From Candidatus Poribacteria bacterium (GTDB lineage Bacteria; Poribacteria; WGA-4E; WGA-3G), in NCBI GenBank assembly GCA_965197475.1, contig CBDANF010000003.1, positions 2,784,001 through 2,848,000 on the forward strand: a stretch of DNA of 64,000 nt, in the 5' to 3' direction. The notes under the pieces were generated by a model. That model did not search any database. It was not told where the DNA came from and worked only from the letters and a program-made list of their open reading frames with translations. Position 1 is the stretch's first letter. Each line of letters opens with the position of its first letter. Position numbers and translations under genes: made by a program. This document shows positions 1 to 64,000 of this stretch, piece by piece.

Positions 1-252
1 CCACGCGAGGCACCGTCGCGTCGCAATGACATAGAGCCATCCTGCAAACCGATGTGGTTCTTTGAGTGTATGGAGTCTTTGATACGCTTTGAGGAAGGTA
101 TCCTGCGTAATATCTTCAGCAATGTGAAAATCGCCTACTTTCCGCCATGCAAGCGCGTGAACCTGCTTCTGATATTTCTCCACTAATTCAGAGAAGGCGT
201 TATCATCGCCTGCAAGGGTGCGTTGAATTAGTTCAGCATCTTCGTTTTTCAT
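1..252 (-). CDS. ECF RNA polymerase sigma factor, N-terminal part (runs off window)
   Basis: Manual translation from ATG 252: MKNEDAELIQRTLAGDDNAFSELVEKYQKQVHALAWRKVGDFHIAEDITQDTFLKAY...FAGWLYVIA, a sigma70 region 2 signature; RBS GGAGG upstream. Confidence 0.9.
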   Translation of the reverse strand, partial: MKNEDAELIQRTLAGDDNAFSELVEKYQKQVHALAWRKVGDFHIAEDITQDTFLKAYQRLHTLKEPHRFAGWLYVIATRRCLAW

Positions 253-558
253 CAGTAGCCTCCACAAAAGAATAATCTCAACAATTCATCTCAACATTTA
301 GTGACGCGTGGAACGGCAAAACGGGTGCATAATTTACAAAAAAAGTGCAATTTCGGAACAATTTAATGTTCATCGCAATCAAACAAGGATCCTTGACAAA
401 ATGGAGGAACATGTATAGAATATCCATTGAAACAACGAGGCATAGATCTCGAGAATCTGCAATCCTAATCTGAAAAATTTTGAAAAGGCGTTTGAAACTA
501 CGAAACAACGTTATGCGTGCTTACGAAACTCGCTTACTATAAAAGAAAGGAATAGGTA

Positions 559-1905
559 ATGATTCAAACAGCATACAAGGAAACCTATCGTCCGCAGTAC
601 CACTTCACACCGAAAACAAACTGGACCAACGATCCGAACGGATTGATTTATTACAAAGATGAGTATCATCTCTTCTTTCAACACAATCCTTTCGGCATCA
701 ATTGGGGCAACATGACATGGGGACACGCTGTTAGTCCTGACCTCGTTCACTGGAAACAACTCCCACATGCGATCCATCCAGACGAACTCGGCACGATTTT
801 CTCGGGTTCCGGCGTTGTCGATTGGAACAATACCGGTGGATTTCAGACAGGCGACGAGGCAGTGCTCGTGAATTTTTATACATCTGCTGGGAGCCACGCG
901 CCAGAAAAGGTGCCGTTTACACAGAGTATCGCCTATAGCAACGACCGTGGGCGGAGTTGGACAAAATATGAAGGGAATCCCGTCATTGAGCACATCGTTG
1001 CAAGCAACCGTGACCCGAAAGTGATCTGGCACGAACCTACGCAAAAATGGGTGATGACGCTTTTTCTCAACAATAATGATTTTGCCTTTTTTGGTTCTAC
1101 GAACCTAAAGGAGTGGACACGACTCTCTGATATCCAGATACCTGATGGTGAATGCCCAGATATCTTTGAACTTCCTGTTGATGGCGACCCTGAGAATACC
1201 AAATGGGTTTTTTTGGGAGCCGGTGGTAAATATTATGTTGGTGATTTTGACGGAACCACTTTCACACCAGATGGGGAATCACAGCGAGCAGACTTCGGTG
1301 CTAATTTTTACGCTGCACAAACATGGAGTGACATACCCGAATCTGATGGTCGCCGCATTCAGATCGCATGGATGAACGGCAGTAATCCGCCAGAGATGCC
1401 CTTTAATCAGCAAATGAGCTTCCCATGTGTGTTGACACTTCGGACGACGTCAGAGGGTATCCGCCTGTATCGGGAACCAGTGGCAGAAATCGAAAATATC
1501 CATGACTATACGCACGTTTGGAGCAACGTAACGCTCAATCCCGATGAAAACCTACTTGCAGGATTGACCGGTGAGTTGTTTGATATCCGTGCAGAGATAG
1601 AACTCAACAATGCCTCCGCTGTCGGCTTCAATATTCGTGGTCAAGATGTCCGATACAATGTCGCTGAAAAGCAGTTGACGTTCCTTGAAAGGAGCGGTCC
1701 TCTCGCCCCACAAGATGGCAAAATTCAGTTACAGATTTTAGTCGATCGCATCTCAATTGAGGCGTTCGGCAATTCAGGTGCGCTCTCAATGACCTCCTAT
1801 TTCCTGTCCGATCTCAATAACGCGGACATCGGAATTTACGCTGAGGGCAGTGAAGCTACACTTGTATCGTTGAAAGTGCATGAACTGAAATCGTCGTGGG
1901 TATAA
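559..1905 (+). CDS. Glycoside hydrolase family 32 (levanase/beta-fructofuranosidase)
   Basis: RPQYHF, WTNDPNG, WGHAVS, FSGS, RDPKV and ECPD motifs. Confidence 0.95.
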   Translation: MIQTAYKETYRPQYHFTPKTNWTNDPNGLIYYKDEYHLFFQHNPFGINWGNMTWGHAVSPDLVHWKQLPHAIHPDELGTIFSGSGVVDWNNTGGFQTGDEAVLVNFYTSAGSHAPEKVPFTQSIAYSNDRGRSWTKYEGNPVIEHIVASNRDPKVIWHEPTQKWVMTLFLNNNDFAFFGSTNLKEWTRLSDIQIPDGECPDIFELPVDGDPENTKWVFLGAGGKYYVGDFDGTTFTPDGESQRADFGANFYAAQTWSDIPESDGRRIQIAWMNGSNPPEMPFNQQMSFPCVLTLRTTSEGIRLYREPVAEIENIHDYTHVWSNVTLNPDENLLAGLTGELFDIRAEIELNNASAVGFNIRGQDVRYNVAEKQLTFLERSGPLAPQDGKIQLQILVDRISIEAFGNSGALSMTSYFLSDLNNADIGIYAEGSEATLVSLKVHELKSSWV

Positions 1906-2011
1906 ATTGCAGTTGATCTCAAAATCATTGTAGGGCGAGGTCCCTGTGCCTCGCCATTTCAAATATGAAAACTATGAGATGGTTTCTAATCATTCTATAC
2001 TGCTAAGTGGA

Positions 2012-2422
2012 CTAAGAATAAACCGTCGCTGTTAGGTTTCGTCTACCACCCCGATTACGGAATTCACACAGATAGATTCCCTGCCATACACCTAAATTCA
2101 GGTGATGGTCGGTAATCGGGATGGATACGGCAAAACCAACAAGCGACGCTTTGATATGTGCTGGCATATCGTCATCGCCTTCTATTGTGTGTTTATAGAA
2201 AGGTTCACGCTCCTTAACGAGACGATCGAAACTATTGGCAAAATCTTCACGCACCGTCGGATCTGCATTTTCATTGATGGTTAACCCCGCTGATGTGTGC
2301 TTAATAAAAAGGTGAAGGATACCTACTCTCGGCAATTCTCCAAGCGATGCCATAATTTCATCTGTGATAAGATGAAAACCGCGCGGATATTCAGGTAAGG
2401 TAATTTCAATTTGATGAATCAT
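2012..2422 (-). CDS. yjbQ: YjbQ/UPF0047 secondary thiamine-phosphate synthase family
   Basis: HTSAGLTINENADP, DMPAHIKASL, LGVWQGIYLCEFR motifs. Confidence 0.92.
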   Translation of the reverse strand: MIHQIEITLPEYPRGFHLITDEIMASLGELPRVGILHLFIKHTSAGLTINENADPTVREDFANSFDRLVKEREPFYKHTIEGDDDMPAHIKASLVGFAVSIPITDHHLNLGVWQGIYLCEFRNRGGRRNLTATVYS

Positions 2423-2609
2423 TTTGTGTGTTGCCTTTGGTCGGTAGAAGCGATTTTGATTAGCACTCCTGCCGTTTGTAAAGTTTCTTGCTATGATACC
2501 ACAATTCCCTGATATTTCACAGGGCCATTTAGTTTCGCAATAAGTAGTTTTGGACTTGCAACAAACATGTAAAAATCGCTACAAACACAGATGTAGACTA
2601 CATTTCCAC

Positions 2610-2638
2610 TTGTTTTAATTGTGCAACTATGATACAAT
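2610..2638 (+). promoter_or_regulatory. Putative sigma70 promoter for the transposase
   Basis: TTGTTT-N17-TACAAT inside the left end. Confidence 0.5.
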
Positions 2639-2641
2639 ATA

Positions 2642-2752
2642 GATAAGAAAGTAGGGGGTTGGTAGCCCCCTAAATGAACACAAAAAGCGAGTTGCTTTTT
2701 GACGGTTCTAATCTTATCTGGTATTATATCAGAAATCCGTCAGAAAAAGCAA
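2642..2752 (-). ncRNA. Putative antisense RNA unit (RNA-OUT-like) over the transposase leader
   Basis: Minus-strand TTGCTT(2752-2747)-N18-TATAAT(2728-2723), then hairpin TAGGGGGCTACCAACCCCCTA plus a U-rich tract ending near 2642. Confidence 0.45.
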
Positions 2753-2774
2753 CTCCTATTTCAAGGAGTATCTG

Positions 2775-3659
2775 ATGGATTTATTGAAGGTAATGGAGCG
2801 TTTTCCTGACCAAGAAGCATGTATTGAGCATTTGGAATATATTCGGTGGCGTGGTGAACCAAGATGTCCGCATTGTGATAGTCTAAACGTTGCGGAACGG
2901 ACAGAGACGGAATTGGGACGCATCGGACGCTGGCAATGCCATGATTGCACTGCTACTTTCAAGGTGACGTGTGGCACGGTGTTTCACGGGACAAAGATAG
3001 CACTTCAGAAGTGGTTTTTGGCGATCTCGTTGATTGTGAATGCGAAGAAGTCGTTATCCAGTTACCAGTTGAGTCGTGATTTAGACTTGAATCAGAAAAC
3101 TGCATGGTTTATAATGACTCGTATCCGTGCTGAAATGGCAAAGAAAGGTAGCAACGTGCTATTACAAGGCATCATAGAGGCTGATGAAACTTACATCGGG
3201 GGTAAACCTCGCAAGCCGAACAAGAAAGCAGATGCGGAGCCTGCCAAGCGTGGTCGTGGCACTGATAAAGACGCAATCATCGGGGCTGTCCAACGCGGTG
3301 GGAAAGTTGTAGCACAACTTGCAAGGGATTTGACAGGACGGACTATTTTAGACTTTATCCGAAGAGCCGTGAAAGTTCAGGATTCGGAGTTGATGACCGA
3401 TGAATATAATGCTTATCTCGCACTCGGTAGAGATATGAAGCATCATATCATCAATCATCAAGAGCAATTTGTTGACGGTGATGTCCACACAAACACGATT
3501 GAGGGGTTTTGGTCGCTTCTCAAACGCGCTTGGTATGGTTCACATCACCACTATTGGACTGAATATACGCCCCTGTATGTCGCAGAGGCGTGCTACAAGT
3601 ATAACTATAGGAGCATTGACAGCATCTTTGATAAGTTTGTTAATGAGAGTATGAGATGA
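2775..3659 (+). CDS. IS1595-family (ISXO2-like) DDE transposase
   Basis: CPHC...CHDC zinc ribbon, HTH, EADETYIGG, TDEY, HTNTIEGFWSLLKR. Confidence 0.96.
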   Translation: MDLLKVMERFPDQEACIEHLEYIRWRGEPRCPHCDSLNVAERTETELGRIGRWQCHDCTATFKVTCGTVFHGTKIALQKWFLAISLIVNAKKSLSSYQLSRDLDLNQKTAWFIMTRIRAEMAKKGSNVLLQGIIEADETYIGGKPRKPNKKADAEPAKRGRGTDKDAIIGAVQRGGKVVAQLARDLTGRTILDFIRRAVKVQDSELMTDEYNAYLALGRDMKHHIINHQEQFVDGDVHTNTIEGFWSLLKRAWYGSHHHYWTEYTPLYVAEACYKYNYRSIDSIFDKFVNESMR

Positions 3660-3665
3660 GTGAAA

Positions 3666-4001
3666 CTAAAGGTACCCAGGGCGTTTCTTTGCATGATCCG
3701 CGGGTTCAGGCGGTGCTTGCAGCACAGATGGCGGAAGCTCGAATGTCTTTTGATCCGAATTCAAAGCTTCGAGAATATTTTGGAACAATGTATAGCAATC
3801 TGACTCGGATTGGAAGATGCCCAAATTGTAGAGAAAAGTTGATTGGTTCGATCCATGAGCGTCTACATGTTTCAACAGAGTCAGATTGAACAAGTTTGAT
3901 TCGTTGTTCTTGATGATCACAATTTCATCATAAATATTAAGATTTACGGCTAATGGACAAAATCCAGTGATTTGTTCAGGTTTTGGAAATATGATTAACA
4001 T
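3666..4001 (-). CDS. Conserved IS passenger protein (111 aa), homolog of 32725-32997
   Basis: RBS AAAGGA before ATG 4001; shares ALxxxxxTFELP and terminal YL with the copy 2 ORF. Confidence 0.7.
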   Translation of the reverse strand: MLIIFPKPEQITGFCPLAVNLNIYDEIVIIKNNESNLFNLTLLKHVDAHGSNQSTFLYNLGIFQSESDCYTLFQNILEALNSDQKTFELPPSVLQAPPEPADHAKKRPGYL

Positions 4002-4049
4002 GATAGTTCCTTTGTGAGTTAGAGGGGACAGGGGCACCTCGTTGTTGGG

Positions 4050-4286
4050 TTAGTCTGTTTTCTTTCGGTTTACATACCGTTTGATACACCAAGCGGTGAA
4101 TCTTGCCGACAGAAAAATAATAGGTATGCCGACAATTTGGGCTACCAATGCTACTAATGCGTATTCTCGAGCACCGAGAACAGTGACTATAGATCCAATG
4201 ATAGCGAAAAACAAAAGCCAGTTTTTCAACGTGTATTTTTGCTTATAGTAAGCAAATACAAGAAGTGGCCACACTAAAAGTACCAT
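4050..4286 (-). CDS. Small membrane protein, variable IS cargo
   Basis: 78 aa with three hydrophobic segments; RBS AAGGGA. Confidence 0.6.
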   Translation of the reverse strand: MVLLVWPLLVFAYYKQKYTLKNWLLFFAIIGSIVTVLGAREYALVALVAQIVGIPIIFLSARFTAWCIKRYVNRKKTD

Positions 4287-4346
4287 GATATTCCCTTATG
4301 GTAAGGGTTGTACGTGTTTTGTTTATAGGATCACGTTGTTTAACCT

Positions 4347-4425
4347 TAACGTTGTTCCCGATCTCATTCGGTTTGGTAGGGACTGCCTCAAGCGAGACAG
4401 ATGAGATTCCCTACCAACAACGTTA
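4347..4425 (-). ncRNA. Structured RNA (three-way junction with bulge-loop kissing), copy 1
   Basis: P1 TAACGTTGTT/AACAACGTTA; P2 GGTAGGGA/TCCCTACC; bulge ATCTCAT; P3 CTGTCTC/GAGGCAG; P4 CCG/CGG with loop AATGAGAT; covaries with copy 2. Confidence 0.75.
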
Positions 4426-4429
4426 GGAT

Positions 4430-4459
4430 AGTATAACATGTGGGAGAAAAGAGAGTCAA
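4430..4459 (-). promoter_or_regulatory. Inward-facing sigma70 promoter in the IS right end
   Basis: TTGACT-N18-TATACT with extended -10 TG; conserved in copy 2. Confidence 0.75.
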
Positions 4460-4505
4460 GTGAAAAATTCAATGGCTTGTTGCAAGTCCAAAACTACTTA
4501 TTGCG

Positions 4506-5114
4506 TTAAAATTTATCAAGAGTTATGCTGTTCAACAGACTGATCTGTTTGCAGAACAAGTGGTTACAGATACATCAGATACTGAAGATACAGTAGTAAT
4601 ATCATTTGGTGAACAACTTGCCAGGAAACGGGACGATGTTGAAATGACCCAAGAGGATTTGGCAGCAAAAGTTGGTTATACTCGTGGGCACATTGCCCTT
4701 ATTGAACAGAACAGAGGAACACCTGGAAAGAGTCTACACAGAAAATTAGTTGAACTATTCGGTGAATTCTCAGAACCAGCCACTGAAACAAGAACTACCA
4801 ATATTTTAGCAGTTGAAATGGAGGATGGGAGTTGGATTTCAGAGAATACAGGGATAGAAACTTTCATTGAGGTCATTAAGCAAATAGACATCGAAAAGGT
4901 AAAAGAACTCAATAAATACGAAGCAAAGATACCTTTGGTAGCGGATAATGAGGATCCTAATAAGGCACAAAGAACAGTCGAAACAGATACAGGGACGATA
5001 TATTACATATTTTCGGGTCTTGCTATTACAAGAATGAAAAGAATTTTGGATGACATCGCTGATCGTCTTAATCTTGATATGAAAGTCTTTATTAACCAAG
5101 TCAAAAAAAGATAG
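4506..5114 (+). pseudogene. XRE-type HTH protein, probably 5'-truncated by the IS
   Basis: MTQEDLAAKVGYTRGHIALIEQN is an HTH_3 pattern; the frame is open from the IS end at 4506 (LKFIKSYAVQQ...) into ORF 4560. Confidence 0.6.
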
Positions 5115-5202
5115 CCGTAAAAATGTAAAATGTAATCAAATCTTCCTATCAAATTTTATGTGAACTATGAAAGAAAAAAGAGTCAATAGGAGAACCTGCG
5201 TT

Positions 5203-7629
5203 ATGAAAAAGACATATTTGCTTTCCACTGTCTTGTTTTTAGTTGTTATTCTGGTTTTGCCAGATGTGTTTGCTCAAGATTATACAAAATGGAACCTACC
5301 TGAAGGGGTGATTGCCCGGATTGGCAAAGGTGTAATTACTGGTGATATTGTGTATTCTCCAGATGGCAGTCAACTGGTTGTGCCAACTGGTATGGGAGTG
5401 TGGATATATGATTCATATACTAGAAAAGAAATTAAACTGTTTACAAAACATCCGAATTGGATTTCAAGCGTGTGTTTTTCACCTGACGGTCAGATCCTCG
5501 CTGGTGGCTGTAATGGTAACATCGAACTGTGGGATGTACAAACAGGCCAACACCTGAAAACCTTAACAGGTCATACAGCTGAAATCAACAGTATTGCTTT
5601 CAGTCCCGATGGTAGCAAACTCGCGACCGGAAGTGGCAGTATTTTTGTCGATGATAATACAATTCGCTTATGGAACCCTGAAACAGGGGAAAAACTCAAA
5701 ACACTCAAAGGGCATACGAAGATAGTTAACAGTGTGTGCTTTTCACCAGATGGGCGCAGGCTTGTTAGCGGAAGCGATGACAATACTATCCGTCTATGGA
5801 ACCCTGATACTGGACAACATCTGAATACACTCAGAGGCCATACAGAATGGGTCAAGAGCGTAGTTTTTAGTACGGATGGACTCCATCTCGCCAGCGCAAG
5901 TTGGGACAAAACAATTGGGATTTGGAACGTTAGCACAGGAAAACGCTTAAAAACTTTTAGGGGGCATACGAGTCGGGTTAACAGTGTATGTTTTTCGCCA
6001 GATGGAACTACTATAGCCAGTGGGAGCTGGGATGGGACGGTTAAATTCTGGTCAACTCTCACAGGCAAAACTTTGAAAACTCTTTATGGACATACTGGTC
6101 AGGTCAACAGCGTATGCTTTTCGCCAGACGGGCTAACAGTTGTAAGTGCAAGTTCGTCTAAACCTCTTGATTATGATAGCAAGGTACGGTTGTGGTCTGC
6201 AAATACCGGAAACCTCATGAAGATTATTACAGGACATACAAAAGCTGTTTCAAGTTTGTACTTTTTTCCTGATGAAGACATATTTGCTGCGGGTAGAGAT
6301 GATGGCGTAGTGCGATTGTGGGAAGCTACCACAGGACAACTTCTGAGTACTTTTTTTGGACACACGAGCACTGTGTCAAGTTTACACGTTTATCCAGATC
6401 AACAAACGCTCGCTAGTGGTAGTGGTGATGGCACAGTGCGATTATGGTCCATCAATACTGGAAAACTTCAAAATATTTACAAAGCAAATACGGATTCTAA
6501 GGGTAAACCTTTGAAAACTCAATCCGGAAATATAGATTGGCTCGGAGGTGTTATTTTTACTCCCGACGGTCACAATTTCGCAAGTTTCGGAAGTGAGGAC
6601 GGAAAAATCCGTTTGTGGTCCACCGCTACCGGTTCGCACATACAAACTTTTGAAGGGCATGAGTGGAGAGTAAAATGCATCGCTTTTTCGGCAAATGGAC
6701 AGATGCTTGCTGGTGGTGGAAGTGTTTTTGAGCCAACGGTTCATTTATGGTCAGTTGTGCCTGGAAATACTTTTAAGACTCTCATTGGACATAAAAACGC
6801 TATCTGGTGTGTTACTTTTTCGCCAGATGGTACTATGCTCGCCAGCGGAAGTTTGGACAACACGGTACGTTTGTGGTCAGTTGCGACTGGAAAACTCCTT
6901 AATACCCTTATAGGACATAGTTCTGCTATCATTAGTTTGTGTTTTTCACCAGATGGCAGTACTCTCGTTACCGGGAGTTTGGACGGGACACTTCGTTTAT
7001 GGGGCATTGATAAAGGGGAAGTTATAACAATTCTTCCAGGAGATGGCAACAGTTTGTGCTTTTCGCCAGATGGCAGTACACTTGTTGCTGGTAATACCGA
7101 TGGGACGGTAAACCTATTGAATGTAGATGAGTTAGCCACACTATCGCTACAAGAAGAATCTATGTCTGCTGGAGACTACTATATGCGAGCTGGTAGGAAG
7201 GGACTAGAAGGAGATTTTAAGGGTGCCATCAACGATTTGGACAAGGCAATTCACTTAAAGCCAGACCTTGCCTCTGCATACTTTTTACGAGGATATACCA
7301 AAGATCGATTGGAACAACACAGGGCTGCTATTGATGACTTTGACATCACACTTCACTTAAAACCAGATTTTTACGGTGCCTACTTATGTCGCGGCATTTC
7401 AAAAGGGCAACTTCAGCAGCACGTCGCCGCCATTAAAGACTTTGATACTTTTATCTCTCAAGAACCGGATAATGCCAGAGCTTACTATAATCGAGGACTC
7501 GCAAAATATCTGTTGGGTAATACTCAAGGAGCTAAACAGGACCTCCAGATGGCATTGAAATATGTTGAAAAAACAAGCGATGCAGAACTCAAATCCAGCA
7601 TTGAGAAAAAGCTTCAAAAACTCAAGTAA
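5203..7629 (+). CDS. Secreted WD40-repeat protein with C-terminal TPRs
   Basis: Signal peptide (..VFAQD), about 14 GH..SV.FSPDG..ASGS.D.TVRLW repeats, then TPR motifs. Confidence 0.93.
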   Translation: MKKTYLLSTVLFLVVILVLPDVFAQDYTKWNLPEGVIARIGKGVITGDIVYSPDGSQLVVPTGMGVWIYDSYTRKEIKLFTKHPNWISSVCFSPDGQILAGGCNGNIELWDVQTGQHLKTLTGHTAEINSIAFSPDGSKLATGSGSIFVDDNTIRLWNPETGEKLKTLKGHTKIVNSVCFSPDGRRLVSGSDDNTIRLWNPDTGQHLNTLRGHTEWVKSVVFSTDGLHLASASWDKTIGIWNVSTGKRLKTFRGHTSRVNSVCFSPDGTTIASGSWDGTVKFWSTLTGKTLKTLYGHTGQVNSVCFSPDGLTVVSASSSKPLDYDSKVRLWSANTGNLMKIITGHTKAVSSLYFFPDEDIFAAGRDDGVVRLWEATTGQLLSTFFGHTSTVSSLHVYPDQQTLASGSGDGTVRLWSINTGKLQNIYKANTDSKGKPLKTQSGNIDWLGGVIFTPDGHNFASFGSEDGKIRLWSTATGSHIQTFEGHEWRVKCIAFSANGQMLAGGGSVFEPTVHLWSVVPGNTFKTLIGHKNAIWCVTFSPDGTMLASGSLDNTVRLWSVATGKLLNTLIGHSSAIISLCFSPDGSTLVTGSLDGTLRLWGIDKGEVITILPGDGNSLCFSPDGSTLVAGNTDGTVNLLNVDELATLSLQEESMSAGDYYMRAGRKGLEGDFKGAINDLDKAIHLKPDLASAYFLRGYTKDRLEQHRAAIDDFDITLHLKPDFYGAYLCRGISKGQLQQHVAAIKDFDTFISQEPDNARAYYNRGLAKYLLGNTQGAKQDLQMALKYVEKTSDAELKSSIEKKLQKLK

Positions 7630-7750
7630 CAAAATCAGGACTATAGAGTTTTGTTGGACACATCATCAACCTCAATCCGCATAGCACATAATTTCAGATC
7701 TGGTTGTTTAGACACCGAATCAAATGCTGAATTCGTTACATAATTGGCAT

Positions 7751-7830
7751 TATACCAAATTAACGGGATTTGTTTTATTTTTCTGAGCAGACAGCGCGCC
7801 TACAAGAATAATCGAGTTAATATGGTATTA
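7751..7830. repeat. MITE family A copy containing a REP remnant
   Basis: TIR TATACCAAATTAAC / GTTAATATGGTATTA; similar to 22064-22155 and 49960-50056. Confidence 0.75.
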
Positions 7831-7982
7831 GATATAATGCGATCGCGTGCTGTTGAACAAGAGATTTTGGATATACTTGATGAACCCATACCCAAGCGAG
7901 ATTTGGCTGGCGGATCTTGGTTTAACAGCGAAGACTCGCTCTGTATTTGTGGTATCTCGTTATGATCCATATCCACCGCTGT

Positions 7983-8498
7983 CTATTGTAACTTATATTC
8001 CTTTAATCTTATGAATTCCGTTTTCACGACAGATTTATCATCCTCAAGACCCTCAAGCAAAGTTAGGATGCTCTCATTGAAAACGGGATGCACAAGGTCA
8101 GGGGCGACCTCTGCTAATGGAACAAGCACGAAACGGCGGAGATACATCTCCGGATGAGGGATAATAAGATCAGGGGTGTGCAGACATAGGTCCCCATAGA
8201 TCAACACATCCATGTCAATCTCTCTCGGACCCCAGCGAGTACGGTGCTGTCTGCCAACGGTGGTTTCAATATCTTTTAAGGTATGCAGCAAGGCATGCGG
8301 GGAAAGACAAGTTTGGATCGCAACAACACCGTTTAGAAAATCTGCCTGCGCTTTATATCCGACCGGGGCAGTTTTGTATAGTGAGGAAATCGTTTGTAAA
8401 GTGATCCCCTCCGCTACCGATAGGGCATGGATAGCGTTCTCAATATACGCGAGTTTGTCGCCGATGTTGCTGCCGAAACCGATGTATGCTAAATGCAC
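7983..8498 (-). CDS. folK: 2-amino-4-hydroxy-6-hydroxymethyldihydropteridine pyrophosphokinase
   Basis: [31 protein letters not shown]. Confidence 0.96.
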
Positions 8499-8538
8499 AA
8501 GGTTTTCAAATGGTAAAACAGGACTGATATACCGACTA

Positions 8539-9777
8539 CTAACCGGAAAACTTTCGGATAACTACAGAGGTGTTGTGCCCACCAAAGCCGAATGCGTTGG
8601 AAAGGACGACTTCACTCTTTGCATCACGACTCTCATTTGGAACATAATCCAGATCACATTCTTCATCTGGCACTTCGTAGTTGATAGTCGGCGGAAAAAA
8701 GCCTTTTTCCATTCCCCCTATGCAGGCGATGAGTTCCACAGCACCTGCCGCACCAAGCAGATGTCCAACCATAGACTTAGTGGAACTAACCGGAATTTTG
8801 TAGGCTCGTTCCCCGAAGAGGGATTTAATAGCGTTAGTTTCAGCGATGTCACCACGCGGAGTTGAGGTGCCGTGTGCGTTAATATAATTAACGGCATCTA
8901 TAGGAAGTTTTGCATCGCTGAGTGCAAATTCCATAGCTTTAGCTGCACCTTCGCCGTTTTCAGGCGGACTCACCATATCGCGCGCATCCGAAGTCATGCC
9001 GAATCCGGCAATTTCAGCGTAGATATAGGCACCACGTTTTTTTGCATGCGAAAGCGATTCAAGGATAAGAATTCCTGCGCCATCCCCCATCACAAAGCCA
9101 TCACGGTCTTTGTTGAATGGACGAGACGCACGTTCGGGTTCATGGTTGCGTTCAGACATTGCACGCATTGAGCAGAACCCTGCAAAAGCCAAAGGTGTAA
9201 TAGCGGATTCAGCTCCACCTGTAAACATCACATCTGTATATCCGTGCTGAATCAAACGAAATGATTCCCCAATGGAATGATTAGAAGATGCACAAGCAGT
9301 AACAGAAGCAGAACTGGGGCCTTTTAGGTTAAACTGTATAGACACCTGTCCGGATGCCATATTAATGATCATAAACGGCACGAGAAATGGACTGACGCGT
9401 TGAGGACCTCTATCCATAAGGACTTCTGCGTTCTCCTCAAGGACACCTATGCCACCGACACCAGACCCGATTTGGACCCCTGCACGATAGGGATCTACTT
9501 TGGACATATCCAAACCGGCATCTTCATGTGCCATCATAGAAGCAGCAAGTGCGTACTGAATGAAAAGCGGAAGACGAGATGCAGCTTTCTTATCCAGATA
9601 CTTTTCCGCTTCAAAGTTCTTAACCTCAGCGGCGATCTGAGTGCGATATTCGCTTGCATCAAAATAGGTTAAAGGTCCGATTCCGTTTTTACCGACAGCA
9701 AGCGCATCCCAATATTCTTCTTTCGTGTTGGCAATTGCGTTGAGGACACCGATTCCTGTAATAACTACACGCTCCAC
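8539..9777 (-). CDS. fabF: 3-oxoacyl-ACP synthase II
   Basis: [43 protein letters not shown]; GTG start with RBS. Confidence 0.96.
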
Positions 9778-9861
9778 GAGACCGATCCTTTTCTTAAGTA
9801 GGTGAAAAGGGCATGTAGTTTTCGGCTGCATGCCCTCAAGAAATTAGTTAAATATGTGAAT

Positions 9862-10095
9862 CTATACATGCTCATCTAAGTAATCAAGGGCATCTTGAAC
9901 AGTTTGTATCTTTTCAGCGTCGCTGTCAGGGATCTCAAGGTCAAATTCCTCTTCAAGTGCCATCACCAATTCAACGGTATCAAGCGAGTCCGCCCCCAAG
10001 TCTTCCATAAATGACGCGTCTGAGGTTACGTTATCTGCGTCAATACCGAGTTGGTGTGAGATGATTTCAATAAGACGTTCTTCGTTTGTTGCCAT
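9862..10095 (-). CDS. acpP: Acyl carrier protein
   Basis: [20 protein letters not shown]. Confidence 0.98.
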
Positions 10096-10279
10096 AATAT
10101 GTTATTAATCTCCTATCATAAGGGCGGATAAATCAACTACAATTGAATGGTTGCTGGATCCGCTCCTACGTTAAAAATTTCAAGGTTAACTTGTAGGGTA
10201 AGTTCCATATCCACACCTGTCCCTACGGTAAGCCAATAGTAAAAAACAAATTTACTGCCTATGGGCAGAGAGATATAAG

Positions 10280-11044
10280 TTACATTACCATGCCACCGTC
10301 AACCTGCAGGGTTTGTCCGGTGATATAGCGTGCGGCATCAGATGCCAAAAAGCAGACAGTGTCTGCCACATCTTCTGGGGTGCCAAAGTTCTGTAATGGA
10401 ATAAGTTCAAGCAATTTTTTCTGAAACTCTTCAGGTATTTTTGCTGTCATGTCGGTCGTAATAAATCCAGGTGCGATAGCGTTTACGGTAATGCCTCGCG
10501 TGCCAACCTCTTTTGCCGTCGTTTTTGTTAAACCTATGATGCCAGCTTTCGCTGCGGCATAACTCGCTTGTCCTGCATTTCCCATCAATCCGATAACTGA
10601 CGAGATATTGATGATACGTCCGCTTTTTTGCCGTATCATCGGACGCAGTACTGCACGAGTGCAGTACATCGTTCCCGTAAGATTTGTCTGTAAAACGGCA
10701 TCCCAATCTTCATCCTTGAGACGCATCAGCAACATATCACGCGTAATGCCAGCATTGTTCACAAGGATATCAATTTTCAAAAACTGTTCAATTGTTTCTT
10801 CAATAAGTGCTGCAACATCTTCCTTTTTGGAAATGTCAGCAGCCATCGCGTGTGTAGTGTAACCTTTGTCTTTCAACACATTAGCGGTTTGCGAAACGCT
10901 CTCGGTGGAACGTGAGCAAATCACAACGTTCGCGCCAACTTCACAGAGCCTGTGTGCGATTGCTGCACCAATGCCTCGCGACGCACCCGTTACGATTGCC
11001 GTTTTTCCATTCAGCATATCCTCTGAAAAAACACGTTGTTCCAT
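10280..11044 (-). CDS. fabG: 3-oxoacyl-ACP reductase
   Basis: TGASRGIG, NNAGITRD, YAAAK; operon context. Confidence 0.96.
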   Translation of the reverse strand: MEQRVFSEDMLNGKTAIVTGASRGIGAAIAHRLCEVGANVVICSRSTESVSQTANVLKDKGYTTHAMAADISKKEDVAALIEETIEQFLKIDILVNNAGITRDMLLMRLKDEDWDAVLQTNLTGTMYCTRAVLRPMIRQKSGRIINISSVIGLMGNAGQASYAAAKAGIIGLTKTTAKEVGTRGITVNAIAPGFITTDMTAKIPEEFQKKLLELIPLQNFGTPEDVADTVCFLASDAARYITGQTLQVDGGMVM

Positions 11045-11983
11045 CTATCCACCATTTCCATATTCATCTGTCACGAGTGAGAGTGTATCAACGTCTTTAA
11101 CGTTCAAAGCATAACTTTCGGGCAACGTCCGTTTCACCAAGCCAGATAAAACTTTCCCCGGTCCAACCTCAACAAAATCCATGATTCCACTTTTCTCAAT
11201 AGTGTGTAGCGTTTTTTCCCATTGAACAGGTTGTGTTATCTGTTGAAAAAGCAGATATTTGATGTTATCTGTATCCGTTGCCAACTCACCTGTAACGTTC
11301 ATCACTATATCAATTTGCGGGGGACGTAGCGTCACCGAGTCAAGGACAAATTGAAACTTCTGTTGTGCTGATTCCATCAGTGGTGAGTGAAAAGCACCAC
11401 TTACTGGTAAGGAACGACACCGCCTTGCACCAATTTCCGCCGAGGCGAGCGTGACAACCTGATTGACAGCATCAACTTCCCCTGAAATTACCAATTGTCC
11501 GGGACAGTTGTAATTGGCGATCTTAACTACACCATCAACTTTTTCACAGAAACGCTGGAGTTGCACTGCTTCCATGCCAAGGATTGCTGCCATTGTGCCA
11601 TTCTGTTTCTCACCTGCTTCCGCCATAAACTGCGCACGCGCACTTACCAATTGTAACGCATCCGCAAATTCAAGTACGCCAGATGCTACCAGCGCGGAAT
11701 ACTCCCCCAAACTATGCCCTGCTACAACCTTCGGCGCAATCTCTAATTGTGTTAGTACTCTCAATGTCGCTACACTGCACGTTAAAATAGCAAGTTGTGT
11801 GTTTTCAGTCTGCTTTAGTTCTGTTTCTGGCCCCTCAAAACAGAGTTGGCTTAATGTTTTTCCGAGAGACGCATCTGCTTCATCAAAAACAGCTCTGGCA
11901 ATCGGGTAGGTCTGCGCCAATTCAGCTCCCATGCCGACTTTCTGTGACCCTTGTCCTGGGAATATAAAGGCGATTTGCGTCAT
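11045..11983 (-). CDS. fabD: Malonyl-CoA:ACP transacylase
   Basis: FPGQGSQ, GHSLGEY, VSGAFHS. Confidence 0.97.
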   Translation of the reverse strand: MTQIAFIFPGQGSQKVGMGAELAQTYPIARAVFDEADASLGKTLSQLCFEGPETELKQTENTQLAILTCSVATLRVLTQLEIAPKVVAGHSLGEYSALVASGVLEFADALQLVSARAQFMAEAGEKQNGTMAAILGMEAVQLQRFCEKVDGVVKIANYNCPGQLVISGEVDAVNQVVTLASAEIGARRCRSLPVSGAFHSPLMESAQQKFQFVLDSVTLRPPQIDIVMNVTGELATDTDNIKYLLFQQITQPVQWEKTLHTIEKSGIMDFVEVGPGKVLSGLVKRTLPESYALNVKDVDTLSLVTDEYGNGG

Positions 11984-12096
11984 TTTGTGTGTGGGGCTTA
12001 AAGAAGTTTTAGCGTTTATGGTAAAGCCGTGTTATTATTGATAGCGCGCGTACAAAGCAATGACTACGAGTTTTATACTCAAACTATAGTCCGTAT

Positions 12097-13086
12097 TTAC
12101 AACCGTAAGAGCGTACTTCCCCATGTCAAACCAGCACCAAAAGTAACAAGCAGTATAAGGTCCCCAGGTTTTGCACTTCCTTCTCGAATGGCTTCATCTA
12201 ATGCGATAATTATAGTTGCTGCAGAGGTATTACCGTATTTATCAACGTTCACATAAACCTTTTCACGTGGCACGCCAAGCCTATGTCCCACTGCTTCAAT
12301 GATACGCAAGTTCGCTTGATGTGGTATTAATAGATCGATTTCATCAATACTGACATTTGCTTTCCGTAGCACACGTTCTGCAGCTTCTGGCATGAGCCGA
12401 ACCCCGAGTTTGAAAACTTCCCGACCATTCATTTGAATTTTATTCAAATTCTGGTCAATTGCCTCTGATGTTACCGGCATTCTTGACCCGCCAGCAGGGA
12501 TGCCGAGTAGATTGATATCGGCATAATCGCCATCAGAACCGATATAAGAGGCAAGGATTCCTTTTGGTTCTTCAGTGGCTTGGACAACGGCAGCACCGGC
12601 ACCATCACCAAAAAGCACGCAGGTGTTTCTATCGTTCCAGTCTACAATATTGTTAAAAACTTCACCACCGACTACAAGAATAGTATCATACTGTCCAGAT
12701 ATAATCAAGCCGTTTGCTAAATCAAGCCCATACAGGAACCCAGAACATGCTGCTGATATGTCCATCGCAGAAGCGTTTTTTGCACCGATACCTTTCTGCA
12801 CATAACAAGCAGTTGATGGGAAAAACGTGTCGGGTGTAACAGTAGCGACGAGAATCATATCAATTTCAATTGGGTCAATTTGTGCGTGTTTAATAGCCAA
12901 TCGAGATGCATGCACACTTAGGTCCGATGTAGCGACATCATTTTCGGCGATTCGCCGCTCAACAATGCCTGTGCGTTGGCGAATCCATTCGTCGCTGGTA
13001 TCCACCATCTTTTCGAGATCAAAATTGGTTAAAACGGTTTCAGGTAGATAAGCACCCGTCCCTATGATTGCTGCATATCGATCCAT
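12097..13086 (-). CDS. fabH: 3-oxoacyl-ACP synthase III
   Basis: AACSGF, FGDGAGA, PHQAN, YGNTSAA, FGAGLTWG. Confidence 0.97.
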   Translation of the reverse strand: MDRYAAIIGTGAYLPETVLTNFDLEKMVDTSDEWIRQRTGIVERRIAENDVATSDLSVHASRLAIKHAQIDPIEIDMILVATVTPDTFFPSTACYVQKGIGAKNASAMDISAACSGFLYGLDLANGLIISGQYDTILVVGGEVFNNIVDWNDRNTCVLFGDGAGAAVVQATEEPKGILASYIGSDGDYADINLLGIPAGGSRMPVTSEAIDQNLNKIQMNGREVFKLGVRLMPEAAERVLRKANVSIDEIDLLIPHQANLRIIEAVGHRLGVPREKVYVNVDKYGNTSAATIIIALDEAIREGSAKPGDLILLVTFGAGLTWGSTLLRL

Positions 13087-13185
13087 GCTAAAAAATCCTT
13101 TTTAGCCGATTTATTAATAATCAACACAATAGAATAAATGTGTGAGAAAGGTCAATCGGCGATAATTGAGACGCTGATGCTTTGT

Positions 13186-13371
13186 CTACATTTCTTCTGT
13201 AGACCTTAGAACCGATCGTCCTTTGTAGTGCCCACAATGCTTACAGACTCGATGCGAAACCATCATTTCACCGCAATATAAGCAATCTGTAATAACCTGA
13301 CTCCGGAGCGCGTGATGACTTCTCCGCATTCTTTTCTTCGATTTTGATGTTTTACGTTTTGGATGTGCCAT
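13186..13371 (-). CDS. rpmF: 50S ribosomal protein L32
   Basis: MAHPKRKTSKSKKRMRRSH, two CxxC zinc motifs. Confidence 0.96.
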   Translation of the reverse strand: MAHPKRKTSKSKKRMRRSHHALRSQVITDCLYCGEMMVSHRVCKHCGHYKGRSVLRSTEEM

Positions 13372-13975
13372 TTTTAGAAATTATCTCCTTACGGCTTTCT
13401 GGCTTAGATTTATTTTCCAACTTTGCTGCCTCTAACAACTGCGGAAGATCGGCAAAAGGCGAAGTGACATAGGGTGCTCCAGATTCAACTTCATCTGTAT
13501 TTTCGCAAGTGCAGTATTCTTCATTCAGATTTGCCCCGCACCCAGCACATAAGCCTTCACACGTCTGTGAGCAGAGAGGCCAAATCGGTATCTGGATTAC
13601 TAATGCTCGTCGTGAGTCTTCAGAAATGTCAAACGTTTCACCGTCATAGTAGCGTTCTCCGTCCTCAACATTATCAGACTCAATCTCTGCGGGGTTACTA
13701 TTTGGAGTGAACTGTACTTCAAACGTTGCTACAATATCCATCTTAAACGGTTCAAGACATTTGCCGCATTGCATTTCTATCGCTGTGGACACCTCAGCTT
13801 TGACGTAGACATTATCCTCACCGTGACGAAGCAATTGAACGATGCCTCGCACTATGCTAATAAATTGCATGTCTTCAAAGTCCAGCTCAAGCTGCGAGGT
13901 TGGGATTTCTACTTCATAATTGTTAAAGACTCCGTCCCGAATATTTCTTACGTCAAAAACCAACGTGTTTTTCAT
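13352..13975 (-). CDS. yceD: DUF177/YceD family protein
   Basis: CGKCLEP, LCSQTCEGLCAGCGANLN; directly upstream of rpmF. Confidence 0.92.
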   Translation of the reverse strand: MKNTLVFDVRNIRDGVFNNYEVEIPTSQLELDFEDMQFISIVRGIVQLLRHGEDNVYVKAEVSTAIEMQCGKCLEPFKMDIVATFEVQFTPNSNPAEIESDNVEDGERYYDGETFDISEDSRRALVIQIPIWPLCSQTCEGLCAGCGANLNEEYCTCENTDEVESGAPYVTSPFADLPQLLEAAKLENKSKPESRKEIISKNGTSKT

Positions 13976-13992
13976 CGTTTTGCCTGTCGAAT

Positions 13993-15315
13993 TTAAAAGG
14001 CCACTTCTTCTTCAATTCTGATGAGTTTCGCACCACCTTTAACGACTTCTAACTTTAATATCTGTTCAAGCGCAGCTTTCATGTTTTTTTCACGGGCTGT
14101 ATGGGTTAACATCATAAGCGAAACAGTCTCGGTATCGTGCGGTTCTTTTTGAACGACTGAGGCAATACTGATATTACAGTTTCCTAAGATGTTGCCAATA
14201 CTCGCTAAAACCCCTGGACGATCAATTACTACAAAACGAAGGTAATAACGCGTTTCAATATCGTCAATAGAGCAGACAGTAATTTCAGTTTGCGAATTCG
14301 CAAGCCAGGCATGGGAAATCGGTGAACTTACACCCCACTGGATAGATTTCGCAGCATCAATAATATCTGCAACAACCGCGCTGGCGGTAGGCATTTCGCC
14401 TGCCCCCTGTCCATAAAAGAGCGTTGGACCGACAGCCGAACCGATGACGCAGACAGCATTAAAGGCACCACCAACGTTCGCTAATAGACTCCGCTCTGGC
14501 AGAAGTGTCGGATGTACCCGAGCCTCTACACGATTGTCATTAGTTAACTTTGCAATAGCGATCAGTTTGATCGTATAACCAAGTTCATGCGCATATTGAA
14601 TCTCTTTCTGGGAAATGTCGGTGATACCTTCAACATGGAATTGGTCAATTGAGAGATTCACACCATAGGCAAGTGCGATGAGAAGGGACAGTTTTTGGGC
14701 GGCATCAATACCCTCAATATCAAGTGTTGGATCGGCTTCAGCATAACCTTTTTCCTGAGCATCTTTAAGCACATCAGAAAAATCGACACCACGTTCGTGC
14801 ATTTCAGTCAGCATGTAGTTACAAGTGCCGTTTACAATACCGTAAATGGATTGAATTTGATTGGCAGTGAAACTTTCTTGGAGCGTTTTGATAATAGGAA
14901 TGCCGCCCGCGGTGCTCGCCTCAAAATTGAGACTCACCTGATGTTTCTGTGCCAATTGGAACAACTCACCTCCATGTTCTGCCAAGAGTGCTTTGTTCGC
15001 TGTCACGACGTGCTTACCGTTTCGGATTGCACGAGTAATGAGTGAATGTGCATCCGTAATACCACCGACGAGTTCCACGACGATATCAATTTCAGGATTG
15101 TCAACGACTTCAGCAGGGTCGCTAGTTAAACAGTCATCGGGCAGTTCAATCCCATGCCGCGAAGCAGGAATTGTCCGTTTCACTACTTTTTTTAGGCACA
15201 ATTGGACACCGCTGTTTTTAGAGATAAGCGTATTTTGATTTACCAGAATTTTGGAAACGCCGGTACCGACTGTTCCCCATCCTAAAATGCCTACATTGAT
15301 ACACGATTTATCCAC
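13993..15315 (-). CDS. hom: Homoserine dehydrogenase with ACT domain
   Basis: [31 protein letters not shown]-terminal DRPGVL ACT domain; start uncertain. Confidence 0.95.
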
Positions 15316-15401
15316 GACTGAAACTGCCTCTTTTGTGTACGTTCGGACCTGATTTAGCTGGAAACGGACAGATATGCAAATCCGTTTTAACACTCAAAAA
15401 A

Positions 15402-15475
15402 TCGGGGCGACTGGATTCGAACCAGCGACCTCTTGAACCCCATTCAAGCGCGCTTCCGGGCTGCGCCACGCCCCG
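15402..15475 (-). tRNA. tRNA-Pro(GGG)
   Basis: CGGGGCGTGGCGCAGCCCGGAAGCGCGCTTGAATGGGGTTCAAGAGGTCGCTGGTTCGAATCCAGTCGCCCCGA cloverleaf; CCA not encoded. Confidence 0.96.
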
Positions 15476-15640
15476 TTTTAAAATTTAATTACCCTATTAT
15501 AGTATCACAAATTTATGGAAAAGTCAAGTTAAATTGTTTAGAAGAGCCCGTAAAGTTTTAACATTAAGCACTAATTACATAAAATTTGAAAATGTGTGGA
15601 CATTTAAAATTGTGTGAATTGTAGACGCATCTTACATTTT

Positions 15641-15668
15641 CTGAAACCTGAAGTCTAATGTAGACGTT
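15641..15668 (+). promoter_or_regulatory. Putative ECF-type promoter
   Basis: GAAAC-N17-CGTT, matched by GTAAC-N17-CGTT at 46481-46507. Confidence 0.4.
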
Positions 15669-15848
15669 AACACGTAGTATATAGTTGTAACGAAAAATCT
15701 ACATTGGCATCAACCATATTTTCGTATAAGGAGACTTAACAGTGTTTTAAAGAGAACCATAATAGGAACCGGAAGTCCCATCCAGAAATATACTGGGAGT
15801 TACTGACCTGCACACACGACGCAGGAAACCAATAAAGGAGAAACGGAT

Positions 15849-17357
15849 ATGATGACATTCATAAAAGAATTTTGGAAATCTTCTCTACTCGGTGCGCTTG
15901 GGGCACTCGTGTTACTCTATATCGGACTTTTTATTTACGATGGACTGACCGAGAACGCAACACAAGAAGTAGTAGATGCAAACGCCTACAACACCGCAAA
16001 ACCCTCGCCACCCGGTGCAGCACATGGCGGACACTGGCACGGAAACGAATGGCACGATGCCCCGCACACCCCGCCGAAAATCAAACGCGTGCGTACCAAG
16101 ACCAATGCCCGCCGAAACCGCGCACTAAAGAATATTGGACCTATCCTCCCTATCACATGTGCCGTTCCAGTAACACCACCTCTCCCAACAGATATCCAGA
16201 CGCTCCTTAACCAGATATATAAAGAAATGGTTATAGCAGGAACAATGTACGAAATACGAGATGGCGAAAAAGTTGTAACTGAGGCAGCATACAAAAGAAG
16301 GTATGACGCGCTTGTCGGCGATATGTACCCAGAGGACGCTGTCGCCTTCCTTGAAATATATCAAATTTATAACCCACTCATTTTAGCCGAACTGAAACCT
16401 CGCCGCGCCATTGACTATCTCTATAAAGTGAGGGCGCGTCAGAAAAACAGAGAAACCTACGCAAAAAGTGTCCTTGCCAGAGACCCAGGCAATCCGAATG
16501 CCCAAATGGTGCTGCTGAGTGCAGAACCGAATAACGCGACAGCGGCTGCGGGATACCGAGATATCGTCAACAGAGAACCTGAGAACATCGGTGCACTCAA
16601 CGCATTAGGATATCGTTTACATTACGACCATCCAGAGGAGGCAATTGGATACCTAAAGAAAGCAAACGGTCTTGACTCCACACTTGGGTATTTTAGTTTA
16701 GGATTGGCGTCCGAACGGCTCGGTGATGTCAAAACCGCATGGCTCTACTACAGGAAGCAGCAAACGATACAGAACGGTGACCTCGTTGAACTACATAAAC
16801 GCGCCATTGAAATGGGCAACCCTCTGTATAAACCAATTTCGCGCACATCTTCCCCGATACAAAAATCCGATGAAGTGCCATTAGATATTGGGACAGCACC
16901 ACACGAAGAAATGTTGGTACCGGTGGCAGAAGAAACTCCATGGCTACCGGAACTTCCATCCCAGGAACGCCACCCATCGGAAAATCAACTGACAGACAAG
17001 GATAGCCAAAAAGCCACACGTGCCGAAGTTACACGCGCAGAATTCCAACGACAGCAAGCTGCCGCACAACGGGAGCTTGAAGAGTTCCTCAAATGGGCGG
17101 AAAGCATCATGAACACGGAGGATGCTACTGATTTCGATGGCTTCCTTTCAAAGGAGTTCGCGGCACACCTCGACGGCGATGATGCTCTGTTTGCACCCGA
17201 ACGCACCGTCCGCGCTTATGAAATGATTGAACGATACGGGCCCGATAAAGGCTTGCAGAAGCTTAAAGAAAAGGACCCTGAACTTGCGGAACAGATGGAA
17301 CGTCTCATTGAAGCAAAACAACCATCTCGCCGTAATAAGTCGCAAAATAGAAAATGA
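15849..17357 (+). CDS. Membrane-anchored protein with a His/Trp motif and TPR-like region
   Basis: N-terminal TM segment, HGGHWHGNEWHDAPH motif, TPR-like ALNALGY..EEAIGYLKKA; RBS AAGGAG. Confidence 0.85.
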   Translation: MMTFIKEFWKSSLLGALGALVLLYIGLFIYDGLTENATQEVVDANAYNTAKPSPPGAAHGGHWHGNEWHDAPHTPPKIKRVRTKTNARRNRALKNIGPILPITCAVPVTPPLPTDIQTLLNQIYKEMVIAGTMYEIRDGEKVVTEAAYKRRYDALVGDMYPEDAVAFLEIYQIYNPLILAELKPRRAIDYLYKVRARQKNRETYAKSVLARDPGNPNAQMVLLSAEPNNATAAAGYRDIVNREPENIGALNALGYRLHYDHPEEAIGYLKKANGLDSTLGYFSLGLASERLGDVKTAWLYYRKQQTIQNGDLVELHKRAIEMGNPLYKPISRTSSPIQKSDEVPLDIGTAPHEEMLVPVAEETPWLPELPSQERHPSENQLTDKDSQKATRAEVTRAEFQRQQAAAQRELEEFLKWAESIMNTEDATDFDGFLSKEFAAHLDGDDALFAPERTVRAYEMIERYGPDKGLQKLKEKDPELAEQMERLIEAKQPSRRNKSQNRK

Positions 17358-17415
17358 AGAATGTCCCAGTGTTTTAGATTTAACCATAAACCCATCATAG
17401 AAAAAGGAGAGTCAA

Positions 17416-18860
17416 ATGAAATTTACTTATGTTTTAATCGGCACCTTGTGCCTCCTATGCCTCTTTATTCCTGGAAACATAGGTCTCGTAGCACAACAAA
17501 CAACGAGCATTCAGATTGAACAACCATATCTTGATCCAAATTGGCGACCAACAGCTTACTCTTACCTGACTAATGACATAGTCGTTACCGTACCCACCGG
17601 TTTCTCCAGCGGTACGCTGGTCGCAGAACTCCAGAATGTGACAGAATACGATGGTGATTCTGGGAATACGACGTGTACAGGCCCTGGCGAACAAGATGCG
17701 AACAAGATCTAACGCTACCTAAAAATACGGATTATAATGCGGGGTGGGTGAAGGATGGGAGCACACTCACGTACACCCTTAGCACTTCTGAGAGCGAGCA
17801 GACAATATCCCTTAGCATTTTCTGTACGGATTACGCCGCTTATGGCGAATTAGTATTGACTGCATCCGGCTCCGGCTACACATCCAACACTGTCACCCTA
17901 AAGATACCCAGAGATGAGAACGGCAATAAAATTGCTGATGGCTGGCGAAACGATGCAACCGTGAACTATGGGCGAGATGACGATAATGATAGTGGGCCCA
18001 ATTCTAAAACTGGCGATAGCATCACTGTCCTCAACGAATATCGTGGTCTCTACGTCAACGGCACCTGGACAGATACCGACCCCGATGGCTGGGATGTCTT
18101 CGTTCGTTCCGATGTCGGCATCGGCTATGCCAATTATTTACCTATGACTGTCCATGAAATGTCATCAACGGAGGTATGTTGGGATACCGGGCGTGTCTAC
18201 CCCTTTGAAATCGCAAGAGAGAGTGGTGAAACATGGAGACATGTTTACGCCATTAGAGTTGCCGAAGACACTGCGACAGAGGACGACGATGGTGACCCCA
18301 TTACGTTGTTGGGAATAATGACATATGGACCTCCCGTAAGTAACACAACAGGGACCATCTACACAACGAACATAACGGACTGTACATCTATGCTTGGTGT
18401 GACGGATGTTGCACGTTTTACAAATGTTGTCATTGCCCATGAAATCGGGCACGGTGTTACTCTCCAACACTGTCCGAGATATGACTCGCCCAACTGTTAT
18501 CTGTGGCGACTTCCGGACGATGCAACTGCTTTTACAACCGAGTATGCTAGTCATCATGATCAAGACTATGATCTAATTTACCACCACACCGATTTTGAGA
18601 ATATGCAGCGTCAAGCTTCTGGTCCTACTCCTTTTAGGGAGTATAGTTCTGATGGAAGAATATATACCCGATGTTTTGAAGATGTTAATGCGGACGGTGT
18701 TGTTGATATTATAGACCTATTGCTGGTTGCGTCGTATATATCGGATTCAAGTGGATGGGAACAATATGTTGCAGATGTTAACCGTGACGGTTTTGTTAAT
18801 ATTTCAGATTTAGAACGTATGGCAGCGGCATTTAGAAATGCGGATTGCCCTACTGAATAA
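17416..18860 (+). pseudogene. Secreted HEXXH metalloprotease-like/dockerin protein split by an 11-bp tandem duplication
   Basis: Signal peptide ORF 17416-17712 plus ORF to 18860 (IAHEIGHGVTLQH; DVNADGVVDIIDL dockerin); GCGAACAAGAT duplicated at 17687-17708. Confidence 0.85.
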
Positions 18861-18908
18861 TAGCTGTGCGTTCGATACTCTATGTCTACAACAGTAGTAA
18901 TAGTAGTG

Positions 18909-19038
18909 CTATGTCCACCTAATTTTGTGGGTAAAGGTCACGATTCGGAGATCGTTCCTACAGAAATGTAGCGTATTGTAGGAGGGAATTCCGATTCTCG
19001 ACTATTCTCACGATTTACAATCTGAAAGTGGACACCAG
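18909..19038. repeat. Inverted pair of GTAG-type REPs in a short element
   Basis: GTCACGATTCGGAGATCGTTCCTAC and GTAGGAGGGAATTCCGATTCTCGAC in inverted orientation; ends TGTCCAC/GTGGACA. Confidence 0.55.
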
Positions 19039-19063
19039 TAGATTGGGTAGAACTTGCAACCCA

Positions 19064-19255
19064 TAAGTGTCAATTTAGCGCGTCAGTTGTCAGTTACGTA
19101 CTCATCCTGGTATGTGCGGTGAATCCACACCAAATGTGTATAAGGTATTTGTCGGGAAACCGCACCTGCCAGGGTGTGACATAAGCACGGTTAGGAAGTT
19201 CCACCTACCGGTCCGAAGGTATCAGCGTGTAACTCTTTTCTTAAATTGACAGTTA
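19064..19255. repeat. MITE with 14-bp TIRs containing REPs
   Basis: TAAGTGTCAATTTA / TAAATTGACAGTTA (13/14); internal GAAACCGCACCTGCC and CACCTACC REP motifs. Confidence 0.6.
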
Positions 19256-19312
19256 TAGGTTTCATTCTGTTCAAGCCAATCTACGTTGATAAGCAACAAG
19301 AGGAACTCTACA

Positions 19313-20503
19313 ATGATGATCAAATTATTTTTGACTTTAACCATTTTGTTTATAACGCTTGCCTTTGTACCAAACACCTCTACACAAGATTCACCACAAA
19401 AACAACTACCGGAAGGTGCGAAAATACGCATTGATATGATCAGTAAAGATGGTCAAGGCAGGGTAAGGGATATAGCATATTCTCCGGATGGCACGCGTCT
19501 GGCTGTTGCAAGTACTATTGGAATACGGCTCTACGACGCGCAGATTGGTAATGAACTTAACCTGCTCACTGACAATGCATCTGATGCAACAAGCGTAGCG
19601 TTCAGTCCAGACGGAAAAACCATCGCAGGTGGAATTTTGGACGGAACTATTTATTTGTGGGATGTGGACGCAGGCACACGCCTCCACAAAATCATGGCAC
19701 ATGCGGCGTGGGTCTCAAGCATAGCGTTCAGTCCGGACGGAAAAACTATCGCAAGTGGAGGGGACGGTTTTGACTCTACTATTCGACTGTGGGATGTGAA
19801 CACAGGTGCACGCCTCCGCACAATTGCAGGTACAGGTGAAACCTTAAGTGTGGTTTTCAGTCCGGATGGAAAAACTATCGCAAGTGGAGGTTTAGACAAA
19901 ACCATCCGACTGTGGGATGCCGACACAGGAACACGCCTCCACACACTCACAGGGCATATGCTTCGGGTCCATAGCATAGCGTTCAGTCCGGATGGAAAAA
20001 CTATCGCAAGTGGAAGTAGTGATAACACCATCCGTTTCTGGGATTCGGAAACAGGAACACGCCTCCACAAGATCAAAATCAAAATTAGTGGACTGGACCC
20101 CCATTTTGATTTCTATAGTGTCGTGTTCAGTCCGGATGGAAAAACTATCGCAAGTGGAAGTAATGATAACACCAGCCGTTTGTGGGATGTGAACACAGGT
20201 AGCCTTCTTCACACGTTCAAAGGACATACAGAGTCCGTCTATAGTGTCGCGTTTAGTCCGGATGGAAAGACACTCGCAAGCGGAAGTAGGTCCGGTACGG
20301 TATTCCTGTGGGATGTCCTACCTATTCTACTACCCGAAGATGTCAATAAGGACGGTGTTGTCAATATTATGGATTTAGTTGTTGTCGCGGAAGCTTTTGG
20401 GGAAGCGGAACCGGATCTCAACGACGATGGAGTTGTTGATATACTGGACTTGCTCATTGTGGCATCGGCATTTGGGAATACGGTTCCGTCCCCTGAAGAA
20501 TAA
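19313..20503 (+). CDS. Secreted WD40-repeat protein with C-terminal dockerin
   Basis: Signal peptide, 7 FSPDGKTIASG-type repeats, EDVNKDGVVNIMDL/DLNDDGVVDILDL. Confidence 0.93.
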   Translation: MMIKLFLTLTILFITLAFVPNTSTQDSPQKQLPEGAKIRIDMISKDGQGRVRDIAYSPDGTRLAVASTIGIRLYDAQIGNELNLLTDNASDATSVAFSPDGKTIAGGILDGTIYLWDVDAGTRLHKIMAHAAWVSSIAFSPDGKTIASGGDGFDSTIRLWDVNTGARLRTIAGTGETLSVVFSPDGKTIASGGLDKTIRLWDADTGTRLHTLTGHMLRVHSIAFSPDGKTIASGSSDNTIRFWDSETGTRLHKIKIKISGLDPHFDFYSVVFSPDGKTIASGSNDNTSRLWDVNTGSLLHTFKGHTESVYSVAFSPDGKTLASGSRSGTVFLWDVLPILLPEDVNKDGVVNIMDLVVVAEAFGEAEPDLNDDGVVDILDLLIVASAFGNTVPSPEE

Positions 20504-20525
20504 CATGCTTGATACTACTCAAAAG

Positions 20526-20654
20526 GTAAGCGCGGTTTCCTAACCGCTCCATGTCATCATATACGAGGATCGCACGCTATGCTCCATCCAGATCACAGAA
20601 CACGTGTTCCGTTCTTTGGATAAGTTCGGTGCGGTTAGGAAACCGCACCTACCG
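20526..20654. repeat. Inverted REP pair (GGTAGGTGCGGTTTCCTAACCGCACC type)
   Basis: GTAAGCGCGGTTTCCTAACCGC and CGGTGCGGTTAGGAAACCGCACCTACC. Confidence 0.6.
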
Positions 20655-20705
20655 TGCACGGTGAACATTTTGTACTTTCTTCTAAGCAAAAGGAGAAACT
20701 AGACA

Positions 20706-21905
20706 ATGAAAATCAAGTCATTTTTAATTTTAACTGTTTTATTTGTGAGACTCACATTTATCTCAAGCACCTTTGCCCAAAATCTACCACATTGGCCGCT
20801 CCCGGAAGGTGCGAAAATACGCATTGAAATCATTGGAAAAGCTGGTAGGGGTTGGGTAAAGGATATAGCCTATTCTCCGGATAGCACACATCTGGCGATA
20901 GCGAGTTCTACTGAAATATTGCTCTTCGACGCGCAGACTGGTAAAGAACTTGACCGGCTTACGGGACATACCTCTGATGTTAGAAGCGTATCATTCAGTC
21001 CGGATGGGAAAACTATCGCAAGTAGTAGTTTTGAGGGTACTCTCTGCTTGTGGGATGTGGACGCAGGCACATGTCTCCACACAATCGCAGCACATATGAC
21101 GGTGGCTTCAAGCGTCGCGTTCAGTCCGGATGGGAAAACTATCGCAAGTGGAGGGGGAATTTTTGACTCTACTATTCGTCTGTGGGATGTGAACACAGGA
21201 ACACGCCTTCGCACAATCAAAAGTACGGGTGAGATTTCAAGTGTGGTTTTCAGTCCGGATGGAAAAACTATCGCAAGTGGAGGTTTAGACAAAACCATCC
21301 GTTTGTGGGATGTGGACACAGGAACACGCCTCCACACACTCACAGGGCATCTGCTTCGGGTCAATAGGGTAGCGTTCAGTCCGGATGGAAAAACTATCGC
21401 AAGCGGAAGCGGGGATAACACCATCCGGCTGTGGGATGTGGACACAGGAACATCCCTCTACACGATCCGACTTAGAGGTTTTAGCAACCATTACGGTTTC
21501 TCCAGCGTGGCGTTTAGTCCGGATGGAAAAACTATCGCAAGTACCAATTTTAACCGCAATGTTCGTTTATGGGATGCAAACACAGGTAGCCTTATTCACA
21601 CCTTCAATGAAAGACAGATTGGAGGACATGCTTATTGGCCCTATAGTGTTGCGTTTAGTCCGGATGGCAAGACACTCGCAAGTGGAGATAGGCTCGGCAT
21701 CGTTATTTTGTGGGATGTTCTATCTATTCTACTACCCGAAGATGTCAATAAGGACGGTGTTGTCAATATTATGGATTTAGTTGTTGTCGCGAATGCTTTT
21801 GGTGAAGCAGAACCGGATCTCAACGACGATGGAGTTGTTGATATACTGGACTTGCTCATTGTGGCATCGGCACTTGGGAGTACGGTTCTCGCCCCTGAAG
21901 AATAG
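20706..21905 (+). CDS. Secreted WD40-repeat protein with dockerin (tandem paralog)
   Basis: Same architecture as 19313-20503 with a nearly identical dockerin; RBS AAGGAG. Confidence 0.93.
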   Translation: MKIKSFLILTVLFVRLTFISSTFAQNLPHWPLPEGAKIRIEIIGKAGRGWVKDIAYSPDSTHLAIASSTEILLFDAQTGKELDRLTGHTSDVRSVSFSPDGKTIASSSFEGTLCLWDVDAGTCLHTIAAHMTVASSVAFSPDGKTIASGGGIFDSTIRLWDVNTGTRLRTIKSTGEISSVVFSPDGKTIASGGLDKTIRLWDVDTGTRLHTLTGHLLRVNRVAFSPDGKTIASGSGDNTIRLWDVDTGTSLYTIRLRGFSNHYGFSSVAFSPDGKTIASTNFNRNVRLWDANTGSLIHTFNERQIGGHAYWPYSVAFSPDGKTLASGDRLGIVILWDVLSILLPEDVNKDGVVNIMDLVVVANAFGEAEPDLNDDGVVDILDLLIVASALGSTVLAPEE

Positions 21906-22063
21906 CCCCGCTATCTATACCCTATGCCTATAACGACAGCACTGTTGTAGAATTATTTAAACCCATTCAATCCGGAAACATGAATACTGCAGTGCTTGTA
22001 AATAACTTGGCAGAACATCAAGCTTGTTAAATGTTCTACCAAGTTTGTATAACTTTTAGGTTT

Positions 22064-22155
22064 TATACCAAATTAACAGGATTGTCTTATTTTTCTGAGC
22101 AAACAGCGCACTTACAAAGCGCGCCTACAAGAATAATCAAGTTAATATGGTATTA
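22064..22155. repeat. MITE family A copy
   Basis: TATACCAAATTAAC...GCGCGCCTAC...GTTAATATGGTATTA. Confidence 0.75.
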
Positions 22156-22161
22156 GTTAAG

Positions 22162-22274
22162 CAGGACTTACGCATTCCCCCTTGATAAGGGGGTTAAATA
22201 GGCAGAATTTGGTGCTTTTAACCCCCTAAATCCCCCTTATCAGTGGGACTTTTAAACACATTGCGTCCGTCCTG
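22162..22274. repeat. MITE family B (113 bp) with 5-bp TSD
   Basis: TIR CAGGACTTACGCA / TGCGTCCGTCCTG; TSD TTAAG; related copy at 46224-46336. Confidence 0.85.
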
Positions 22275-23039
22275 TTAAGAAAGTCCCATGGCTTGCAAGT
22301 TTTTAAGGCTAATACCTAAACTCTCAAATGGATCGCGTTCATAACAGGAATCTTGTTCAATAATATACCATTCAACTTCAGCGTCCTCACACGCATTCAA
22401 GATCTCTGGCCAATTAAGGTTGCCTTCACCGACTTCAGCATATCTTTGTGTGTTACCTTTGACAGCCATATCTTTGAGATGGACAATATGCGCGCGTCCT
22501 TTTAACTTACGGATCCACTCGGCAGGGTCGCCACCTCCGTGCTGAATCCAATAGGTATCAATTTCGCTATTAAAATATTTCGGGTCGCTTTCCTCATATA
22601 AGATTTGCAGCCCGGTGCGTCCATTATAACGTTCCAATTCAAAACTGTGATTGTGATAGGAAAAGGTCAAACCACCTTCTGCAAGCCGTGCTGCAACTTC
22701 AGAGGCTTCTTTCGCAAATTGTGCATAACCTTCTGCACTGCGATATTCACCTGAAAGTCCACCAATTGCCGCGTGTTTACATCCCCACAATTGATGTTCA
22801 TCAATAACCGCTTGCGGTTCATCACGCATACGCGTATAACTACTGTGTGTCGCGCAGATCGTGATACCTTCATTGTCAATAATCTTTTTCAACGCTTCAG
22901 GTTCAATCGGACCGAGGGCAGAACATTGAACAGCTTCATAGCCGAGCTGCCTGACTTTTTTCATAGTTTCCACAATGTCTGCTTCGGTTTTAGTGAATTC
23001 CCTAAGCGTATAGAGTTGGGCGGCGAGTTGTGTTGCCAT
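22275..23039 (-). CDS. Sugar phosphate isomerase/epimerase (xylose isomerase-like TIM barrel)
   Basis: QLYTLRE, YHNHSFE, EIDTYW, VHLKD, IIEQD. Confidence 0.92.
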   Translation of the reverse strand: MATQLAAQLYTLREFTKTEADIVETMKKVRQLGYEAVQCSALGPIEPEALKKIIDNEGITICATHSSYTRMRDEPQAVIDEHQLWGCKHAAIGGLSGEYRSAEGYAQFAKEASEVAARLAEGGLTFSYHNHSFELERYNGRTGLQILYEESDPKYFNSEIDTYWIQHGGGDPAEWIRKLKGRAHIVHLKDMAVKGNTQRYAEVGEGNLNWPEILNACEDAEVEWYIIEQDSCYERDPFESLGISLKNLQAMGLS

Positions 23040-23266
23040 AATCTCTCCTTCTGTCATTATGGTGAGTATTAAAATATGTTGACATCCGGTAGGCGCGCTT
23101 TGTAAGCGCGCCAATTGACGGTGTGTCGTTAAGTGTAAAATCTGCTATAAAATATGCAGTTCGTGGATAGTATACTCACAAGGGTAGCAGATGTCAAGTC
23201 AAAATTATATACTAAAAATAAATTGATTTGCATAAAATACATCAATTTTGGTAAAATTAACATATT

Positions 23267-23620
23267 ATGAATCCTTTTTTCTTTGGTAGTAAAGGACGAG
23301 GTATATTTCGTTTTTTACGTATCTTTCTCCATTTTCCGAACTTTATTCGCCTCACGTTGCGGCTTTTCCGCGATGCACACGTGCCTATCTATCGGAAGGC
23401 GATTCTCGTTATTTCCGAAATTCTCGCGGGCACCTTCGCTATTGTTTACTTGGTGTATCCACTTGATGTCATATTTGATTTTCTGCCGATTGTGGGACGT
23501 TTTGACGATATTTTCATTGGAGCGTTGATTATTTTGGTGCCGGGGGCATGGTTATTCATCAAATCATGTCCAGAACATATTGTTCGTGAACATGTGGATA
23601 GAATTTCGCGTGGTGAATGA
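23267..23620 (+). CDS. DUF1232/YkvA family membrane protein
   Basis: YLVYPLDVIFDFLPIVGRFDD. Confidence 0.85.
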   Translation: MNPFFFGSKGRGIFRFLRIFLHFPNFIRLTLRLFRDAHVPIYRKAILVISEILAGTFAIVYLVYPLDVIFDFLPIVGRFDDIFIGALIILVPGAWLFIKSCPEHIVREHVDRISRGE

Positions 23621-23745
23621 AACGTAATTTCACTGTTACTTTTTTTTTTTGCAACTTTATTTAATAATAGGTGTGTTTTTAGGCGTAAACACTAACAAAT
23701 TTAAAAGTCCAATAGACAAAATAAATAACACTGGAGGTTTATATC

Positions 23746-25338
23746 ATGTTAAATTTCAGACACATACTTCGCAGACGCGCGGCAATACTATTAATATTAG
23801 CCGGACTTGCCGTTGCAACAGGACTTATTATTAACCACGGAACAGACGAATTTGTTGTACTGACTGCGATCGGTGAAACAAACGAAACACCTCATGAATT
23901 AGAAGATTTTCAGTATCTCGAACGTGCGAATCGTGCATTCATTAATTTGGTAGCGCGGACGCGATCATCTGTCGTGCAAATTACGACAAAGACGGAACAA
24001 AAAGTTGAGATGCCAATTCCACCGGAAGGAATGGACAGAGATGAGTTAAGACGGTTTTTTGGTGACGATTTGTTTGAACACTTTTTTGGAGACCGCACAC
24101 CCAGCGTCCCCAGACCTACTACAGGTGTCGGCTCCGGTGTAATTGTCAGTGATGATGGTTATATTCTGACAAATAACCACGTTATTGATATGGCGGATGA
24201 GATCACTGTCACCCTTGCCAATGGTAAAGAATATGATGCAGAATTAGTCGGACGTGATTCAGCCTTAAAAAATGGTGGCGGAACCGATTTAGCTGTCATC
24301 AAAATTGATGCTAATAAACTCCCTGTCTTACCGTTTGGGGATTCGGACTCGCTTGAAGTGGGCGAATGGGTGATTGCAATCGGAACGCCGCTTAACTACT
24401 CACAAACTGTAACGCGCGGTATTGTAAGTGCCAAAGAACGCGTAGGGTACACCGCCTATAGTAAATTCATTCAAACCGATGCACCGATTAATCGTGGAAA
24501 CAGTGGTGGAGCCTTGATAAACATTCGCGGCGAATTAGTAGGTATTAATACCTTCATTGCCACCGGCGGTTTTACAAGTGGAAATATAGGTTTGGGCTTT
24601 GCGATTCCAAGCAATATTGCCCGGCAAATCTTGCCCGAACTAATTAAAAATGGTGAAATTGTTCGGGGTTGGCTCGGTATTTGGATGGGCGAAGTCAATC
24701 ATGACTTAGCAGAAAAATTTGGACTTGACTCGCCACGCGGCGTGCTTGTTACCGAAGTAGGCCCGGATAGTCCAGCGGAGAAAGCAGGTATCCACAGAGG
24801 CGACATTATTTTTGAATTCAACAAAGAACAGATTCAGGATACATCGCATTTGAGGCATACTGTCGGAGCAACAGCAGTCGGCACATCTGTCCAAATACAA
24901 GTGCTCCGAAACGGAAAACGGAAACAGCTAACTGCTGAATTGGAAAAACGGACGGAAGAGGTTTTAGCAACTCTTATACCGTCTGATACAACTGATTCCG
25001 AGTTAATGCCCCCTGAACAGGAACCGGAGACGGAAACATTTGCCGGGATGCATGTTCAAAAATTGACACCTGAACTTGCAAGACGTTATAGGTATCTAAA
25101 TGAAACCGGTGTTATCGTGGTAAAAGTCGAGCCGAATAGTCCGGCAGCAGAAAATGGCATTCAAAAAGGGTATCTCATAGAGGAAATAGATTATAATGCC
25201 GTTAAAAATCTGAAAGACTACAAGAGAATTGTTGAAGAGTTGAAAGAAAAGGGTGAAAAGCTGGCACTCGTTTATGTCAAAGATCTAAACCGTCGTGGGA
25301 ATTATGTGACATTAAGGATTAAACCGGGAGATCGATAG
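23746..25338 (+). CDS. degP: HtrA/DegP (Do) serine protease with two PDZ domains
   Basis: GSGVIV, TNNHV, TDLAVIKI, QTDAPINRGNSGG, two PDZ domains. Confidence 0.93.
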   Translation: MLNFRHILRRRAAILLILAGLAVATGLIINHGTDEFVVLTAIGETNETPHELEDFQYLERANRAFINLVARTRSSVVQITTKTEQKVEMPIPPEGMDRDELRRFFGDDLFEHFFGDRTPSVPRPTTGVGSGVIVSDDGYILTNNHVIDMADEITVTLANGKEYDAELVGRDSALKNGGGTDLAVIKIDANKLPVLPFGDSDSLEVGEWVIAIGTPLNYSQTVTRGIVSAKERVGYTAYSKFIQTDAPINRGNSGGALINIRGELVGINTFIATGGFTSGNIGLGFAIPSNIARQILPELIKNGEIVRGWLGIWMGEVNHDLAEKFGLDSPRGVLVTEVGPDSPAEKAGIHRGDIIFEFNKEQIQDTSHLRHTVGATAVGTSVQIQVLRNGKRKQLTAELEKRTEEVLATLIPSDTTDSELMPPEQEPETETFAGMHVQKLTPELARRYRYLNETGVIVVKVEPNSPAAENGIQKGYLIEEIDYNAVKNLKDYKRIVEELKEKGEKLALVYVKDLNRRGNYVTLRIKPGDR

Positions 25339-25387
25339 AATTCAAAAGGATTACAATTTCCACGAATCGGCAAACACAAAGCAAAAT

Positions 25388-25482
25388 GGCTCATGTTCAA
25401 AGAATGAGTGCTAATGAAGAAAGTTCACCCCGCGCGGCCATGCCTTCATTAAAAACAACCGCACACACTTTTTACATGAGCG
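25388..25482. repeat. MITE family C, matching the ends of the IS1595 at 54145-55130
   Basis: Ends GGCTCATGT...TTTTACATGAGCG; near-copy at 26983-27073. Confidence 0.8.
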
Positions 25483-25786
25483 AAAGTATTTTATAGGTAG
25501 CAACTTAGGTTAAATTAGTCTAACTTAATGACAACACCTTATGATGTATCCTGCATTCCGCAGTTCTTTTTTAGGTTTTTTGTATTTATTGAATCCTATA
25601 AACCTTTGTAGATACTGAGTTCTTCCATTTTTTGTGATCAGATCAAATCTTGTAATTAATTCAAAAATAGTCAAAAAAACAGTGCAATTTGAGCATCAAA
25701 ATTGCCAGAAACCCAGTATTCATGCGCTGCGGAATATGGGATGTATATAATAGCATTTCACTTGCGCAGAAAATAAGGAGAATACA

Positions 25787-26593
25787 GTGAAATATTTAAA
25801 AATCCTCAGCATTGTGGGAATAGGTTGTGCAGCAGCTTTATTACTTGTATTTGGGATGCGGCTCCAAGCACAGAATAAAATAAAAGAGAAATTTATTGCT
25901 GCGAAAGCAAACGAAATGAAAGCACAAGCGATGCAGCGAGTAGGCCAGTTTCGCAACCGTCAGCAAAGTTTGAACTGGGGAACACAAGGTCGCCAACAGA
26001 ATTGGTCAAGAGAAGGGCGGCAACAAAGTTCACGATGGGGAGAGCAAGGACGTTCGGAAAAATCCGGTTCTGATGATAAATCAGCATTTTACCGTGTGAT
26101 TGTAGACAATAATATCTTTCGCCCTCTCGGTTGGAGACCTTCTAAGAAAGATCCTGAATACACTTTTATTGGTACTTCGGTTCCCCTTGATGGTACTAAA
26201 GCGGAGGCATACGTCTTAGAAAGACGTTCAAATAAATTCTATACAGCAATGGTCGGTGATAAAATCGGGGATGCTGTTGTCAAAGAAATTAAGCAGAAAC
26301 AGATCACTTTGGATAAAAATGGTGAAGTAATAACACTCAAAGGTGGAAATATGCAGTTCCTCCAAGCTGGAGGTTCTCGTCGTGGTGGTCGTTCCAGAGC
26401 AGAGGAATCTGATTCAGACAATAACAATAAAGAGAACGTTTCCAAATCTTACGATAAAGAAGCTGCTATGAGAAAAGCCAGAGAAACCGCTATGCAAAAA
26501 AAGATAATACCAAAAGAAAAAATTATGATACGGGGATTGTCTGAGAAAGCTGCACGAGAACTGCGCGAACAGATCAGAATCGAATATCGTTGA
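25787..26593 (+). CDS. Membrane-anchored GspC/PilP-like domain protein
   Basis: N-terminal TM; NIFRPLG, YTFIGT, VGDKIGDAVVKEIKQKQITL resemble the T2SS GspC HR domain. Confidence 0.55.
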   Translation: MKYLKILSIVGIGCAAALLLVFGMRLQAQNKIKEKFIAAKANEMKAQAMQRVGQFRNRQQSLNWGTQGRQQNWSREGRQQSSRWGEQGRSEKSGSDDKSAFYRVIVDNNIFRPLGWRPSKKDPEYTFIGTSVPLDGTKAEAYVLERRSNKFYTAMVGDKIGDAVVKEIKQKQITLDKNGEVITLKGGNMQFLQAGGSRRGGRSRAEESDSDNNNKENVSKSYDKEAAMRKARETAMQKKIIPKEKIMIRGLSEKAARELREQIRIEYR

Positions 26594-26645
26594 GGTAGAG
26601 GACGTGGCCGTTAGTATGCTCTTCACTCTGAAATCCTAATTAACT

Positions 26646-26833
26646 GAGGGGTGTGCATAAATAATTCAATGTAAAATGTACGCTTAAAGGTAGTAGGCAC
26701 GCTCCGCGTGCCGCAACCAAATTCGAAGAGGCGCAATAAATTGCGCGACTACAAACGCACTTCTACAAATGAAGCGGCACCTGAAATGCGTTCCTGTCTG
26801 TGTTGCTGCACCAACTAATTATGCACACCCCTC
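26646..26833. repeat. MITE family D (188 bp) with 8-bp TSD and internal REPs
   Basis: Perfect TIR GAGGGGTGTGCATAA / TTATGCACACCCCTC; TSD AATTAACT (26638-26645, 26834-26841). Confidence 0.88.
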
Positions 26834-26911
26834 AATTAACTTTACAAAATGAACCCACTAAAATAGTTAAACTTAAATGAAAATTGTTACAGCAGTTCAA
26901 AGGAGGATATA

Positions 26912-26982
26912 TTGAAGTATTCAAAATTGCTGATTTTTCTGGGAATCGGTTGTGTAGTAGGTTTACTACTTGTATTTGGGGT
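26912..26982 (+). pseudogene. Truncated paralog of 25787 (N-terminal TM only)
   Basis: RBS AAGGAGG; MKYSKLLIFLGIGCVVGLLLVFGV vs MKYLKILSIVGIGCAAALLLVFGM; cut by MITE C. Confidence 0.7.
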
Positions 26983-27073
26983 GGCTCATGTAAAGAATGA
27001 GTGCTAATAAAAAGTTTAACCCGCGTGGCCATTACCTTCATTAAAAACAAACGCATACACTTTTACATGAGCG
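26983..27073. repeat. MITE family C copy
   Basis: GGCTCATGTAAAG...CTTTTACATGAGCG. Confidence 0.8.
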
Positions 27074-27181
27074 TCGGTATATTTGTGAGTAGGTTCTAAT
27101 TAAAACTTGAAGGATAGTCGTTTTTGTGATATACTTCTGAAAAAACGGTTATCCTTCATTTTTTTAAGAGGTTTGAGTTTC

Positions 27182-28183
27182 ATGAAAGGACAACGGGTTA
27201 TTTGGCCGAGTCGCGCTAAAGTTGACATTGAAGAGTTTGAATTACCGACTATCAAAGACGATGAAGTTCTGGTCGCAACAGAAACCACACTTATCAGCCC
27301 GGGTACAGAACGAGCGTTTTTATTAGGGCTTCCGAACGCACAAGGCAGATATCCGTCGCGACCGGGCTATAGCAATATCGGCAAAGTGGTAGCGGTCGGA
27401 AAAGATGTCAGCGGATTTACGGAAGGTGAGCGCGTCGCTTCAACACAAGGACACACCAGCCACTTTGTTGCATCACCGAATCGGTTATTAAAGGTAGAAT
27501 CATCTGACACACCAGTCGAAGAAGCAGTCTTTTTTAATCTCAGTGCCATTGCACTACAAGGGGTACGGAAAGCACAAATCGAATTGGGAGAAGCAACGTT
27601 GGTCATAGGGCAAGGACTCATCGGGTTACTTGCATTGCAACTCTCGAAACTGAGTGGGGCGGTACCAGTAATTGCAGCAGATTTAACCGATAGTCGCCTT
27701 GAACTTTCTAAAAGCGTTGGCGCAGACTACATGCTAAATCCTGAAGATGCGAATTTTTCCGAGCGGTTAACTGGTGCTACCATGGGCAAAGGTCCGACAG
27801 TTGTTATTGAGGCAACAGGGCATCCAGATGCAATTAGCACCGCTTTGGATGTAGCAGGTTGGGGCGCACGGGTTGTGTTGTTAGCGAGCACGCGTGGGGA
27901 AACACCGAGTGTTAATTTCTATCGTGATGTACATAAAAAAGGGCTAATTCTTTATGGTGCACATAACTCTATTCGTCCGCGTGAAGAATCATCACCGAAT
28001 TTCTGGACGAGTGAAGACGACAGTCGATTGATGTTATCGCTTATTGCACAGAAACGGTTCATCGTTGCGCCGTTAATAAGCCATCGGGTGCCAGGACACG
28101 AAGCACCGAAGGCGTATCAATTGCTTATGGAGTGGAATCCTGGACTACTTGGCGTTGTTCTTCAGTGGAACAGCGGTATGTAG
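27182..28183 (+). CDS. Medium-chain (zinc-binding family) dehydrogenase
   Basis: TLISPGTE, PGYS, GQGLIG, VIEATG. Confidence 0.88.
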   Translation: MKGQRVIWPSRAKVDIEEFELPTIKDDEVLVATETTLISPGTERAFLLGLPNAQGRYPSRPGYSNIGKVVAVGKDVSGFTEGERVASTQGHTSHFVASPNRLLKVESSDTPVEEAVFFNLSAIALQGVRKAQIELGEATLVIGQGLIGLLALQLSKLSGAVPVIAADLTDSRLELSKSVGADYMLNPEDANFSERLTGATMGKGPTVVIEATGHPDAISTALDVAGWGARVVLLASTRGETPSVNFYRDVHKKGLILYGAHNSIRPREESSPNFWTSEDDSRLMLSLIAQKRFIVAPLISHRVPGHEAPKAYQLLMEWNPGLLGVVLQWNSGM

Positions 28184-28211
28184 GAATACTTTCAGTTACT
28201 AAAGGAAACAG

Positions 28212-30308
28212 ATGGCACGCGAATATCCAATAGAAAATGTGCGTAACATCGGTATTGCAGCGCACATTGACGCAGGTAAAACAACGACTACCGAACGAAT
28301 TCTTTTCTATACCGGTAAAAAACATAAACTTGGCACGGTAGATGATGGCACGACTGAGATGGATTGGATGGTGCAGGAACGGGAACGCGGCGTAACAATC
28401 ACTGCCGCTGCAACGACCTGCTTCTGGCAAGACCATGCGATACATCTGATTGATACACCAGGGCACGTTGATTTCACTGTAGAGGTGGAACGTTCATTGC
28501 GGGTTTTAGATGGTGCCATCGCGCTTTTCTGTGCTGTCGGCGGTGTAGAGCCGCAATCCGAAACGGTGTGGAATCAAGCAGAACGTTACGAGATACCGCG
28601 CATCGCATTCGTTAATAAAATGGATAGAGTTGGCGCGAATTTTTCACGTGTTCTTGAGATGATGGCGGAACGACTCGGGACAAACCCTGTACCGTTGCAG
28701 ATACCGCTCGGTGAAGGGCGTGATTTTGCGGGAGTAATTGATCTTATTTCAAGGCAAGCGATTCACTGGAATGCTGACGACCAAGGAAAAACATACGAGG
28801 AAGTTGAAATCCCACCCGAATTCCAGGAAGCAGCGGATATCGCTCGCGAATCTCTTATAGAAAATGTGGCAACTGAAGATGATAGCCTTCTTGAAAAATA
28901 TCTTGAAGGCAATGAGATATCTGGTGACGAATTAATTGCAGGCATTCGAAACGCCACACTGAAAGGGAGTTTAGTGCCAGTCCTTTGTGGAAGTTCCCTT
29001 AAGAATCAAGGGGTTCAACCGCTCCTCAATGCGGTTGTTGATTTTTTGCCTTCCCCAGTTGATGTGCCGCCGATTGAAGGTGAGATTCCGAAACCTTCTA
29101 AAGGAAAATCTTCCAAACGTGATAGTTCCCATACTACGGATAAAGCGGTTCGTCATGCAGACGACACCGAACCTTTTTCTGCATTAGCATTTAAGGTGGC
29201 AAGTCATGACACTGTAGATAAATTAGTTTATTGCCGCGTCTATTCCGGCACCCTCAAACGCGGGGCAGTCGTGTATAATGTCGCAACAGAGAAACGGGAA
29301 CGTGTCAATCGCATTTTTCAGATGCACGCCAATAAAGAGGCGAGTTGTGATGCCGCTTACGCAGGCGACATTGTCGCACTTGTCGGGATGCGTAATACGA
29401 AGACAGGCCACACGTTGAGCGATATTAATAACCCGCTTTTGCTTGAACCGATTGAATTTCCGCCGCCAGTTATCTCTATTGCGATTGAACCTGAACGCGC
29501 CAGTGATACAGACGCATTGGAGGAAACGCTTGAAAAACTTATGGACGAAGACCCGACTTTCACTGTCGGTATTGATAAAGAGACTGGACAACGGATTATT
29601 TCTGGTATGGGTGAACTCCACTTAGAAATCCTCACTGACCGCATGATCCGAGAATTTGGTGTGAACGCGCGAGTGAGTAAGTTACAAGTAGCATATCGCG
29701 AGACGATTAGCAGCACTGCTGAGGCACGCGGAACACATATCTATAAAACGGATGAGGAAGGTATATATGGCGATGTGCTGCTTACGGTCGCACCGTTGGA
29801 ACGAGGTAGTGGTTTTGAGTTTGAGGACAAAACTAATGAAACACAGATTCCACGTCAGTATATTCCGTCTATTCAGAACGTCCTTGAAGGTGCATTAGGT
29901 ACCGGCGCACTGATGGGATATCCACTCCAAGATATCAAGGTGACGCTCACTGGTGGTTCCACGCATCCTACCGATTCTTCAGAGATAGCATTTGAAGGGG
30001 CAGCTGTGCTCGCTTTTGAAAAAGCTGTCAAGCTGGCGAATCCACTGCTCCTTGAACCGGTTATGCAGATGCACATCACTGTGTCAGATGAACATATCGG
30101 AAAAGTGATCGGTGATCTAAATTCTCGTCGTGCGCAAATCAACGAGACAACTTCTCAAGATACGTCTAACATCATCAATGCCATCATTCCGCTTGCAGAG
30201 ACGTTTCAATATACAACCCGCCTCCGTTCTATGACACAGGGACGTGGGACATTTTCATTGGAATTTTCACATTACGAAGTAGCACCATCGTCTCTCAGCA
30301 CTTCTTAA
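28212..30308 (+). CDS. fusA: Elongation factor G, divergent stand-alone paralog
   Basis: [30 protein letters not shown]; not adjacent to rpsL/rpsG/tuf. Confidence 0.9.
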
Positions 30309-30318
30309 GCCAACCTAA

Positions 30319-30726
30319 TCAAGATTCGCTGAAAACTTCCATTCCTGCTGAACCATCCGCAATTTGCCGAATCTGCTTCTCAAAACCGGGCGGCGAAAGC
30401 GTCCATGTTATCCAGAGCGGTTCATCGCCAGTATTGACGAAGCGATGTTCAACGTTTGGTGGAATATAAATTACCGCGCCGACTTTTAAGTCAGCAACCT
30501 CATTATCAACGAACGCCTTCCCTTTCCCGCCGAACACAAAAATAATTTCCTCTGCTTCGCTGTGTGAATGCATCGGAATCTCGCTATTCGGATCAATTTC
30601 CTCTAATCCCATCGCAAAATGCTCTGTATTCCGGGTATTCGGTTCAATGAGCGTATATAGTGTTCTTGGCGCATCGCCTTCGATCCGGACCACTTCGGCA
30701 TCCTCTTTGTGGTAAATATATTTCAT
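30319..30726 (-). CDS. Cupin domain protein
   Basis: PMHSHSEAEEII...IYIPPNVEH. Confidence 0.88.
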   Translation of the reverse strand: MKYIYHKEDAEVVRIEGDAPRTLYTLIEPNTRNTEHFAMGLEEIDPNSEIPMHSHSEAEEIIFVFGGKGKAFVDNEVADLKVGAVIYIPPNVEHRFVNTGDEPLWITWTLSPPGFEKQIRQIADGSAGMEVFSES

Positions 30727-30937
30727 AGTTTTCCCCTTCCGCTGTGCTAAATACATCATAATGAACAACACTATTAATGGTAATAAATTTGGGTTACTAT
30801 AGCACAATATAACTTATTTTTCATAAATCCTATAAAAAAAATGAAAAAAATTTAGAATTTTATGAGAGGTTCACCCACAATTCGCATTCATTAAGTTCAA
30901 AGACACAAAATCCTCATCGGCAGACAAAGGGCTGCCC

Positions 30938-31645
30938 ATGAATGACAACGTAAAATTGTGGAATGATGAACAACATCAAGCACGGAATGCGGAATTAGTT
31001 TACCAAATTCTTCAATCTAACGATAAAGAGGTTATTGATTTTGCTACGACTGAGTTTTATACGTTAAATAGTCAGATCATCTATAATTTTATCCTCAAGA
31101 GATTAAGAGATGCAGGAAATAGGTGTGATGCTGAGGAACTTACCAACGACACGTTCCAAAGAACATTTGAGTACCTGCATACAGTCAAAGAACCAGAGAG
31201 GGTTTTGAATTGGATGTACACTGTAGCCAGACAACGTGTAGCAGCGTGGTATAGAGAGAAAGAGAACAAGCAACGCTTACAGTCGCAATCCTTTTCTGAT
31301 GTTTCTGAATTTGACATGGGTAATGTATCTATCAGTGCACACCAAGAGGCACAAGAGCGAGAAATGGACGAGATCCGACGCGAAAAACAACTACAGGCAA
31401 TTGAACAATTGCCTGTATTAGATCGGCGGATCCTCTACATGCGACTTGAAGATAAAAGTTATGAGGAAATTTACGCAGAATTACGCGACGCTTTTCCTTC
31501 GTTGAAGCCTTCCTCCGTGCGGAATCGCGTATCTCGGGCAAAGAAAATTTTAAGGAAATGGATGGCAGCTTGGGAAGAAGCGGACGCTGAAGGATATGAC
31601 CTGGAATTCTCCGAGTTTACGGAAAATCAACAGAAAAAGAAGTAG
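30938..31645 (+). CDS. ECF RNA polymerase sigma factor
   Basis: DAEELTNDTF, NWMYTVAR, region 4 SYEEI...VRNRVSRAKK. Confidence 0.88.
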   Translation: MNDNVKLWNDEQHQARNAELVYQILQSNDKEVIDFATTEFYTLNSQIIYNFILKRLRDAGNRCDAEELTNDTFQRTFEYLHTVKEPERVLNWMYTVARQRVAAWYREKENKQRLQSQSFSDVSEFDMGNVSISAHQEAQEREMDEIRREKQLQAIEQLPVLDRRILYMRLEDKSYEEIYAELRDAFPSLKPSSVRNRVSRAKKILRKWMAAWEEADAEGYDLEFSEFTENQQKKK

Positions 31646-31786
31646 TTTTACTATTTGGTTGATTTTAACTTCAGAAAAAGTGTATAATTGAGGCAATTAT
31701 TGCCTCCTGAAATGCCCGCGGTTCTTTTTCACCCACAGAAAAGAGGGCAAGTCCAATTTGAACGAATTAACATAAGGAGGTGGACA

Positions 31787-31830
31787 ATGAAACATCTCAA
31801 ACAGCAACGTTGGGACCAGGTAATGATTTA
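31787..31830 (+). pseudogene. Gene start truncated by the IS1595
   Basis: RBS TAAGGAGGT then ATG (MKHLKQQRWDQVMI), ending at the IS left TIR. Confidence 0.55.
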
Positions 31831-31902
31831 CGCAATGAGTAGTTTTGGACTTGAGAAAAATTTTAAAAAATCGCTATAAAGCCTTGTGTCCACTGGGTTT
31901 AT

Positions 31903-32715
31903 CGGTGGCGAGGTAAACCTGTGTGTCCGCATTGTGAAAGCGATCATATAGGAGAACGGACAGAAACAGAAATCGGTCGTATCGGTCGTTGGAACTGCCA
32001 CGAGTGCCAAGTGAGTTTCAAGGTGACGTGCAGGTCGGTGTTTCACGGGACAAAGATAGCGTTACAGAAGTGGTTTTTGGCTATTTCGTTGATAACGAAT
32101 GCGAAGAAAAGTTTGTCAAGTCATCAACTTGCGCGCGATTTAGACTTGAATCAAAAGACAGCATGGTATATCATGACTCGTATCCGTGCTGAAATGGCAA
32201 AGAAAGGTAACGTGCTACTACAAGGCATCATAGAGGCAGATGAAACTTACATCGGGGGTAAACCTCGTAAGCCTAATAAGAAGGAAGACCACGTGCCTGC
32301 CAAGCGTGGACGTGGAACAGAGAAAGACGCTATTATCGGGGCAGTACAGCGGGGCGGGAAAGTTGTAGCACAACTCGCTAAAGATTTGACAGGACGGACT
32401 ATTTTAGACTTTATCCGAAGAGTCGTCAAAGTTGAGGATTCGGAGTTGATGACCGATGAGTATAAGGCGTATCTCGCTATCGGCAAGGAGATGAAACACC
32501 ATATCATAGATCATCAAACGCAATTTGTTGAGGGTGATGTCCACACAAACACAATTGAGGGGTTTTGGAGTCTACTCAAACGAGCTTGGTATGGAAGTCA
32601 TCACCACTACTGGACTAAATATACGCCCCTGTATGTAGCAGAGGCGTGCTATAAATACAACTATAGGAGCATTGACAGTATCTTTGATAAGTTTGTTAAT
32701 GAAAGTATGCGGTGA
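31903..32715 (+). pseudogene. IS1595 transposase lacking about 23 N-terminal codons and its leader
   Basis: Highly similar to 2775-3659 from RWRG.P.CPHC onward; about 235 bp missing relative to copy 1. Confidence 0.85.
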
Positions 32716-32724
32716 TGGACACAA

Positions 32725-32997
32725 CTAAAGGTATGCCTTATCAATCTTGTTCTTTTTGTCATCAGGATTTGAGGGAAAATGCTGTGGAAGTTCAAAAGTT
32801 GGCTTTCCATCTTTCAGAGCATCGATCATGTCAAGAGCAAATTCCAACCTCTCATTGTCCGTGTCAAAAGGTTTCTGAATCACTACGCGAAAATTTGTAT
32901 CAAGTTTTACAAGGGCGAGTTCTACAAAACTCTCTGTATGTAAGGCTAAAAGTGAAAAATCAACAGGATCGGAAGGCGGCTTGAATATTACCCACAT
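32725..32997 (-). CDS. Conserved IS passenger protein (90 aa)
   Basis: RBS AAAGGAG; ALKDGKPTFELP...YL homologous to 3666-4001. Confidence 0.7.
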   Translation of the reverse strand: MWVIFKPPSDPVDFSLLALHTESFVELALVKLDTNFRVVIQKPFDTDNERLEFALDMIDALKDGKPTFELPQHFPSNPDDKKNKIDKAYL

Positions 32998-33053
32998 GGG
33001 TTTAGTCTCCTTTGGGGTTAGAGGGGACAGAGTCCCCTCGTTGGTTGGAATTG

Positions 33054-33443
33054 CTAATACCCGTATGGAGAATCAGCAGCTGAAATTAAAATTATCCAAA
33101 GTCCCACCATAGTGCCAGTTCCAATAACACATCCTATTGTAGCATGTGTTATTTGGTCGTTTTTCACAAGTTTTTGATAAATGCTTGTGTAATAAGCAAC
33201 ATATTCTGGTGATTTTCCAAGCAATTTTTCTGGTAGTACCGTTGGTGTGACAACATACGCAATTAACATACCGGTAACACCAAGTAGACAACCAACAGTT
33301 CCCCATATTTGAGTGTTTGCAAGTGTTGCATCACGTCGTGCATCAAATATTGCTTGCGCAGCATCACTTGTTTGTTGTGCAAGTGTGAGATATGGCGTAG
33401 TGAATAACATCACAACCATTATAAACGACAAAGTTTTCATCAA
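33054..33443 (-). CDS. Secreted/membrane IS cargo protein
   Basis: Signal peptide (..TLAQQ) and two TM segments; RBS AAAGGA. Confidence 0.75.
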   Translation of the reverse strand: MMKTLSFIMVVMLFTTPYLTLAQQTSDAAQAIFDARRDATLANTQIWGTVGCLLGVTGMLIAYVVTPTVLPEKLLGKSPEYVAYYTSIYQKLVKNDQITHATIGCVIGTGTMVGLWIILISAADSPYGY

Positions 33444-33510
33444 TGTTCCTTTTGTGAGGTAAAATGTGTATGTAGGGGATCAAAAGACCCCCTACATGTT
33501 TGCAAGCGGA

Positions 33511-33642
33511 TTATTTACACCGCTTGTGAGGTTTGACAGTTTCTTTCACCGTTGTGGCGGGACGGCGTTTGTCCGTGCCTTTGGGAAGGAACCGTCCGTC
33601 TTTGGCATCGCGTACACGCGTGCCAGTGGCTTTTTTAGCCAT
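33511..33642 (-). CDS. 43-aa basic peptide, IS cargo
   Basis: RBS GAGGT; MAKKATGTRVRDAKDGRFLPKGTDKRRPATTVKETVK. Confidence 0.65.
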   Translation of the reverse strand: MAKKATGTRVRDAKDGRFLPKGTDKRRPATTVKETVKPHKRCK

Positions 33643-33749
33643 AGTATACCTCACTTTGCTTGAGATAAATTGGTGCATAGCGTATTTCCAGTGCGTTATG
33701 CACTGTTCAAGCATATAAAATTGATACGTTAAACGGGTATCGTTCGTAG

Positions 33750-33827
33750 GTTCGTTTACACCTTTCTATGGGTGAGGGCAGGACACAACACAAGGAGTGT
33801 TGCGATAGAAATCCTGCCCAACGAACT
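33750..33827 (-). ncRNA. Structured RNA (three-way junction with bulge-loop kissing), copy 2
   Basis: P1 GTTCGTT/AACGAAC; P2 GGGCAGGA/TCCTGCCC; bulge TTTCTAT; P3 CGCAACAC/GTGTTGTG; P4 CACC/GGTG with loop CATAGAAA. Confidence 0.75.
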
Positions 33828-33834
33828 TGAGAAT

Positions 33835-33864
33835 AGTATAACATGGAAAGAATTTGAGTGTCAA
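33835..33864 (-). promoter_or_regulatory. Inward-facing sigma70 promoter in the IS right end
   Basis: TTGACA-N18-TATACT with extended -10 TG. Confidence 0.8.
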
Positions 33865-33910
33865 GTGAAAAATTTGAGAAAAAATTTCAAGTCCAAAACT
33901 ACTCATTGCG

Positions 33911-34353
33911 AAAAGAAATGTCATACAGTGAAAAATAATTTGATTATCAATGAGACCTGCAAAGTTGTCCTATTGACACCCTCTTTTGAAGGAAGACACC
34001 ATGACAAACACATAGCCGATATGGTGGGCTATTGTGTGCCACAGGGTAGCACATTGTCCCAAGATACCGGTTTTCAGGGTTTCGTTCTCCCGGATATAAA
34101 CATCATTCAACCGAAGAAAAAACCGAGAGGTAGAGAACGGACGAATGAAGAAAAAGAAAACAATAGAAAGATAGCGTCTATACGCATACGCGTTGAACAT
34201 GCGATTAGTGGTGTCAAAAGATGCCGCATTGTCAAAGATAAACTCAGGAATTGGAAGAAAGGGTTTTGTGATTTAGTTATGGAAACCTGTTGTGGTTTAC
34301 ACAATTTTCGCCTAAACTTCAGACCCTGGCGTTATGAAACTCCTTCTATTTAA
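33911..34353 (+). pseudogene. IS5-family (DDE_Tnp_4) transposase, C-terminal remnant
   Basis: KKCHTVKN, GRHHDK, QDTGFQG, PKKKPRG, RIRVEHAISGVKR; begins at the IS1595 right TIR. Confidence 0.88.
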
Positions 34354-34602
34354 TTCATTATAATGTCTATTATAATGTCTAATGTATACATTATACTTCA
34401 AGTTTCAGAAAATGTAAAATTTTTCTAAAAAAATCACACAATTTTTAAATATTCCGCATTTTTCAAATTTTACTACAGTATGACAACTTCGGCACCTAAT
34501 GTCAAAATCTATTCATACCCTCTTTTTGAGGAATGGGTTCCCGACAAATGCCGTAAACCCATTCAACGTTGATTCACTACGTGCTTATTTTACTTCCGAA
34601 CA

Positions 34603-36153
34603 TTAATCTAAAAACAATTCTTCACCGTTTGCGGCAAAAATTCGATAGTCTTCAAGGTGAAGGTCTGCATCAGTCTCAAGCGTCAATTCCAGTTTCAGTG
34701 TCCGCTTAAGTTCACGCAATTTAGCAGACATCTGCGCGTTGACATGTGAGATGATGTGATCATTCGCGATAATTCGCAGTTTAGACTGCTGAGTATGGTT
34801 ATATGCTGTCTTGATTGCACGGAACAATCTAATCACAACGGTTTCAATTGACAGAATAGTCCCATGCCCTTCACAGTAAGGGCACTGCTCTGTAAGCAAA
34901 GTAGATAGGCTGGGACGGGTGCGTTGACGGGTCATCTCCACTAATCCTAAATCCGAAAAATGGAGAATATTGGTGCGCGCCTTGTCTTTTCGCAGTGCCT
35001 CCTGAAGTATTTTGAAAACCTGTTTCCGGTGAGATGGTTCGTCCATGTCAATGAAGTCAACAACGATAATTCCACCTAAGTCTCTCAATTGAATTTGTCG
35101 GACAACTTCATCAACAGCTTCAAGATTCGCGCTTAAAATAGTATTATCCGGATCAGATTTTCCGACGAATCGTCCTGTGTTGACATCAATCGAGACCATC
35201 GCTTCTGTTTGCTGGATGATGATGTGTCCACCACACTTGAGCCAAATTTTTTCGCTAAGTGCTCTTTGCAGTTCTTCCTCTACTCCATAAGCTTCAAAAA
35301 GAGCGGAGTCTTTTTTGTAAAGGGATATCCGATCCAGCATATTTGGCATTACAGAGGTTACATAATCAATTGTTTCTTTATAACCAGATTGCGAATCGAT
35401 CAGAAGTTTTTTAACATCTTTGGTAAGCATATCGCGAACAATCTGATTCGTGAAACTCACGTCTCTTCTAACCAAACTCGGTGCGGTTTTCCGTTTAGCA
35501 CGCTCGCGCGCTTGTTTCCACTGATTGATTAGATAGCGGATTTCAGCGGCAAATTCTTCCTCACTCAAACCTTCGGAGGCTGTCCGAATAATAAAACCCC
35601 CCTCAACGTCTGCTTTCAAGTTTTGTGCTAAGTCACGCAATCGGTCACGCTCGCTTTCAGATTCAAGCCGTCGCGAAACCCCGATCGTGGATGAGTTCGG
35701 CAGATAGACAACATAACGTCCTGGCAGTGTGATATTGCTCGTAACACGTGCGCCTTTATTGCCTATCGGCTCCTTCCCGACTTGCACAAGAAGTTCCTGA
35801 TTCTTTGAAATGAGATCAGTTATAAGATATGGAAATCCTCTGCCGCCACGCGACTTTTTTGACGGTGTTGCTTGCAAATCTAAAGTTGGTAACCCATCAT
35901 TCGATTTTCCGTTCTCAGTACCATTGTTATATTTCAGATCTGAGATGTGTAGAAAAGCATGTCGTTCTAAACCTATATCAACAAAAGCTACCTGCATACC
36001 TGGTAACACATTCTCAACACGTCCTTTATATAGGTTACCTAAGACAGGTTTTACCGCTTTTCGCTTAATGCGAATTTCATTTAGTATTCCTTTCTCAAGA
36101 ACTGCACAGCGCGTTTCGTACTCATCGTCAGAAATAAGTATCTCCTTTTCCAT
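34603..36153 (-). CDS. rng: Ribonuclease G/E family
   Basis: GNLYKGRV S1 domain, AFVDIG, IDVNTG, LRDLGGIIVVDFIDM, CPYCEG. Confidence 0.95.
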   Translation of the reverse strand: MEKEILISDDEYETRCAVLEKGILNEIRIKRKAVKPVLGNLYKGRVENVLPGMQVAFVDIGLERHAFLHISDLKYNNGTENGKSNDGLPTLDLQATPSKKSRGGRGFPYLITDLISKNQELLVQVGKEPIGNKGARVTSNITLPGRYVVYLPNSSTIGVSRRLESESERDRLRDLAQNLKADVEGGFIIRTASEGLSEEEFAAEIRYLINQWKQARERAKRKTAPSLVRRDVSFTNQIVRDMLTKDVKKLLIDSQSGYKETIDYVTSVMPNMLDRISLYKKDSALFEAYGVEEELQRALSEKIWLKCGGHIIIQQTEAMVSIDVNTGRFVGKSDPDNTILSANLEAVDEVVRQIQLRDLGGIIVVDFIDMDEPSHRKQVFKILQEALRKDKARTNILHFSDLGLVEMTRQRTRPSLSTLLTEQCPYCEGHGTILSIETVVIRLFRAIKTAYNHTQQSKLRIIANDHIISHVNAQMSAKLRELKRTLKLELTLETDADLHLEDYRIFAANGEELFLD

Positions 36154-36408
36154 TATTAGCGTTTCCTCCTATCATGCCTTTTTTTGAAAAGACATCTCGG
36201 TTAGTTAATTCGTTCATCTCAAAAAGCGGCAGCTTTGAAAAAGAATGATTCCGCGGGTTCAATTTCAGTGAAATGGTGGATTTAGAACGTATTGAATCCT
36301 CAAGGCGGGAGCATCGTTGCGTATTATGAAAGAGAGCAATATAATTTTCCATAGTCTTTCTCTTCCTAAAAAAGTCAATTTCAGGTGGGTGTCCTTGTGT
36401 TTAGATGA

Positions 36409-37983
36409 CTACCCGTTCCGCGGTGTCAACGTCACAACAGGTAATATCAGTTCTCCCATCGAAATGCCACCATGTTGGAAACCGCCCTGAAACTGCCGCT
36501 TGTATTTGTAAAATTCGTTTGGATAGACGAAATAATAATCGTCTTTAGCGAGAATATAATCCTTGCTGGTGGTCTCGGCGGGTAACCGATATTCCTGCGG
36601 GTTAGGAATGTACACAGCTTGGTTATCATCGCATTGTAAATTGTTCCCAATTTTAAATCGGAGGCTTGTGGTAGTATCTCGATTGCCATAAGCGCGAGTT
36701 GCGCGGTTACAGAATTCTGAACCGTGGTCTGTAGTGAGCACAACGTGTACTCCGTGGTCCGCTATCAGGCGTAAGATATCAAACAGTGCCGAATGTGCGA
36801 ACCAGGAGCGAGCTAATGCTCGAAAAGCTGGTTCGTCCGGTGCGAGTTGTTGCAATACTTCGGATTGTGAACGCTGATGCGTTAAGATATCAATGAAGTT
36901 TACAACTAATGCAGATAAATTCACTCGTGTGGCTGCGGCGACACGCTTTTTATATTCACTTCCTCCGCGTAGATCAAAAATCTTGAAATATTGGACTCCA
37001 GGTTTGATCCTGATTCCCTTTCTTTTTAAGTACTCTTCAAGTAGTTGTCGTTCAAACTGGTTTGTACTGGTGCCCCCATCCGATTTTTCCTGCCAATATT
37101 GTGGATAGTCTTTTGCCAATTCTGCTGGAAACAACCCGCTAAATAGTGCGTTCCGAGAGTACATCGTTGCACTTGGCAAAATAGAAAAACTATACTTTAG
37201 ATCGATAGAGAAATATGGGTACAACAGTGGCTCTATCGCCATCCAATGGTCAAGCCGAAAACAGTCTACGACAATAAAGTAGATTGGAATTTTCGCTTGC
37301 AGTAGCGGCATCACATGCTGGTCTAATACGTCAACTGACAATGGAGGTCTGTCTTGACTTCCGTTTACCCAATTGGGATAATTTTCCGCCACAAAATTGG
37401 AAAATTCAGTATTGCACTCCTTTTTCTGCTCTAAGTGCGTCTCTTCTAAGCCCTGTTTTGCCAATTGATCAGATAGCAGATCCCATTCCAGTAATTTGAC
37501 GTAAATATCAATCCAATCTTGCCAGTTCGGTTTTGATGCTTTCAGTGTGCTAATCGTATTAAAGTCATTGGTGTAGCGACTCGGTATTTGGGTTTCCACT
37601 ATCTGTCGTTGTTCAAGTATCCGTTTAAGGGTAGAAGCGATCTGTGCGACACCAATTGGCTTTACCAAAAAATCTGTCACCTGTTTTCCAAGGGCGACAT
37701 CAACAAATTTATCATCACTAGACTGTGTCACAAGAATGACAGGGATTTGCGCGTTAATAGTTCGAATTGCATCTAAGGTTGCCATGCCATCTTTTCCGGG
37801 CATAACTTGGTCAAGCAGGATAGCATCGTATTGCGTATCGTTTTGCTTTAGGAGCTCAATCCCGTCTTCACCGTTAGTGGCAGGCATGACATCATATCCG
37901 CGGGTTTCAAGGAAACGTCTATGGGGCAGCAATGCCTCTATTTCATCGTCTATCCATAGGATTTTATGTAATTTTTGTGGCAT
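36409..37983 (-). CDS. PorX-like response regulator with PglZ phosphatase domain
   Basis: Receiver ILWIDDE..LLDQVMPGKDG; VVDCFRLD, SILPSATMYSRN, TTDHG, FQHGGIS. Confidence 0.88.
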   Translation of the reverse strand: MPQKLHKILWIDDEIEALLPHRRFLETRGYDVMPATNGEDGIELLKQNDTQYDAILLDQVMPGKDGMATLDAIRTINAQIPVILVTQSSDDKFVDVALGKQVTDFLVKPIGVAQIASTLKRILEQRQIVETQIPSRYTNDFNTISTLKASKPNWQDWIDIYVKLLEWDLLSDQLAKQGLEETHLEQKKECNTEFSNFVAENYPNWVNGSQDRPPLSVDVLDQHVMPLLQAKIPIYFIVVDCFRLDHWMAIEPLLYPYFSIDLKYSFSILPSATMYSRNALFSGLFPAELAKDYPQYWQEKSDGGTSTNQFERQLLEEYLKRKGIRIKPGVQYFKIFDLRGGSEYKKRVAAATRVNLSALVVNFIDILTHQRSQSEVLQQLAPDEPAFRALARSWFAHSALFDILRLIADHGVHVVLTTDHGSEFCNRATRAYGNRDTTTSLRFKIGNNLQCDDNQAVYIPNPQEYRLPAETTSKDYILAKDDYYFVYPNEFYKYKRQFQGGFQHGGISMGELILPVVTLTPRNG

Positions 37984-38003
37984 ATTGTTTCCTTGAAAAT
38001 ACG

Positions 38004-39488
38004 TTAAGAGACAGTACACGGTAATCGAATTTCAAAAGTTGTCCCAGCAGGACTGCTTTCAACTAACCGAATGCTTCCGTGATGATAATCCCTAATAATT
38101 CGTTGGACAATTGTCAATCCAAGTCCCCATCCGTGCGTTTTTGTCGTCATTCCCGGTTCAAATATTGCGCGTTGATTTTCGCTGGGGATGCCGCTGCCGT
38201 TATCTGAGTATCGGATTACAACATGTTTTTGGCGGTCATCATAGAGTGGCTCAATTTCGATATGTCCTACTTCTTTATGCATGGCATCCAGCGAATTGCG
38301 AATTAAGTTTTCAAAAACCCATTGTAGCAGATGTGCATTCGCAGAAATTTCGGGTACATCATGAGGCGTAACGCTTATATCAACGCTACGACTAATCTGA
38401 GGCAGCCTCGTTTCAAAATATGTAAGGACCTCCGCAAGTACCTCTTCAAGTTTGGTCTCGGTTCTGGTTGGCTCCGTTCCGATCATTCCAAACCGAGTGG
38501 TTGTTTTCTGTAGTCGTTCAAGATCACCCTGCATATTTGTTGAGAGTTCAGCCAGGATTTTATCCCGTGTTTCCTGACTCCGTTCATCTAATAACTCGGT
38601 CCATGCTAACAAAGCAGAAATAGGAGTGCCGAGTTGATGCGCTGTTTCTTTTGCTAATCCTCCCCAAATCGCCGCATGTTCATAAGATTTTATCCACCGA
38701 TAGATCAGAATAGAACCAAACCCGAAGAGTGACAAAACAGTACACAACACAATAGGTGTCACTAATAACCCGTAAAACGATTTTATTTCGTAATAAAAGT
38801 AACCCTCTTGCCAATCAGGTGTTGTTTGAAGGGCAGCGAAAGCTGGCGTATTTTGAACGAAGATTTTTGCGCGTTCTTTTTCCGCCGGTGTCGCATTCTC
38901 AGCAGTAATAACATCGTTCCACATCTGCCATTTTTGTGGTACTCTTTCAGTATCAGTTATTGCAAAAGGAAGTTGTGCCATTTCACTTGGTGCCGCATCC
39001 CCGTAATAGAAATATCCGGCAATCTGTCTATCTTCTTGCAGAAAAGGTATTTTTCGCGGCTGATTCTTGCTTTTCATCCGCGCTAACGTCGACATTAAAA
39101 GTGTTTGCTCCTCTTTTGTTAACGAAACGGTGTCATATTCGTTGACTTTCTCATCTAATTTTGTGTCGATTCCTTGCGAAATTTCAACGTTTCCCTCAGC
39201 ATCAGTTATAATAAATGAAAATCGACGCGACCTATTTTCAGCATAAAGTTCCTGCCGCATCACCGTAAGCAGCCGTTCTTGCAGTGCACGGTCTTCAATG
39301 CTTGGCAATTCAGCGGCGAGGTTTACAAATATTTCTATCTGGTCCTCTATATCAGCATTCAAATGAGAAATTTGGCGCGTATAATACGCAAACACAAAAA
39401 TCAATATGCATACGCCGACACCGAAATAGATGAGCATTAACCGACCAGTTGGATAAGTAGAAGTAATACTACGGCTCCACCTCAACAT
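38004..39488 (-). CDS. Sensor histidine kinase
   Basis: Two TM segments, AKETAHQLGTP H-box, ENLIRNSLDA, DNGSG, GWGLGL. Confidence 0.93.
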   Translation of the reverse strand: MLRWSRSITSTYPTGRLMLIYFGVGVCILIFVFAYYTRQISHLNADIEDQIEIFVNLAAELPSIEDRALQERLLTVMRQELYAENRSRRFSFIITDAEGNVEISQGIDTKLDEKVNEYDTVSLTKEEQTLLMSTLARMKSKNQPRKIPFLQEDRQIAGYFYYGDAAPSEMAQLPFAITDTERVPQKWQMWNDVITAENATPAEKERAKIFVQNTPAFAALQTTPDWQEGYFYYEIKSFYGLLVTPIVLCTVLSLFGFGSILIYRWIKSYEHAAIWGGLAKETAHQLGTPISALLAWTELLDERSQETRDKILAELSTNMQGDLERLQKTTTRFGMIGTEPTRTETKLEEVLAEVLTYFETRLPQISRSVDISVTPHDVPEISANAHLLQWVFENLIRNSLDAMHKEVGHIEIEPLYDDRQKHVVIRYSDNGSGIPSENQRAIFEPGMTTKTHGWGLGLTIVQRIIRDYHHGSIRLVESSPAGTTFEIRLPCTVS

Positions 39489-39723
39489 AACGACCTCTGG
39501 GCAAATTTTTTTGCTTCAACATATCGGCATATTAATATTATATCCTAAATGATTTGATATTTCAAGTAAGTTTGCGTATTTGGTTTCTGTTGTTGGTTAA
39601 AGCAATCAACACCGAGTGCGCGCATCGCATTCGGTGTGTAATTGGATAATGTGCGGTTTTTTATTATCTGAACGACTGAACTTTGAGTGCATGCATGGCC
39701 CTCAACGCTATTTCGGGATGGTG

Positions 39724-39981
39724 CTAATACACGCTGCTACGGTGTCCAACTCGATGAACAACTATTTCTTGCATCCGCTTATCAAACGTATAGAGGATTC
39801 GGTAATCCTTAGCCACCTTTAAACTGAATTTTCCGCTATGTGGACCTTTCAGTCCCTTATGTGGATAATCATCGCAAATTTGGCATAATCGTTCCAGTTT
39901 GTTGAGTATACGTGCGTGGATTGGCGTGCTCAAACGCCGTAAATCTGATTCAGCGCGTGGTTTTATTACTAATCTGTACAT
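39724..39981 (-). CDS. RelE/ParE family toxin
   Basis: KPRAESDLRRL..DYRILY..VHRVGHRSSVY. Confidence 0.88.
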   Translation of the reverse strand: MYRLVIKPRAESDLRRLSTPIHARILNKLERLCQICDDYPHKGLKGPHSGKFSLKVAKDYRILYTFDKRMQEIVVHRVGHRSSVY

Positions 39982-40721
39982 TTCAACGCAACCCTGAGAT
40001 CCTTTGCCACCTCCTCAAGTGATCTGCCCTTAACTTTTCCAGATTCATAATCAGCGATGCTGCGATTCAGTTGTTCAGCAACTTCAGGACATATCTCAAG
40101 GCCTTCGTCGGGATCGCACTCATAATCCTCCAAGAACTGTTCCAATTCCAAATGGCACACGAAAAATTCATAAAACGCTGATTGCAACTGTACATGATTT
40201 ACAGGCGATGAGGGTTCCTGCGTTAACGTAACCACTTGCTCGCGCGCGGCAAATAGTTCTGAGTTCACGAGTGTCTCCGTTAGTGCGCGGAATTCGTTAT
40301 CAGATAAATCTGCTACCTTTATCGGAGGTAGATCATTATCAGGAATCCCTCCGAGTCTTCGTGTCATCCGTTCCATAGGAGAGGTTTTCCGCTCAGATTC
40401 AACGGCTGCTACGCGCTGTTTCAGATGTGCAAACTCTTCAGATACTTCCAAAACCGTAAGCACACATGCTTCCTGCACATCCAACTCAAATGCCAGATCA
40501 TAGGAATAGGATTCAAAAAATTCTCGGAAACCTTCTGCCAGCGTTTCACGGGCAGCGTTCTGTGCAAGCAAGGCTGCAAGCTTATCGCGATCTGCAAATA
40601 GTGGTTCATTCACTATTGAATTGAACCATTCTCGGAATTGCGTGGGAGTCATGTCTGTCAGAGGTAATTTCGTTTTGTTTGAGTTCATTGACATTTCCTC
40701 TATGGAACGATTTTCCTTCAC
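39969..40721 (-). CDS. Putative antitoxin with internal duplication
   Basis: Overlaps the relE start; C-terminal DPDEGLE..EVAEQL..SLEEVAKDL; two related ~100-aa units. Confidence 0.65.
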   Translation of the reverse strand: MKENRSIEEMSMNSNKTKLPLTDMTPTQFREWFNSIVNEPLFADRDKLAALLAQNAARETLAEGFREFFESYSYDLAFELDVQEACVLTVLEVSEEFAHLKQRVAAVESERKTSPMERMTRRLGGIPDNDLPPIKVADLSDNEFRALTETLVNSELFAAREQVVTLTQEPSSPVNHVQLQSAFYEFFVCHLELEQFLEDYECDPDEGLEICPEVAEQLNRSIADYESGKVKGRSLEEVAKDLRVALKCTD

Positions 40722-40743
40722 ATATGGTAGTCCAGTCTAAAAT

Positions 40744-41580
40744 CTACTCATCTATCTCTAGATGGATTCCCATCAAGGCATCTTCCGCTGTTGATTCTTT
40801 ACGATCACCATATTCATCTAACAAACATTCAACAATTATACTTTTGCCTTGTAGATACGCAAACAGTAACATCTGAACTGTAAGTAGGATAATACGAGTG
40901 CTCGTATCAATGAACTCAAGATGTTGTTGTTCAGAGATTAATAATTCAGTTTTTCCTGCACCCCACTCATCAGGAATTGGCATTATTGCATTTCCATGTG
41001 CAAGTGCATTGCGACTACGCCGTACAATATCCAATCCTAAACCATGCGAATTAGCATGGTCATTAAAGTGAACTTTTTTATGTTTATTGGTTTTTTGGGA
41101 TTTGTTTACTTTCTTGCGATTATCATTGTAAAATCCATACTTTGGTTCCAGATTACGTAAGTTCTGCATTTCATCATTATAGAAAGCAACGGATTCTTCA
41201 GAACCGTAGTTTTGTTTCAAGAACCAGAGGGTCCTCATTACTGGACTATCACCCACTTGTTTTAGATGTTTCGGAAGACTTGGTAGATTAAGTGCTTCGA
41301 CTACCGATTCAAAACTACCCCAGACGAAGTTAAAAATCGTAAGTCTTGTAGTTAAATAAGATAATAGTTCGCTGCGCTTCTCTTCAAATTCAAAGGCACC
41401 ACTACAATACATTACACTATCATCATGCTTTGTAGTTGAAACCTTAACACTTTCGACACCGGCAGCGATATTAAGCCAATCGATCGCCAATATAAATCCG
41501 AACGGATCCAATTGACCAAGAAGTTCACGTAGTCTAAAACAGTGTTTTTGTAGATCAATTATTACTTGATTGTTTTTCAT
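40744..41580 (-). CDS. Hypothetical protein with a HEPN-like RxxxxH motif
   Basis: RNALAH in a helical, AT-rich ORF. Confidence 0.55.
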   Translation of the reverse strand: MKNNQVIIDLQKHCFRLRELLGQLDPFGFILAIDWLNIAAGVESVKVSTTKHDDSVMYCSGAFEFEEKRSELLSYLTTRLTIFNFVWGSFESVVEALNLPSLPKHLKQVGDSPVMRTLWFLKQNYGSEESVAFYNDEMQNLRNLEPKYGFYNDNRKKVNKSQKTNKHKKVHFNDHANSHGLGLDIVRRSRNALAHGNAIMPIPDEWGAGKTELLISEQQHLEFIDTSTRIILLTVQMLLFAYLQGKSIIVECLLDEYGDRKESTAEDALMGIHLEIDE

Positions 41581-41613
41581 TTTGCCTCTAAGTAACCTTT
41601 TGTATAAAAGGGG

Positions 41614-41904
41614 TTATTCTTCACCACGTATAGCCTTTCCTAATTCCCGAACTCTATCAAGCACAAATTTCCATAAGATTTGAGGAAATTTTGGTATGAA
41701 AAATACTATTGTCAAAAGTGCCGCTGGAATTGCAAAAGCAAAAGCTCCACCCTCGCTTACTCCATTTTCATAAGCGAGGCGTCCAGTAACGAAAAAGACT
41801 CCTACAGCTACTATAATTGAGGTAATAAATCGTATTTTACCAAACTTTATAGACACTTCATACATCCTCGTGGCATGGATTGGACGAATTTCCTTATTCA
41901 ACAA
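41614..41904 (-). CDS. Small two-TM membrane protein
   Basis: Two hydrophobic segments; start uncertain. Confidence 0.55.
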   Translation of the reverse strand: MLNKEIRPIHATRMYEVSIKFGKIRFITSIIVAVGVFFVTGRLAYENGVSEGGAFAFAIPAALLTIVFFIPKFPQILWKFVLDRVRELGKAIRGEE

Positions 41905-41906
41905 TT

Positions 41907-42097
41907 ATTATGTCGTAGTAAGATTTTCTGCTACATGTGCCGATGTGTTTTGTCCCTCTAACGCATCCGAATAGGTTTCAGGTTCTATCGGTTGGATTGA
42001 TAGTTGATATCCAAGCACTTTAAGAACAATTCCAACAACGTCAATTAGGTTTATCTTCGTTGGATAGTACTTTTGTATCCAATAATGCGTGAATCAT
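41907..42097 (-). pseudogene. Degenerate PIN-domain toxin remnant
   Basis: ATG overlapping the upstream stop; MIHALLDTKV resembles the PIN N-terminus (LLDTNV); stops after 18 codons. Confidence 0.45.
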
Positions 42098-42330
42098 CCG
42101 TATTTTTTTAAACGCTCCTCTTCAACAATCTTTTTGCATTCTTCGTCAGTAGGCGGCGGGGCATCTGTTTTCAAAATAGCGACAACCTCATCAAGTGACA
42201 TAGTTTGAGCTGGTTTAAGAGTGAGCGCGGGGACCACGGTTTCTAAAATTCGACGAGCGAGGTCAATGCACATTTCCGTATTCCAAGTTCGCACACGATC
42301 AAGCACTTCAAACATCTCTTTAGAATTCAT
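42094..42330 (-). CDS. Putative antitoxin
   Basis: 78 aa ending PPTDEECKKIVEEERLKKYG, coupled to the PIN remnant. Confidence 0.55.
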   Translation of the reverse strand: MNSKEMFEVLDRVRTWNTEMCIDLARRILETVVPALTLKPAQTMSLDEVVAILKTDAPPPTDEECKKIVEEERLKKYG

Positions 42331-42462
42331 AGTCTAATCACCTTACGATCATCGGGTATATAAAAAGGCGATTGCTTGTCCAAAACAATTGGACATGAGA
42401 AGCAATCGCCCAGTCTGCGTTCATAACGTTATTGCGAAACCTATAGGAGTTACGCTAAAACC

Positions 42463-44907
42463 CTACTCAGCTTTCTTGATAGTCAGTCGGTAGTGCTGCC
42501 CAATTTTCTTGGTATCAAGAATATCATGCCCATCGTTAGCAAGGCTCTTTGGCACGTTCTCAATCGGTTCACCATCATCAATGGTGATTTCTAAGAGTTG
42601 ACCAGCCTGCATCGTTTCCAACCGGACTTTCGCTTGGACGTAGTTGAATGGGCATGCGACACCTTTTAGATCAAGACTATCAACGATTTCCTCAACGGGT
42701 TTTGTCTCCTTGACCACTTTCGGTTTCGGGGCGGGACGTGATTTGCGCGTCTTACGGAGGCTCTCTTCTTCTTCCTCCTGCTTAATGCGCATGCGTCCGT
42801 AGACATTATGCGATTCTTCAACAAAAAGGGTAGCTTCTTCCACGTGGCGGTGTGCCAATTCGTGGTCGAAAGTAGAACTATCTTCTTCTGTTGCCTTGAA
42901 TAGATGTGCACCGTATCCGACAAAGAAATTGCCGGGATCAAAAAAGCGGGTTCGGAATTCATTGATAGTCGTTGCATCGTCAATATATTGCAATCCGACA
43001 GTTGTCAAGAGACCATCAGCGGCTTTAATCATAGCATTAAATGCCTTATCTGCTGATTCTTGGAAAGTTCCATCTTCCAAACTCAAACCAGATTCATAGA
43101 TAAGCCGATCCGCTTCTTCCAACTTCATGGAGACAAGTGCGACCAACTGTCCAGCACATTCACCGACACCGGTTTTGAGTTCGTAATCTTTCGTGTCACC
43201 TGTGTCTATGTAAAATTCAGGTGCTTCCTCGTAAGAAGGAATCTTATCGTACTTGGACAAAATCGATTTAATTTCCACTTTACCGAGTCTTGCAACGTAA
43301 TCGGTGAAGGTTTCCTCATCGTTTCGCTCTTGGGTGTACCTACCTGTTAACTCCTCAATGAAAGTTGGGATGTACCTTCCGTGGATTTTTCCTGTGGCAA
43401 GTCCGTAAGAACTCGCGTTTTCAATCATATGTCCACCGAGTAGCACCAAGTAGAAGGGAGCACTGTGTCCACCGACTCGTTTTGTAGAGCCGAAGAAGCC
43501 AATATTCGCGATGTGATGCTGTCCGCAAGAGTTGGGGCATCCGCTAATCTTAATCCGAAAGTCTTTGATTTCATTCTGTACACCGGTTTCAATGAAATAG
43601 TTTCGCAGATGCGCTGCCAGACCACGGGAGGAAGATACACCCAGTTTGCAAGAGTCAGTGCCGGGGCAAGCAGTAATATCAACCATTGATTCCGCACCAG
43701 GATCACCCAAGCCGATAGTCTTTAGTTCGCGATAGAGCGCGGGTAGATCGGTCATTGTTACCCAACGAAGCACAATGTTTTGTTCCACTGTGGCACGGAT
43801 AGTGTCTTTCACATATTTGCGAGATATGTCTGCTAATGCACGTGTTTGATCGGCAGTAATATCACCGAGCGGAAGTGTGATCGTCACAAAAGCATAGCCG
43901 GGCTGCTTCTGTAACCGAATATTGGATTGATACCATTCTTCAAATCCATCAGGTTTTGAGGTGCCGTTGAGTTGTGTCGGAGACTTGAGCGGACTTTCAT
44001 TGTAGGCATCCAAGTTATTCAAATATGAAGTCCATTCTGGATCGTGTCGTAGTGTTTCGCGCTCTTCGTACACCATTTTTCGGAATTCTTCAATGCCGTA
44101 TTTAGCGATTACAAACTTCAGACGAGCCTTGTTTCTATTTCGACGTTCACCTAAACGTGTGAAGACTCTGCAAATTGATTGTGAAATTGGCAGAAGTTCC
44201 TCTGCTGAGAGGAAATCATCAAGGACCTTCGCTTGATGTGGAACTGCACCGAGTCCACCACCGACAAAGAGTTTAAAGCCGCGCTTAACTTCGCCATCAA
44301 TCTCTTTGACTGCAGCTACTGCACCGATGTCGTGCATATTTGCTAAGCCACAAGCGTGTTCTTCACAACCGGAAAATGCAATTTTGAACTTACGACCAAA
44401 ATCTTGTGCATCTGGGTGACCTAACAGGAACCCTGACAACGCCTTTGAGTAAGGTGTTACATCAAAAGTTTCATCTTGGCAAACACCGCTGATCGGGCAT
44501 GCTGTGACGTTTCGGACGACATTACCGCACGCTTCTTTTGTGGTAATGTCAACGCTTGCGAGGCGGCGCATCAACTCAGGCGTGTTGTTGATGTCAACGT
44601 AGTGGTATTGTACATCTTGACGTGTCGTAATGTGGATGATGTTATCCGAGAATTCTTCTGCCACATCTGCAAGCATTTCAAGTTGTGCTGCAGTGAGTCC
44701 TCCGAAAGGAATTTTGACACGAATCATCTGCGATCTGTCATCGCGCTGTCCGTAAACTCCGTGGCGGAGTCTAAATTCGGTAAAGAGAGACTCTTCAACT
44801 TGGCCATCTTGGACTCTACCAAGTTGTATCTCATAAATCTCAATTTCGCGGGCAACATCAGCAAGGATAGCCGATGCATCGTAAGCTCCCGCGTATTCAA
44901 TAGCCAT
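42463..44907 (-). CDS. Ferredoxin-type sulfite/nitrite reductase fused to a helical (HEPN-like) domain and a TusA domain
   Basis: RVKIPFG, TTRQD, ACPGTDSCKLG, KISGCPNSCGQH siroheme motifs; C-terminal LDLKGVACP TusA. Confidence 0.9.
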   Translation of the reverse strand: MAIEYAGAYDASAILADVAREIEIYEIQLGRVQDGQVEESLFTEFRLRHGVYGQRDDRSQMIRVKIPFGGLTAAQLEMLADVAEEFSDNIIHITTRQDVQYHYVDINNTPELMRRLASVDITTKEACGNVVRNVTACPISGVCQDETFDVTPYSKALSGFLLGHPDAQDFGRKFKIAFSGCEEHACGLANMHDIGAVAAVKEIDGEVKRGFKLFVGGGLGAVPHQAKVLDDFLSAEELLPISQSICRVFTRLGERRNRNKARLKFVIAKYGIEEFRKMVYEERETLRHDPEWTSYLNNLDAYNESPLKSPTQLNGTSKPDGFEEWYQSNIRLQKQPGYAFVTITLPLGDITADQTRALADISRKYVKDTIRATVEQNIVLRWVTMTDLPALYRELKTIGLGDPGAESMVDITACPGTDSCKLGVSSSRGLAAHLRNYFIETGVQNEIKDFRIKISGCPNSCGQHHIANIGFFGSTKRVGGHSAPFYLVLLGGHMIENASSYGLATGKIHGRYIPTFIEELTGRYTQERNDEETFTDYVARLGKVEIKSILSKYDKIPSYEEAPEFYIDTGDTKDYELKTGVGECAGQLVALVSMKLEEADRLIYESGLSLEDGTFQESADKAFNAMIKAADGLLTTVGLQYIDDATTINEFRTRFFDPGNFFVGYGAHLFKATEEDSSTFDHELAHRHVEEATLFVEESHNVYGRMRIKQEEEEESLRKTRKSRPAPKPKVVKETKPVEEIVDSLDLKGVACPFNYVQAKVRLETMQAGQLLEITIDDGEPIENVPKSLANDGHDILDTKKIGQHYRLTIKKAE

Positions 44908-45085
44908 TCTATACTCCTTATATAACCTCATATTTGTAGTGGATTGAATTGGTGTCCAATTGCTTCTATTATTTAGGTAAGCTTGTAAGTCAATAGCACT
45001 GCTGAGTATCGTGATGTTAGAAACCTTTTATTAAATAGTATAGTGTACACTAAAAAGTAATTAAAATCAAGAGGAATTTTACATT

Positions 45086-46180
45086 TTAATCTTTTGGCGC
45101 ATCTCCCCAATCCGGAATTGGGAGCAATTCACCATCGCGGAGAGCAGATTCATGTGCTACAAGTCCAGGTGCACAATACCGAACTGCCTCCCAAACATTG
45201 ACGCGCGGTAACCGCTGCCGATTGACTGAATCAACAAATTCGTGCACCAGATAAGCATGTGAACCACCATGTCCGCCTAAGTTATCCTTAAGTGCGTTAG
45301 GTAGGTATTCGTGCATTTGTGTAGGTTGGATGTTCTGTCTTCCTTGCTTATCTGCCCATACACTTCCTGCAAGACTCTGCTCGTAACTTCCCTCGGTACC
45401 ATAGATACCGCTGGGGCGTTCACACCCAGGGTGACCTATCCGTCTAAACTCACAGATTTGCATGGTTGCACCATTGCTCATTGTAAAGAGACCGACTTCG
45501 TTGGAAAAAGGGTTTTTGTGGATAGTGTCCAACCGATACCAGTCGTCATTTGGATAGATATACCCTTGAGCGGAAACCGAGGTTGCATGTGCGTTCATCA
45601 CAGAGATTGGAAAACAGGTTGAGTGTGTAGGGTAATACATAGGGATTCCACCTGATTTGTCACGACTCCACTGTTCACCCCATCGGTTTTTCAGTACATC
45701 GTAGAGTCCATGACTCATGTCGTGGAAATACTCAGCGCGACAGTGGACAAACTCACCAAAAGCCCCTTCTGTTGCTTTCTGACGACAGAAGGCTGTTTCG
45801 GGACGAAAATAACTTGTCTCACCGTTCATGTAGATCATCCCTGTGCGTTCAACTGTTCTGATCAATTGTTCGCATTCATCCAACGATGCTGCGGCAGGAA
45901 CAGCGGTGTAAACGTGCTTTCCTGATTCCATCGCTTGAATAGCCTGCGGTGCGTGCATCCAATGCTGCGTGATGATGACAAGCGCATCTAAATCCGATTT
46001 GCAGATGTCATCCAGGCTTGAATATGTCTCGGAAATCTCAAACTGCTTTGCCCATTTTGATAGCCTATCAGACTGTAAATCGCATAAGGCGAGCCGATGT
46101 ACGTCTGGGTGTGCTTTGTAGGATTGGATAAATGAGGGACCGAACATCCCTAAGCCTACCATCCCGATACTGATACTCAT
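45086..46180 (-). CDS. Gfo/Idh/MocA oxidoreductase
   Basis: IGMVGLGMFG, GKHVYTAVP, GGHGGSH. Confidence 0.9.
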   Translation of the reverse strand: MSISIGMVGLGMFGPSFIQSYKAHPDVHRLALCDLQSDRLSKWAKQFEISETYSSLDDICKSDLDALVIITQHWMHAPQAIQAMESGKHVYTAVPAAASLDECEQLIRTVERTGMIYMNGETSYFRPETAFCRQKATEGAFGEFVHCRAEYFHDMSHGLYDVLKNRWGEQWSRDKSGGIPMYYPTHSTCFPISVMNAHATSVSAQGYIYPNDDWYRLDTIHKNPFSNEVGLFTMSNGATMQICEFRRIGHPGCERPSGIYGTEGSYEQSLAGSVWADKQGRQNIQPTQMHEYLPNALKDNLGGHGGSHAYLVHEFVDSVNRQRLPRVNVWEAVRYCAPGLVAHESALRDGELLPIPDWGDAPKD

Positions 46181-46223
46181 CTAATTGCTCCTTTAAGATG
46201 TAAGGTATGAATCTTAAATTAAT

Positions 46224-46336
46224 CAGGACTTACGCATTTCCTCTTAAAGTCCCCCTGATAAGGGGGTTAAAATACCAAAATTCTGCTTATTTAACCCCCC
46301 TAACCCCCCTTATCAAGGGGGAATGCGTAAGTCCTG
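46224..46336. repeat. MITE family B (113 bp) with 5-bp TSD
   Basis: Perfect TIR CAGGACTTACGCA / TGCGTAAGTCCTG; TSD TTAAT. Confidence 0.88.
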
Positions 46337-46480
46337 TTAATGCAAAATAGCATGTATCGGAATTGATGTCAAGTAAGTTTTTGTCACAAGTTTAAAATGA
46401 AGTGGTTATCGGAAGGATCCAGTATTTTTTTATCTGAATCGCTAATTATCGCGAATTTTTTGAAAAAAGTTCGTATTTAC

Positions 46481-46507
46481 TGTAACTTAGAGTCCAATCC
46501 AAACGTT
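46481..46507 (+). promoter_or_regulatory. Putative ECF-type promoter
   Basis: GTAAC-N17-CGTT, similar to 15641-15668. Confidence 0.4.
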
Positions 46508-46986
46508 TAGTATTGCAGTTGGGGAAATTATGCGTGTGCAACATAAAATTCTGAGGAAGTGGAAAGTTGCACCGCTGCAAACCGTATTTTTTCGCATAAG
46601 GGGATTTGACAATGAGGGACCGACATATCAAAACCATAATCCAAAAAATGACCGCGCGGGACACCTGTTACATGAGCAGGATTTGTCTATGCGGCATACG
46701 TCGGTTGGCAGATTTTAACTATAAGTTAACTACCCCCCCCCCACTTCACATTCGTTAATTTTAACCAATTTAGTTTTCAAGGTCTTATCGCAGATGTTAG
46801 CAGCTGCGATATTTTCGCGCCCGCACGCGGGCTTCGTTTCACACGGAGTGTCTCGTCGCGGGCTTTTGTTGTTGCATTGGAAAGTGTTTCAATGCTTGTC
46901 ATCCTTGTTGCGCACGTGTACTATGCACAACGATAGGATATAACAGATAGTTTTACTTGACAAATTTTAATGGAGGCTATATAATT

Positions 46987-47433
46987 GTGAAAACAAGATT
47001 TTTTACAGCGAATGCCGACATCGCAGCCGTGGCTGCATTCGGTGGACTCACCGCTATCTCGTACTTCGCACTCTTTTTTGAGCAGCACGGAATCCATCTG
47101 AGTATCGTTGCACTTGTTATTTCGCTTTGGGGATTCTTGTCCTTAAAACAGATGGACACACAACAGGGGACCCCGAAACCGAAAATGCAACGGAGGCGAA
47201 AGATAGGACTCACCGCGGCACTTATTGTCTGTATCGGTGGAGGACTACTGTTTGGCACAATCAAAATGATTGATGCTACACAGACAGACACAACACCCTG
47301 CCTTAAATGGACACGGAAGGACTGTCCAAAGGTGGAACAGCAACCGATTTGTCCACAACAGAAAGCACCTTGCACGCTGAACGCAGCGGCGCAAAGTGAA
47401 CAACTTTATAGTAAGGAGAATTATGATGAATAG
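46987..47433 (+). CDS. Three-TM membrane protein with Cys-containing tail
   Basis: RBS GGAGG before GTG; three hydrophobic segments. Confidence 0.7.
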   Translation: MKTRFFTANADIAAVAAFGGLTAISYFALFFEQHGIHLSIVALVISLWGFLSLKQMDTQQGTPKPKMQRRRKIGLTAALIVCIGGGLLFGTIKMIDATQTDTTPCLKWTRKDCPKVEQQPICPQQKAPCTLNAAAQSEQLYSKENYDE

Positions 47434-48088
47434 GAACATATTGAGAGGAATCGTTGTCCTCATCGTCCTGCTCGGTATTGCGGGTGTGTTCTTGTTGATA
47501 GACAAAGATACCGAAACGGAAACCGTCTATAACCCGCCATCGGAAGAAGAGTGGCAAAAGATAAGGCAGGATTTGGCAGCACAGAAAGCACAAGACGCAG
47601 CCAAAGCACAGTCGCCAGAAGAAAACCGAGAAAAAGGGCATCGGCACGCAGATGGCATTTGGCACGCCGAACCGCACAAGGATCTGCCCGTTGTCCAACA
47701 CCCTTCGACTGTCTATAAACCTAACGGGAGATTCCACGATATAGACTACTCTATCTTTGAGAAACCTGAAGAACTTATCAAAAGACTCGGTGAGATACTG
47801 TTGCATCCTGAAAAGTACCCTTTTGAAGTGTTCGACAGGGCGAAACAAGAAGATATGATACTTAGTGCGAAAATCAGCAATGGCGATTATGGAGAAGACA
47901 CGTATCAAGATAAATTTGAGTATAGAGAAAAATTACGAGAACTCCGCAACAAAACATATGCAGATGCCCTGTTAGAAAAGAATGGGTTCTCACGTGAGAT
48001 GTTTCGTGCGATGATTCGTGGCGAAATTCCCCCGGCAATTGTACCTATAGACCCATCTATTCTAACAGATGATGGAGGTGATAAATAA
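47423..48088 (+). CDS. Membrane-anchored His/Trp-motif protein
   Basis: N-terminal TM; GHRHADGIWHAEPH, similar to the motif in 15849. Confidence 0.8.
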   Translation: MMNRNILRGIVVLIVLLGIAGVFLLIDKDTETETVYNPPSEEEWQKIRQDLAAQKAQDAAKAQSPEENREKGHRHADGIWHAEPHKDLPVVQHPSTVYKPNGRFHDIDYSIFEKPEELIKRLGEILLHPEKYPFEVFDRAKQEDMILSAKISNGDYGEDTYQDKFEYREKLRELRNKTYADALLEKNGFSREMFRAMIRGEIPPAIVPIDPSILTDDGGDK

Positions 48089-49875
48089 TGAGATACTTAC
48101 AATCTTTCATCACGGTGTTAGCGATTTTCGTTGTTGCTTCCACTTTTTTTGTTCCTGTGGATTCATCATCAAACTCACCACCAGAACCTGATGATGCCAT
48201 TATAGATAGTTTTAAGGAATGGATGGATGAATGGCGTAGGTTGAATATAGACCCCGCTGCGCGTAAGGTTCACGATGCCTATACAGCATTGTCGGGCCTT
48301 GTTGGCGATTACCAATCTGCGATAAACGGTGTTGGCGGTGTTGCGTTTTCGGCAGTTTCGGGTGCTGTTCAAGACAAATGGGTGGGACTGGTGGTGTCAG
48401 TGTATAACACAACTAAAGACCTTGCGACCGGGATTGCGAAAACACAAACGTTGCAGTCGGCTGTAGAGGAAGGGAGTAGCCACCATAGTCTGTATCTGTA
48501 TTACTATCATCAGTTGTGGAATAAGCATGGCACGGTGATACAAGGCACGGTGGCGGAACAAGTTCAGACCGAGATCAGTCAAAATGGTGGTATGTTGATT
48601 AGTGCCAATAGCCTGATGGAAGCATTCTACAAATATGAGTTTCTTGTCAGGGACTATAACGCAAAGGTAAATGCGTGGAATGCATACGCCAATCGGAAGA
48701 ATCGTGAGAATAATCATCAGTCGCCATCTCATCCACCCTGAAAGATTTATGCTAATCGATTTGTGACCGAACCGTCTCCAGCGGAGTTTATCAAGTTCTC
48801 GTGTTTTGGCGGTTGCGGGTATAAGCATGATACGCTTGATTATGCCCGAGACACGCACAAGTTAGATTGTGGTACCGCACGGAATATAGATGAGGTGAGA
48901 CGAGAAGCTGCTCTAGCGGCCGCTCACGGTAGCAATAGAGTTATTGCTACATACGTAGAAGCGACAGTAAGCACGGAACTTAGAAGCCGTGATGTTGATG
49001 ATGGCTGTGGTCGCAATTATTGGGCTTGTAATGTGGATGATAGGGAGGCACATGAGAAGCAGACCTGCACAACGAGTGGCTGTTCGGTAAAGTATCGCAA
49101 TTGTTTGTCGCATACAAAGAATCACAGTAATCATGGGACATCAGCAGCAGATGCTGGCAGTAGTACTGACACCCAACTTGCCGACAACTCACCGGATTGT
49201 GATTATTGCACAACGGGCATGTGTTCCGCGTGTCCGATAACGTATGCGTGTGGCATTCATGCTGAGGGGACTTCAGGTTATCATGTATCGTATACGTGCA
49301 ACGAGGGAGCTTGTAACAACCGCGTCTATTGGGGCTGTGTGTATGCACAGTGTCCGGAGACGAGTAGTCATGGAACAACCACGATCACCAGTGGTCCTGC
49401 CATCGGACCCTGTGGACATACCTATTGGCTAGGTTCATCCTCGGACTACGACCATAGATCAGAAACTTGGGGGTGTGGACATACGATCTATGTTTGTCAA
49501 TCCAGTTCACATGCATTGCAAGCGAGTTGTTCCATAACCAATATATGGGGGCATTCCTGCACTGTTACCAATTTCTATGCGTGTAGTTCTCATACGCACA
49601 CGTTCCCGACTTTCAGTTGTGGTCGCAGTGCCTGCACGCAGCAGGTTGCGGATCCGAATAGACATCGTATTTGGTGTATAAACGGCCACGAATATTGGTC
49701 GTGTGATACAACTGCGCTTTATTGGCACCAAACACGGGGGCCTTGTACGCGCCGTAAATTGAAGAGTCCAGGTGTGCGGGACATCTGCGGTGAGTCGTGG
49801 GCGTTGTGCGATCGGAACGGACAGAGTTGTATGGATTATTACAGGCGCATCAGATTTCATGAACCCCGTCAATAA
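48088..49875 (+). pseudogene. Secreted Cys/His-rich repeat protein interrupted by one in-frame TGA
   Basis: ORF 48088-48741 (signal peptide) continues in frame past TGA (KIYANRFVTEP) into 48763-49875. Confidence 0.75.
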
Positions 49876-49959
49876 CACAGAACGCGAGCACACATCAATT
49901 CAACAGGCAGGTACCCTTTATAGTGGTGCCTGCCTTTCCTTTTTATCAAAACCTTCCAC

Positions 49960-50056
49960 TAATACCAAATTAACCCGATTTGTAGCGCGAGGTCTCTGGG
50001 TCCTCCTCGCAATACTGACTTTATCAGAAAAATACTAATCCCGTTAATTGGGTATA
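49960..50056. repeat. MITE family A copy (inverted) with REP
   Basis: TAATACCAAATTAAC...GTAGCGCGAGG...GTTAATTGGGTATA. Confidence 0.7.
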
Positions 50057-50167
50057 AGCTAACAAAAAAGTCAAATGCCATTTTAAGATATTTGTTGACA
50101 AACCACAACTAACGATATAGAATGGTATCATTATAGACTATTTTCACCTATTGGAAGGAATTAAAAA

Positions 50168-51247
50168 ATGGCATTAAAAGTTGGCGTAGTCGGCATGAGT
50201 GGAATTGGGAATAATCATGCGAATTGCCACGCAAATAATGATTTAGCAGAACTTGTTGCAGTATGCGATATTGTAAAAGAGCGCGCGGATAACGCAGCGG
50301 AACGCCTCGGTGTGAAAGCTTACTACAGCTTGGCAGACATGATTGATGGGGAACCGGATTTGGACATCGTTGATGTCACAACCGGTGGGAATGAGAACGG
50401 TAGTTGGCACTATGAACCGACGATGGAAGCACTTGAGAATGGAAAGCACGTCCTCGTTGAAAAGCCTATTTCAAACGATATTGGACAGGCACGAGAGATG
50501 GTAGCACTTGCTACGGATATGGATCTCTACCTCGGTTGTAACTTAAATCACTACTTCACGCCACCTGCTGAACAGGCAATGAAATATATTGACAATGGAC
50601 AGATTGGGGAGATGGTCTACTGCATTCACAAGATGGGATTTGCTGGTGGAGAATTCAACTACAGTTATTCTAAAGCACCACGTTCTGACGGTTTTCCCTA
50701 TTTTCACGTGAAAGCGTTTTTGTCACATCCGTTCAGTGTGATGCGTCATTTTTGTGGGGACGTGACGCATGTGCAGGCATTTATGGAACGACCCCATTTT
50801 CGGCGTAAAGAAGGCGATCTTATGGTCTCTATTAACAGCATTCACCTCCGTTTTGAAAACGGCTGTATCGGTTATCTGCTAAGCCAACGTGGAGATGCTA
50901 CCTTTGGACTCGGTGGATGGTGGAGTGTGGAACTTGCGGGTACTCGCGGCACATTCTGTATTGAAAACTGCATTGAAAAGGTAACGTTTTGGCCCTCTCC
51001 TGGTGCACCTGAAGGCGGAGAAACCGTTGTCACTGAATCTGGTATCAGTGACTTTGGGCAGACCTTCCCGTTAAGAATTCATGCGTTCTTAGAGGACATC
51101 ACAAACGGCGTGCCGAAAGAAAAAATCCGTGCCTCTGGTAGAGATGCACTCGCTGCATTGGAATATACTTGGGCAGCGATGGAATCTTATGAACAGGGTG
51201 GTATCTTAGTACGTCCGCATCCGCTTCCGACGCTAAGTGGACTGTAA
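50168..51247 (+). CDS. Gfo/Idh/MocA oxidoreductase
   Basis: VGVVGMSGIG, GKHVLVEKP. Confidence 0.92.
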   Translation: MALKVGVVGMSGIGNNHANCHANNDLAELVAVCDIVKERADNAAERLGVKAYYSLADMIDGEPDLDIVDVTTGGNENGSWHYEPTMEALENGKHVLVEKPISNDIGQAREMVALATDMDLYLGCNLNHYFTPPAEQAMKYIDNGQIGEMVYCIHKMGFAGGEFNYSYSKAPRSDGFPYFHVKAFLSHPFSVMRHFCGDVTHVQAFMERPHFRRKEGDLMVSINSIHLRFENGCIGYLLSQRGDATFGLGGWWSVELAGTRGTFCIENCIEKVTFWPSPGAPEGGETVVTESGISDFGQTFPLRIHAFLEDITNGVPKEKIRASGRDALAALEYTWAAMESYEQGGILVRPHPLPTLSGL

Positions 51248-51317
51248 GGTAAACAGACAGGTAGAAACTCATGTTCACGAGAATCATCTCACGACTTTAT
51301 AGAAGGAGAAACCACAC

Positions 51318-52115
51318 TTGAAATTAGGAGCAAATTCGGTGCTTTTTGGCGGTTACGATATGGAAACTGCCTTTAAGCACATCGCCATGGCTGGCTATGA
51401 TGGCATTGAGCTTTCTGCGATTGACGGAATGAGCCAGCACCTCGTCCTCGCAAACTGGCAGGAACTCGCTGATGACATCAAACGTCTCTCAAAAGAATAT
51501 AACCTTGAGTTGTTAGCGATGGAACAACCCTCACGCGATCCCGAAAGGATGGAGTTAGCATTTCAGGCTGCTGCTGAGATAGGTATTCCAATTGTTAACT
51601 GCGGTCCTGGCGGTTCGTCAGACGATGAATCTGCTTGGTCCGGGGTTATTGATTCTCTGGGTAACCTCTCGGCGCGGGCAGAACACTATGGTGTAACGCT
51701 ATGTGTCAAGGCACATGTCGGTGCGAGCATCTATAATACACCAACAACCCTTCGCGCTATGGAAGAGATTTCATCACCTGCATTTGGTATAGACATGGAT
51801 CCGTCGCATATTCATCGCGCGGATGAAAATCCTGTGGAAGCGATTGCTGCCGTTGTCTCACGCGTGAAACACGTGCATATCCGAGATTGCAAGGGGACCC
51901 AACGCGGTCCTGGTGCCCCAGAATTGCAAGCAAACGGACGCGGAGATATAGACTTGGTCGGTTACATCCGTGTTCTGCATGAAAATGGGTATACGGGACC
52001 CCTGAACCTTGAAGTTATCGGTGCAAAAGAGTATAGTTTAGAGCAGTGTTGCACGATCGCGGCAGAATCGCGTGGACACATGCAAGCGTGTTTGCAGGCG
52101 TGTGGTGCGCGTTAG
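51318..52115 (+). CDS. Sugar phosphate isomerase/epimerase
   Basis: GYDGIEL, DMDPSH, HVHIRD, LNLE. Confidence 0.9.
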   Translation: MKLGANSVLFGGYDMETAFKHIAMAGYDGIELSAIDGMSQHLVLANWQELADDIKRLSKEYNLELLAMEQPSRDPERMELAFQAAAEIGIPIVNCGPGGSSDDESAWSGVIDSLGNLSARAEHYGVTLCVKAHVGASIYNTPTTLRAMEEISSPAFGIDMDPSHIHRADENPVEAIAAVVSRVKHVHIRDCKGTQRGPGAPELQANGRGDIDLVGYIRVLHENGYTGPLNLEVIGAKEYSLEQCCTIAAESRGHMQACLQACGAR

Positions 52116-52180
52116 GTCCTAAATCCAGTAAGTAGGTTAATAACCTGCCTATTCAACTTTAGCTATATGAGGAACCCATT

Positions 52181-52717
52181 ATGAAACAGAATCCGCTTAT
52201 ACTCCCATTAGTAGGTGGAGGCGTTGCCCTTCTCTGCTTCTTTTTGCCGTGGATAAAAATTGATATGTCATCCCTTGATATAAACAGGTTTGTCGGGGGA
52301 CTTCCAGAAGTAGAAAACACTGGCACAATTTCAGGTTTTATGTTTGCATTGGGTGGGGATGCCTTTATGACACTTTCCTTCCTCGCCACATTGGTTATTC
52401 TTGGTGTCTGCATTTACATGTTGTACGCAAAAACACCTTGGAAATCCAGAATCCCGGTGCTTATTAGTAGTGGCTTTGGGTTTTTATGCGTTTCTATCGG
52501 GCTTTTTTTGTTCATCTTATCAGATAATATCGGACAGCTTAGAATGTTGGATATGGCGAAGTCTATTAATATTGAAGCGGATGTCGAAAAATTTGTCAGT
52601 GCCCAATTCTGGTGGTTTGCTGTAGCCATTGGATTTTTTGTTGCGCTTATCGGGGCATGGAACATTCCAAAATCGGACATTTCTATGGAAGATAACCACC
52701 AAGAGGTTATCCCATAG
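52181..52717 (+). CDS. Membrane protein, FFLPW-motif family
   Basis: GGGVALLCFFLPW; four TM segments. Confidence 0.8.
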   Translation: MKQNPLILPLVGGGVALLCFFLPWIKIDMSSLDINRFVGGLPEVENTGTISGFMFALGGDAFMTLSFLATLVILGVCIYMLYAKTPWKSRIPVLISSGFGFLCVSIGLFLFILSDNIGQLRMLDMAKSINIEADVEKFVSAQFWWFAVAIGFFVALIGAWNIPKSDISMEDNHQEVIP

Positions 52718-52746
52718 TTAGACTAATTCAATAGATTTTACTTAAG

Positions 52747-52824
52747 ATGAGACAATACGCGCAGTATTTTATGTTTGCAGGTGGAATTTTAACCACTCTC
52801 TGTTTCTTTATGCCATGGAGATGA
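52747..52824 (+). pseudogene. Remnant of an FFLPW-family paralog
   Basis: MRQYAQYFMFAGGILTTLCFFMPWR*. Confidence 0.65.
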
Positions 52825-52827
52825 AGA

Positions 52828-53592
52828 ATGAAACGGTATTCACATTTAATCACTATTTCGGGTGGTATTTTAACATTTTTCTGTTTCGCGCTACCGTGGG
52901 AAAAGGATAGATCAGGTGCTTTACTTGCCAACAGTGGTGAAGGCACTTTAGTTACAATCGCTCTAATCGCATCTTTGGTGTTTATTGGTATCAGTTTTTA
53001 TATGTTGAATCGTCATACCTCTTGGAATCCCGTATCTATAATAGTGGCACTTATTATCAGTAGCATGCTACTCGCTTTCTTTTCTTTCTTCATTATTGAG
53101 ATTGTCAACAGCAGAATTGAAGCGATTATAATCCTTTTTATCGCTGCTATAGCTATCTTCGGTATTAGTGCGTATTTGTCGAAGTATCGTTTATCTTTAA
53201 CCCCTTTCATTTTACTAATTCTAATTGGCGGGAGCATTGGAACCATCTCTTGTTTAATTGTAGTTTTCCGGTTCCTTGACAGCGGATTCAACTTTATTAT
53301 TATTTCTTTTATTGCTTCTTTAGCTATTATCGGTGTCGGCACTTTTAGGTTAATCCGACAATCACCATGGAAATCATGGTCCACATTCTTAGTGCTCATT
53401 AGCAGTAGCGTTGGCATCTGCTGCTTTCTGGTCCTGTCTCTTGGTGGTAGTCTGAATCTGAAAATGGGACATGAATATCTTACTAATCCACGATATGGTG
53501 CATTTCTCACTGCTATTGGATATATCCTCGCAATGATCGGTGTCTTAAGTAGTTTCAAAACTGCGAATAGTACTGAATCTCAAGATACGTAG
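52828..53592 (+). CDS. Membrane protein, FFLPW-motif family (internally expanded)
   Basis: GGILTFFCFALPW; about eight TM segments. Confidence 0.8.
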   Translation: MKRYSHLITISGGILTFFCFALPWEKDRSGALLANSGEGTLVTIALIASLVFIGISFYMLNRHTSWNPVSIIVALIISSMLLAFFSFFIIEIVNSRIEAIIILFIAAIAIFGISAYLSKYRLSLTPFILLILIGGSIGTISCLIVVFRFLDSGFNFIIISFIASLAIIGVGTFRLIRQSPWKSWSTFLVLISSSVGICCFLVLSLGGSLNLKMGHEYLTNPRYGAFLTAIGYILAMIGVLSSFKTANSTESQDT

Positions 53593-53622
53593 CAAAAAGA
53601 AGAAGAACCTTAAGGAGAAGAT

Positions 53623-54063
53623 ATGAGACAGGACTCGCGTTTTATCACGCTTGCAGGTGGAATTTTTGCACTTCTTAGTTTTCTTTTACCTTGGGATGAC
53701 TACGGAGATTCAGGTGTTGAATTCGCCCAATCAAGTTTCAACATCATCACGGTTCTATTTTTTGCATCTTTTGTAATTGTTCTAACCTGTCTTATGTTAA
53801 ACCAACATTCATCTTGGAAAGCAAGGATGTCAAGATTCCTGGTGTTCAGTTGTGGTGGCATAGGACTCTTCGGTTTTTTCATCTTGTTTTTTGGAGGTAG
53901 CCTAAATATCAGAATTGATGGCAGCTCGTTTGATGATCTCAGTTTCGGTGGGTTTGTATCAGTGGTTGGTTTTATCCTTGCTATCTATGGTGTAACGGAG
54001 TATCCAAAGACCTTGGATAGTTCTGCAACTAAGGATGAACAAAAAGATGAAACAAATCTTTGA
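53623..54063 (+). CDS. Membrane protein, FFLPW-motif family
   Basis: GGIFALLSFLLPW; GGSLNI shared with the neighbour. Confidence 0.8.
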   Translation: MRQDSRFITLAGGIFALLSFLLPWDDYGDSGVEFAQSSFNIITVLFFASFVIVLTCLMLNQHSSWKARMSRFLVFSCGGIGLFGFFILFFGGSLNIRIDGSSFDDLSFGGFVSVVGFILAIYGVTEYPKTLDSSATKDEQKDETNL

Positions 54064-54144
54064 ACCGAACTGAAATAGAGCGTTTTGGAACTTTACCTAC
54101 TGGAGACTGATTTCTGACAACGGGATACCGCTATAAAACATCTT

Positions 54145-55130
54145 CGCTCATGTCAAGAGTAAGTGCTTTTGACGAGTTTTGCTATAAAATCAACACTGAC
54201 AGCTTTTAGATTCATGACGAACTCACAGATTGCGACGTAACCGGCGAGGAACTTTTTATGAACGCCACGAAAGGGACGAAGGAAGTTTCGCAGCGTCGTC
54301 CAGGCACCTTCAATCGTCCTTGTATGGATCTCGTAAAGACCATCACCGTCTGCGTCTCTTGCCCACTCGCCATCCTTATGGAGAACAATCTCACGGGCGC
54401 GCTGAATACGGTTATAGCCACGCCAACCATCCGTATACACCGTTGAAGTCGGCAACGTCCACTGATGAACGTGTGTTGAAAGCGTCGCAGAATCGGTGTG
54501 CCGCACAACACGTAATCTCAGGAGACCGCTTTCGCGACCTTTCGTCCCAACAATAGGCGGACGATCATTGTCATAAGTCCCATGTCCCCTGCGTTTATTG
54601 CCACGCCGACGCGGCGGATCCGAAGCATCAACGTGCTTATCGCCTTTTTCACCGGCGTTTTGAAACATCTCATCTGTTTCGACTTCAGCATCAGGTAAAG
54701 CAGCTTCGGGTTGTATCTGCTCTGCCGAAGTTTGGAGTTTACGTCTTATAGAAAGAACGGTTTGACGACTTAGACCCAGTTCACACCCGAGTTGTGCACT
54801 TGAAACACCTTGACAGACACCGCGCAAAAGCAGAACGACCTGTGAGGGACGAAACTGCGTGCCAGCAAAGACCGTCCCGGTATAGAGGTTGTAGATGCTC
54901 TCACAGTGTTTGCAGCGATACACTTGTAGACCACTTGTTTCAGTCGGACGGAACTTGCGTGCCTCCGCCACGCTCGCTTGGCATTTTGGGCAACACAGCC
55001 CTTGAGGGTGGAAATGATCCAACACCCACGCTTGAGTTTTTTCTTCATCCAGGAGAGATTGTATTGGAAAGTCCATAGGTAACACGCTAACATAACTTTG
55101 AAAAAATAGCACTTACTTTTTACATGAGCC
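54145..55130 (-). mobile_element. IS1595-family element (986 bp), intact, 8-bp TSD
   Basis: TIR CGCTCATGTCAAGAGTAAGTGC / GCACTTACTTTTTACATGAGCC; TSD AACATCTT (54137-54144, 55131-55138). Confidence 0.95.
54153..55076 (-). CDS. IS1595-family transposase
   Basis: CPKC..CKHC, ETDEMFQNAGEKG, YTDGW, HTRTIEGAW. Confidence 0.93.
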   Translation of the reverse strand: MDFPIQSLLDEEKTQAWVLDHFHPQGLCCPKCQASVAEARKFRPTETSGLQVYRCKHCESIYNLYTGTVFAGTQFRPSQVVLLLRGVCQGVSSAQLGCELGLSRQTVLSIRRKLQTSAEQIQPEAALPDAEVETDEMFQNAGEKGDKHVDASDPPRRRGNKRRGHGTYDNDRPPIVGTKGRESGLLRLRVVRHTDSATLSTHVHQWTLPTSTVYTDGWRGYNRIQRAREIVLHKDGEWARDADGDGLYEIHTRTIEGAWTTLRNFLRPFRGVHKKFLAGYVAICEFVMNLKAVSVDFIAKLVKSTYS

Positions 55131-55897
55131 AACATCTTATCTGGTGGGAGCGTTTCCTCCACTTCCGTCAATCCGCACAACCAGTTCCATGTGAATTGAC
55201 CTCTGTGTTGATCTCGGTAGGATTCCACCTCCGTTACATACGGATGTCTACCTTTGTGTTGGTAAGGTGGTATTTCATCGGATTCACGGACCCAATCCCG
55301 TTTTGGCATTGCAGTACGGAAATATGAAAACTTAATCATGCCGCGTCTGTCCGCGTTGAGTTTTGGACCCGCTTTGTGCCAAATACCGTAACGTGTCATC
55401 GCAACGGAGCCGGCAGGCACGGTGAGCGATAGTTGTCCGAGAATATCCCCGTAATGTGCAATCGCTTCCCGGTCAACAAGGCGGAAATGTGATCCCGGCA
55501 AAATCATTGTGGGACCATCCTCAATTTTTACTTCTTTTGGATAGTAGTAGCACTGAAGGTGCGTGATACCATATCCATATTCGGTGAGTCCGTCCGAATG
55601 CCACGTTTGTCCACGGTGTGGTGCTTCAAAGAGATGATGATGGGCATTCGTCGGCACAAGGAAATTTACACCTAACAGGGAACGCGCTACACCCGCAACT
55701 TCAGGATGGAGGAGGACGTTTCGGCGAAATTCATCAGTTTGAATTAAATCACCCATGCCTCCTCCACCAACGGATTCACATTTTTGATTAAAATCTGTAT
55801 CAATGATGTTTTCTAACGTGATATAACCGTTGTGTATAAACCGCATGACCTGGTCATCATTTAGTGTTGGTTCTACGTTAAACATTTGTGTTATTCC

Positions 55898-56275
55898 TTA
55901 TACAATTTTTTCTAAAATGAATTCGAAACTGAGATAAGCGTTTTCAACATCCGAAAAGTTGTAAAGTTCAGGCCGTGGAAATTGCACGATTCGCCATCCG
56001 TCGCGGACTGCGTCAAGCACAGAAGCATAAGGTGGGTCTTGCGAGGGGAGTAATGGTTCATCCGGTGCTGTTGGGTCATATAATGCCCATGCCCCAAGCG
56101 GTGAACGCAGATTAGTTGATTTGGAATAGAGATAGAGGACAAGCTGTTTTTCTGAATTCAACACTGCTTCCACAGCGGACAAGTCTTCTACTGTAAGTTC
56201 ACCTACGTTGAGTTTTTCCGCGCAATTGTCAAGCCATTCTTTTATCGCTGATTTCACGCAAAGGTCCCCCTTCAT
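55898..56275 (-). CDS. Hypothetical protein upstream of the PhyH gene
   Basis: PPYASVLDAVRDGWRIVQFP; co-oriented with and adjacent to phyH. Confidence 0.7.
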   Translation of the reverse strand: MKGDLCVKSAIKEWLDNCAEKLNVGELTVEDLSAVEAVLNSEKQLVLYLYSKSTNLRSPLGAWALYDPTAPDEPLLPSQDPPYASVLDAVRDGWRIVQFPRPELYNFSDVENAYLSFEFILEKIV

Positions 56276-56359
56276 TTAAGTTTTTGCATTATAGCATAGA
56301 AACGAAAAATATGGTATAATAGTTCAAGAGTTCACGAATCATTAAGAAAGGAATTAATT

Positions 56360-57190
56360 ATGAGATTGGAAGGAAAAGTTGCGATTGTCGCTGGTGCTGC
56401 ATGGGGCGGCATCGGTGCAGCAACCGCCTATAAATTTGCTTGCGAAGGCGCGAAAGTGGTTGTCAACACGCGTCGCCGAGAAGGAAAACTTGCTGAGACC
56501 GTAAACCGCATTCAAGATGCTGGCGGTGAAGCAGTTGCTGTCATGGGTGATGTCGCCGATGAAAAAACGTGGGAAACGCTTGTTGAAACAGCGTTAACAA
56601 ATTATGGAAAAATAACAACACTGGTCCACAATGCCGCACACTCATACACGAAAAAAGCGATTGAATTCACGCCAGAAGAATGGAATGAAAGTCTTGGTGT
56701 GACGCTTGGTGGACCGTGGCTCGGCGCAAAGTATTGTATCCCTGAAATGATTCAAAACGGGGGTGGCACTTTAGTTTTCATCTCTACTGTTAACGCCACG
56801 ATTACAAACCCAGGTTTTGGACTTTACGGTGCGGGCAAAGGTGGACTAAACGCCTTAACGCGGAGTATTGCACTCGATTACGGTAGGGAAGGCATCCGCG
56901 CTAACGCTATTGCACCTGGTCAGATTGTTGGTGAACGCGGTGAAGCATCACTCGCTGCAGATGCGTTAGAGGAACAAGCCTCGCGTGATTGTTACCCAAT
57001 AGGACGCTACGGAAAACCTGAAGACATTGCTAATGTAGCACTTTTCTTAGCATCTGATGAAGCGGATTTCGTTACCGGCATTGTGTTAACTGCAGACGGT
57101 GGCTTGACACTTCAATCGCCAGAGGCACTTGTGCGCCCCTCCTTCCGTCTCCGCTGGAGAGACGATATTTTGGTGCCGCAACCGAAATAG
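56360..57190 (+). CDS. SDR family oxidoreductase
   Basis: GAAWGGIG, HNAA, YGAGK, ANAIAPG. Confidence 0.92.
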   Translation: MRLEGKVAIVAGAAWGGIGAATAYKFACEGAKVVVNTRRREGKLAETVNRIQDAGGEAVAVMGDVADEKTWETLVETALTNYGKITTLVHNAAHSYTKKAIEFTPEEWNESLGVTLGGPWLGAKYCIPEMIQNGGGTLVFISTVNATITNPGFGLYGAGKGGLNALTRSIALDYGREGIRANAIAPGQIVGERGEASLAADALEEQASRDCYPIGRYGKPEDIANVALFLASDEADFVTGIVLTADGGLTLQSPEALVRPSFRLRWRDDILVPQPK

Positions 57191-57323
57191 GTTTCATAAA
57201 TTGAATGCAGACGTTTTCAGTATACAATTGCACAAAGTGCAGAGATAGGTCTCCGTACGAGTTGGTTTCCTTGATTCAAATAAAGGGGTATTCTAAACCC
57301 ATTTGTCATTAAAGGAGATAAAA

Positions 57324-58055
57324 ATGTGTGGACGATTTACCCTTGCATGCAATCCTGAATTGTTGGGGAAAATGTTTCATGACCCTCAGCTACGGTTAGA
57401 GTTTTCCCCACGATACAATATTGCACCGACACAAGATGTGGCTGTCATCGCTAACACGCCGGATGATGGAGATGTCCAAAAGGTCGAATTCTTCCACTGG
57501 GGACTTATTCCATCTTGGGCAAAAGACCCAAAAATCGGAAGTAGGATGATTAATGCGCGTTCAGAAACGCTAACAGAAAAACCATCCTTCCGAAACGCTT
57601 ACAAACATAGGCGATGTCTCATCTTGGCTGATGGCTACTATGAATGGCAAGAGGTGCCCGGCCAAAAACTCAAACAACCAGTCTACATCCGTCTCAAATC
57701 GCAAAATCCGTTTGCATTCACAGGGTTATGGGAGGAATGGAAGGCAAATTGGATGGAAAAACCGCTCCGTTCCTGCACTATCATTACTTGTTCGCCTAAT
57801 TCTTTTTTGGAAACAATTCATCACAGAATGCCTGTGATTTTGCCGCAAGACGCTTATGCAAAATGGCTTGCATCCGATGAACAAACACCAGAAACACTTC
57901 GTTCACTTCTTGTCCCTTACCCTGGTGGAGAGATGGAGGCGTATCCAGTGTCAAGTCTTGTTAATCGTCCTACGAATGATTCACCGCAATGTATCGCGCC
58001 TGTATCGGATGTGAACGGAAATAGTAAACAGGAATTAGATGGAAGATTATTTTGA
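57324..58055 (+). CDS. SOS response-associated peptidase (SRAP/YedK)
   Basis: N-terminal MCGRF, RYNIAPTQ, INARSET, HHRMPVIL. Confidence 0.95.
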   Translation: MCGRFTLACNPELLGKMFHDPQLRLEFSPRYNIAPTQDVAVIANTPDDGDVQKVEFFHWGLIPSWAKDPKIGSRMINARSETLTEKPSFRNAYKHRRCLILADGYYEWQEVPGQKLKQPVYIRLKSQNPFAFTGLWEEWKANWMEKPLRSCTIITCSPNSFLETIHHRMPVILPQDAYAKWLASDEQTPETLRSLLVPYPGGEMEAYPVSSLVNRPTNDSPQCIAPVSDVNGNSKQELDGRLF

Positions 58056-58083
58056 CAAGTACATTTTTTTATAGGAAGGAATT

Positions 58084-59067
58084 ATGTCAATACCGACCAA
58101 AGAGCAGATGTTCTACATGTATCGCAAGATGGTAGAGATCCGTCAATTTGAAGAAGCCGCTGGGACGCTTTATCAAAGCGGTCAACTTCCCGGTTTTCTG
58201 CACCTATACATTGGCGAAGAAGCCACAGCAGTAGGTGTTTGTGCTCACTTGAAAGATGACGATTACATCACCAGCACGCATCGCGGTCACGGACATCTCA
58301 TAGCGAAGGGTGGCAAACGCGACCGAATGATGGCGGAATTATTTGCCCGCACGACCGGCTACTGTAAAGGCAAAGGCGGGTCGATGCACATTGCCGATAA
58401 AGAGACCGGTATTCTTGGGGCAAACGGTGTCGTAGGTGCGGGGATTCCATTGGCAGCAGGTGCAGCACTCTCTGCAAAATACCGAGGCACGCAGCAGGTT
58501 GCTGTATCTTTCTTCGGCGACGGTGCCACAAATCAAGGTGTATTCCATGAAACGCTTAATCTCGCTGCTGTGTGGGAACTGCCTGTCGTTTTTGTTTGTG
58601 AAAACAACCGATTCGGTATGGGAACGCCACAACATGAACATCAACGGGTAGAGGATATCGCTGTCCGTGCTCCCGCTTACGATATACCGGGGCTCACCGT
58701 TGATGGAAACGATGTGCTCAAGGTTTATGCTGCAGCAGACGAAGCCGTTAAACGCGCACGCGAAGGTGGCGGACCTACGCTCCTCAATTGTGATACCTAC
58801 CGCTTCCGGGGACATCACATCGGGGATCCAGGCACATCCTACCGGGACCGTGAAGAAGTTCAAGAACAGGAACGTCAACGCGACCCCATCAGAAGACTCG
58901 TTCATGTCCTCATTGAAGAGGAAGGTGTAACGCAAGAAGAACTTGATGCACTTGAAACAGAACTTGCAAATGAACTTGAGGAAGCGTTGGAGTTTGCGAA
59001 AAACAGTCCTGAACCGCTACCTGAAGACGCTCTGGATGATGTTTATGCTGGCTCTATTCAACCATAG
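58084..59067 (+). CDS. Pyruvate/acetoin dehydrogenase E1 alpha subunit
   Basis: GFLHLYIGEEA, STHRGHGH, GKGGSMH, FGDGA, YRFRGH. Confidence 0.93.
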   Translation: MSIPTKEQMFYMYRKMVEIRQFEEAAGTLYQSGQLPGFLHLYIGEEATAVGVCAHLKDDDYITSTHRGHGHLIAKGGKRDRMMAELFARTTGYCKGKGGSMHIADKETGILGANGVVGAGIPLAAGAALSAKYRGTQQVAVSFFGDGATNQGVFHETLNLAAVWELPVVFVCENNRFGMGTPQHEHQRVEDIAVRAPAYDIPGLTVDGNDVLKVYAAADEAVKRAREGGGPTLLNCDTYRFRGHHIGDPGTSYRDREEVQEQERQRDPIRRLVHVLIEEEGVTQEELDALETELANELEEALEFAKNSPEPLPEDALDDVYAGSIQP

Positions 59068-59130
59068 AGAAAGCAGTTGGACGAATTCAATTTTGTAGTG
59101 CAACGGACAAATTACTTGGAGGTTTTAAGC

Positions 59131-60066
59131 ATGCATAGTGCCACAACGGCGAGAGAGATGTCTCCATCTGAACTCACGGAATGCAGAGAAAACCTTAGAC
59201 GTCAGTGGGAAAACCGAAAAGTAGACGAGAAATTGCTACAACGCGCGTGGGAAGCTGCACATCGCGTTGCGACTGTCCTCTATCAAGATTATAGTGCGTC
59301 GAAAGTTGCTGTCTTCGGTTCACTCACCGAGCGAGAATGCTTCACCGAAAACTCAGACATAGATATGATTGTTTGGGGGATCTCCTATAACAAATGTCTT
59401 GATGCACTTTGGGAAACAGAGGGATTGAGTTCTGAGTTTAAGATTGACCTTATTAATTTTGAATCATCAAATGGGTTGTTTCGTCAACGGATTTTGAACC
59501 AAGCAATTCCAATTGATAAAGATGAAACGGACATTCTCAAATTAATGAACAAAACCTACTCCATATTGTACGCAGAAACTGAGGGAACTTACGCAGTGAA
59601 TCGTGATAGACTAATTCAACGTATCTCTGATGAACGCACAAAAATAGAAAGGACCGTCCGAGGCATCACGAACGCGCTACAAGATATTAATGTCGTTGCT
59701 GTAAATCATAGAAAATATGTAGAAAAGACGATTGCCTCCGACCTCGCTGAAGTCTACAGAGGAATTGAGATAATTTTTGAGCGAATTGCTCGTGAGGTGG
59801 ATATGCACATGCCAAGTGGAGATAGATGGCATAATGATTTGCTAACGCAAATGGCAGAACCTAAAGGGGAACGTCCACCCGTAATTTCTGAAAAAACTTG
59901 TAGAAAATTAAAACGGCTTTTAAAGTTCCGTCACCGTGTTAATAACATCTACAGGTACGAATTAATCTACGAAAAAGCGGAGAAACATGCAAAGCGGGTA
60001 GGTAAACTTTTCAAAAATGTCTCTGAAGAACTGGATGCTTTCGCCACTTTTTTGAACGAAACTTAA
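59131..60066 (+). CDS. Fused minimal nucleotidyltransferase + HEPN protein
   Basis: VFGSL..SDID..IDL MNT domain; C-terminal FERIA..WH..LL..FRHRVNNIY HEPN domain. Confidence 0.85.
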   Translation: MHSATTAREMSPSELTECRENLRRQWENRKVDEKLLQRAWEAAHRVATVLYQDYSASKVAVFGSLTERECFTENSDIDMIVWGISYNKCLDALWETEGLSSEFKIDLINFESSNGLFRQRILNQAIPIDKDETDILKLMNKTYSILYAETEGTYAVNRDRLIQRISDERTKIERTVRGITNALQDINVVAVNHRKYVEKTIASDLAEVYRGIEIIFERIAREVDMHMPSGDRWHNDLLTQMAEPKGERPPVISEKTCRKLKRLLKFRHRVNNIYRYELIYEKAEKHAKRVGKLFKNVSEELDAFATFLNET

Positions 60067-60072
60067 GGCAAC

Positions 60073-62016
60073 ATGAAAGAAGATGAACGCCTGAAATCAC
60101 ACGGAGTCACATGGAAATCTGTTGCCATTACACTTGTGCTGATTCCGTTCAATTTCTATTGGATCATCGCTGGCGAAGTTGGTCTTGTCGGTTATGCGCT
60201 CAATACTTATGCCGTCCCGTTTTACAATGTCGTCTTTGTTGTTTTTGCATTCACCCTAATTAATCTTGCCGTTCGATACACATCCCGAATCCGCCTGCTC
60301 ACCGATGCGGAACTCCTCACCATCTACATACTGCTTAGCACCGCTTGCGCATTTCCTTCCATCACCCTCATGACGATTCTCGTCACAACCGTCGGACACG
60401 CCTTCTGGTTCGCAACCCCCGAAAACGAATGGAATCAGTTATTTTGGGATTACCTCCCCAGATGGCTTCTCGTGGACGACCCGAAAACACTTGCTGGATA
60501 CTATACAGGCGAAACCAATCTCTCAACACTAAAAATCCTTAGTGGGTGGATAGTGCCAATATTATCTTGGACGCTTTTCATCACGGCACTTGTCCTCGTA
60601 ATGTTGTGTATCAATGTCATCTTACGAAAACAGTGGATAGAACGAGAACGACTCGCATATCCGATTACACAGATTGCGTTTCATCTCACGCATAACACGA
60701 AATCGCTGTTTTCACACCGTATCACATGGGTTGGCTTCGGGATTGCAGCATCTATTGCAATACTCAACGGTTTTAGTTTTCTGTATCCCACGATTCCTTC
60801 CCTACCGATTAAGCGAATCGGTGGCTGGCAAGGGTTTGGGCATCTATTCACAGAAAAGCCGTGGAACGCCATCGGCGGCATCAGTATGTCCTACTACCCG
60901 TTTGTCATCGGATTGGGGTTGTTGATGCCTCTTGACCTTTCCTTCTCCAGTTGGTTTTTCTTCTTTTTCTATAAAGCGCAATTAGTATTCTCAAGTGCCG
61001 TTGGACTGTCCAGTTTACCCGGATTTCCATACATAGATCGCCAATGCTTTGGTGCTGCCATCGGGATTTTCATATCTGTCTTAGTGCTGAACCTACGTCA
61101 TTTTCGCGGTGTATTCCGGATTGCACGGAAACGTACAGGTGAAGATTCTGCCGAACCCATTCCGTACAGATTCGCACTGTGGGGTATTGTTGGTGGACTT
61201 GCCATACTATTTATTTTTTCCAAACGTATTGGCATGTCATTATGGTTAATACCGCTGTTTTTTGCAATCTATTTCATCATCGTTCTGGTATTGACGCGTA
61301 TGCGCGCGGAACAGGGGTTTCCCGTGCATGCGATGGAAAACATGCCGAATCATCATATCCTCATTGATAGTTTCGGCACGCGGACATTAGGAACAAACAA
61401 CCTTGTCGCCTTAACGCTATTCCGATGGTTCAATCGGAGTTACACAAGCAACCCGATGCCGCATCAGTTAGAGGGTTTCAAACTATCGGAACGTTCCAGC
61501 ATTGCACCACGACGTTTGTTCTTCGCACTACTTGGGATTTCTGCGTTTGCCTCAATCATGGTATTCGGTGTTATTCTCTACATCTTCTACACGTATGGTG
61601 CTTTGAACATGAGTGGGAGTAGCAGTTGGTCTATAGGTTTCGGTGAACGTGTTTTCAGTGGACTCCAACGGTGGCTTTATTATCCTACCGAACCGAATTT
61701 CTATGCAAGCGGTGGTATTGTTATCGGTTTGCTTTTTTCGACGCTTCTGATGTTTATGCGAGCGCGGTTCTTCTGGTGGCCCTTTCATCCGATTGGGTTT
61801 GTTGTCTCAAGCGATTGGGGAATGCGATATTTGTGGAGTTGTATGCTGATCAGTTCTGTCGTGAAGTGGTCGGTGTTGAGAATCAGCGGTCCACGTGCAT
61901 CTCAGCAACTCGTGATGTTTGCTGTTGGATTGATGTTAGGCGATTTTACCGTAGGCGGTATCTGGAGTCTTATTAGCGTTGTGACGCAGCAACCGATGTA
62001 TAATTTCTGGCCGTAA
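60073..62016 (+). CDS. Multi-pass membrane protein (DUF6785/DUF6784-like)
   Basis: About 15 TM segments; LRKQW.ERERLAYP, WWPFHPIG. Confidence 0.75.
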   Translation: MKEDERLKSHGVTWKSVAITLVLIPFNFYWIIAGEVGLVGYALNTYAVPFYNVVFVVFAFTLINLAVRYTSRIRLLTDAELLTIYILLSTACAFPSITLMTILVTTVGHAFWFATPENEWNQLFWDYLPRWLLVDDPKTLAGYYTGETNLSTLKILSGWIVPILSWTLFITALVLVMLCINVILRKQWIERERLAYPITQIAFHLTHNTKSLFSHRITWVGFGIAASIAILNGFSFLYPTIPSLPIKRIGGWQGFGHLFTEKPWNAIGGISMSYYPFVIGLGLLMPLDLSFSSWFFFFFYKAQLVFSSAVGLSSLPGFPYIDRQCFGAAIGIFISVLVLNLRHFRGVFRIARKRTGEDSAEPIPYRFALWGIVGGLAILFIFSKRIGMSLWLIPLFFAIYFIIVLVLTRMRAEQGFPVHAMENMPNHHILIDSFGTRTLGTNNLVALTLFRWFNRSYTSNPMPHQLEGFKLSERSSIAPRRLFFALLGISAFASIMVFGVILYIFYTYGALNMSGSSSWSIGFGERVFSGLQRWLYYPTEPNFYASGGIVIGLLFSTLLMFMRARFFWWPFHPIGFVVSSDWGMRYLWSCMLISSVVKWSVLRISGPRASQQLVMFAVGLMLGDFTVGGIWSLISVVTQQPMYNFWP

Positions 62017-62119
62017 GGTGAGACATGAGTTTCACATGCTAACCTGATCTTGAGATGTTTTAATTTGAGAAATCGTTAGAAATGTGCTACAATTCAATAT
62101 CAGTTTGGAAGATATTGGA

Positions 62120-62356
62120 ATGGATTTTGAAATTGTTGGAGAAATCAAGCAAATCGAAACTATTAGTCGTGGTAGTGGCATTCGGAACCAGGCGCGGTTA
62201 CACCGTCAGTACGGTCAAGGAAAATGGCGCAAGTTAAAGGGGGTGGCATACGTCCGCTTGGTTGATGGCTCAATACATCTTGCCGAAATTCATTGGTATC
62301 AAGCTGATAACATTGGCAAGAAGGAATTCAAAATTAAACTCCCATTTCTGGATTAA
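62120..62356 (+). CDS. Small conserved protein, first of a TA-like pair
   Basis: YGQGKWRKLKG, AEIHWY..IGKKEFK. Confidence 0.7.
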   Translation: MDFEIVGEIKQIETISRGSGIRNQARLHRQYGQGKWRKLKGVAYVRLVDGSIHLAEIHWYQADNIGKKEFKIKLPFLD

Positions 62357-62358
62357 AG

Positions 62359-62601
62359 ATGGATAAAAAAGAGAAACAATTTCCGCAATTCGGTCTATGT
62401 CTCAATAACGAAGAATATACTGCTTCTCTTGAAGTGGGAAAGGTATATCGCGTCATTCCTGACGATGAGGCAGCGGCTCACGGCTATATTCGCGTTATAG
62501 ATGAAAGCGGCGAAGATTATGCCTATACTGCTAACCGTTTTCACCTAATTCAGCTGCCAATTGCTGTTGAAAAGGCGTTGTTATCTGCCTTACGAACATA
62601 G
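62359..62601 (+). CDS. Small conserved protein, second of a TA-like pair
   Basis: SLEVGKVY, IRVIDESGEDY. Confidence 0.7.
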   Translation: MDKKEKQFPQFGLCLNNEEYTASLEVGKVYRVIPDDEAAAHGYIRVIDESGEDYAYTANRFHLIQLPIAVEKALLSALRT

Positions 62602-62847
62602 AAACCATATCCATGGGATTCATGGAATCCGATGGATATGTCTCTTTAAAAGCACCTACAGTGCAGCAGCAGATTTGCTATATTCCCAAAACTTCAGTGG
62701 GCAAAATGTAAATCATTATAGGAAATAACTTTATCCATTTTGGCAATTTGACTTGCACGTAAGCATGAAATATGTTAAAATCAAAATAGTACAGACAGAA
62801 AAACCAGAGAATTTAATTTTGATTTCCAAGAAACAAGGAGTTACCTT

Positions 62848-63099
62848 ATGAAAAAACCGAATGTCGCTCCGAAAAAAATTACATCAAAATTTCCAAAATC
62901 TGGTTTATCTGATAAGGATATAGCAGTAACAGATGGAGATGTTCCACCTCCAAAAAAAGAGGGCGGACCTGTCCCAACCCCTGATTATACGCTTGAACAA
63001 CTTCTTGCTAATATACCAGAACCAGATCCCAAAGTGTCAAAGTCTAAGTCTTCCAAGGAAGTGGATACAGGAAAGCCGATAGGCAAGGAGGTGTGGTAA
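62848..63099 (+). CDS. MazE-like antitoxin C-terminal domain protein (orphan)
   Basis: YTLEQLLANI...EVDTGKPIGKEVW; RBS AAGGAG. Confidence 0.6.
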   Translation: MKKPNVAPKKITSKFPKSGLSDKDIAVTDGDVPPPKKEGGPVPTPDYTLEQLLANIPEPDPKVSKSKSSKEVDTGKPIGKEVW

Positions 63100-63278
63100 A
63101 CCCACAGATAAACAACAATTAATGACTGACGATTTGTGATTAAAACCTTAAATTGAAAAGTTCAAACTATGTGACTAAAACTAAAACTACAATTTTAACC
63201 TCAAACTTTGTTAACAAACATTTCTACTACAAAACAAATTTGCAAATTCTCTTTGAAAAACAAAAAATAATTTATTTA

Positions 63279-64000
63279 TAGTAGATCCTGAAAATAAGTT
63301 TACATTTTCTGTGATTTATGTTAGCCTTTATGATTATGGCATATTCAACAGATGGACGCAAACGCGTGCTTGATTTCATCAATAATGGTGGCAGTAAAGC
63401 CGCCGCAGAACGCACCTTCGGTGTCTCAAGAAGGACGATCTATAACTGGTTAGAAGCAGAAGACCCCTTTGCCTATGAGAAGCCGGGTCCCAAAGGGCCC
63501 CGACACATTGATTATGATGCGCTTCAACAACATGTTGCCGATTTTCCCGATAGCACACTCGCCGAACGTGCCAAACACTTCGGTGTTTCAACAAACGGCA
63601 TCTTTTATGCCTTGGCAAAACTCAATATCACGCGAAAAAAAAGACCACGACCTACAAAGAACAGTGTCCGGTAAAACGCCAAGAGTATCTCTCGGCACTT
63701 CAACAAGAGACACACGAGCATGGCAAAAAACCGGTTTATCTTGACGAAAGTGGTTTCACCGAAACCGATTTCCGTCGGTATGCTTATGCCCGAAAGGTGT
63801 CCGTGTTGAAGATAAAGTGCCAAGTCATCGGTATACCACCACAACCTTGATTGCGGCACGTCTTGATGGATGTTTCACAGTGCCTGTGCTTTTCGAAGGT
63901 AGTTGCGATGCGGTTGCCTTCAACGCATGGCTTTCGGAGATGTTATGTCCTTTGCTTGACGACAGCCACGTTGTGATTATGGATAATGCCTCTTTCCACA
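63279..64000 (+). mobile_element. IS630-family element (runs off window), frameshifted transposase
   Basis: OrfA MAYSTD from 63336; A8G slip site 63635-63643; OrfB YLDESGF, IMDNASFH; extra -1 lesion near 63790. Confidence 0.9.

Follow-up and report, generated by a model that had tools for sequence, protein, structure and literature searches.

Insertion sequences (IS) tend to be regarded as transposase genes and nothing more, and the route by which one of them becomes a gene carrier is poorly documented beyond antibiotic-resistance elements. In ISEcp1-type capture, which belongs to the IS1380 family, adjacent DNA is mobilised via an alternative distal right end and the IS supplies the promoter. 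For the IS1595 family, an 8-bp target-site duplication is expected from ISfinder descriptions. At the RNA level, cis-regulatory leaders with H-type pseudoknots make up a general class. Passenger-carrying IS of the IS1595 family are known as tIS, a concept of Siguier, Gagnevin and Chandler 2009, as cited in PMC7986276 and PMC12888890. Literature searches on IS1595 passengers and tIS and on Poribacteria insertion sequences and transposases gave no description of the elements reported here, two copies of which lie in the window (the whole stretch of 64,000 nucleotides of Poribacteria DNA that was analysed).

As the best explanation, with a probability of about 0.62, we regard both loci as members of a Poribacteria tIS lineage in which short conserved junctions served as sites of ordinary recombination that reshuffled the passenger operon. 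The mobile unit is composed of repeat, transposase gene, passenger operon and repeat, moves as a whole and generates 8-bp target duplications. The operon would be transcribed toward the transposase gene from a sigma-70-type promoter inside the right repeat, and the transcript would pass through a pseudoknotted leader RNA of roughly 95 nt, with a putative role in translational control, before reaching the genes for small proteins of basic or membrane type, then a ribosome-binding site with its G/C hairpin, and finally the gene for the acidic ORF-X. The separable parts of this tail, namely the right end with promoter and leader (in two classes), the basic-peptide gene, the membrane-protein gene, the hairpin with its Shine-Dalgarno (SD) sequence and ORF-X, have been re-assorted among co-resident subfamilies, putatively by homologous or illegitimate recombination, a mechanism suggested by its end products. 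One lineage or more would also have made use of an additional right repeat lying further out.

Anatomy and relatives of the two elements

The layout originally predicted for both copies, with a terminal inverted repeat (TIR), a plus-strand transposase gene and then, on the minus strand, an ORF, a spacer, one or more genes, an RNA and a promoter before the closing TIR, is present in each of them (Table 1). Read along the minus strand, the two copies share a promoter-like site, a structured RNA, variable gene(s), a short conserved spacer and ORF-X. The inverted repeat of copy 1 was recovered as two matches to a 28-nt pattern, with 0 expected, and as 29 bp by BLAST. Its transposase matches DDE_Tnp_IS1595 (PF12762, 1.6e-36) and Zn_ribbon_IS1595 (PF12760, 1.4e-09) in Pfam, as well as NCBIfam NF033547 with 188 bits against a cutoff of 75.

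Table 1. Coordinates of the features of both copies in the window.
Feature	Position	Strand	Basis or remark
Copy 1, complete IS1595-family element, 1970 bp	2536-4505		subfamily A
Left terminal inverted repeat, copy 1	2536..2564	+	perfect 28-29 bp match to 4477-4505
Promoter-like site 5' of transposase gene, copy 1	2699..2727	+	TTGACG-17-TATTAT with TG, 10/12, consensus match only
IS1595-family DDE transposase, 294 aa, copy 1	2775..3659	+	Pfam PF12762, PF12760; NCBIfam NF033547
ORF-X, 111 aa, copy 1	3666..4001	-	acidic, without hydrophobic stretch, convergent with transposase gene
Conserved spacer, copy 1	4002..4049	-	cargo stop codon, G/C hairpin 4022-4040, Shine-Dalgarno, ORF-X start
Cargo gene, copy 1: 78-aa basic membrane peptide	4050..4286	-	ORF, hydropathy, pI 10.1
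Leader RNA class 1, copy 1	4333..4427	-	covariance model match, 87.9 bits
Inward-facing promoter-like site of passenger operon, copy 1	4430..4459	-	TTGACT-18-TATACT with TG, 10/12
Right terminal inverted repeat, copy 1	4477..4505	-	pairs with 2536..2564
Copy 2	31831-33910		member of subfamily B, 11 copies in genome
Left terminal inverted repeat, copy 2	31831..31855	+	24-25 bp, pairs with 33886-33910
Transposase gene, copy 2, 5'-truncated	31903..32715	+	Pfam PF12762; compared against the ten remaining B copies
ORF-X of subfamily B, 90 aa	32725..32997	-	fifth strand of relatives missing (compared with L099 homologue)
Perfect 8-bp G/C hairpin of spacer, copy 2	33021..33039	-	genome C3:2817021; alignment
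Cargo gene, copy 2: 129-aa protein	33054..33443	-	N-terminal hydrophobic segment and two more
43-aa basic peptide gene, copy 2	33511..33642	-	15 K+R, pI 11.1
Leader RNA class 2, copy 2	33735..33831	-	covariance model R2, 95.1 bits
Inward-facing promoter-like site, copy 2	33835..33864	-	TTGACA-18-TATACT with TG, 11/12, best in region
Right terminal inverted repeat, copy 2	33886..33910	-	partner of 31831..31855

Subfamily A is represented in this Poribacteria genome by six copies that are 100% identical over 1970 bp and occupy different sites, from which it follows that the cargo moves with the element. The 11 copies of subfamily B are 99.6-100% identical and alike over 2296 bp. Compared with the ten others, copy 2 is defective, as a 216-bp internal deletion (junction 31902/31903) has cost it the promoter of the transposase gene along with some 22 codons at its start. 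The transposases of A and B, originally described as near-identical, proved to share 87% protein identity (residues 24-294) and 83% DNA identity, and thus mark two subfamilies, each with a fixed cargo. Subfamily D, for its part, consists of bare elements.

Altogether, we find the DDE transposase with N-terminal zinc ribbon, the bounding inverted repeats and the 8-bp duplications of the IS1595 family, together with the co-moving non-transposition genes of a tIS, which lie within the repeats and are copied with the element in both A and B; the idea of a passenger-carrying IS1595 element is thereby borne out. The differences from described tIS reside in a tail of conserved architecture (promoter, pseudoknotted leader, hairpin with SD, ORF-X) whose parts are re-assorted between subfamilies, and in a transposase with no relative above 39% identity among 72,556 plasmid records.

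Predicted promoter and leader RNA

The promoter-like site of the passenger operon lies just inside the right repeat, a position kept in other subfamilies, and in copy 1 it is the joint top-scoring one among four sites in its region. Such sites match the consensus strongly, keep their position and are candidate promoters; RNA contigs cannot reveal transcript starts. Contigs of four sponge metatranscriptome runs from one study span the larger part of 2536-4505 with an identity of at least 99%, and none of the same four runs yielded a contig over 2300-2467 or 4568-4800. These contigs are silent on strand, start and level, the element is present in six copies and DNA carry-over is possible; we take the coverage as only a hint of expression.

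The leader is a new structured RNA, well supported by covariation, and the freshest part of the system. In class 1, to which the leader of copy 1 belongs, an outer stem P0 is arranged around P1 and P1 around the hairpin P2, and a pseudoknot (PK) forms between the 3' tail and the junction of P1 and P2. Over 11 distinct sequences, pairing is 100% in P1, PK and P2, and 12 pairs are changed on both sides, which is matched by 0 of 500 shuffles. For class 2, found in copy 2, 99% of cells are paired in 10 sequences, with 16 pairs changed on both sides (again 0/500 shuffles). The MFE z-scores are -5.5 for the leader of copy 1 and -4.6 for that of copy 2. The two leaders represent two sequence classes with one common architecture, and they were analysed apart, as the class 1 covariance model gives no class 2 match except locus L033 at E 0.11. 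Moreover, the unpaired nucleotides differ between the classes, which argues against one ligand pocket common to both.

Riboswitch-like leaders with H-type pseudoknots resemble this RNA in the position between promoter and first gene, in the nested helices and in a pseudoknot with compensatory changes. They differ in that the Poribacteria leader has no Rfam 15 counterpart (4227 families, no leader match in 2400-4700 at E up to 1, and only three chance-level matches, E 1.9-4.3, on seven loci of all subfamilies), and in that it is tied to mobile-element genes instead of a metabolic pathway. Indeed, the same type of promoter and leader was found before TnpB and GIY-YIG genes outside IS1595 elements. 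The originally proposed dedicated cargo promoter holds in so far as each tail has a predicted site of its own, but not as to its being dedicated. The 3' strand of P0 is repeated just downstream of the leader, and in the TnpB contexts this repeat overlaps the AUG, an arrangement that would allow alternative pairing.

Class 1 leaders occur in 83 of the 151 Poribacteria genomes searched and class 2 leaders in 44 of them. A broader reading, which we consider possible but doubtful, would see here a phylum-wide pool of portable cassettes (promoter, pseudoknotted leader and gene), the leader serving as a common translational gate for TnpB, GIY-YIG and IS1595 passengers. In that case, the tails of IS1595 elements would act as carriers without a recombinase that take up, combine and spread these cassettes, a transposon-borne functional analogue of integrons, and the G/C hairpin with ORF-X would be a second, tail-specific control unit. 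By its association with mobile genes of three unrelated kinds, the leader points to a shared level of control over how mobile elements are expressed in sponge symbionts. The hairpin itself was rejected as a general end-of-cassette signal, since just 7 of 57 loci have it behind a leader, and 5 of these are clearly IS tails.

Passenger proteins and the spacer hairpin

ORF-X occupies the same position in both copies, and to this extent the original prediction of a conserved ORF stands; its sequence is far less conserved, being 23-33% identical to the homologues in subfamilies B, C and C' and in other genomes. Among 1.84 billion library proteins, the family has 70 representatives. AlphaFold predicts five strands and one helix with a pLDDT of 87, and the pI is 4.8-5.0. 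No Pfam, NCBIfam or PADLOC family was matched; a Foldseek search of the predicted fold against the PDB gave nothing at E 0.001 or better, and the best Z in VIA-align wide was 6.0, short of the 7-8 that the tool gives as noise, so that ORF-X is assigned to no fold family. In the ESM Atlas, the best scores of ORF-X (0.85) and of the basic peptide (0.90) were both with unnamed clusters. ORF-X is a new family of small proteins with a confidently predicted fold and without known relatives.

As to the cargo, the 78-aa peptide of copy 1 is hydrophobic over residues 19-65 and has a shorter hydrophobic N-terminus, so that the membrane peptide anticipated is there, with two to three segments by hydropathy instead of a firm three. 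It is confined to the six A copies, without a paralogue, and matches no Pfam, NCBIfam or PADLOC family. Copy 2 carries what had been described for it, a 43-aa basic peptide and a 129-aa protein with three hydrophobic stretches. The latter has a 50% identical homologue in L033, a B-like locus of another genome, and 35% identical paralogues in the chromosome of the genome studied here. The basic peptide also occurs in C', L033, L078, L151, L153 and L155, and has 21 close relatives (80-98% identical), none of them named. Among tail proteins, Pfam, NCBIfam and PADLOC recognised only a DUF805 cargo in C', a sister element of the window copies (PF05656, 4.8e-22, 79 bits against a cutoff of 25.7), weak TPR matches in a 134-aa ORF of subfamily E that fall under the Pfam cutoff, and a DNA methylase in L067 and L075. 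The cargo of C'' is frameshifted. Recent capture of cargo from the own chromosome was rejected, the best non-IS paralogues being only 31-40% identical and no donor being found.

The pairing of a basic membrane peptide (pI 10.1) with an acidic cytoplasmic protein in a two-gene operon, whose intercistronic hairpin could set the ratio, recalls an addiction tail in which a harmful small membrane or basic protein would be neutralised by ORF-X, keeping the element in the genome. Fast divergence of ORF-X beside transposases at 77-88% identity, and weak fold neighbours that include immunity and anti-CRISPR proteins (Z up to 6, within noise), would go along with this. On the other hand, the same DUF805 cargo (88% DNA identity) occurs in C' and C'' with unrelated downstream proteins, which argues against cognate pairing, and B is present in 11 copies in spite of an ORF-X that is missing a core strand. 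The frameshift in C'' and the frequent deletion of tails in other genomes also count against addiction; PADLOC, Pfam and NCBIfam recognised no toxin or antitoxin, and the cognate co-variation of type I, II or V systems was not found. We therefore consider a toxin and its antidote unlikely.

The spacer preceding ORF-X is 77% identical between A and B over 61-66 nt, and its alignment across five subfamilies comprises a hairpin, an SD sequence and the start of the next gene. The hairpin measures 19 nt with a 3-nt loop and lies 10-15 nt 5' of the start codon; its stem covaries across genomes. All 26 hairpin sites in the genome are within these elements, one per element. In copy 2 the hairpin is perfect; subfamily A is the most recently active subfamily, yet the hairpin of copy 1 has two mismatches. 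In the A-C and B-C pairs, the spacer is 85-92% identical and the adjoining transposase DNA 75-83%, a conservation beyond simple neutral recombination that would point to a function or to a preferred crossover site.

A regulatory reading would have ORF-X bind to the hairpin before its own ribosome site, or to the leader, and so autoregulate the operon or its read-through antisense to the transposase gene. Hairpin and ORF-X travel together across genomes, with the hairpin following leaders in IS tails only; the operon converges on the transposase gene and could act as antisense; and the five-stranded sheet with its helix has PUR-alpha, MRP1/2, PC4/Sub1 and RNA-phage coat proteins as weak Foldseek neighbours (E 0.4-2). 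Every one of these fold matches is within noise, however, in C'' the protein encoded after this hairpin is helical and unrelated, and the hairpin's mismatches in A coexist with the recent activity of that subfamily, so that an RNA-binding regulator seems improbable to us.

Exchange of tail parts

The central proposal of a tIS lineage with a reshuffled operon is carried by comparisons among the subfamilies of this genome and 77 loci from other Poribacteria. The transposase regions of C and C' share 96% DNA identity, and their tails only a 51-bp spacer (92%) and the repeat. C' and C'', at 95%, have the spacer and the DUF805 gene in common but not ORF-X or the leader class, whereas C and C'', at 92%, share the spacer and the leader (80%) but not cargo or ORF-X. 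Three combinations of parts at 92-96% transposase identity imply that the tail parts are exchangeable. Similarly, L046 and L055 are 94% identical and carry leaders of class 2 and class 1, respectively. On the transposase tree, leader class changes 4 times over 12 labelled tips on strongly supported branches, the mean of shuffled labels being 3.5. Across subfamilies and loci, tail parts have recombined independently of the transposase tree. Cargo that tracks the transposase phylogeny had been put forward as a refutation; beyond the level of subfamilies it does not do so, and this test therefore fails to refute. The exchangeable slot was correctly foreseen as regards exchange, but every part takes part in it, ORF-X and leader included, instead of a single slot. 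Cargo does not vary inside a subfamily, which means that exchange is rare relative to transposition. Neither a recombination intermediate nor a donor was found, cargo paralogues outside the elements being at most 50% identical.

This fixed cargo, and the homology of the B and L033 cargoes (50% for the 129/123-aa protein, 95% for the basic peptide), might be taken to mean that nothing is modular, the two loci being diverged IS subfamilies whose tails drifted vertically with the junctions as their slowest-evolving bits. We judge this very unlikely in view of the non-homologous ORF-X, cargo and leader class found at 92-96% transposase DNA identity, of leader classes scattered like random labels on well-supported branches, and of L078, with a transposase 61-62% identical to that of A and a class 2 leader 69-81% identical to those of B, L033 and L046. 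Scarcely credible, finally, is the integron-like platform first envisaged, in which a dedicated enzyme would swap cassettes at an attC-like spacer hairpin behind a fixed promoter: unrelated genes are indeed bounded by short conserved structured junctions, the hairpin covaries and is better conserved than adjacent coding DNA, and one end bears a fixed promoter-like site, but ORF lists and Pfam revealed no tyrosine or serine recombinase within the repeats of any subfamily (the DDE transposase being the only enzyme-sized ORF), no intI, attI or attC-type palindrome of about 60-140 bp is present, the single short hairpin before SD and start codon forms no arrays and fits a translation or processing signal, and parts on either side of it, promoter and leader included, are exchanged.

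Within the recombining tIS lineage, some loci resemble ISEcp1-type capture. In L078, L080 and L091, an inner right repeat lies directly 3' of the transposase gene and is followed by about 195 bp with leader, promoter and outer repeat, so that the intervening DNA joins the unit and captured genes come under a (here predicted) element-borne promoter. By local alignment against shuffles, the inner repeat is significant only for L078. The systems differ in transposase family and in that the Poribacteria promoter points inward from the outer end, as part of the captured piece; likewise, a vestigial inner repeat in A, B and C was rejected, alignments to the own outer repeat scoring like shuffles (p 0.36-1.0).

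The other refuting condition put forward, that most copies lack cargo, has some bearing in other genomes, where the tail is shorter than 400 bp in 43 of the 62 copies bounded by repeats. These short tails are deletion products: L049 joins the start of the basic peptide to the C-terminus of ORF-X, and L046 retains promoter and leader only. A natural series is available, mostly in one genome, from bare elements (D) through the L078 type of a relative, with its additional outer end, to full operons, mosaics and deletion derivatives, which makes the steps from IS to small transposon readable and testable.

Intact 8-bp duplications flank an A copy at C3:590643 and a B variant at C2:1208864, and copy 1 in the window has unlike flanks. 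Among the A and B copies, the majority are flanked by halves of duplications that belong to other copies, which would reflect recombination between copies in this genome but could be mis-joins at repeats of a metagenome-assembled genome and not biology; if the assembly is right, the elements would be driving large rearrangements of the symbiont chromosome. One reciprocal pair of such swapped halves lies 112 kb apart.

Anatomy of the elements and their subfamilies

The layout originally described is seen in both copies: terminal inverted repeat, plus-strand transposase gene and then, on the minus strand, a conserved ORF (ORF-X), a spacer, variable genes, an RNA, a promoter and the second repeat. 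The terminal repeat of copy 1 is perfect and reaches 29 bp once extended by BLAST, and its transposase scores 188 bits against NCBIfam NF033547 (cutoff 75). The transposases of the two copies, originally described as near-identical, share only 87% identity in protein and 83% in DNA. Where copy 1 has its single cargo peptide, copy 2 encodes two products, a basic peptide of 43 aa and a protein of 129 aa that has three hydrophobic stretches. Moreover, copy 2 is a defective member of its subfamily, which has lost the transposase promoter and start through a 216-bp deletion. Its target was itself a repeated element, since the 20-nt flank of copy 2 is also found after another copy of the same subfamily (C3:1418190).

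Features of the two window copies and of related or neighbouring sequences (C2 and C3, contigs of the same genome)
Feature	Position	Strand	Remarks
Copy 1 inverted repeat, 28-nt pattern	2537-2564 and 4477-4504		exactly 2 matches, 0 expected by chance
Copy 1 flanking 8-bp duplication halves, unlike	2528-2535 and 4506-4513		
IS1595-family transposase, 294 aa	2775-3659	+	Pfam DDE_Tnp_IS1595 1.6e-36, Zn_ribbon_IS1595 1.4e-09
ORF-X, 111-aa acidic protein	3666-4001	minus	end 6 nt from transposase stop
Copy 1 spacer, 48 nt		minus	G/C hairpin and Shine-Dalgarno sequence, between cargo and ORF-X
Copy 1 cargo, 78-aa peptide	4050-4286	minus	basic, hydrophobic
Copy 1 structured leader RNA, 95 nt	4333-4427	minus	
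Copy 1 promoter-like site	inward of right repeat; -10 box at 4430-4435	minus	TTGACT-18-TATACT, extended -10; joint top score among 4 regional sites
Copy 2	31831-33910		order of parts as in copy 1
Transposase-gene fragment	33911-34353		Pfam DDE_Tnp_4, 1.5e-20; adjoins copy 2
70-nt palindromic G/C-rich repeat	22178-22247 and 46251-46320		76% similarity between the two; no relation to the IS
166-bp sequence in subfamily B cargo	C2:1208210-1208375 and C3:2859697-2859862		in place of 42 bp of the 129-aa cargo gene, two B copies
Orphan ORF-X homologue, 127 aa	C3:2864064-2864450 (L110:3065-3445)		about 16 kb past the window's end

The genome of the window (5.7 Mb in three contigs) contains about 40 loci of this transposase lineage, distributed in subfamilies A (six copies of 1970 bp, 100% identical over their full length, copy 1 among them), B (11 copies of about 2296 bp, including copy 2), C (four), C' (one), C'' (four, with a frameshifted transposase), D (seven copies of 1140 bp without the minus-strand tail) and E (six, with a tail of another type), besides one fragment. 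Because the cargo is invariant inside each subfamily, the cargo difference between copies 1 and 2 corresponds to two lineages and not to one swapped slot. The 166-bp sequence found in two B cargo genes occurs at three further sites of the genome with 100% identity, and resembles a small non-autonomous repeat. Subfamily E carries a 95-aa protein, hydrophobic in an N-terminal segment, and a 134-aa ORF whose TPR matches are weak and below threshold. Both this subfamily (e.g. locus L027) and locus L062 show, after the right-end promoter, a leader-like structure of a third kind, in which a long stem contains an internal hairpin; L062 also has a broken metallopeptidase-like gene and an inverted class 1 leader beside the transposase gene. 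About 35 further copies in the genome belong to another, distant IS1595-like family, with 29% identity to the copy 1 transposase.

Passenger-carrying insertion sequences (tIS) form a recognised class that was originally defined in the IS1595 family (passages of PMC7986276 and PMC12888890, which cite Siguier et al. 2009), and the elements of the copy 1/2 lineage agree with it in every testable respect. They depart from integrons in both integrase and attC: neither ORFs nor Pfam matches revealed any recombinase besides the transposase inside any element, and each element has one hairpin only. The proposal of an integron-like capture platform is not supported. Relative to the literature found, the novelty lies in the conserved tail architecture, the combinatorial re-assortment of its parts, the ORF-X family and a leader RNA that is absent from Rfam and also precedes TnpB and GIY-YIG genes.

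Exchange, gain and loss of tail parts

Tail parts are exchanged at the level of subfamilies. C and C' (transposase DNA 96% identical) have in common a 51-bp spacer (92%) and the terminal repeat but differ in ORF-X, cargo and leader class, whereas C' and C'' (95%) share the spacer and the DUF805 gene that is the cargo of C' (88%) and differ in leader class and in ORF-X, which is replaced in C'' by an unrelated 83-aa helical protein. The third pair, C and C'' (92%), keeps the spacer and the right 240 bp (80%) with different cargo and ORF-X. In this trio the exchanged unit begins about 13 nt 5' of the cargo start codon and ends at the stop codon. In another genome, loci L046 and L055, with transposase DNA 94% identical, carry leaders of class 2 and class 1, respectively. 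On a maximum-likelihood tree of 31 transposase genes, 12 tips of which carry a leader (four class 1, eight class 2), the leader class needs four changes, all forced by well-supported branches, and shuffled labels need a mean of 3.5. Cargo that follows the transposase phylogeny without shared junctions, which would have spoken against the original prediction, is therefore not what these elements show.

Such an exchange would probably proceed by recombination between element copies. Intact 8-bp duplications were found in one of six A copies and in one of the nine B-type copies, copy 2 included, with flanks read; in the other A and B copies, the duplication halves match halves of sister copies, in a comparison that covered C3:242781, 590643, 1217830, 2473621, 2586309 and the B copies. 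Copy 1 shares its left duplication half with the right side of C3:242781 and its right half with the left side of C3:1217830, so that the unlike flanks of copy 1 are accounted for by its place in a three-way cycle of swapped halves. Copies C3:2473621 and C3:2586309 bear reciprocal halves 112 kb apart in inverted orientation, an arrangement consistent with a 112-kb inversion, and this pair would also explain why one B copy is interrupted by an inserted A element. Inter-copy recombination appears rampant in this metagenome-assembled genome, in which repeats can be mis-joined, and the split duplications reflect either frequent recombination between IS copies or mis-joins of the assembly.

One route of tail addition is shown by the related loci L078, L080 and L091, where the transposase gene of a bare element is still followed at once by the element's own right repeat, and about 195 bp with a class 2 leader, a promoter and a second outer repeat have been gained, in what looks like a two-right-ends intermediate. 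Signs of such an origin were also sought in A, B and C and not found. Tails are also lost. In other Poribacteria genomes, where a recognisable repeat pair was present in 62 of 77 loci, eight tails are shorter than 100 bp, 35 measure 100-399 bp, three 400-799 bp and 16 at least 800 bp. Deletion has plainly produced several of the short tails: in L049 the start of the basic-peptide gene is fused to the ORF-X C-terminus, L046 keeps just promoter and leader, and L051-type tails retain the last ORF-X codons. A majority of copies without cargo, which would speak against the predicted platform, is therefore what those genomes present (43 of 62 tails under 400 bp) but not the genome of the window, where the tail is at least 800 bp long in 31 of 38 repeat-bounded copies.

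A leader RNA with a pseudoknot

The leader RNA is the most promising lead of this work. Its 22 distinct sequences, from the window's genome and other Poribacteria, fall into two sequence classes with one architecture, in which an outer stem P0 surrounds P1, which in turn surrounds the hairpin P2 and a 7-nt strand that forms a pseudoknot with a strand 3' of P1. The pseudoknot strands occupy columns 22-28 and 64-70 of the class 1 alignment. Across the 11 sequences of class 1, every cell of P1, the pseudoknot and P2 is paired (100%), and 12 of the 22 pairs in these helices show changes on both sides; none of 500 column shuffles equalled this pairing and covariation, and slid registers dropped to 37-45% paired. 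Similarly, class 2 (10 sequences) is 99% paired, with double changes in 16 pairs and 0 of 500 shuffles reaching that level. Nested folding of both window leaders recovers P0, P1 and P2 (z = -5.5 for copy 1 and -4.6 for copy 2), and a comparison with Rfam 15 gave no match. The 3' strand of P0 recurs a few nucleotides downstream in most leader sequences, which would permit an alternative pairing. In the TnpB contexts, the start codon lies inside this repeated strand, with the AUG at the 3' edge of the RNA, an arrangement that suggests translational gating.

Among 151 genomes of the phylum searched, class 1 leaders occur in 83 and class 2 in 44. In the genome of the window, every leader copy (14 of class 1, 11 of class 2) lies within an IS element of the copy 1/2 type or a fragment of one. 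Across the phylum, the best 30 of about 284 class 1 loci are in IS1595 context in 11 cases, and the 24 downstream proteins scanned at these 30 loci include nine TnpB (OrfB_IS605 and Cas12f1-like TNB) and two GIY-YIG. From the best 30 of about 150 class 2 matches, 27 loci had a central match, nine of them in IS1595 context and the remainder followed by assorted genes, none of which is TnpB by BLAST. A pattern scan of public metagenome contigs returned nine stretches. Six contain a complete class 1 leader, at 62.9-83.9 bits; one follows an IS1595 repeat, and at least two stand immediately 5' of TnpB-like genes. Class 1 leader and promoter stand directly 5' of TnpB at L141, L144, L157, L159, L163, L166, L167, L173, L174 and L178 (other genomes and metagenome contigs) and 5' of GIY-YIG genes at L168 and L177; the promoter-leader module is not private to IS1595 elements.

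Spacer, ORF-X and cargo

In the spacer, the cargo stop is followed by a short run rich in AAC and then by a G/C hairpin (8-bp stem, 3-nt loop); an AAC motif and the Shine-Dalgarno sequence come next, before the ORF-X start. The window's genome has 26 such hairpin sites, every one within a copy of A, B, C, C' or C''. The stem 5' of ORF-X homologues from other genomes shows compensatory substitutions, with four stem variants readable; the stem of copy 1 has two mismatches.

ORF-X homologues (A, B, C, C', L033, L099 and the orphan locus) share just 21-33% mutual identity and belong to no Pfam family. A profile search retrieved 70 representatives among 1.84 billion proteins, two of them long repeat proteins that look spurious. 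The family is represented in 17 of the phylum's 176 genomes, with 23 matches in the window's genome; of 20 loci examined outside it, eight have a transposase within 1.5 kb and nine a leader match. Within 1.5 kb of the orphan locus there is neither a transposase nor any leader, hairpin or repeat core. AlphaFold gives a confident model of five strands and a helix (pLDDT 87.2, pTM 0.75), for which structure searches found no convincing neighbour; the ORF-X of subfamily B lacks the fifth strand.

Contigs from a sponge metatranscriptome (four runs of one study) cover most of the copy 1 element at 99% identity or more, including pieces over the end of the transposase gene, ORF-X, the spacer and some of the cargo, and none from the same runs covers the single-copy flanks. 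This coverage is only a hint of expression, as contigs cannot show strand or start.

Outside the six A copies, the 78-aa cargo peptide has no relative. For the 129-aa protein, the B-like element L033 encodes a homologue with 50% identity, and the chromosome of the window's genome contains paralogues at about 35%. One basic-peptide gene is found with both leader classes, class 2 in B, C' and L033, and class 1 in L151, L153 and L155. In related IS1595 elements of other Poribacteria (L067 and L075), the passenger is a DNA methylase (N6_N4_Mtase) instead of the small-protein operon, accompanied in L067 by an HNH domain.

Follow-up and report, generated by a model that had tools for sequence, protein, structure and literature searches.

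A previously uncatalogued leader RNA family, with a predicted pseudoknotted three-way junction, in IS1595 and tnpB-type mobile elements

The leader described here is a member of a previously uncatalogued structured RNA family of about 80-85 nt. Two copies occur on the minus strand of the window, by which we mean the whole 64,000-nt stretch of DNA that was analysed: one at 4348..4424 and the other at 33750..33826. Each is predicted to fold into three helices (P1, P2 and P4) that meet at a junction, with P2 continuing through a 7-nt bulge into a hairpin, P3; pairing between this bulge and the loop of P4 would close the fold into a ring-like pseudoknot. The reading that we prefer is that of a cis-acting 5' leader which gates the translation of the mRNA behind it, or protects that mRNA. 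Support for this reading is moderate only, and we put its probability at roughly one half.

The leader and the elements that carry it

The element around copy 1 belongs to the IS1595 family. It spans 2536..4505 on the plus strand (1970 bp, subfamily A) between exact 23-nt terminal inverted repeats at 2536-2558 and 4483-4505, of which 0 are expected by chance. Its transposase gene (294 aa, 2775..3659, plus strand) encodes an IS1595-type DDE transposase with an N-terminal zinc ribbon, as judged by the Pfam families DDE_Tnp_IS1595 (E 1.6e-36) and Zn_ribbon_IS1595 (E 1.4e-9). Two cargo ORFs are read from the minus strand: a hydrophobic one of 78 aa at 4050..4286, whose Shine-Dalgarno sequence falls inside a small hairpin, and a second of up to 123 aa at 3666..4037, for which the ATG at 4003 appears by eye to be the likelier start. 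Copy 2 lies in an IS1595-family element of subfamily B (31831..33910, plus strand, again with inverted repeats), which is a 2066-bp-core variant of a 2282-bp form and whose transposase gene is without its 5' end. Between them the two window copies encode five cargo proteins, none of which has a Pfam, NCBIfam or PADLOC family at E <=0.1. The genome contains 37 paired IS1595 elements and six identical 1956-bp cores, all six with the same leader; a blastn search of plasmids with the whole copy-1 element returned no match. Photosystem reaction-centre genes are lacking from the genome, which argues that its host is no cyanobacterium. The motif lies about 60 nt inward of the IS1595 terminal repeat, rather than at the element end.

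Directly upstream of copy 1 we find a predicted inward promoter of the sigma-70 type (4430..4459, minus strand), consisting of TTGACT, an 18-nt spacer, an upstream TG and TATACT, with 10 of 12 consensus matches in a consensus scan. The distance from its end to P1 is 6 nt, which bears out the earlier note's proposal that P1 begins near the predicted transcription start. A comparable predicted promoter, read from the sequence, precedes copy 2 at 33835..33864 on the minus strand (TTGACA, 18-nt spacer, TATACT), and among 86 homologues 73 have a -35-like hexamer and 75 a -10-like hexamer. Since the motif follows a strong predicted promoter by only 5-10 nt within these mobile elements, it would make up the extreme 5' end of the transcript, and it stands between the predicted transcription start and the first of the same-strand ORFs downstream. 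No terminator-like T-run or processing signal is seen after the motif, and no tandem array was found at either window leader, so that the motif looks like a leader rather than an independent small RNA gene. Four metatranscriptome runs, all from one study, include the element, and contigs cover the leader at 4228-4436, 4293-4466 and 4407-4506; these pieces are assembled contigs, from which strand, ends, level, and RNA as opposed to carried-over DNA are not readable.

These observations bear on the roles that had been offered for the RNA, namely antitoxin, multimer scaffold, guide or cargo leader, of which only the last fits the position of the motif. A type III antitoxin finds no footing here, as there is neither a tandem array nor a ToxN-like or other defence protein: among the 86 sources searched for tandem units, 83 have one match, and three have a second, weaker match hundreds of nucleotides off. 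The search downstream for a ToxN/AbiQ-type endoribonuclease brought up only cargo proteins that match no family. Nor is there support for a guide RNA, given that the predicted transcript would begin within the element and run inward.

The fold itself can be read from the sequence of both copies, each element lying where it had been placed, with the bulge in each case the exact complement of the P4 loop. In copy 1, P1 pairs 4424-4416 with 4356-4348, and P2 pairs GGUAGGGA (4415-4408) with UCCCUACC (4382-4375). The bulge AUCUCAU (4407-4401) is followed by the P3 hairpin (4400-4383), the junction (4374-4372) and P4 (4371-4358), whose loop holds AUGAGAU; the putative pseudoknot would join the bulge to loop positions 4367-4361. 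In copy 2, the same arrangement on the minus strand from 33826 to 33750 consists of P1 (33826-33820 with 33756-33750), P2 (GGGCAGGA, 33819-33812, with UCCUGCCC, 33783-33776), the bulge UUUCUAU (33811-33805), P3 (33804-33784), and P4 (33774-33759) with AUAGAAA in its loop. On the minus strand, as proposed, each P3 includes one G-U pair. RNAfold recovers P1-P4 in both copies, with z-values of -5.6 and -6.0, and equal folding is reached in 0 of 200 shuffles. The plus strands have similar folding energies (z -6.1 and -7.3), and since they fold about equally well, the strand is not decidable from energy alone.

Covariation, extent and novelty of the family

Further evidence for copy 1 comes from its homologues, through covariance models, covariation and a test of the pseudoknot; for copy 2 we draw on sequence, RNAfold and the covariance models. 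Copy 1 scores 78.5-85 bits. A first model, R1, was trained on subfamilies A, C and D, and its best non-training matches are to subfamily B and then to subfamily F. Copy 2 is the top such match (20.1 bits, E 0.015), while subfamily F (16.3 bits, E 0.14) is barely above the top noise match of 15.7 bits in this search, a doubt which the genus search later removed. Under a second model, R2, copy 2 scores 72 bits, being itself in the training set.

Across the whole structure, in 86 distinct homologues, 95.0% of the paired cells can pair, compared with 67.4% in shuffles and 34-42% in slid controls. Both sides change at 34 of the 35 pairs, and the observed values are reached by 0 of 500 shuffles. All five helices covary, the pseudoknot included. 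The last point carries particular weight for us: the pseudoknot was absent from every covariance model used for collecting or aligning the sequences, and its helix nevertheless has both-side changes at 7 of 7 pairs, with 88% of cells paired in the 86 homologues. A register-free comparison gives the same picture. When each copy's own bulge is set against its own loop, at least 7 contiguous Watson-Crick pairs are formed in 69 of 86 copies, as against 58 of 7160 mismatched combinations, and the 86 copies include 48 distinct bulge sequences. The central claim of the earlier note, that of a selected structured RNA in which a three-way junction has a 7-bp bulge-loop pairing that covaries, is thus sustained by covariation far above that of shuffled alignments.

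Some care is needed with the alignments. MAFFT misaligned five variants, and we therefore rely upon model-based alignments instead; in these, the rows of subfamilies B and F are off by one bulge column, which lowers the pseudoknot count in the column-based test and leaves the own-bulge/own-loop test unaffected. Among the paired cells there are 126 G-U combinations versus 52 A-C, an excess that agrees with the direction of the promoter.

What is conserved is mostly the helix P2 together with one base of the P3 loop. A single G-C pair of P2 is kept in 83 of 83 sequences, with flanking P2 positions at 81-98%, and all 83 have C as the second base of the P3 loop. In P1, in P3 and in the pseudoknot the sequence is free to drift; the strands at the junction are short and little conserved, and there are few conserved unpaired nucleotides. 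The dimensions of P4 and the junction are held constant (a stem of 3 bp, a loop of 8 nt and a junction of 3-4 nt), as expected of intramolecular closure, and an intramolecular pseudoknot is the simpler reading of the pairing. The proposal that the kissing sequences are specific to each copy does not stand: they differ between subfamilies, not copies, and the codes of co-resident subfamilies may lie as little as 1 of 7 nt apart (AUGUUAC, AUGUUAG, CUGUUAG), so that they are not orthogonal.

A covariance model returns more than 700 matches, in 108 of the 151 genomes searched within the host's order; individual genomes have up to 29 matches. No match was found in 14 genomes from outside the order, nor in a second set of 11 (the families of the two sets overlap); the class and phylum samples are mostly the same genomes as the order sample. 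A scan with an exact pattern of the commonest sequence form turned up two stretches in genome contigs, one a true member in the MAG of an uncultured bacterium (80 bits) and the other a chance match (17.6 bits), one stretch in metagenome contigs that the model did not confirm at E <=0.01, and 0 matches in viral contigs; the scanned collections may omit records near the window's genome, and the scans consequently say little about absence.

With respect to novelty, none of the 4227 models of Rfam 15 matches the motif, as the earlier note had anticipated. At gathering score the whole window yields only a tRNA, at 15402-15475; the region 4200-4520, at E <=10, yields three unrelated weak matches far under their gathering scores; and 12 loci with diverse members (29,267 bases) yield 0 matches at E <=1. 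Full-text literature searches brought up no paper that describes this RNA, although motif lists in the supplements of RNA-discovery papers could contain one, and the term-matched passages of two 2026 bioRxiv preprints do not mention the leader.

In the host genome all 25 motif matches lie at IS1595 right ends. The assignment of the motif to IS1595 accordingly holds for the window copies; it fails as a statement of specificity, for in related genomes many copies of the motif stand directly before tnpB of the IS605 type and some before other genes. The TnpB ORFs concerned (Pfam OrfB_IS605 and Cas12f1-like_TNB) begin 6-8 nt past the motif, and the other downstream genes encode small proteins without a known family and putative secreted proteins. 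By regular expression, 27 of the 86 copies have an IS1595 repeat within 90 nt, 20 are of the tnpB type and 39 are 'other', a crude classification that undercounts both of the first two classes, as 'other' also took in repeats more than 90 nt away and tnpB genes whose N-terminus reads TYKHK or TYKDK. The IS1595 leaders retain the fold and a distal copy of one P1 strand, described below, usually ahead of a short or vestigial frame, which suggests that a promoter-leader module is shared between IS1595 and IS605-type elements.

A duplicated P1 strand and the possible roles of the leader

Downstream of copy 1, at 4332..4340 on the minus strand, lies a near-copy of the P1 3' strand (AACAACGUG versus AACAACGUU), which ends in GUG and opens a frame of 3 codons. 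Such a distal copy, with at least 7 identical nucleotides, accompanies 42 of 86 motif copies, as against 161 of 6432 cross-controls. In 43 of 49 distal copies the 3' end is formed by an ATG or GTG; 19 of the resulting frames are open to the end of the examined stretch, and by eye 16 of these 19 are TnpB-like. Subfamily B and its relatives have no distal copy, the longest match there being 3-4 nt. In minimum-energy folds of 28 tnpB-type leaders, computed with an energy model that leaves out the pseudoknot, the P1 5' strand has the proximal copy as its partner in 17, the distal copy in 9 and neither in 2, a split which implies that the two states are close in energy.

We propose that the leader acts in cis and determines what becomes of the mRNA that follows. 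In the tnpB form an extended P1 would cover the Shine-Dalgarno sequence, and the second, nearly identical P1 3' strand, a few nucleotides downstream, would hold the start codon. Because the two 3' strands are so alike, the P1 5' strand can pair with either: proximal pairing would close the junction and leave the start codon free, and distal pairing would hide it. The pseudoknotted junction would bias this choice, and would at the same time make the 5' end of the transcript compact and nuclease-resistant. We infer that the RNA is produced and that, in the cell, an exchange between the two pairings alters translation or stability. A start-codon gate cannot fully explain the IS1595 leaders, since in copy 1 the distal copy opens only 3 codons; the real ORF starts about 60 nt beyond it, behind a hairpin of its own. 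Moreover, a hairpin alone could hide a ribosome site. The near-invariant P2 and invariant P3-loop C are left unexplained by the gate and suggest that a partner molecule, or else a tertiary contact, is involved.

The foremost alternative takes up that partner directly: the motif could be a site at which a host protein or RNA polymerase binds, for example a processive antitermination element loaded as it emerges, like the put RNAs of phage HK022. Its unvarying place immediately after the promoter would suit such a site, as would the conservation of P2 in sequence as well as in pairing, the constant P3-loop C alongside drifting P1, P3 and pseudoknot, and the appearance of the same leader on unrelated genes in two element families. 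The restriction of matches to one order among the genomes searched also fits a host-specific partner. The conserved helix sequence could equally reflect tertiary contacts inside the RNA, however, and we regard this reading as rather unlikely. A joining of the two ideas, in which the leader is a transposon-borne RNA switch whose strand exchange exposes or hides the start of TnpB (or of the IS1595 leader frame) in response to a host signal read through P2 and the P3 loop, is put forward as speculation; were it true, two unrelated mobile-element families would have their activity coupled to a single host input. In a bolder variant, the freely evolving 7-bp bulge-loop code would also act between molecules, such that sister elements could detect one another's RNA.

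A riboswitch or other sensor of ligand, ion or temperature would make the pseudoknotted junction its aptamer and the proximal/distal exchange its expression platform. The architecture resembles that of the tetrahydrofolate riboswitch, and the P1 5' strand has two alternative pairings of similar energy; a binding pocket would have to be built from few conserved unpaired nucleotides, though, and the genes downstream are transposon genes and small proteins without a family instead of a coherent metabolic set. Together with the lack of an Rfam match, this makes a sensor a doubtful proposition.

Still less probable, in our estimation, is an intermolecular role, whether as dimers or multimers formed from bulge to P4 loop in the manner of phi29 pRNA, or as a cut-off leader that acts in trans on the start regions of sister elements and so controls copy number. 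Bulge and loop could in principle pair in trans, the P1 5' strand has complementarity to start-codon regions of its own subfamily, and genomes with up to 29 matches would offer many partners. Against this, the near-identity of co-resident codes gives no sign of selection for orthogonality, the fixed lengths of P4 and junction speak for closure within one molecule, and the terminator or processing signal that would release the leader is not seen. Multimerisation of the phi29 type, as the earlier note envisaged it, may occur, but the data can be explained without it.

Ribozymes are known in mobile elements, and a compact pseudoknotted junction within such elements brings to mind a novel ribozyme that cleaves itself, or a signal for processing by which element transcripts would be shortened at the 5' end; we consider this improbable in the extreme, as no Rfam ribozyme family matches, the strands of the junction are short with little conservation, and a promoter directly upstream leaves little 5' sequence to trim. 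Least credible of all is a structure that works as DNA instead of RNA, such as nested inverted repeats for transposition: both strands fold with equal energy and IS605-type elements do use single-stranded DNA hairpins, yet G-U outnumbers A-C, the motif lies well inside the IS1595 terminal repeat, and its place and direction behind the promoter are fixed in two families of unrelated transposition chemistry.

Comparison with known systems

Returning to the cis-acting leader, its nearest architectural parallel is the THF-I riboswitch, a three-way junction in 5' leaders whose fold is locked where a hairpin loop pairs with an internal bulge. The leader shares the junction, the predicted loop-bulge closure and the 5' position; it differs in having no Rfam match and no folate genes downstream, and in that its conserved part is a helix. 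A ring-like and mechanically stable fold made of a three-way junction and a pseudoknot, upstream of the RNA that it protects, is also found in the exoribonuclease-resistant RNAs of flaviviruses, which the leader resembles in its junction and pseudoknot ring, without similarity of sequence or model. The prohead RNA of phi29 likewise combines a three-way junction with two mutually complementary single-stranded segments. Its pairing is intermolecular, whereas the geometry of the leader fits intramolecular closure, and the leader is set apart further by its insertion-sequence context, by the lack of a viral-contig match for its commonest form and by the lack of an Rfam match.

In function, the closest precedents for the proposed gate are the transposase mRNA leaders of IS10 and IS200, which hide the ribosome site, and the hok-type toxin mRNAs, which have metastable 5' folds. 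Here too we have the leader of a mobile-element gene in which the Shine-Dalgarno sequence or the start codon can pair with an upstream strand. Those systems use simple hairpins or long-range pairings, however, while the present family has a conserved, predicted pseudoknotted junction, a duplicated 3' strand, two element families and varied cargo.

Structured RNAs of insertion sequences have repeatedly proved to be working parts, as with the omega RNAs of TnpB and IscB and with IS110 bridge RNAs. Similar to these, the leader is a structured and probably pseudoknotted RNA in an insertion sequence, in some cases beside tnpB. It lies 5' of tnpB behind an internal promoter, unlike the omega RNA at the tnpB 3' end, and, reading inward, it carries no guide derived from the flank; at two tnpB loci that extend past the gene end, no Rfam family was matched. 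A further difference is its presence in DDE-type IS1595 elements, which have no nuclease. At a minimum, then, the leader adds a clean new family to the RNA catalogue and an annotation marker for these elements. Beyond that, an RNA at the opposite end of tnpB from the omega RNA, whose fold also stands at the front of cargo operons in a DDE-type insertion sequence, offers a handle on how TnpB expression is set and on the expression of the IS1595 passenger genes, to which no family is assigned here.

The junction leader and its covariation

In the two IS1595-family elements of the window, copy 1 (subfamily A, 2536-4505) and copy 2 (subfamily B, 31831-33910), the motif is a three-way junction read on the minus strand at the right end. 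In copy 1 it begins 6 nt past a predicted, inward-facing sigma-70-type promoter just inside the right repeat (4459-4430, minus strand; TTGACT, 18 nt, TG, TATACT). On that strand P1 pairs 4424-4416 with 4356-4348, and the 8-bp P2 pairs 4415-4408 with 4382-4375; they are followed by a 7-nt bulge (4407-4401), the P3 hairpin (4400-4383, with one U-G pair inside) and the P4 hairpin (4371-4358), whose 8-nt loop includes the exact complement of the bulge and so allows a pseudoknot. The copy 2 motif (33826-33750, minus strand) follows the same plan in largely different letters. By sequence inspection, every element that the earlier note had listed in proposing a new structured RNA here is found in both copies. 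RNAfold recovers P1 to P4 in both (z-scores -5.6 and -6.0), and none of 200 shuffles folds equally well. Energy alone cannot pick the strand, since the plus strands do no worse than the minus strands.

Five variants of this leader occur at the right ends of the genome's elements, and all five keep the architecture. The bulge and its P4 loop complement read AUCUCAU and AUGAGAU in subfamily A, UUUCUAU and AUAGAAA in B, AUGUUAC and GUAACAU in C, AUGUUAG and CUAACAU in D, and CUGUUAG and CUAACAG in F; C and D differ by one compensated change. These kissing sequences had been thought copy-specific. Since all six 1956-bp copies carry one leader, however, they are specific to subfamilies instead, and since co-resident codes differ by as little as 1 of 7 nt, they are not orthogonal 'addresses'.

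A first covariance model (R1), built from A, C and D with nested helices only and searched against 77 kb, returned B and F as its best non-training matches, F barely above noise. When all five variants went into a second model (R2), 35 of 40 genomes in the genus gave a match at E up to 1. From the 30 best-per-genome loci and 53 further places we obtained 90 matches, 86 of them distinct; because the genomes are mutually related, these genome and sequence counts overstate the number of independent events, and the distinct pair types at each position are the better guide. In the 86-sequence alignment, standard pairs fill 95.0% of paired cells, versus 67.4% in column shuffles, and both partners change at 34 of 35 pairs. 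Covariation was a check that the earlier note had suggested; its score is 0.678 versus 0.192 and is reached by 0 of 500 shuffles. When partners are slid by 1-3 columns, pairing falls to 34-42%.

The pseudoknot is absent from every model and was added for counting only. Changes on both sides are seen at all 7 of its pairs, and 88% of its cells are paired, a count taken despite subfamily-B-like rows that sit one column out of register. In a test free of register, at least 7 contiguous Watson-Crick pairs join a sequence's own bulge to its own P4 region in 69 of 86 cases, but a bulge to the loop of another sequence in only 58 of 7160. The covarying complementarity persists in further copies, across 48 distinct bulge sequences. 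Among the 17 sequences with fewer than 7 pairs, some have 6, some have 7 if a wobble is counted, and some are apparently decayed.

As to the strand, paired cells hold 126 G-U versus 52 A-C combinations, part of the latter arising from the register shift, and promoter-like hexamers lie upstream on the motif strand (-35 in 73 of 86, -10 in 75 of 86). Both features favour an RNA read from the window's minus strand, by a margin that is clear though not overwhelming. Matches to the element in RNA libraries are assembled contigs only and carry no evidence of transcription. We regard it as close to certain that the motif is a genuine structured RNA under selection.

Host elements and genomic distribution

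Each window element has exact 23-nt terminal inverted repeats (2536-2558/4483-4505 in copy 1; 31831-31853/33888-33910 in copy 2), a plus-strand IS1595-type transposase gene (Pfam DDE_Tnp_IS1595, E 1.6e-36, plus the IS1595 zinc ribbon) and small minus-strand ORFs convergent with it. For the five cargo proteins of the two copies, Pfam, NCBIfam and PADLOC gave no match. Copy 2 is probably non-autonomous: its core is 2066 bp versus 2282 bp in sister copies, and at 31831-32715 the transposase ORF lacks about its first 30 codons and the 5' untranslated region, with both terminal repeats intact. Copy 1 carries, at its left end before the transposase, three strong hairpins (2652-2769) and a predicted promoter (TTGACG-17-TATTAT, 2699-2727). 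The last hairpin (2752-2769) takes in the AAGGAG before the start codon; a Shine-Dalgarno sequence inside a hairpin is a usual means of holding transposase translation low.

Two further structures are conserved on the minus strand. In copy 2, between leader and small basic peptide gene (33658-33712, minus strand), an outer stem GCUUGA/UCAAGC surrounds an inner stem GUGCAUA/UAUGCAC, with internal segments ACGCA and UACGC; next come a Shine-Dalgarno sequence and the beginning of a 43-aa basic peptide (MAKKATGTRVRDAKDGRF...). The element recurs at fetched loci L003, L009, L011, L012, L015, L018, L020, L022, L032, L039 and L047; of the 86 downstream regions 12 have it, and by eye both stems show compensatory changes; L003 and L005, which both hold one, gave no Rfam match. 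Just 5' of the last cargo gene's Shine-Dalgarno sequence (4022-4041 and 33021-33039, minus strand) stands a conserved hairpin without a T-run (GAGGGGAC, 3-nt loop, GUCCCCUC in copy 2, with a degenerate form in copy 1), common to subfamilies whose cargo is otherwise unlike.

In the genome, 37 elements have paired repeats and fall into several size classes. The 25 model matches there are all at IS1595 right ends, 24 in complete elements and one solo; the solo end, of subfamily B (leader and terminal repeat, G000:C3:2588834-2588993), lies about 950 bp beyond a complete subfamily A element. Motif and cargo are both missing from seven 1125-bp elements. Six elements with a variant repeat, of a related IS1595 subfamily (L004, at G000:C3:1375500-1378000, and five sisters of 2423-3455 bp) bear a different leader, unmatched by the covariance models: behind a similar promoter come a 17-bp hairpin, a second hairpin, and a repeat of the first hairpin's 5' strand beside the start region, which may be another three-strand arrangement.

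A third model (R3), from the 90 matches, found the motif at E up to 0.01 in 108 of 151 genomes drawn from the host's order: 92 of 103 in the host's own family (genera 33/38, 57/59, 1/2, 1/1 and 0/3), 15 of 29 in a second family (all in one genus, 15/20), and 0 of 11 and 0 of 7 in a third and fourth. Families outside the order gave 0 of 14 and 0 of 11, small overlapping samples that speak for the genomes searched rather than for absence. A true family member also occurs in an uncultured-bacterium MAG (L102, 7522-7609, contig CAZGAW010000006.1, 80.3 bits). Its bulge is AUUUGAG and its loop CUCAAAU, and it adjoins an oxidoreductase-like gene; no transposase is obvious within 2 kb. The motif has no match in Rfam 15, whether over the window at gathering scores, over 4200-4520 at E up to 10, or over 12 diverse loci at E up to 1. 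Literature searches, with term searches in two recent preprints, turned up no description of it; motif lists in supplements could hold one.

The motif is not, as had been supposed, specific to IS1595. The flanks of the 86 distinct copies fall into three contexts: IS1595 right ends; directly 3' of a same-strand IS1595 transposase gene; and, for many copies, after a hairpin and promoter and directly before an ORF beginning M-R-T-Y-K-Y-K. Two such ORFs (373 and 379 aa) match Pfam OrfB_IS605 and Cas12f1-like_TNB, and are therefore TnpB; the tnpB ORF starts 6-8 nt past the motif. Other downstream genes encode small basic peptides, putative secreted or lipoproteins, and proteins without known identity. 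In tnpB-type copies a conserved imperfect hairpin (CCCCAUGC, 4-nt loop, GCUUGGGG, then AGGAAUGCCCG) precedes the promoter, 60-90 nt upstream of the motif (L017, L021, L030, L031, L034, L045, L046 and others); it is presumably the left-end hairpin of an IS605-type element.

Possible functions of the leader

Three features make it likely that the motif acts in cis as a 5' leader: its constant position behind a promoter, the ORFs that follow on the same strand, and the lack of terminators or arrays. We give about even odds to one such role, a translation gate, in which the P1 5' strand would swap between two 3' strands, the pseudoknotted junction biasing the choice and also supplying a stable 5' end.

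The proximal P1 3' strand usually has a near-identical second, distal copy 1-8 nt downstream, with at least 7 identical nt in 42 of 86 sequences versus 161 of 6432 cross-controls. ATG or GTG stands at the 3' end of 43 of 49 distal copies. Of these 43 start frames, 19 meet no stop within the 160 nt examined, 16 of them showing a TnpB N-terminus by eye, and the remaining 24 run for 1-27 codons. Of the 43 start codons, 22 have a Shine-Dalgarno-like sequence ahead of them, for the most part in the tnpB class, where it is located in the outer 3' part of P1. In RNAfold minimum-energy structures of 28 tnpB-type leaders, computed without the pseudoknot, the P1 5' strand takes the proximal copy in 17, the distal in 9 and neither in 2; as modelled, the two pairings are close in energy, and the start codon's probability of being unpaired runs from 0.00 to 0.98.

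For the tnpB class the gate is a good fit, for the IS1595 class only a partial one. Subfamily B lacks a distal copy; in copy 1 the distal copy opens a 3-codon frame only, and the Shine-Dalgarno sequence of the first cargo ORF lies within a separate small hairpin. Both window copies have their clear energy minimum in the junction closed by the proximal strand. The main rival is that a host partner, either a protein or RNA polymerase, binds the motif. Among 83 sequences (the three weakest rows dropped), P1, P3 and the pseudoknot are free to vary, with compensating changes, and the lengths of the P4 stem and loop and the 3-4-nt junction stay constant. P2, however, is conserved in sequence, its fifth pair being G-C in 83 of 83 and its neighbours conserved at 81-98%, and all 83 have C as the second base in the P3 tetraloop. 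The gate leaves this invariant pair and loop base without explanation, and a partner would explain them better.

Two of the options raised in the earlier note do not fit. The motif is not a type III antitoxin, since there are neither tandem repeats at the two window leaders nor a ToxN-like protein among the five cargo proteins, and it is not a flank-derived guide RNA, since the predicted transcript begins inside the element and reads inward. In IS1595 leaders the letters past the distal copy look like the opening codons of tnpB, which suggests that the promoter-leader module of the two types has a common origin.
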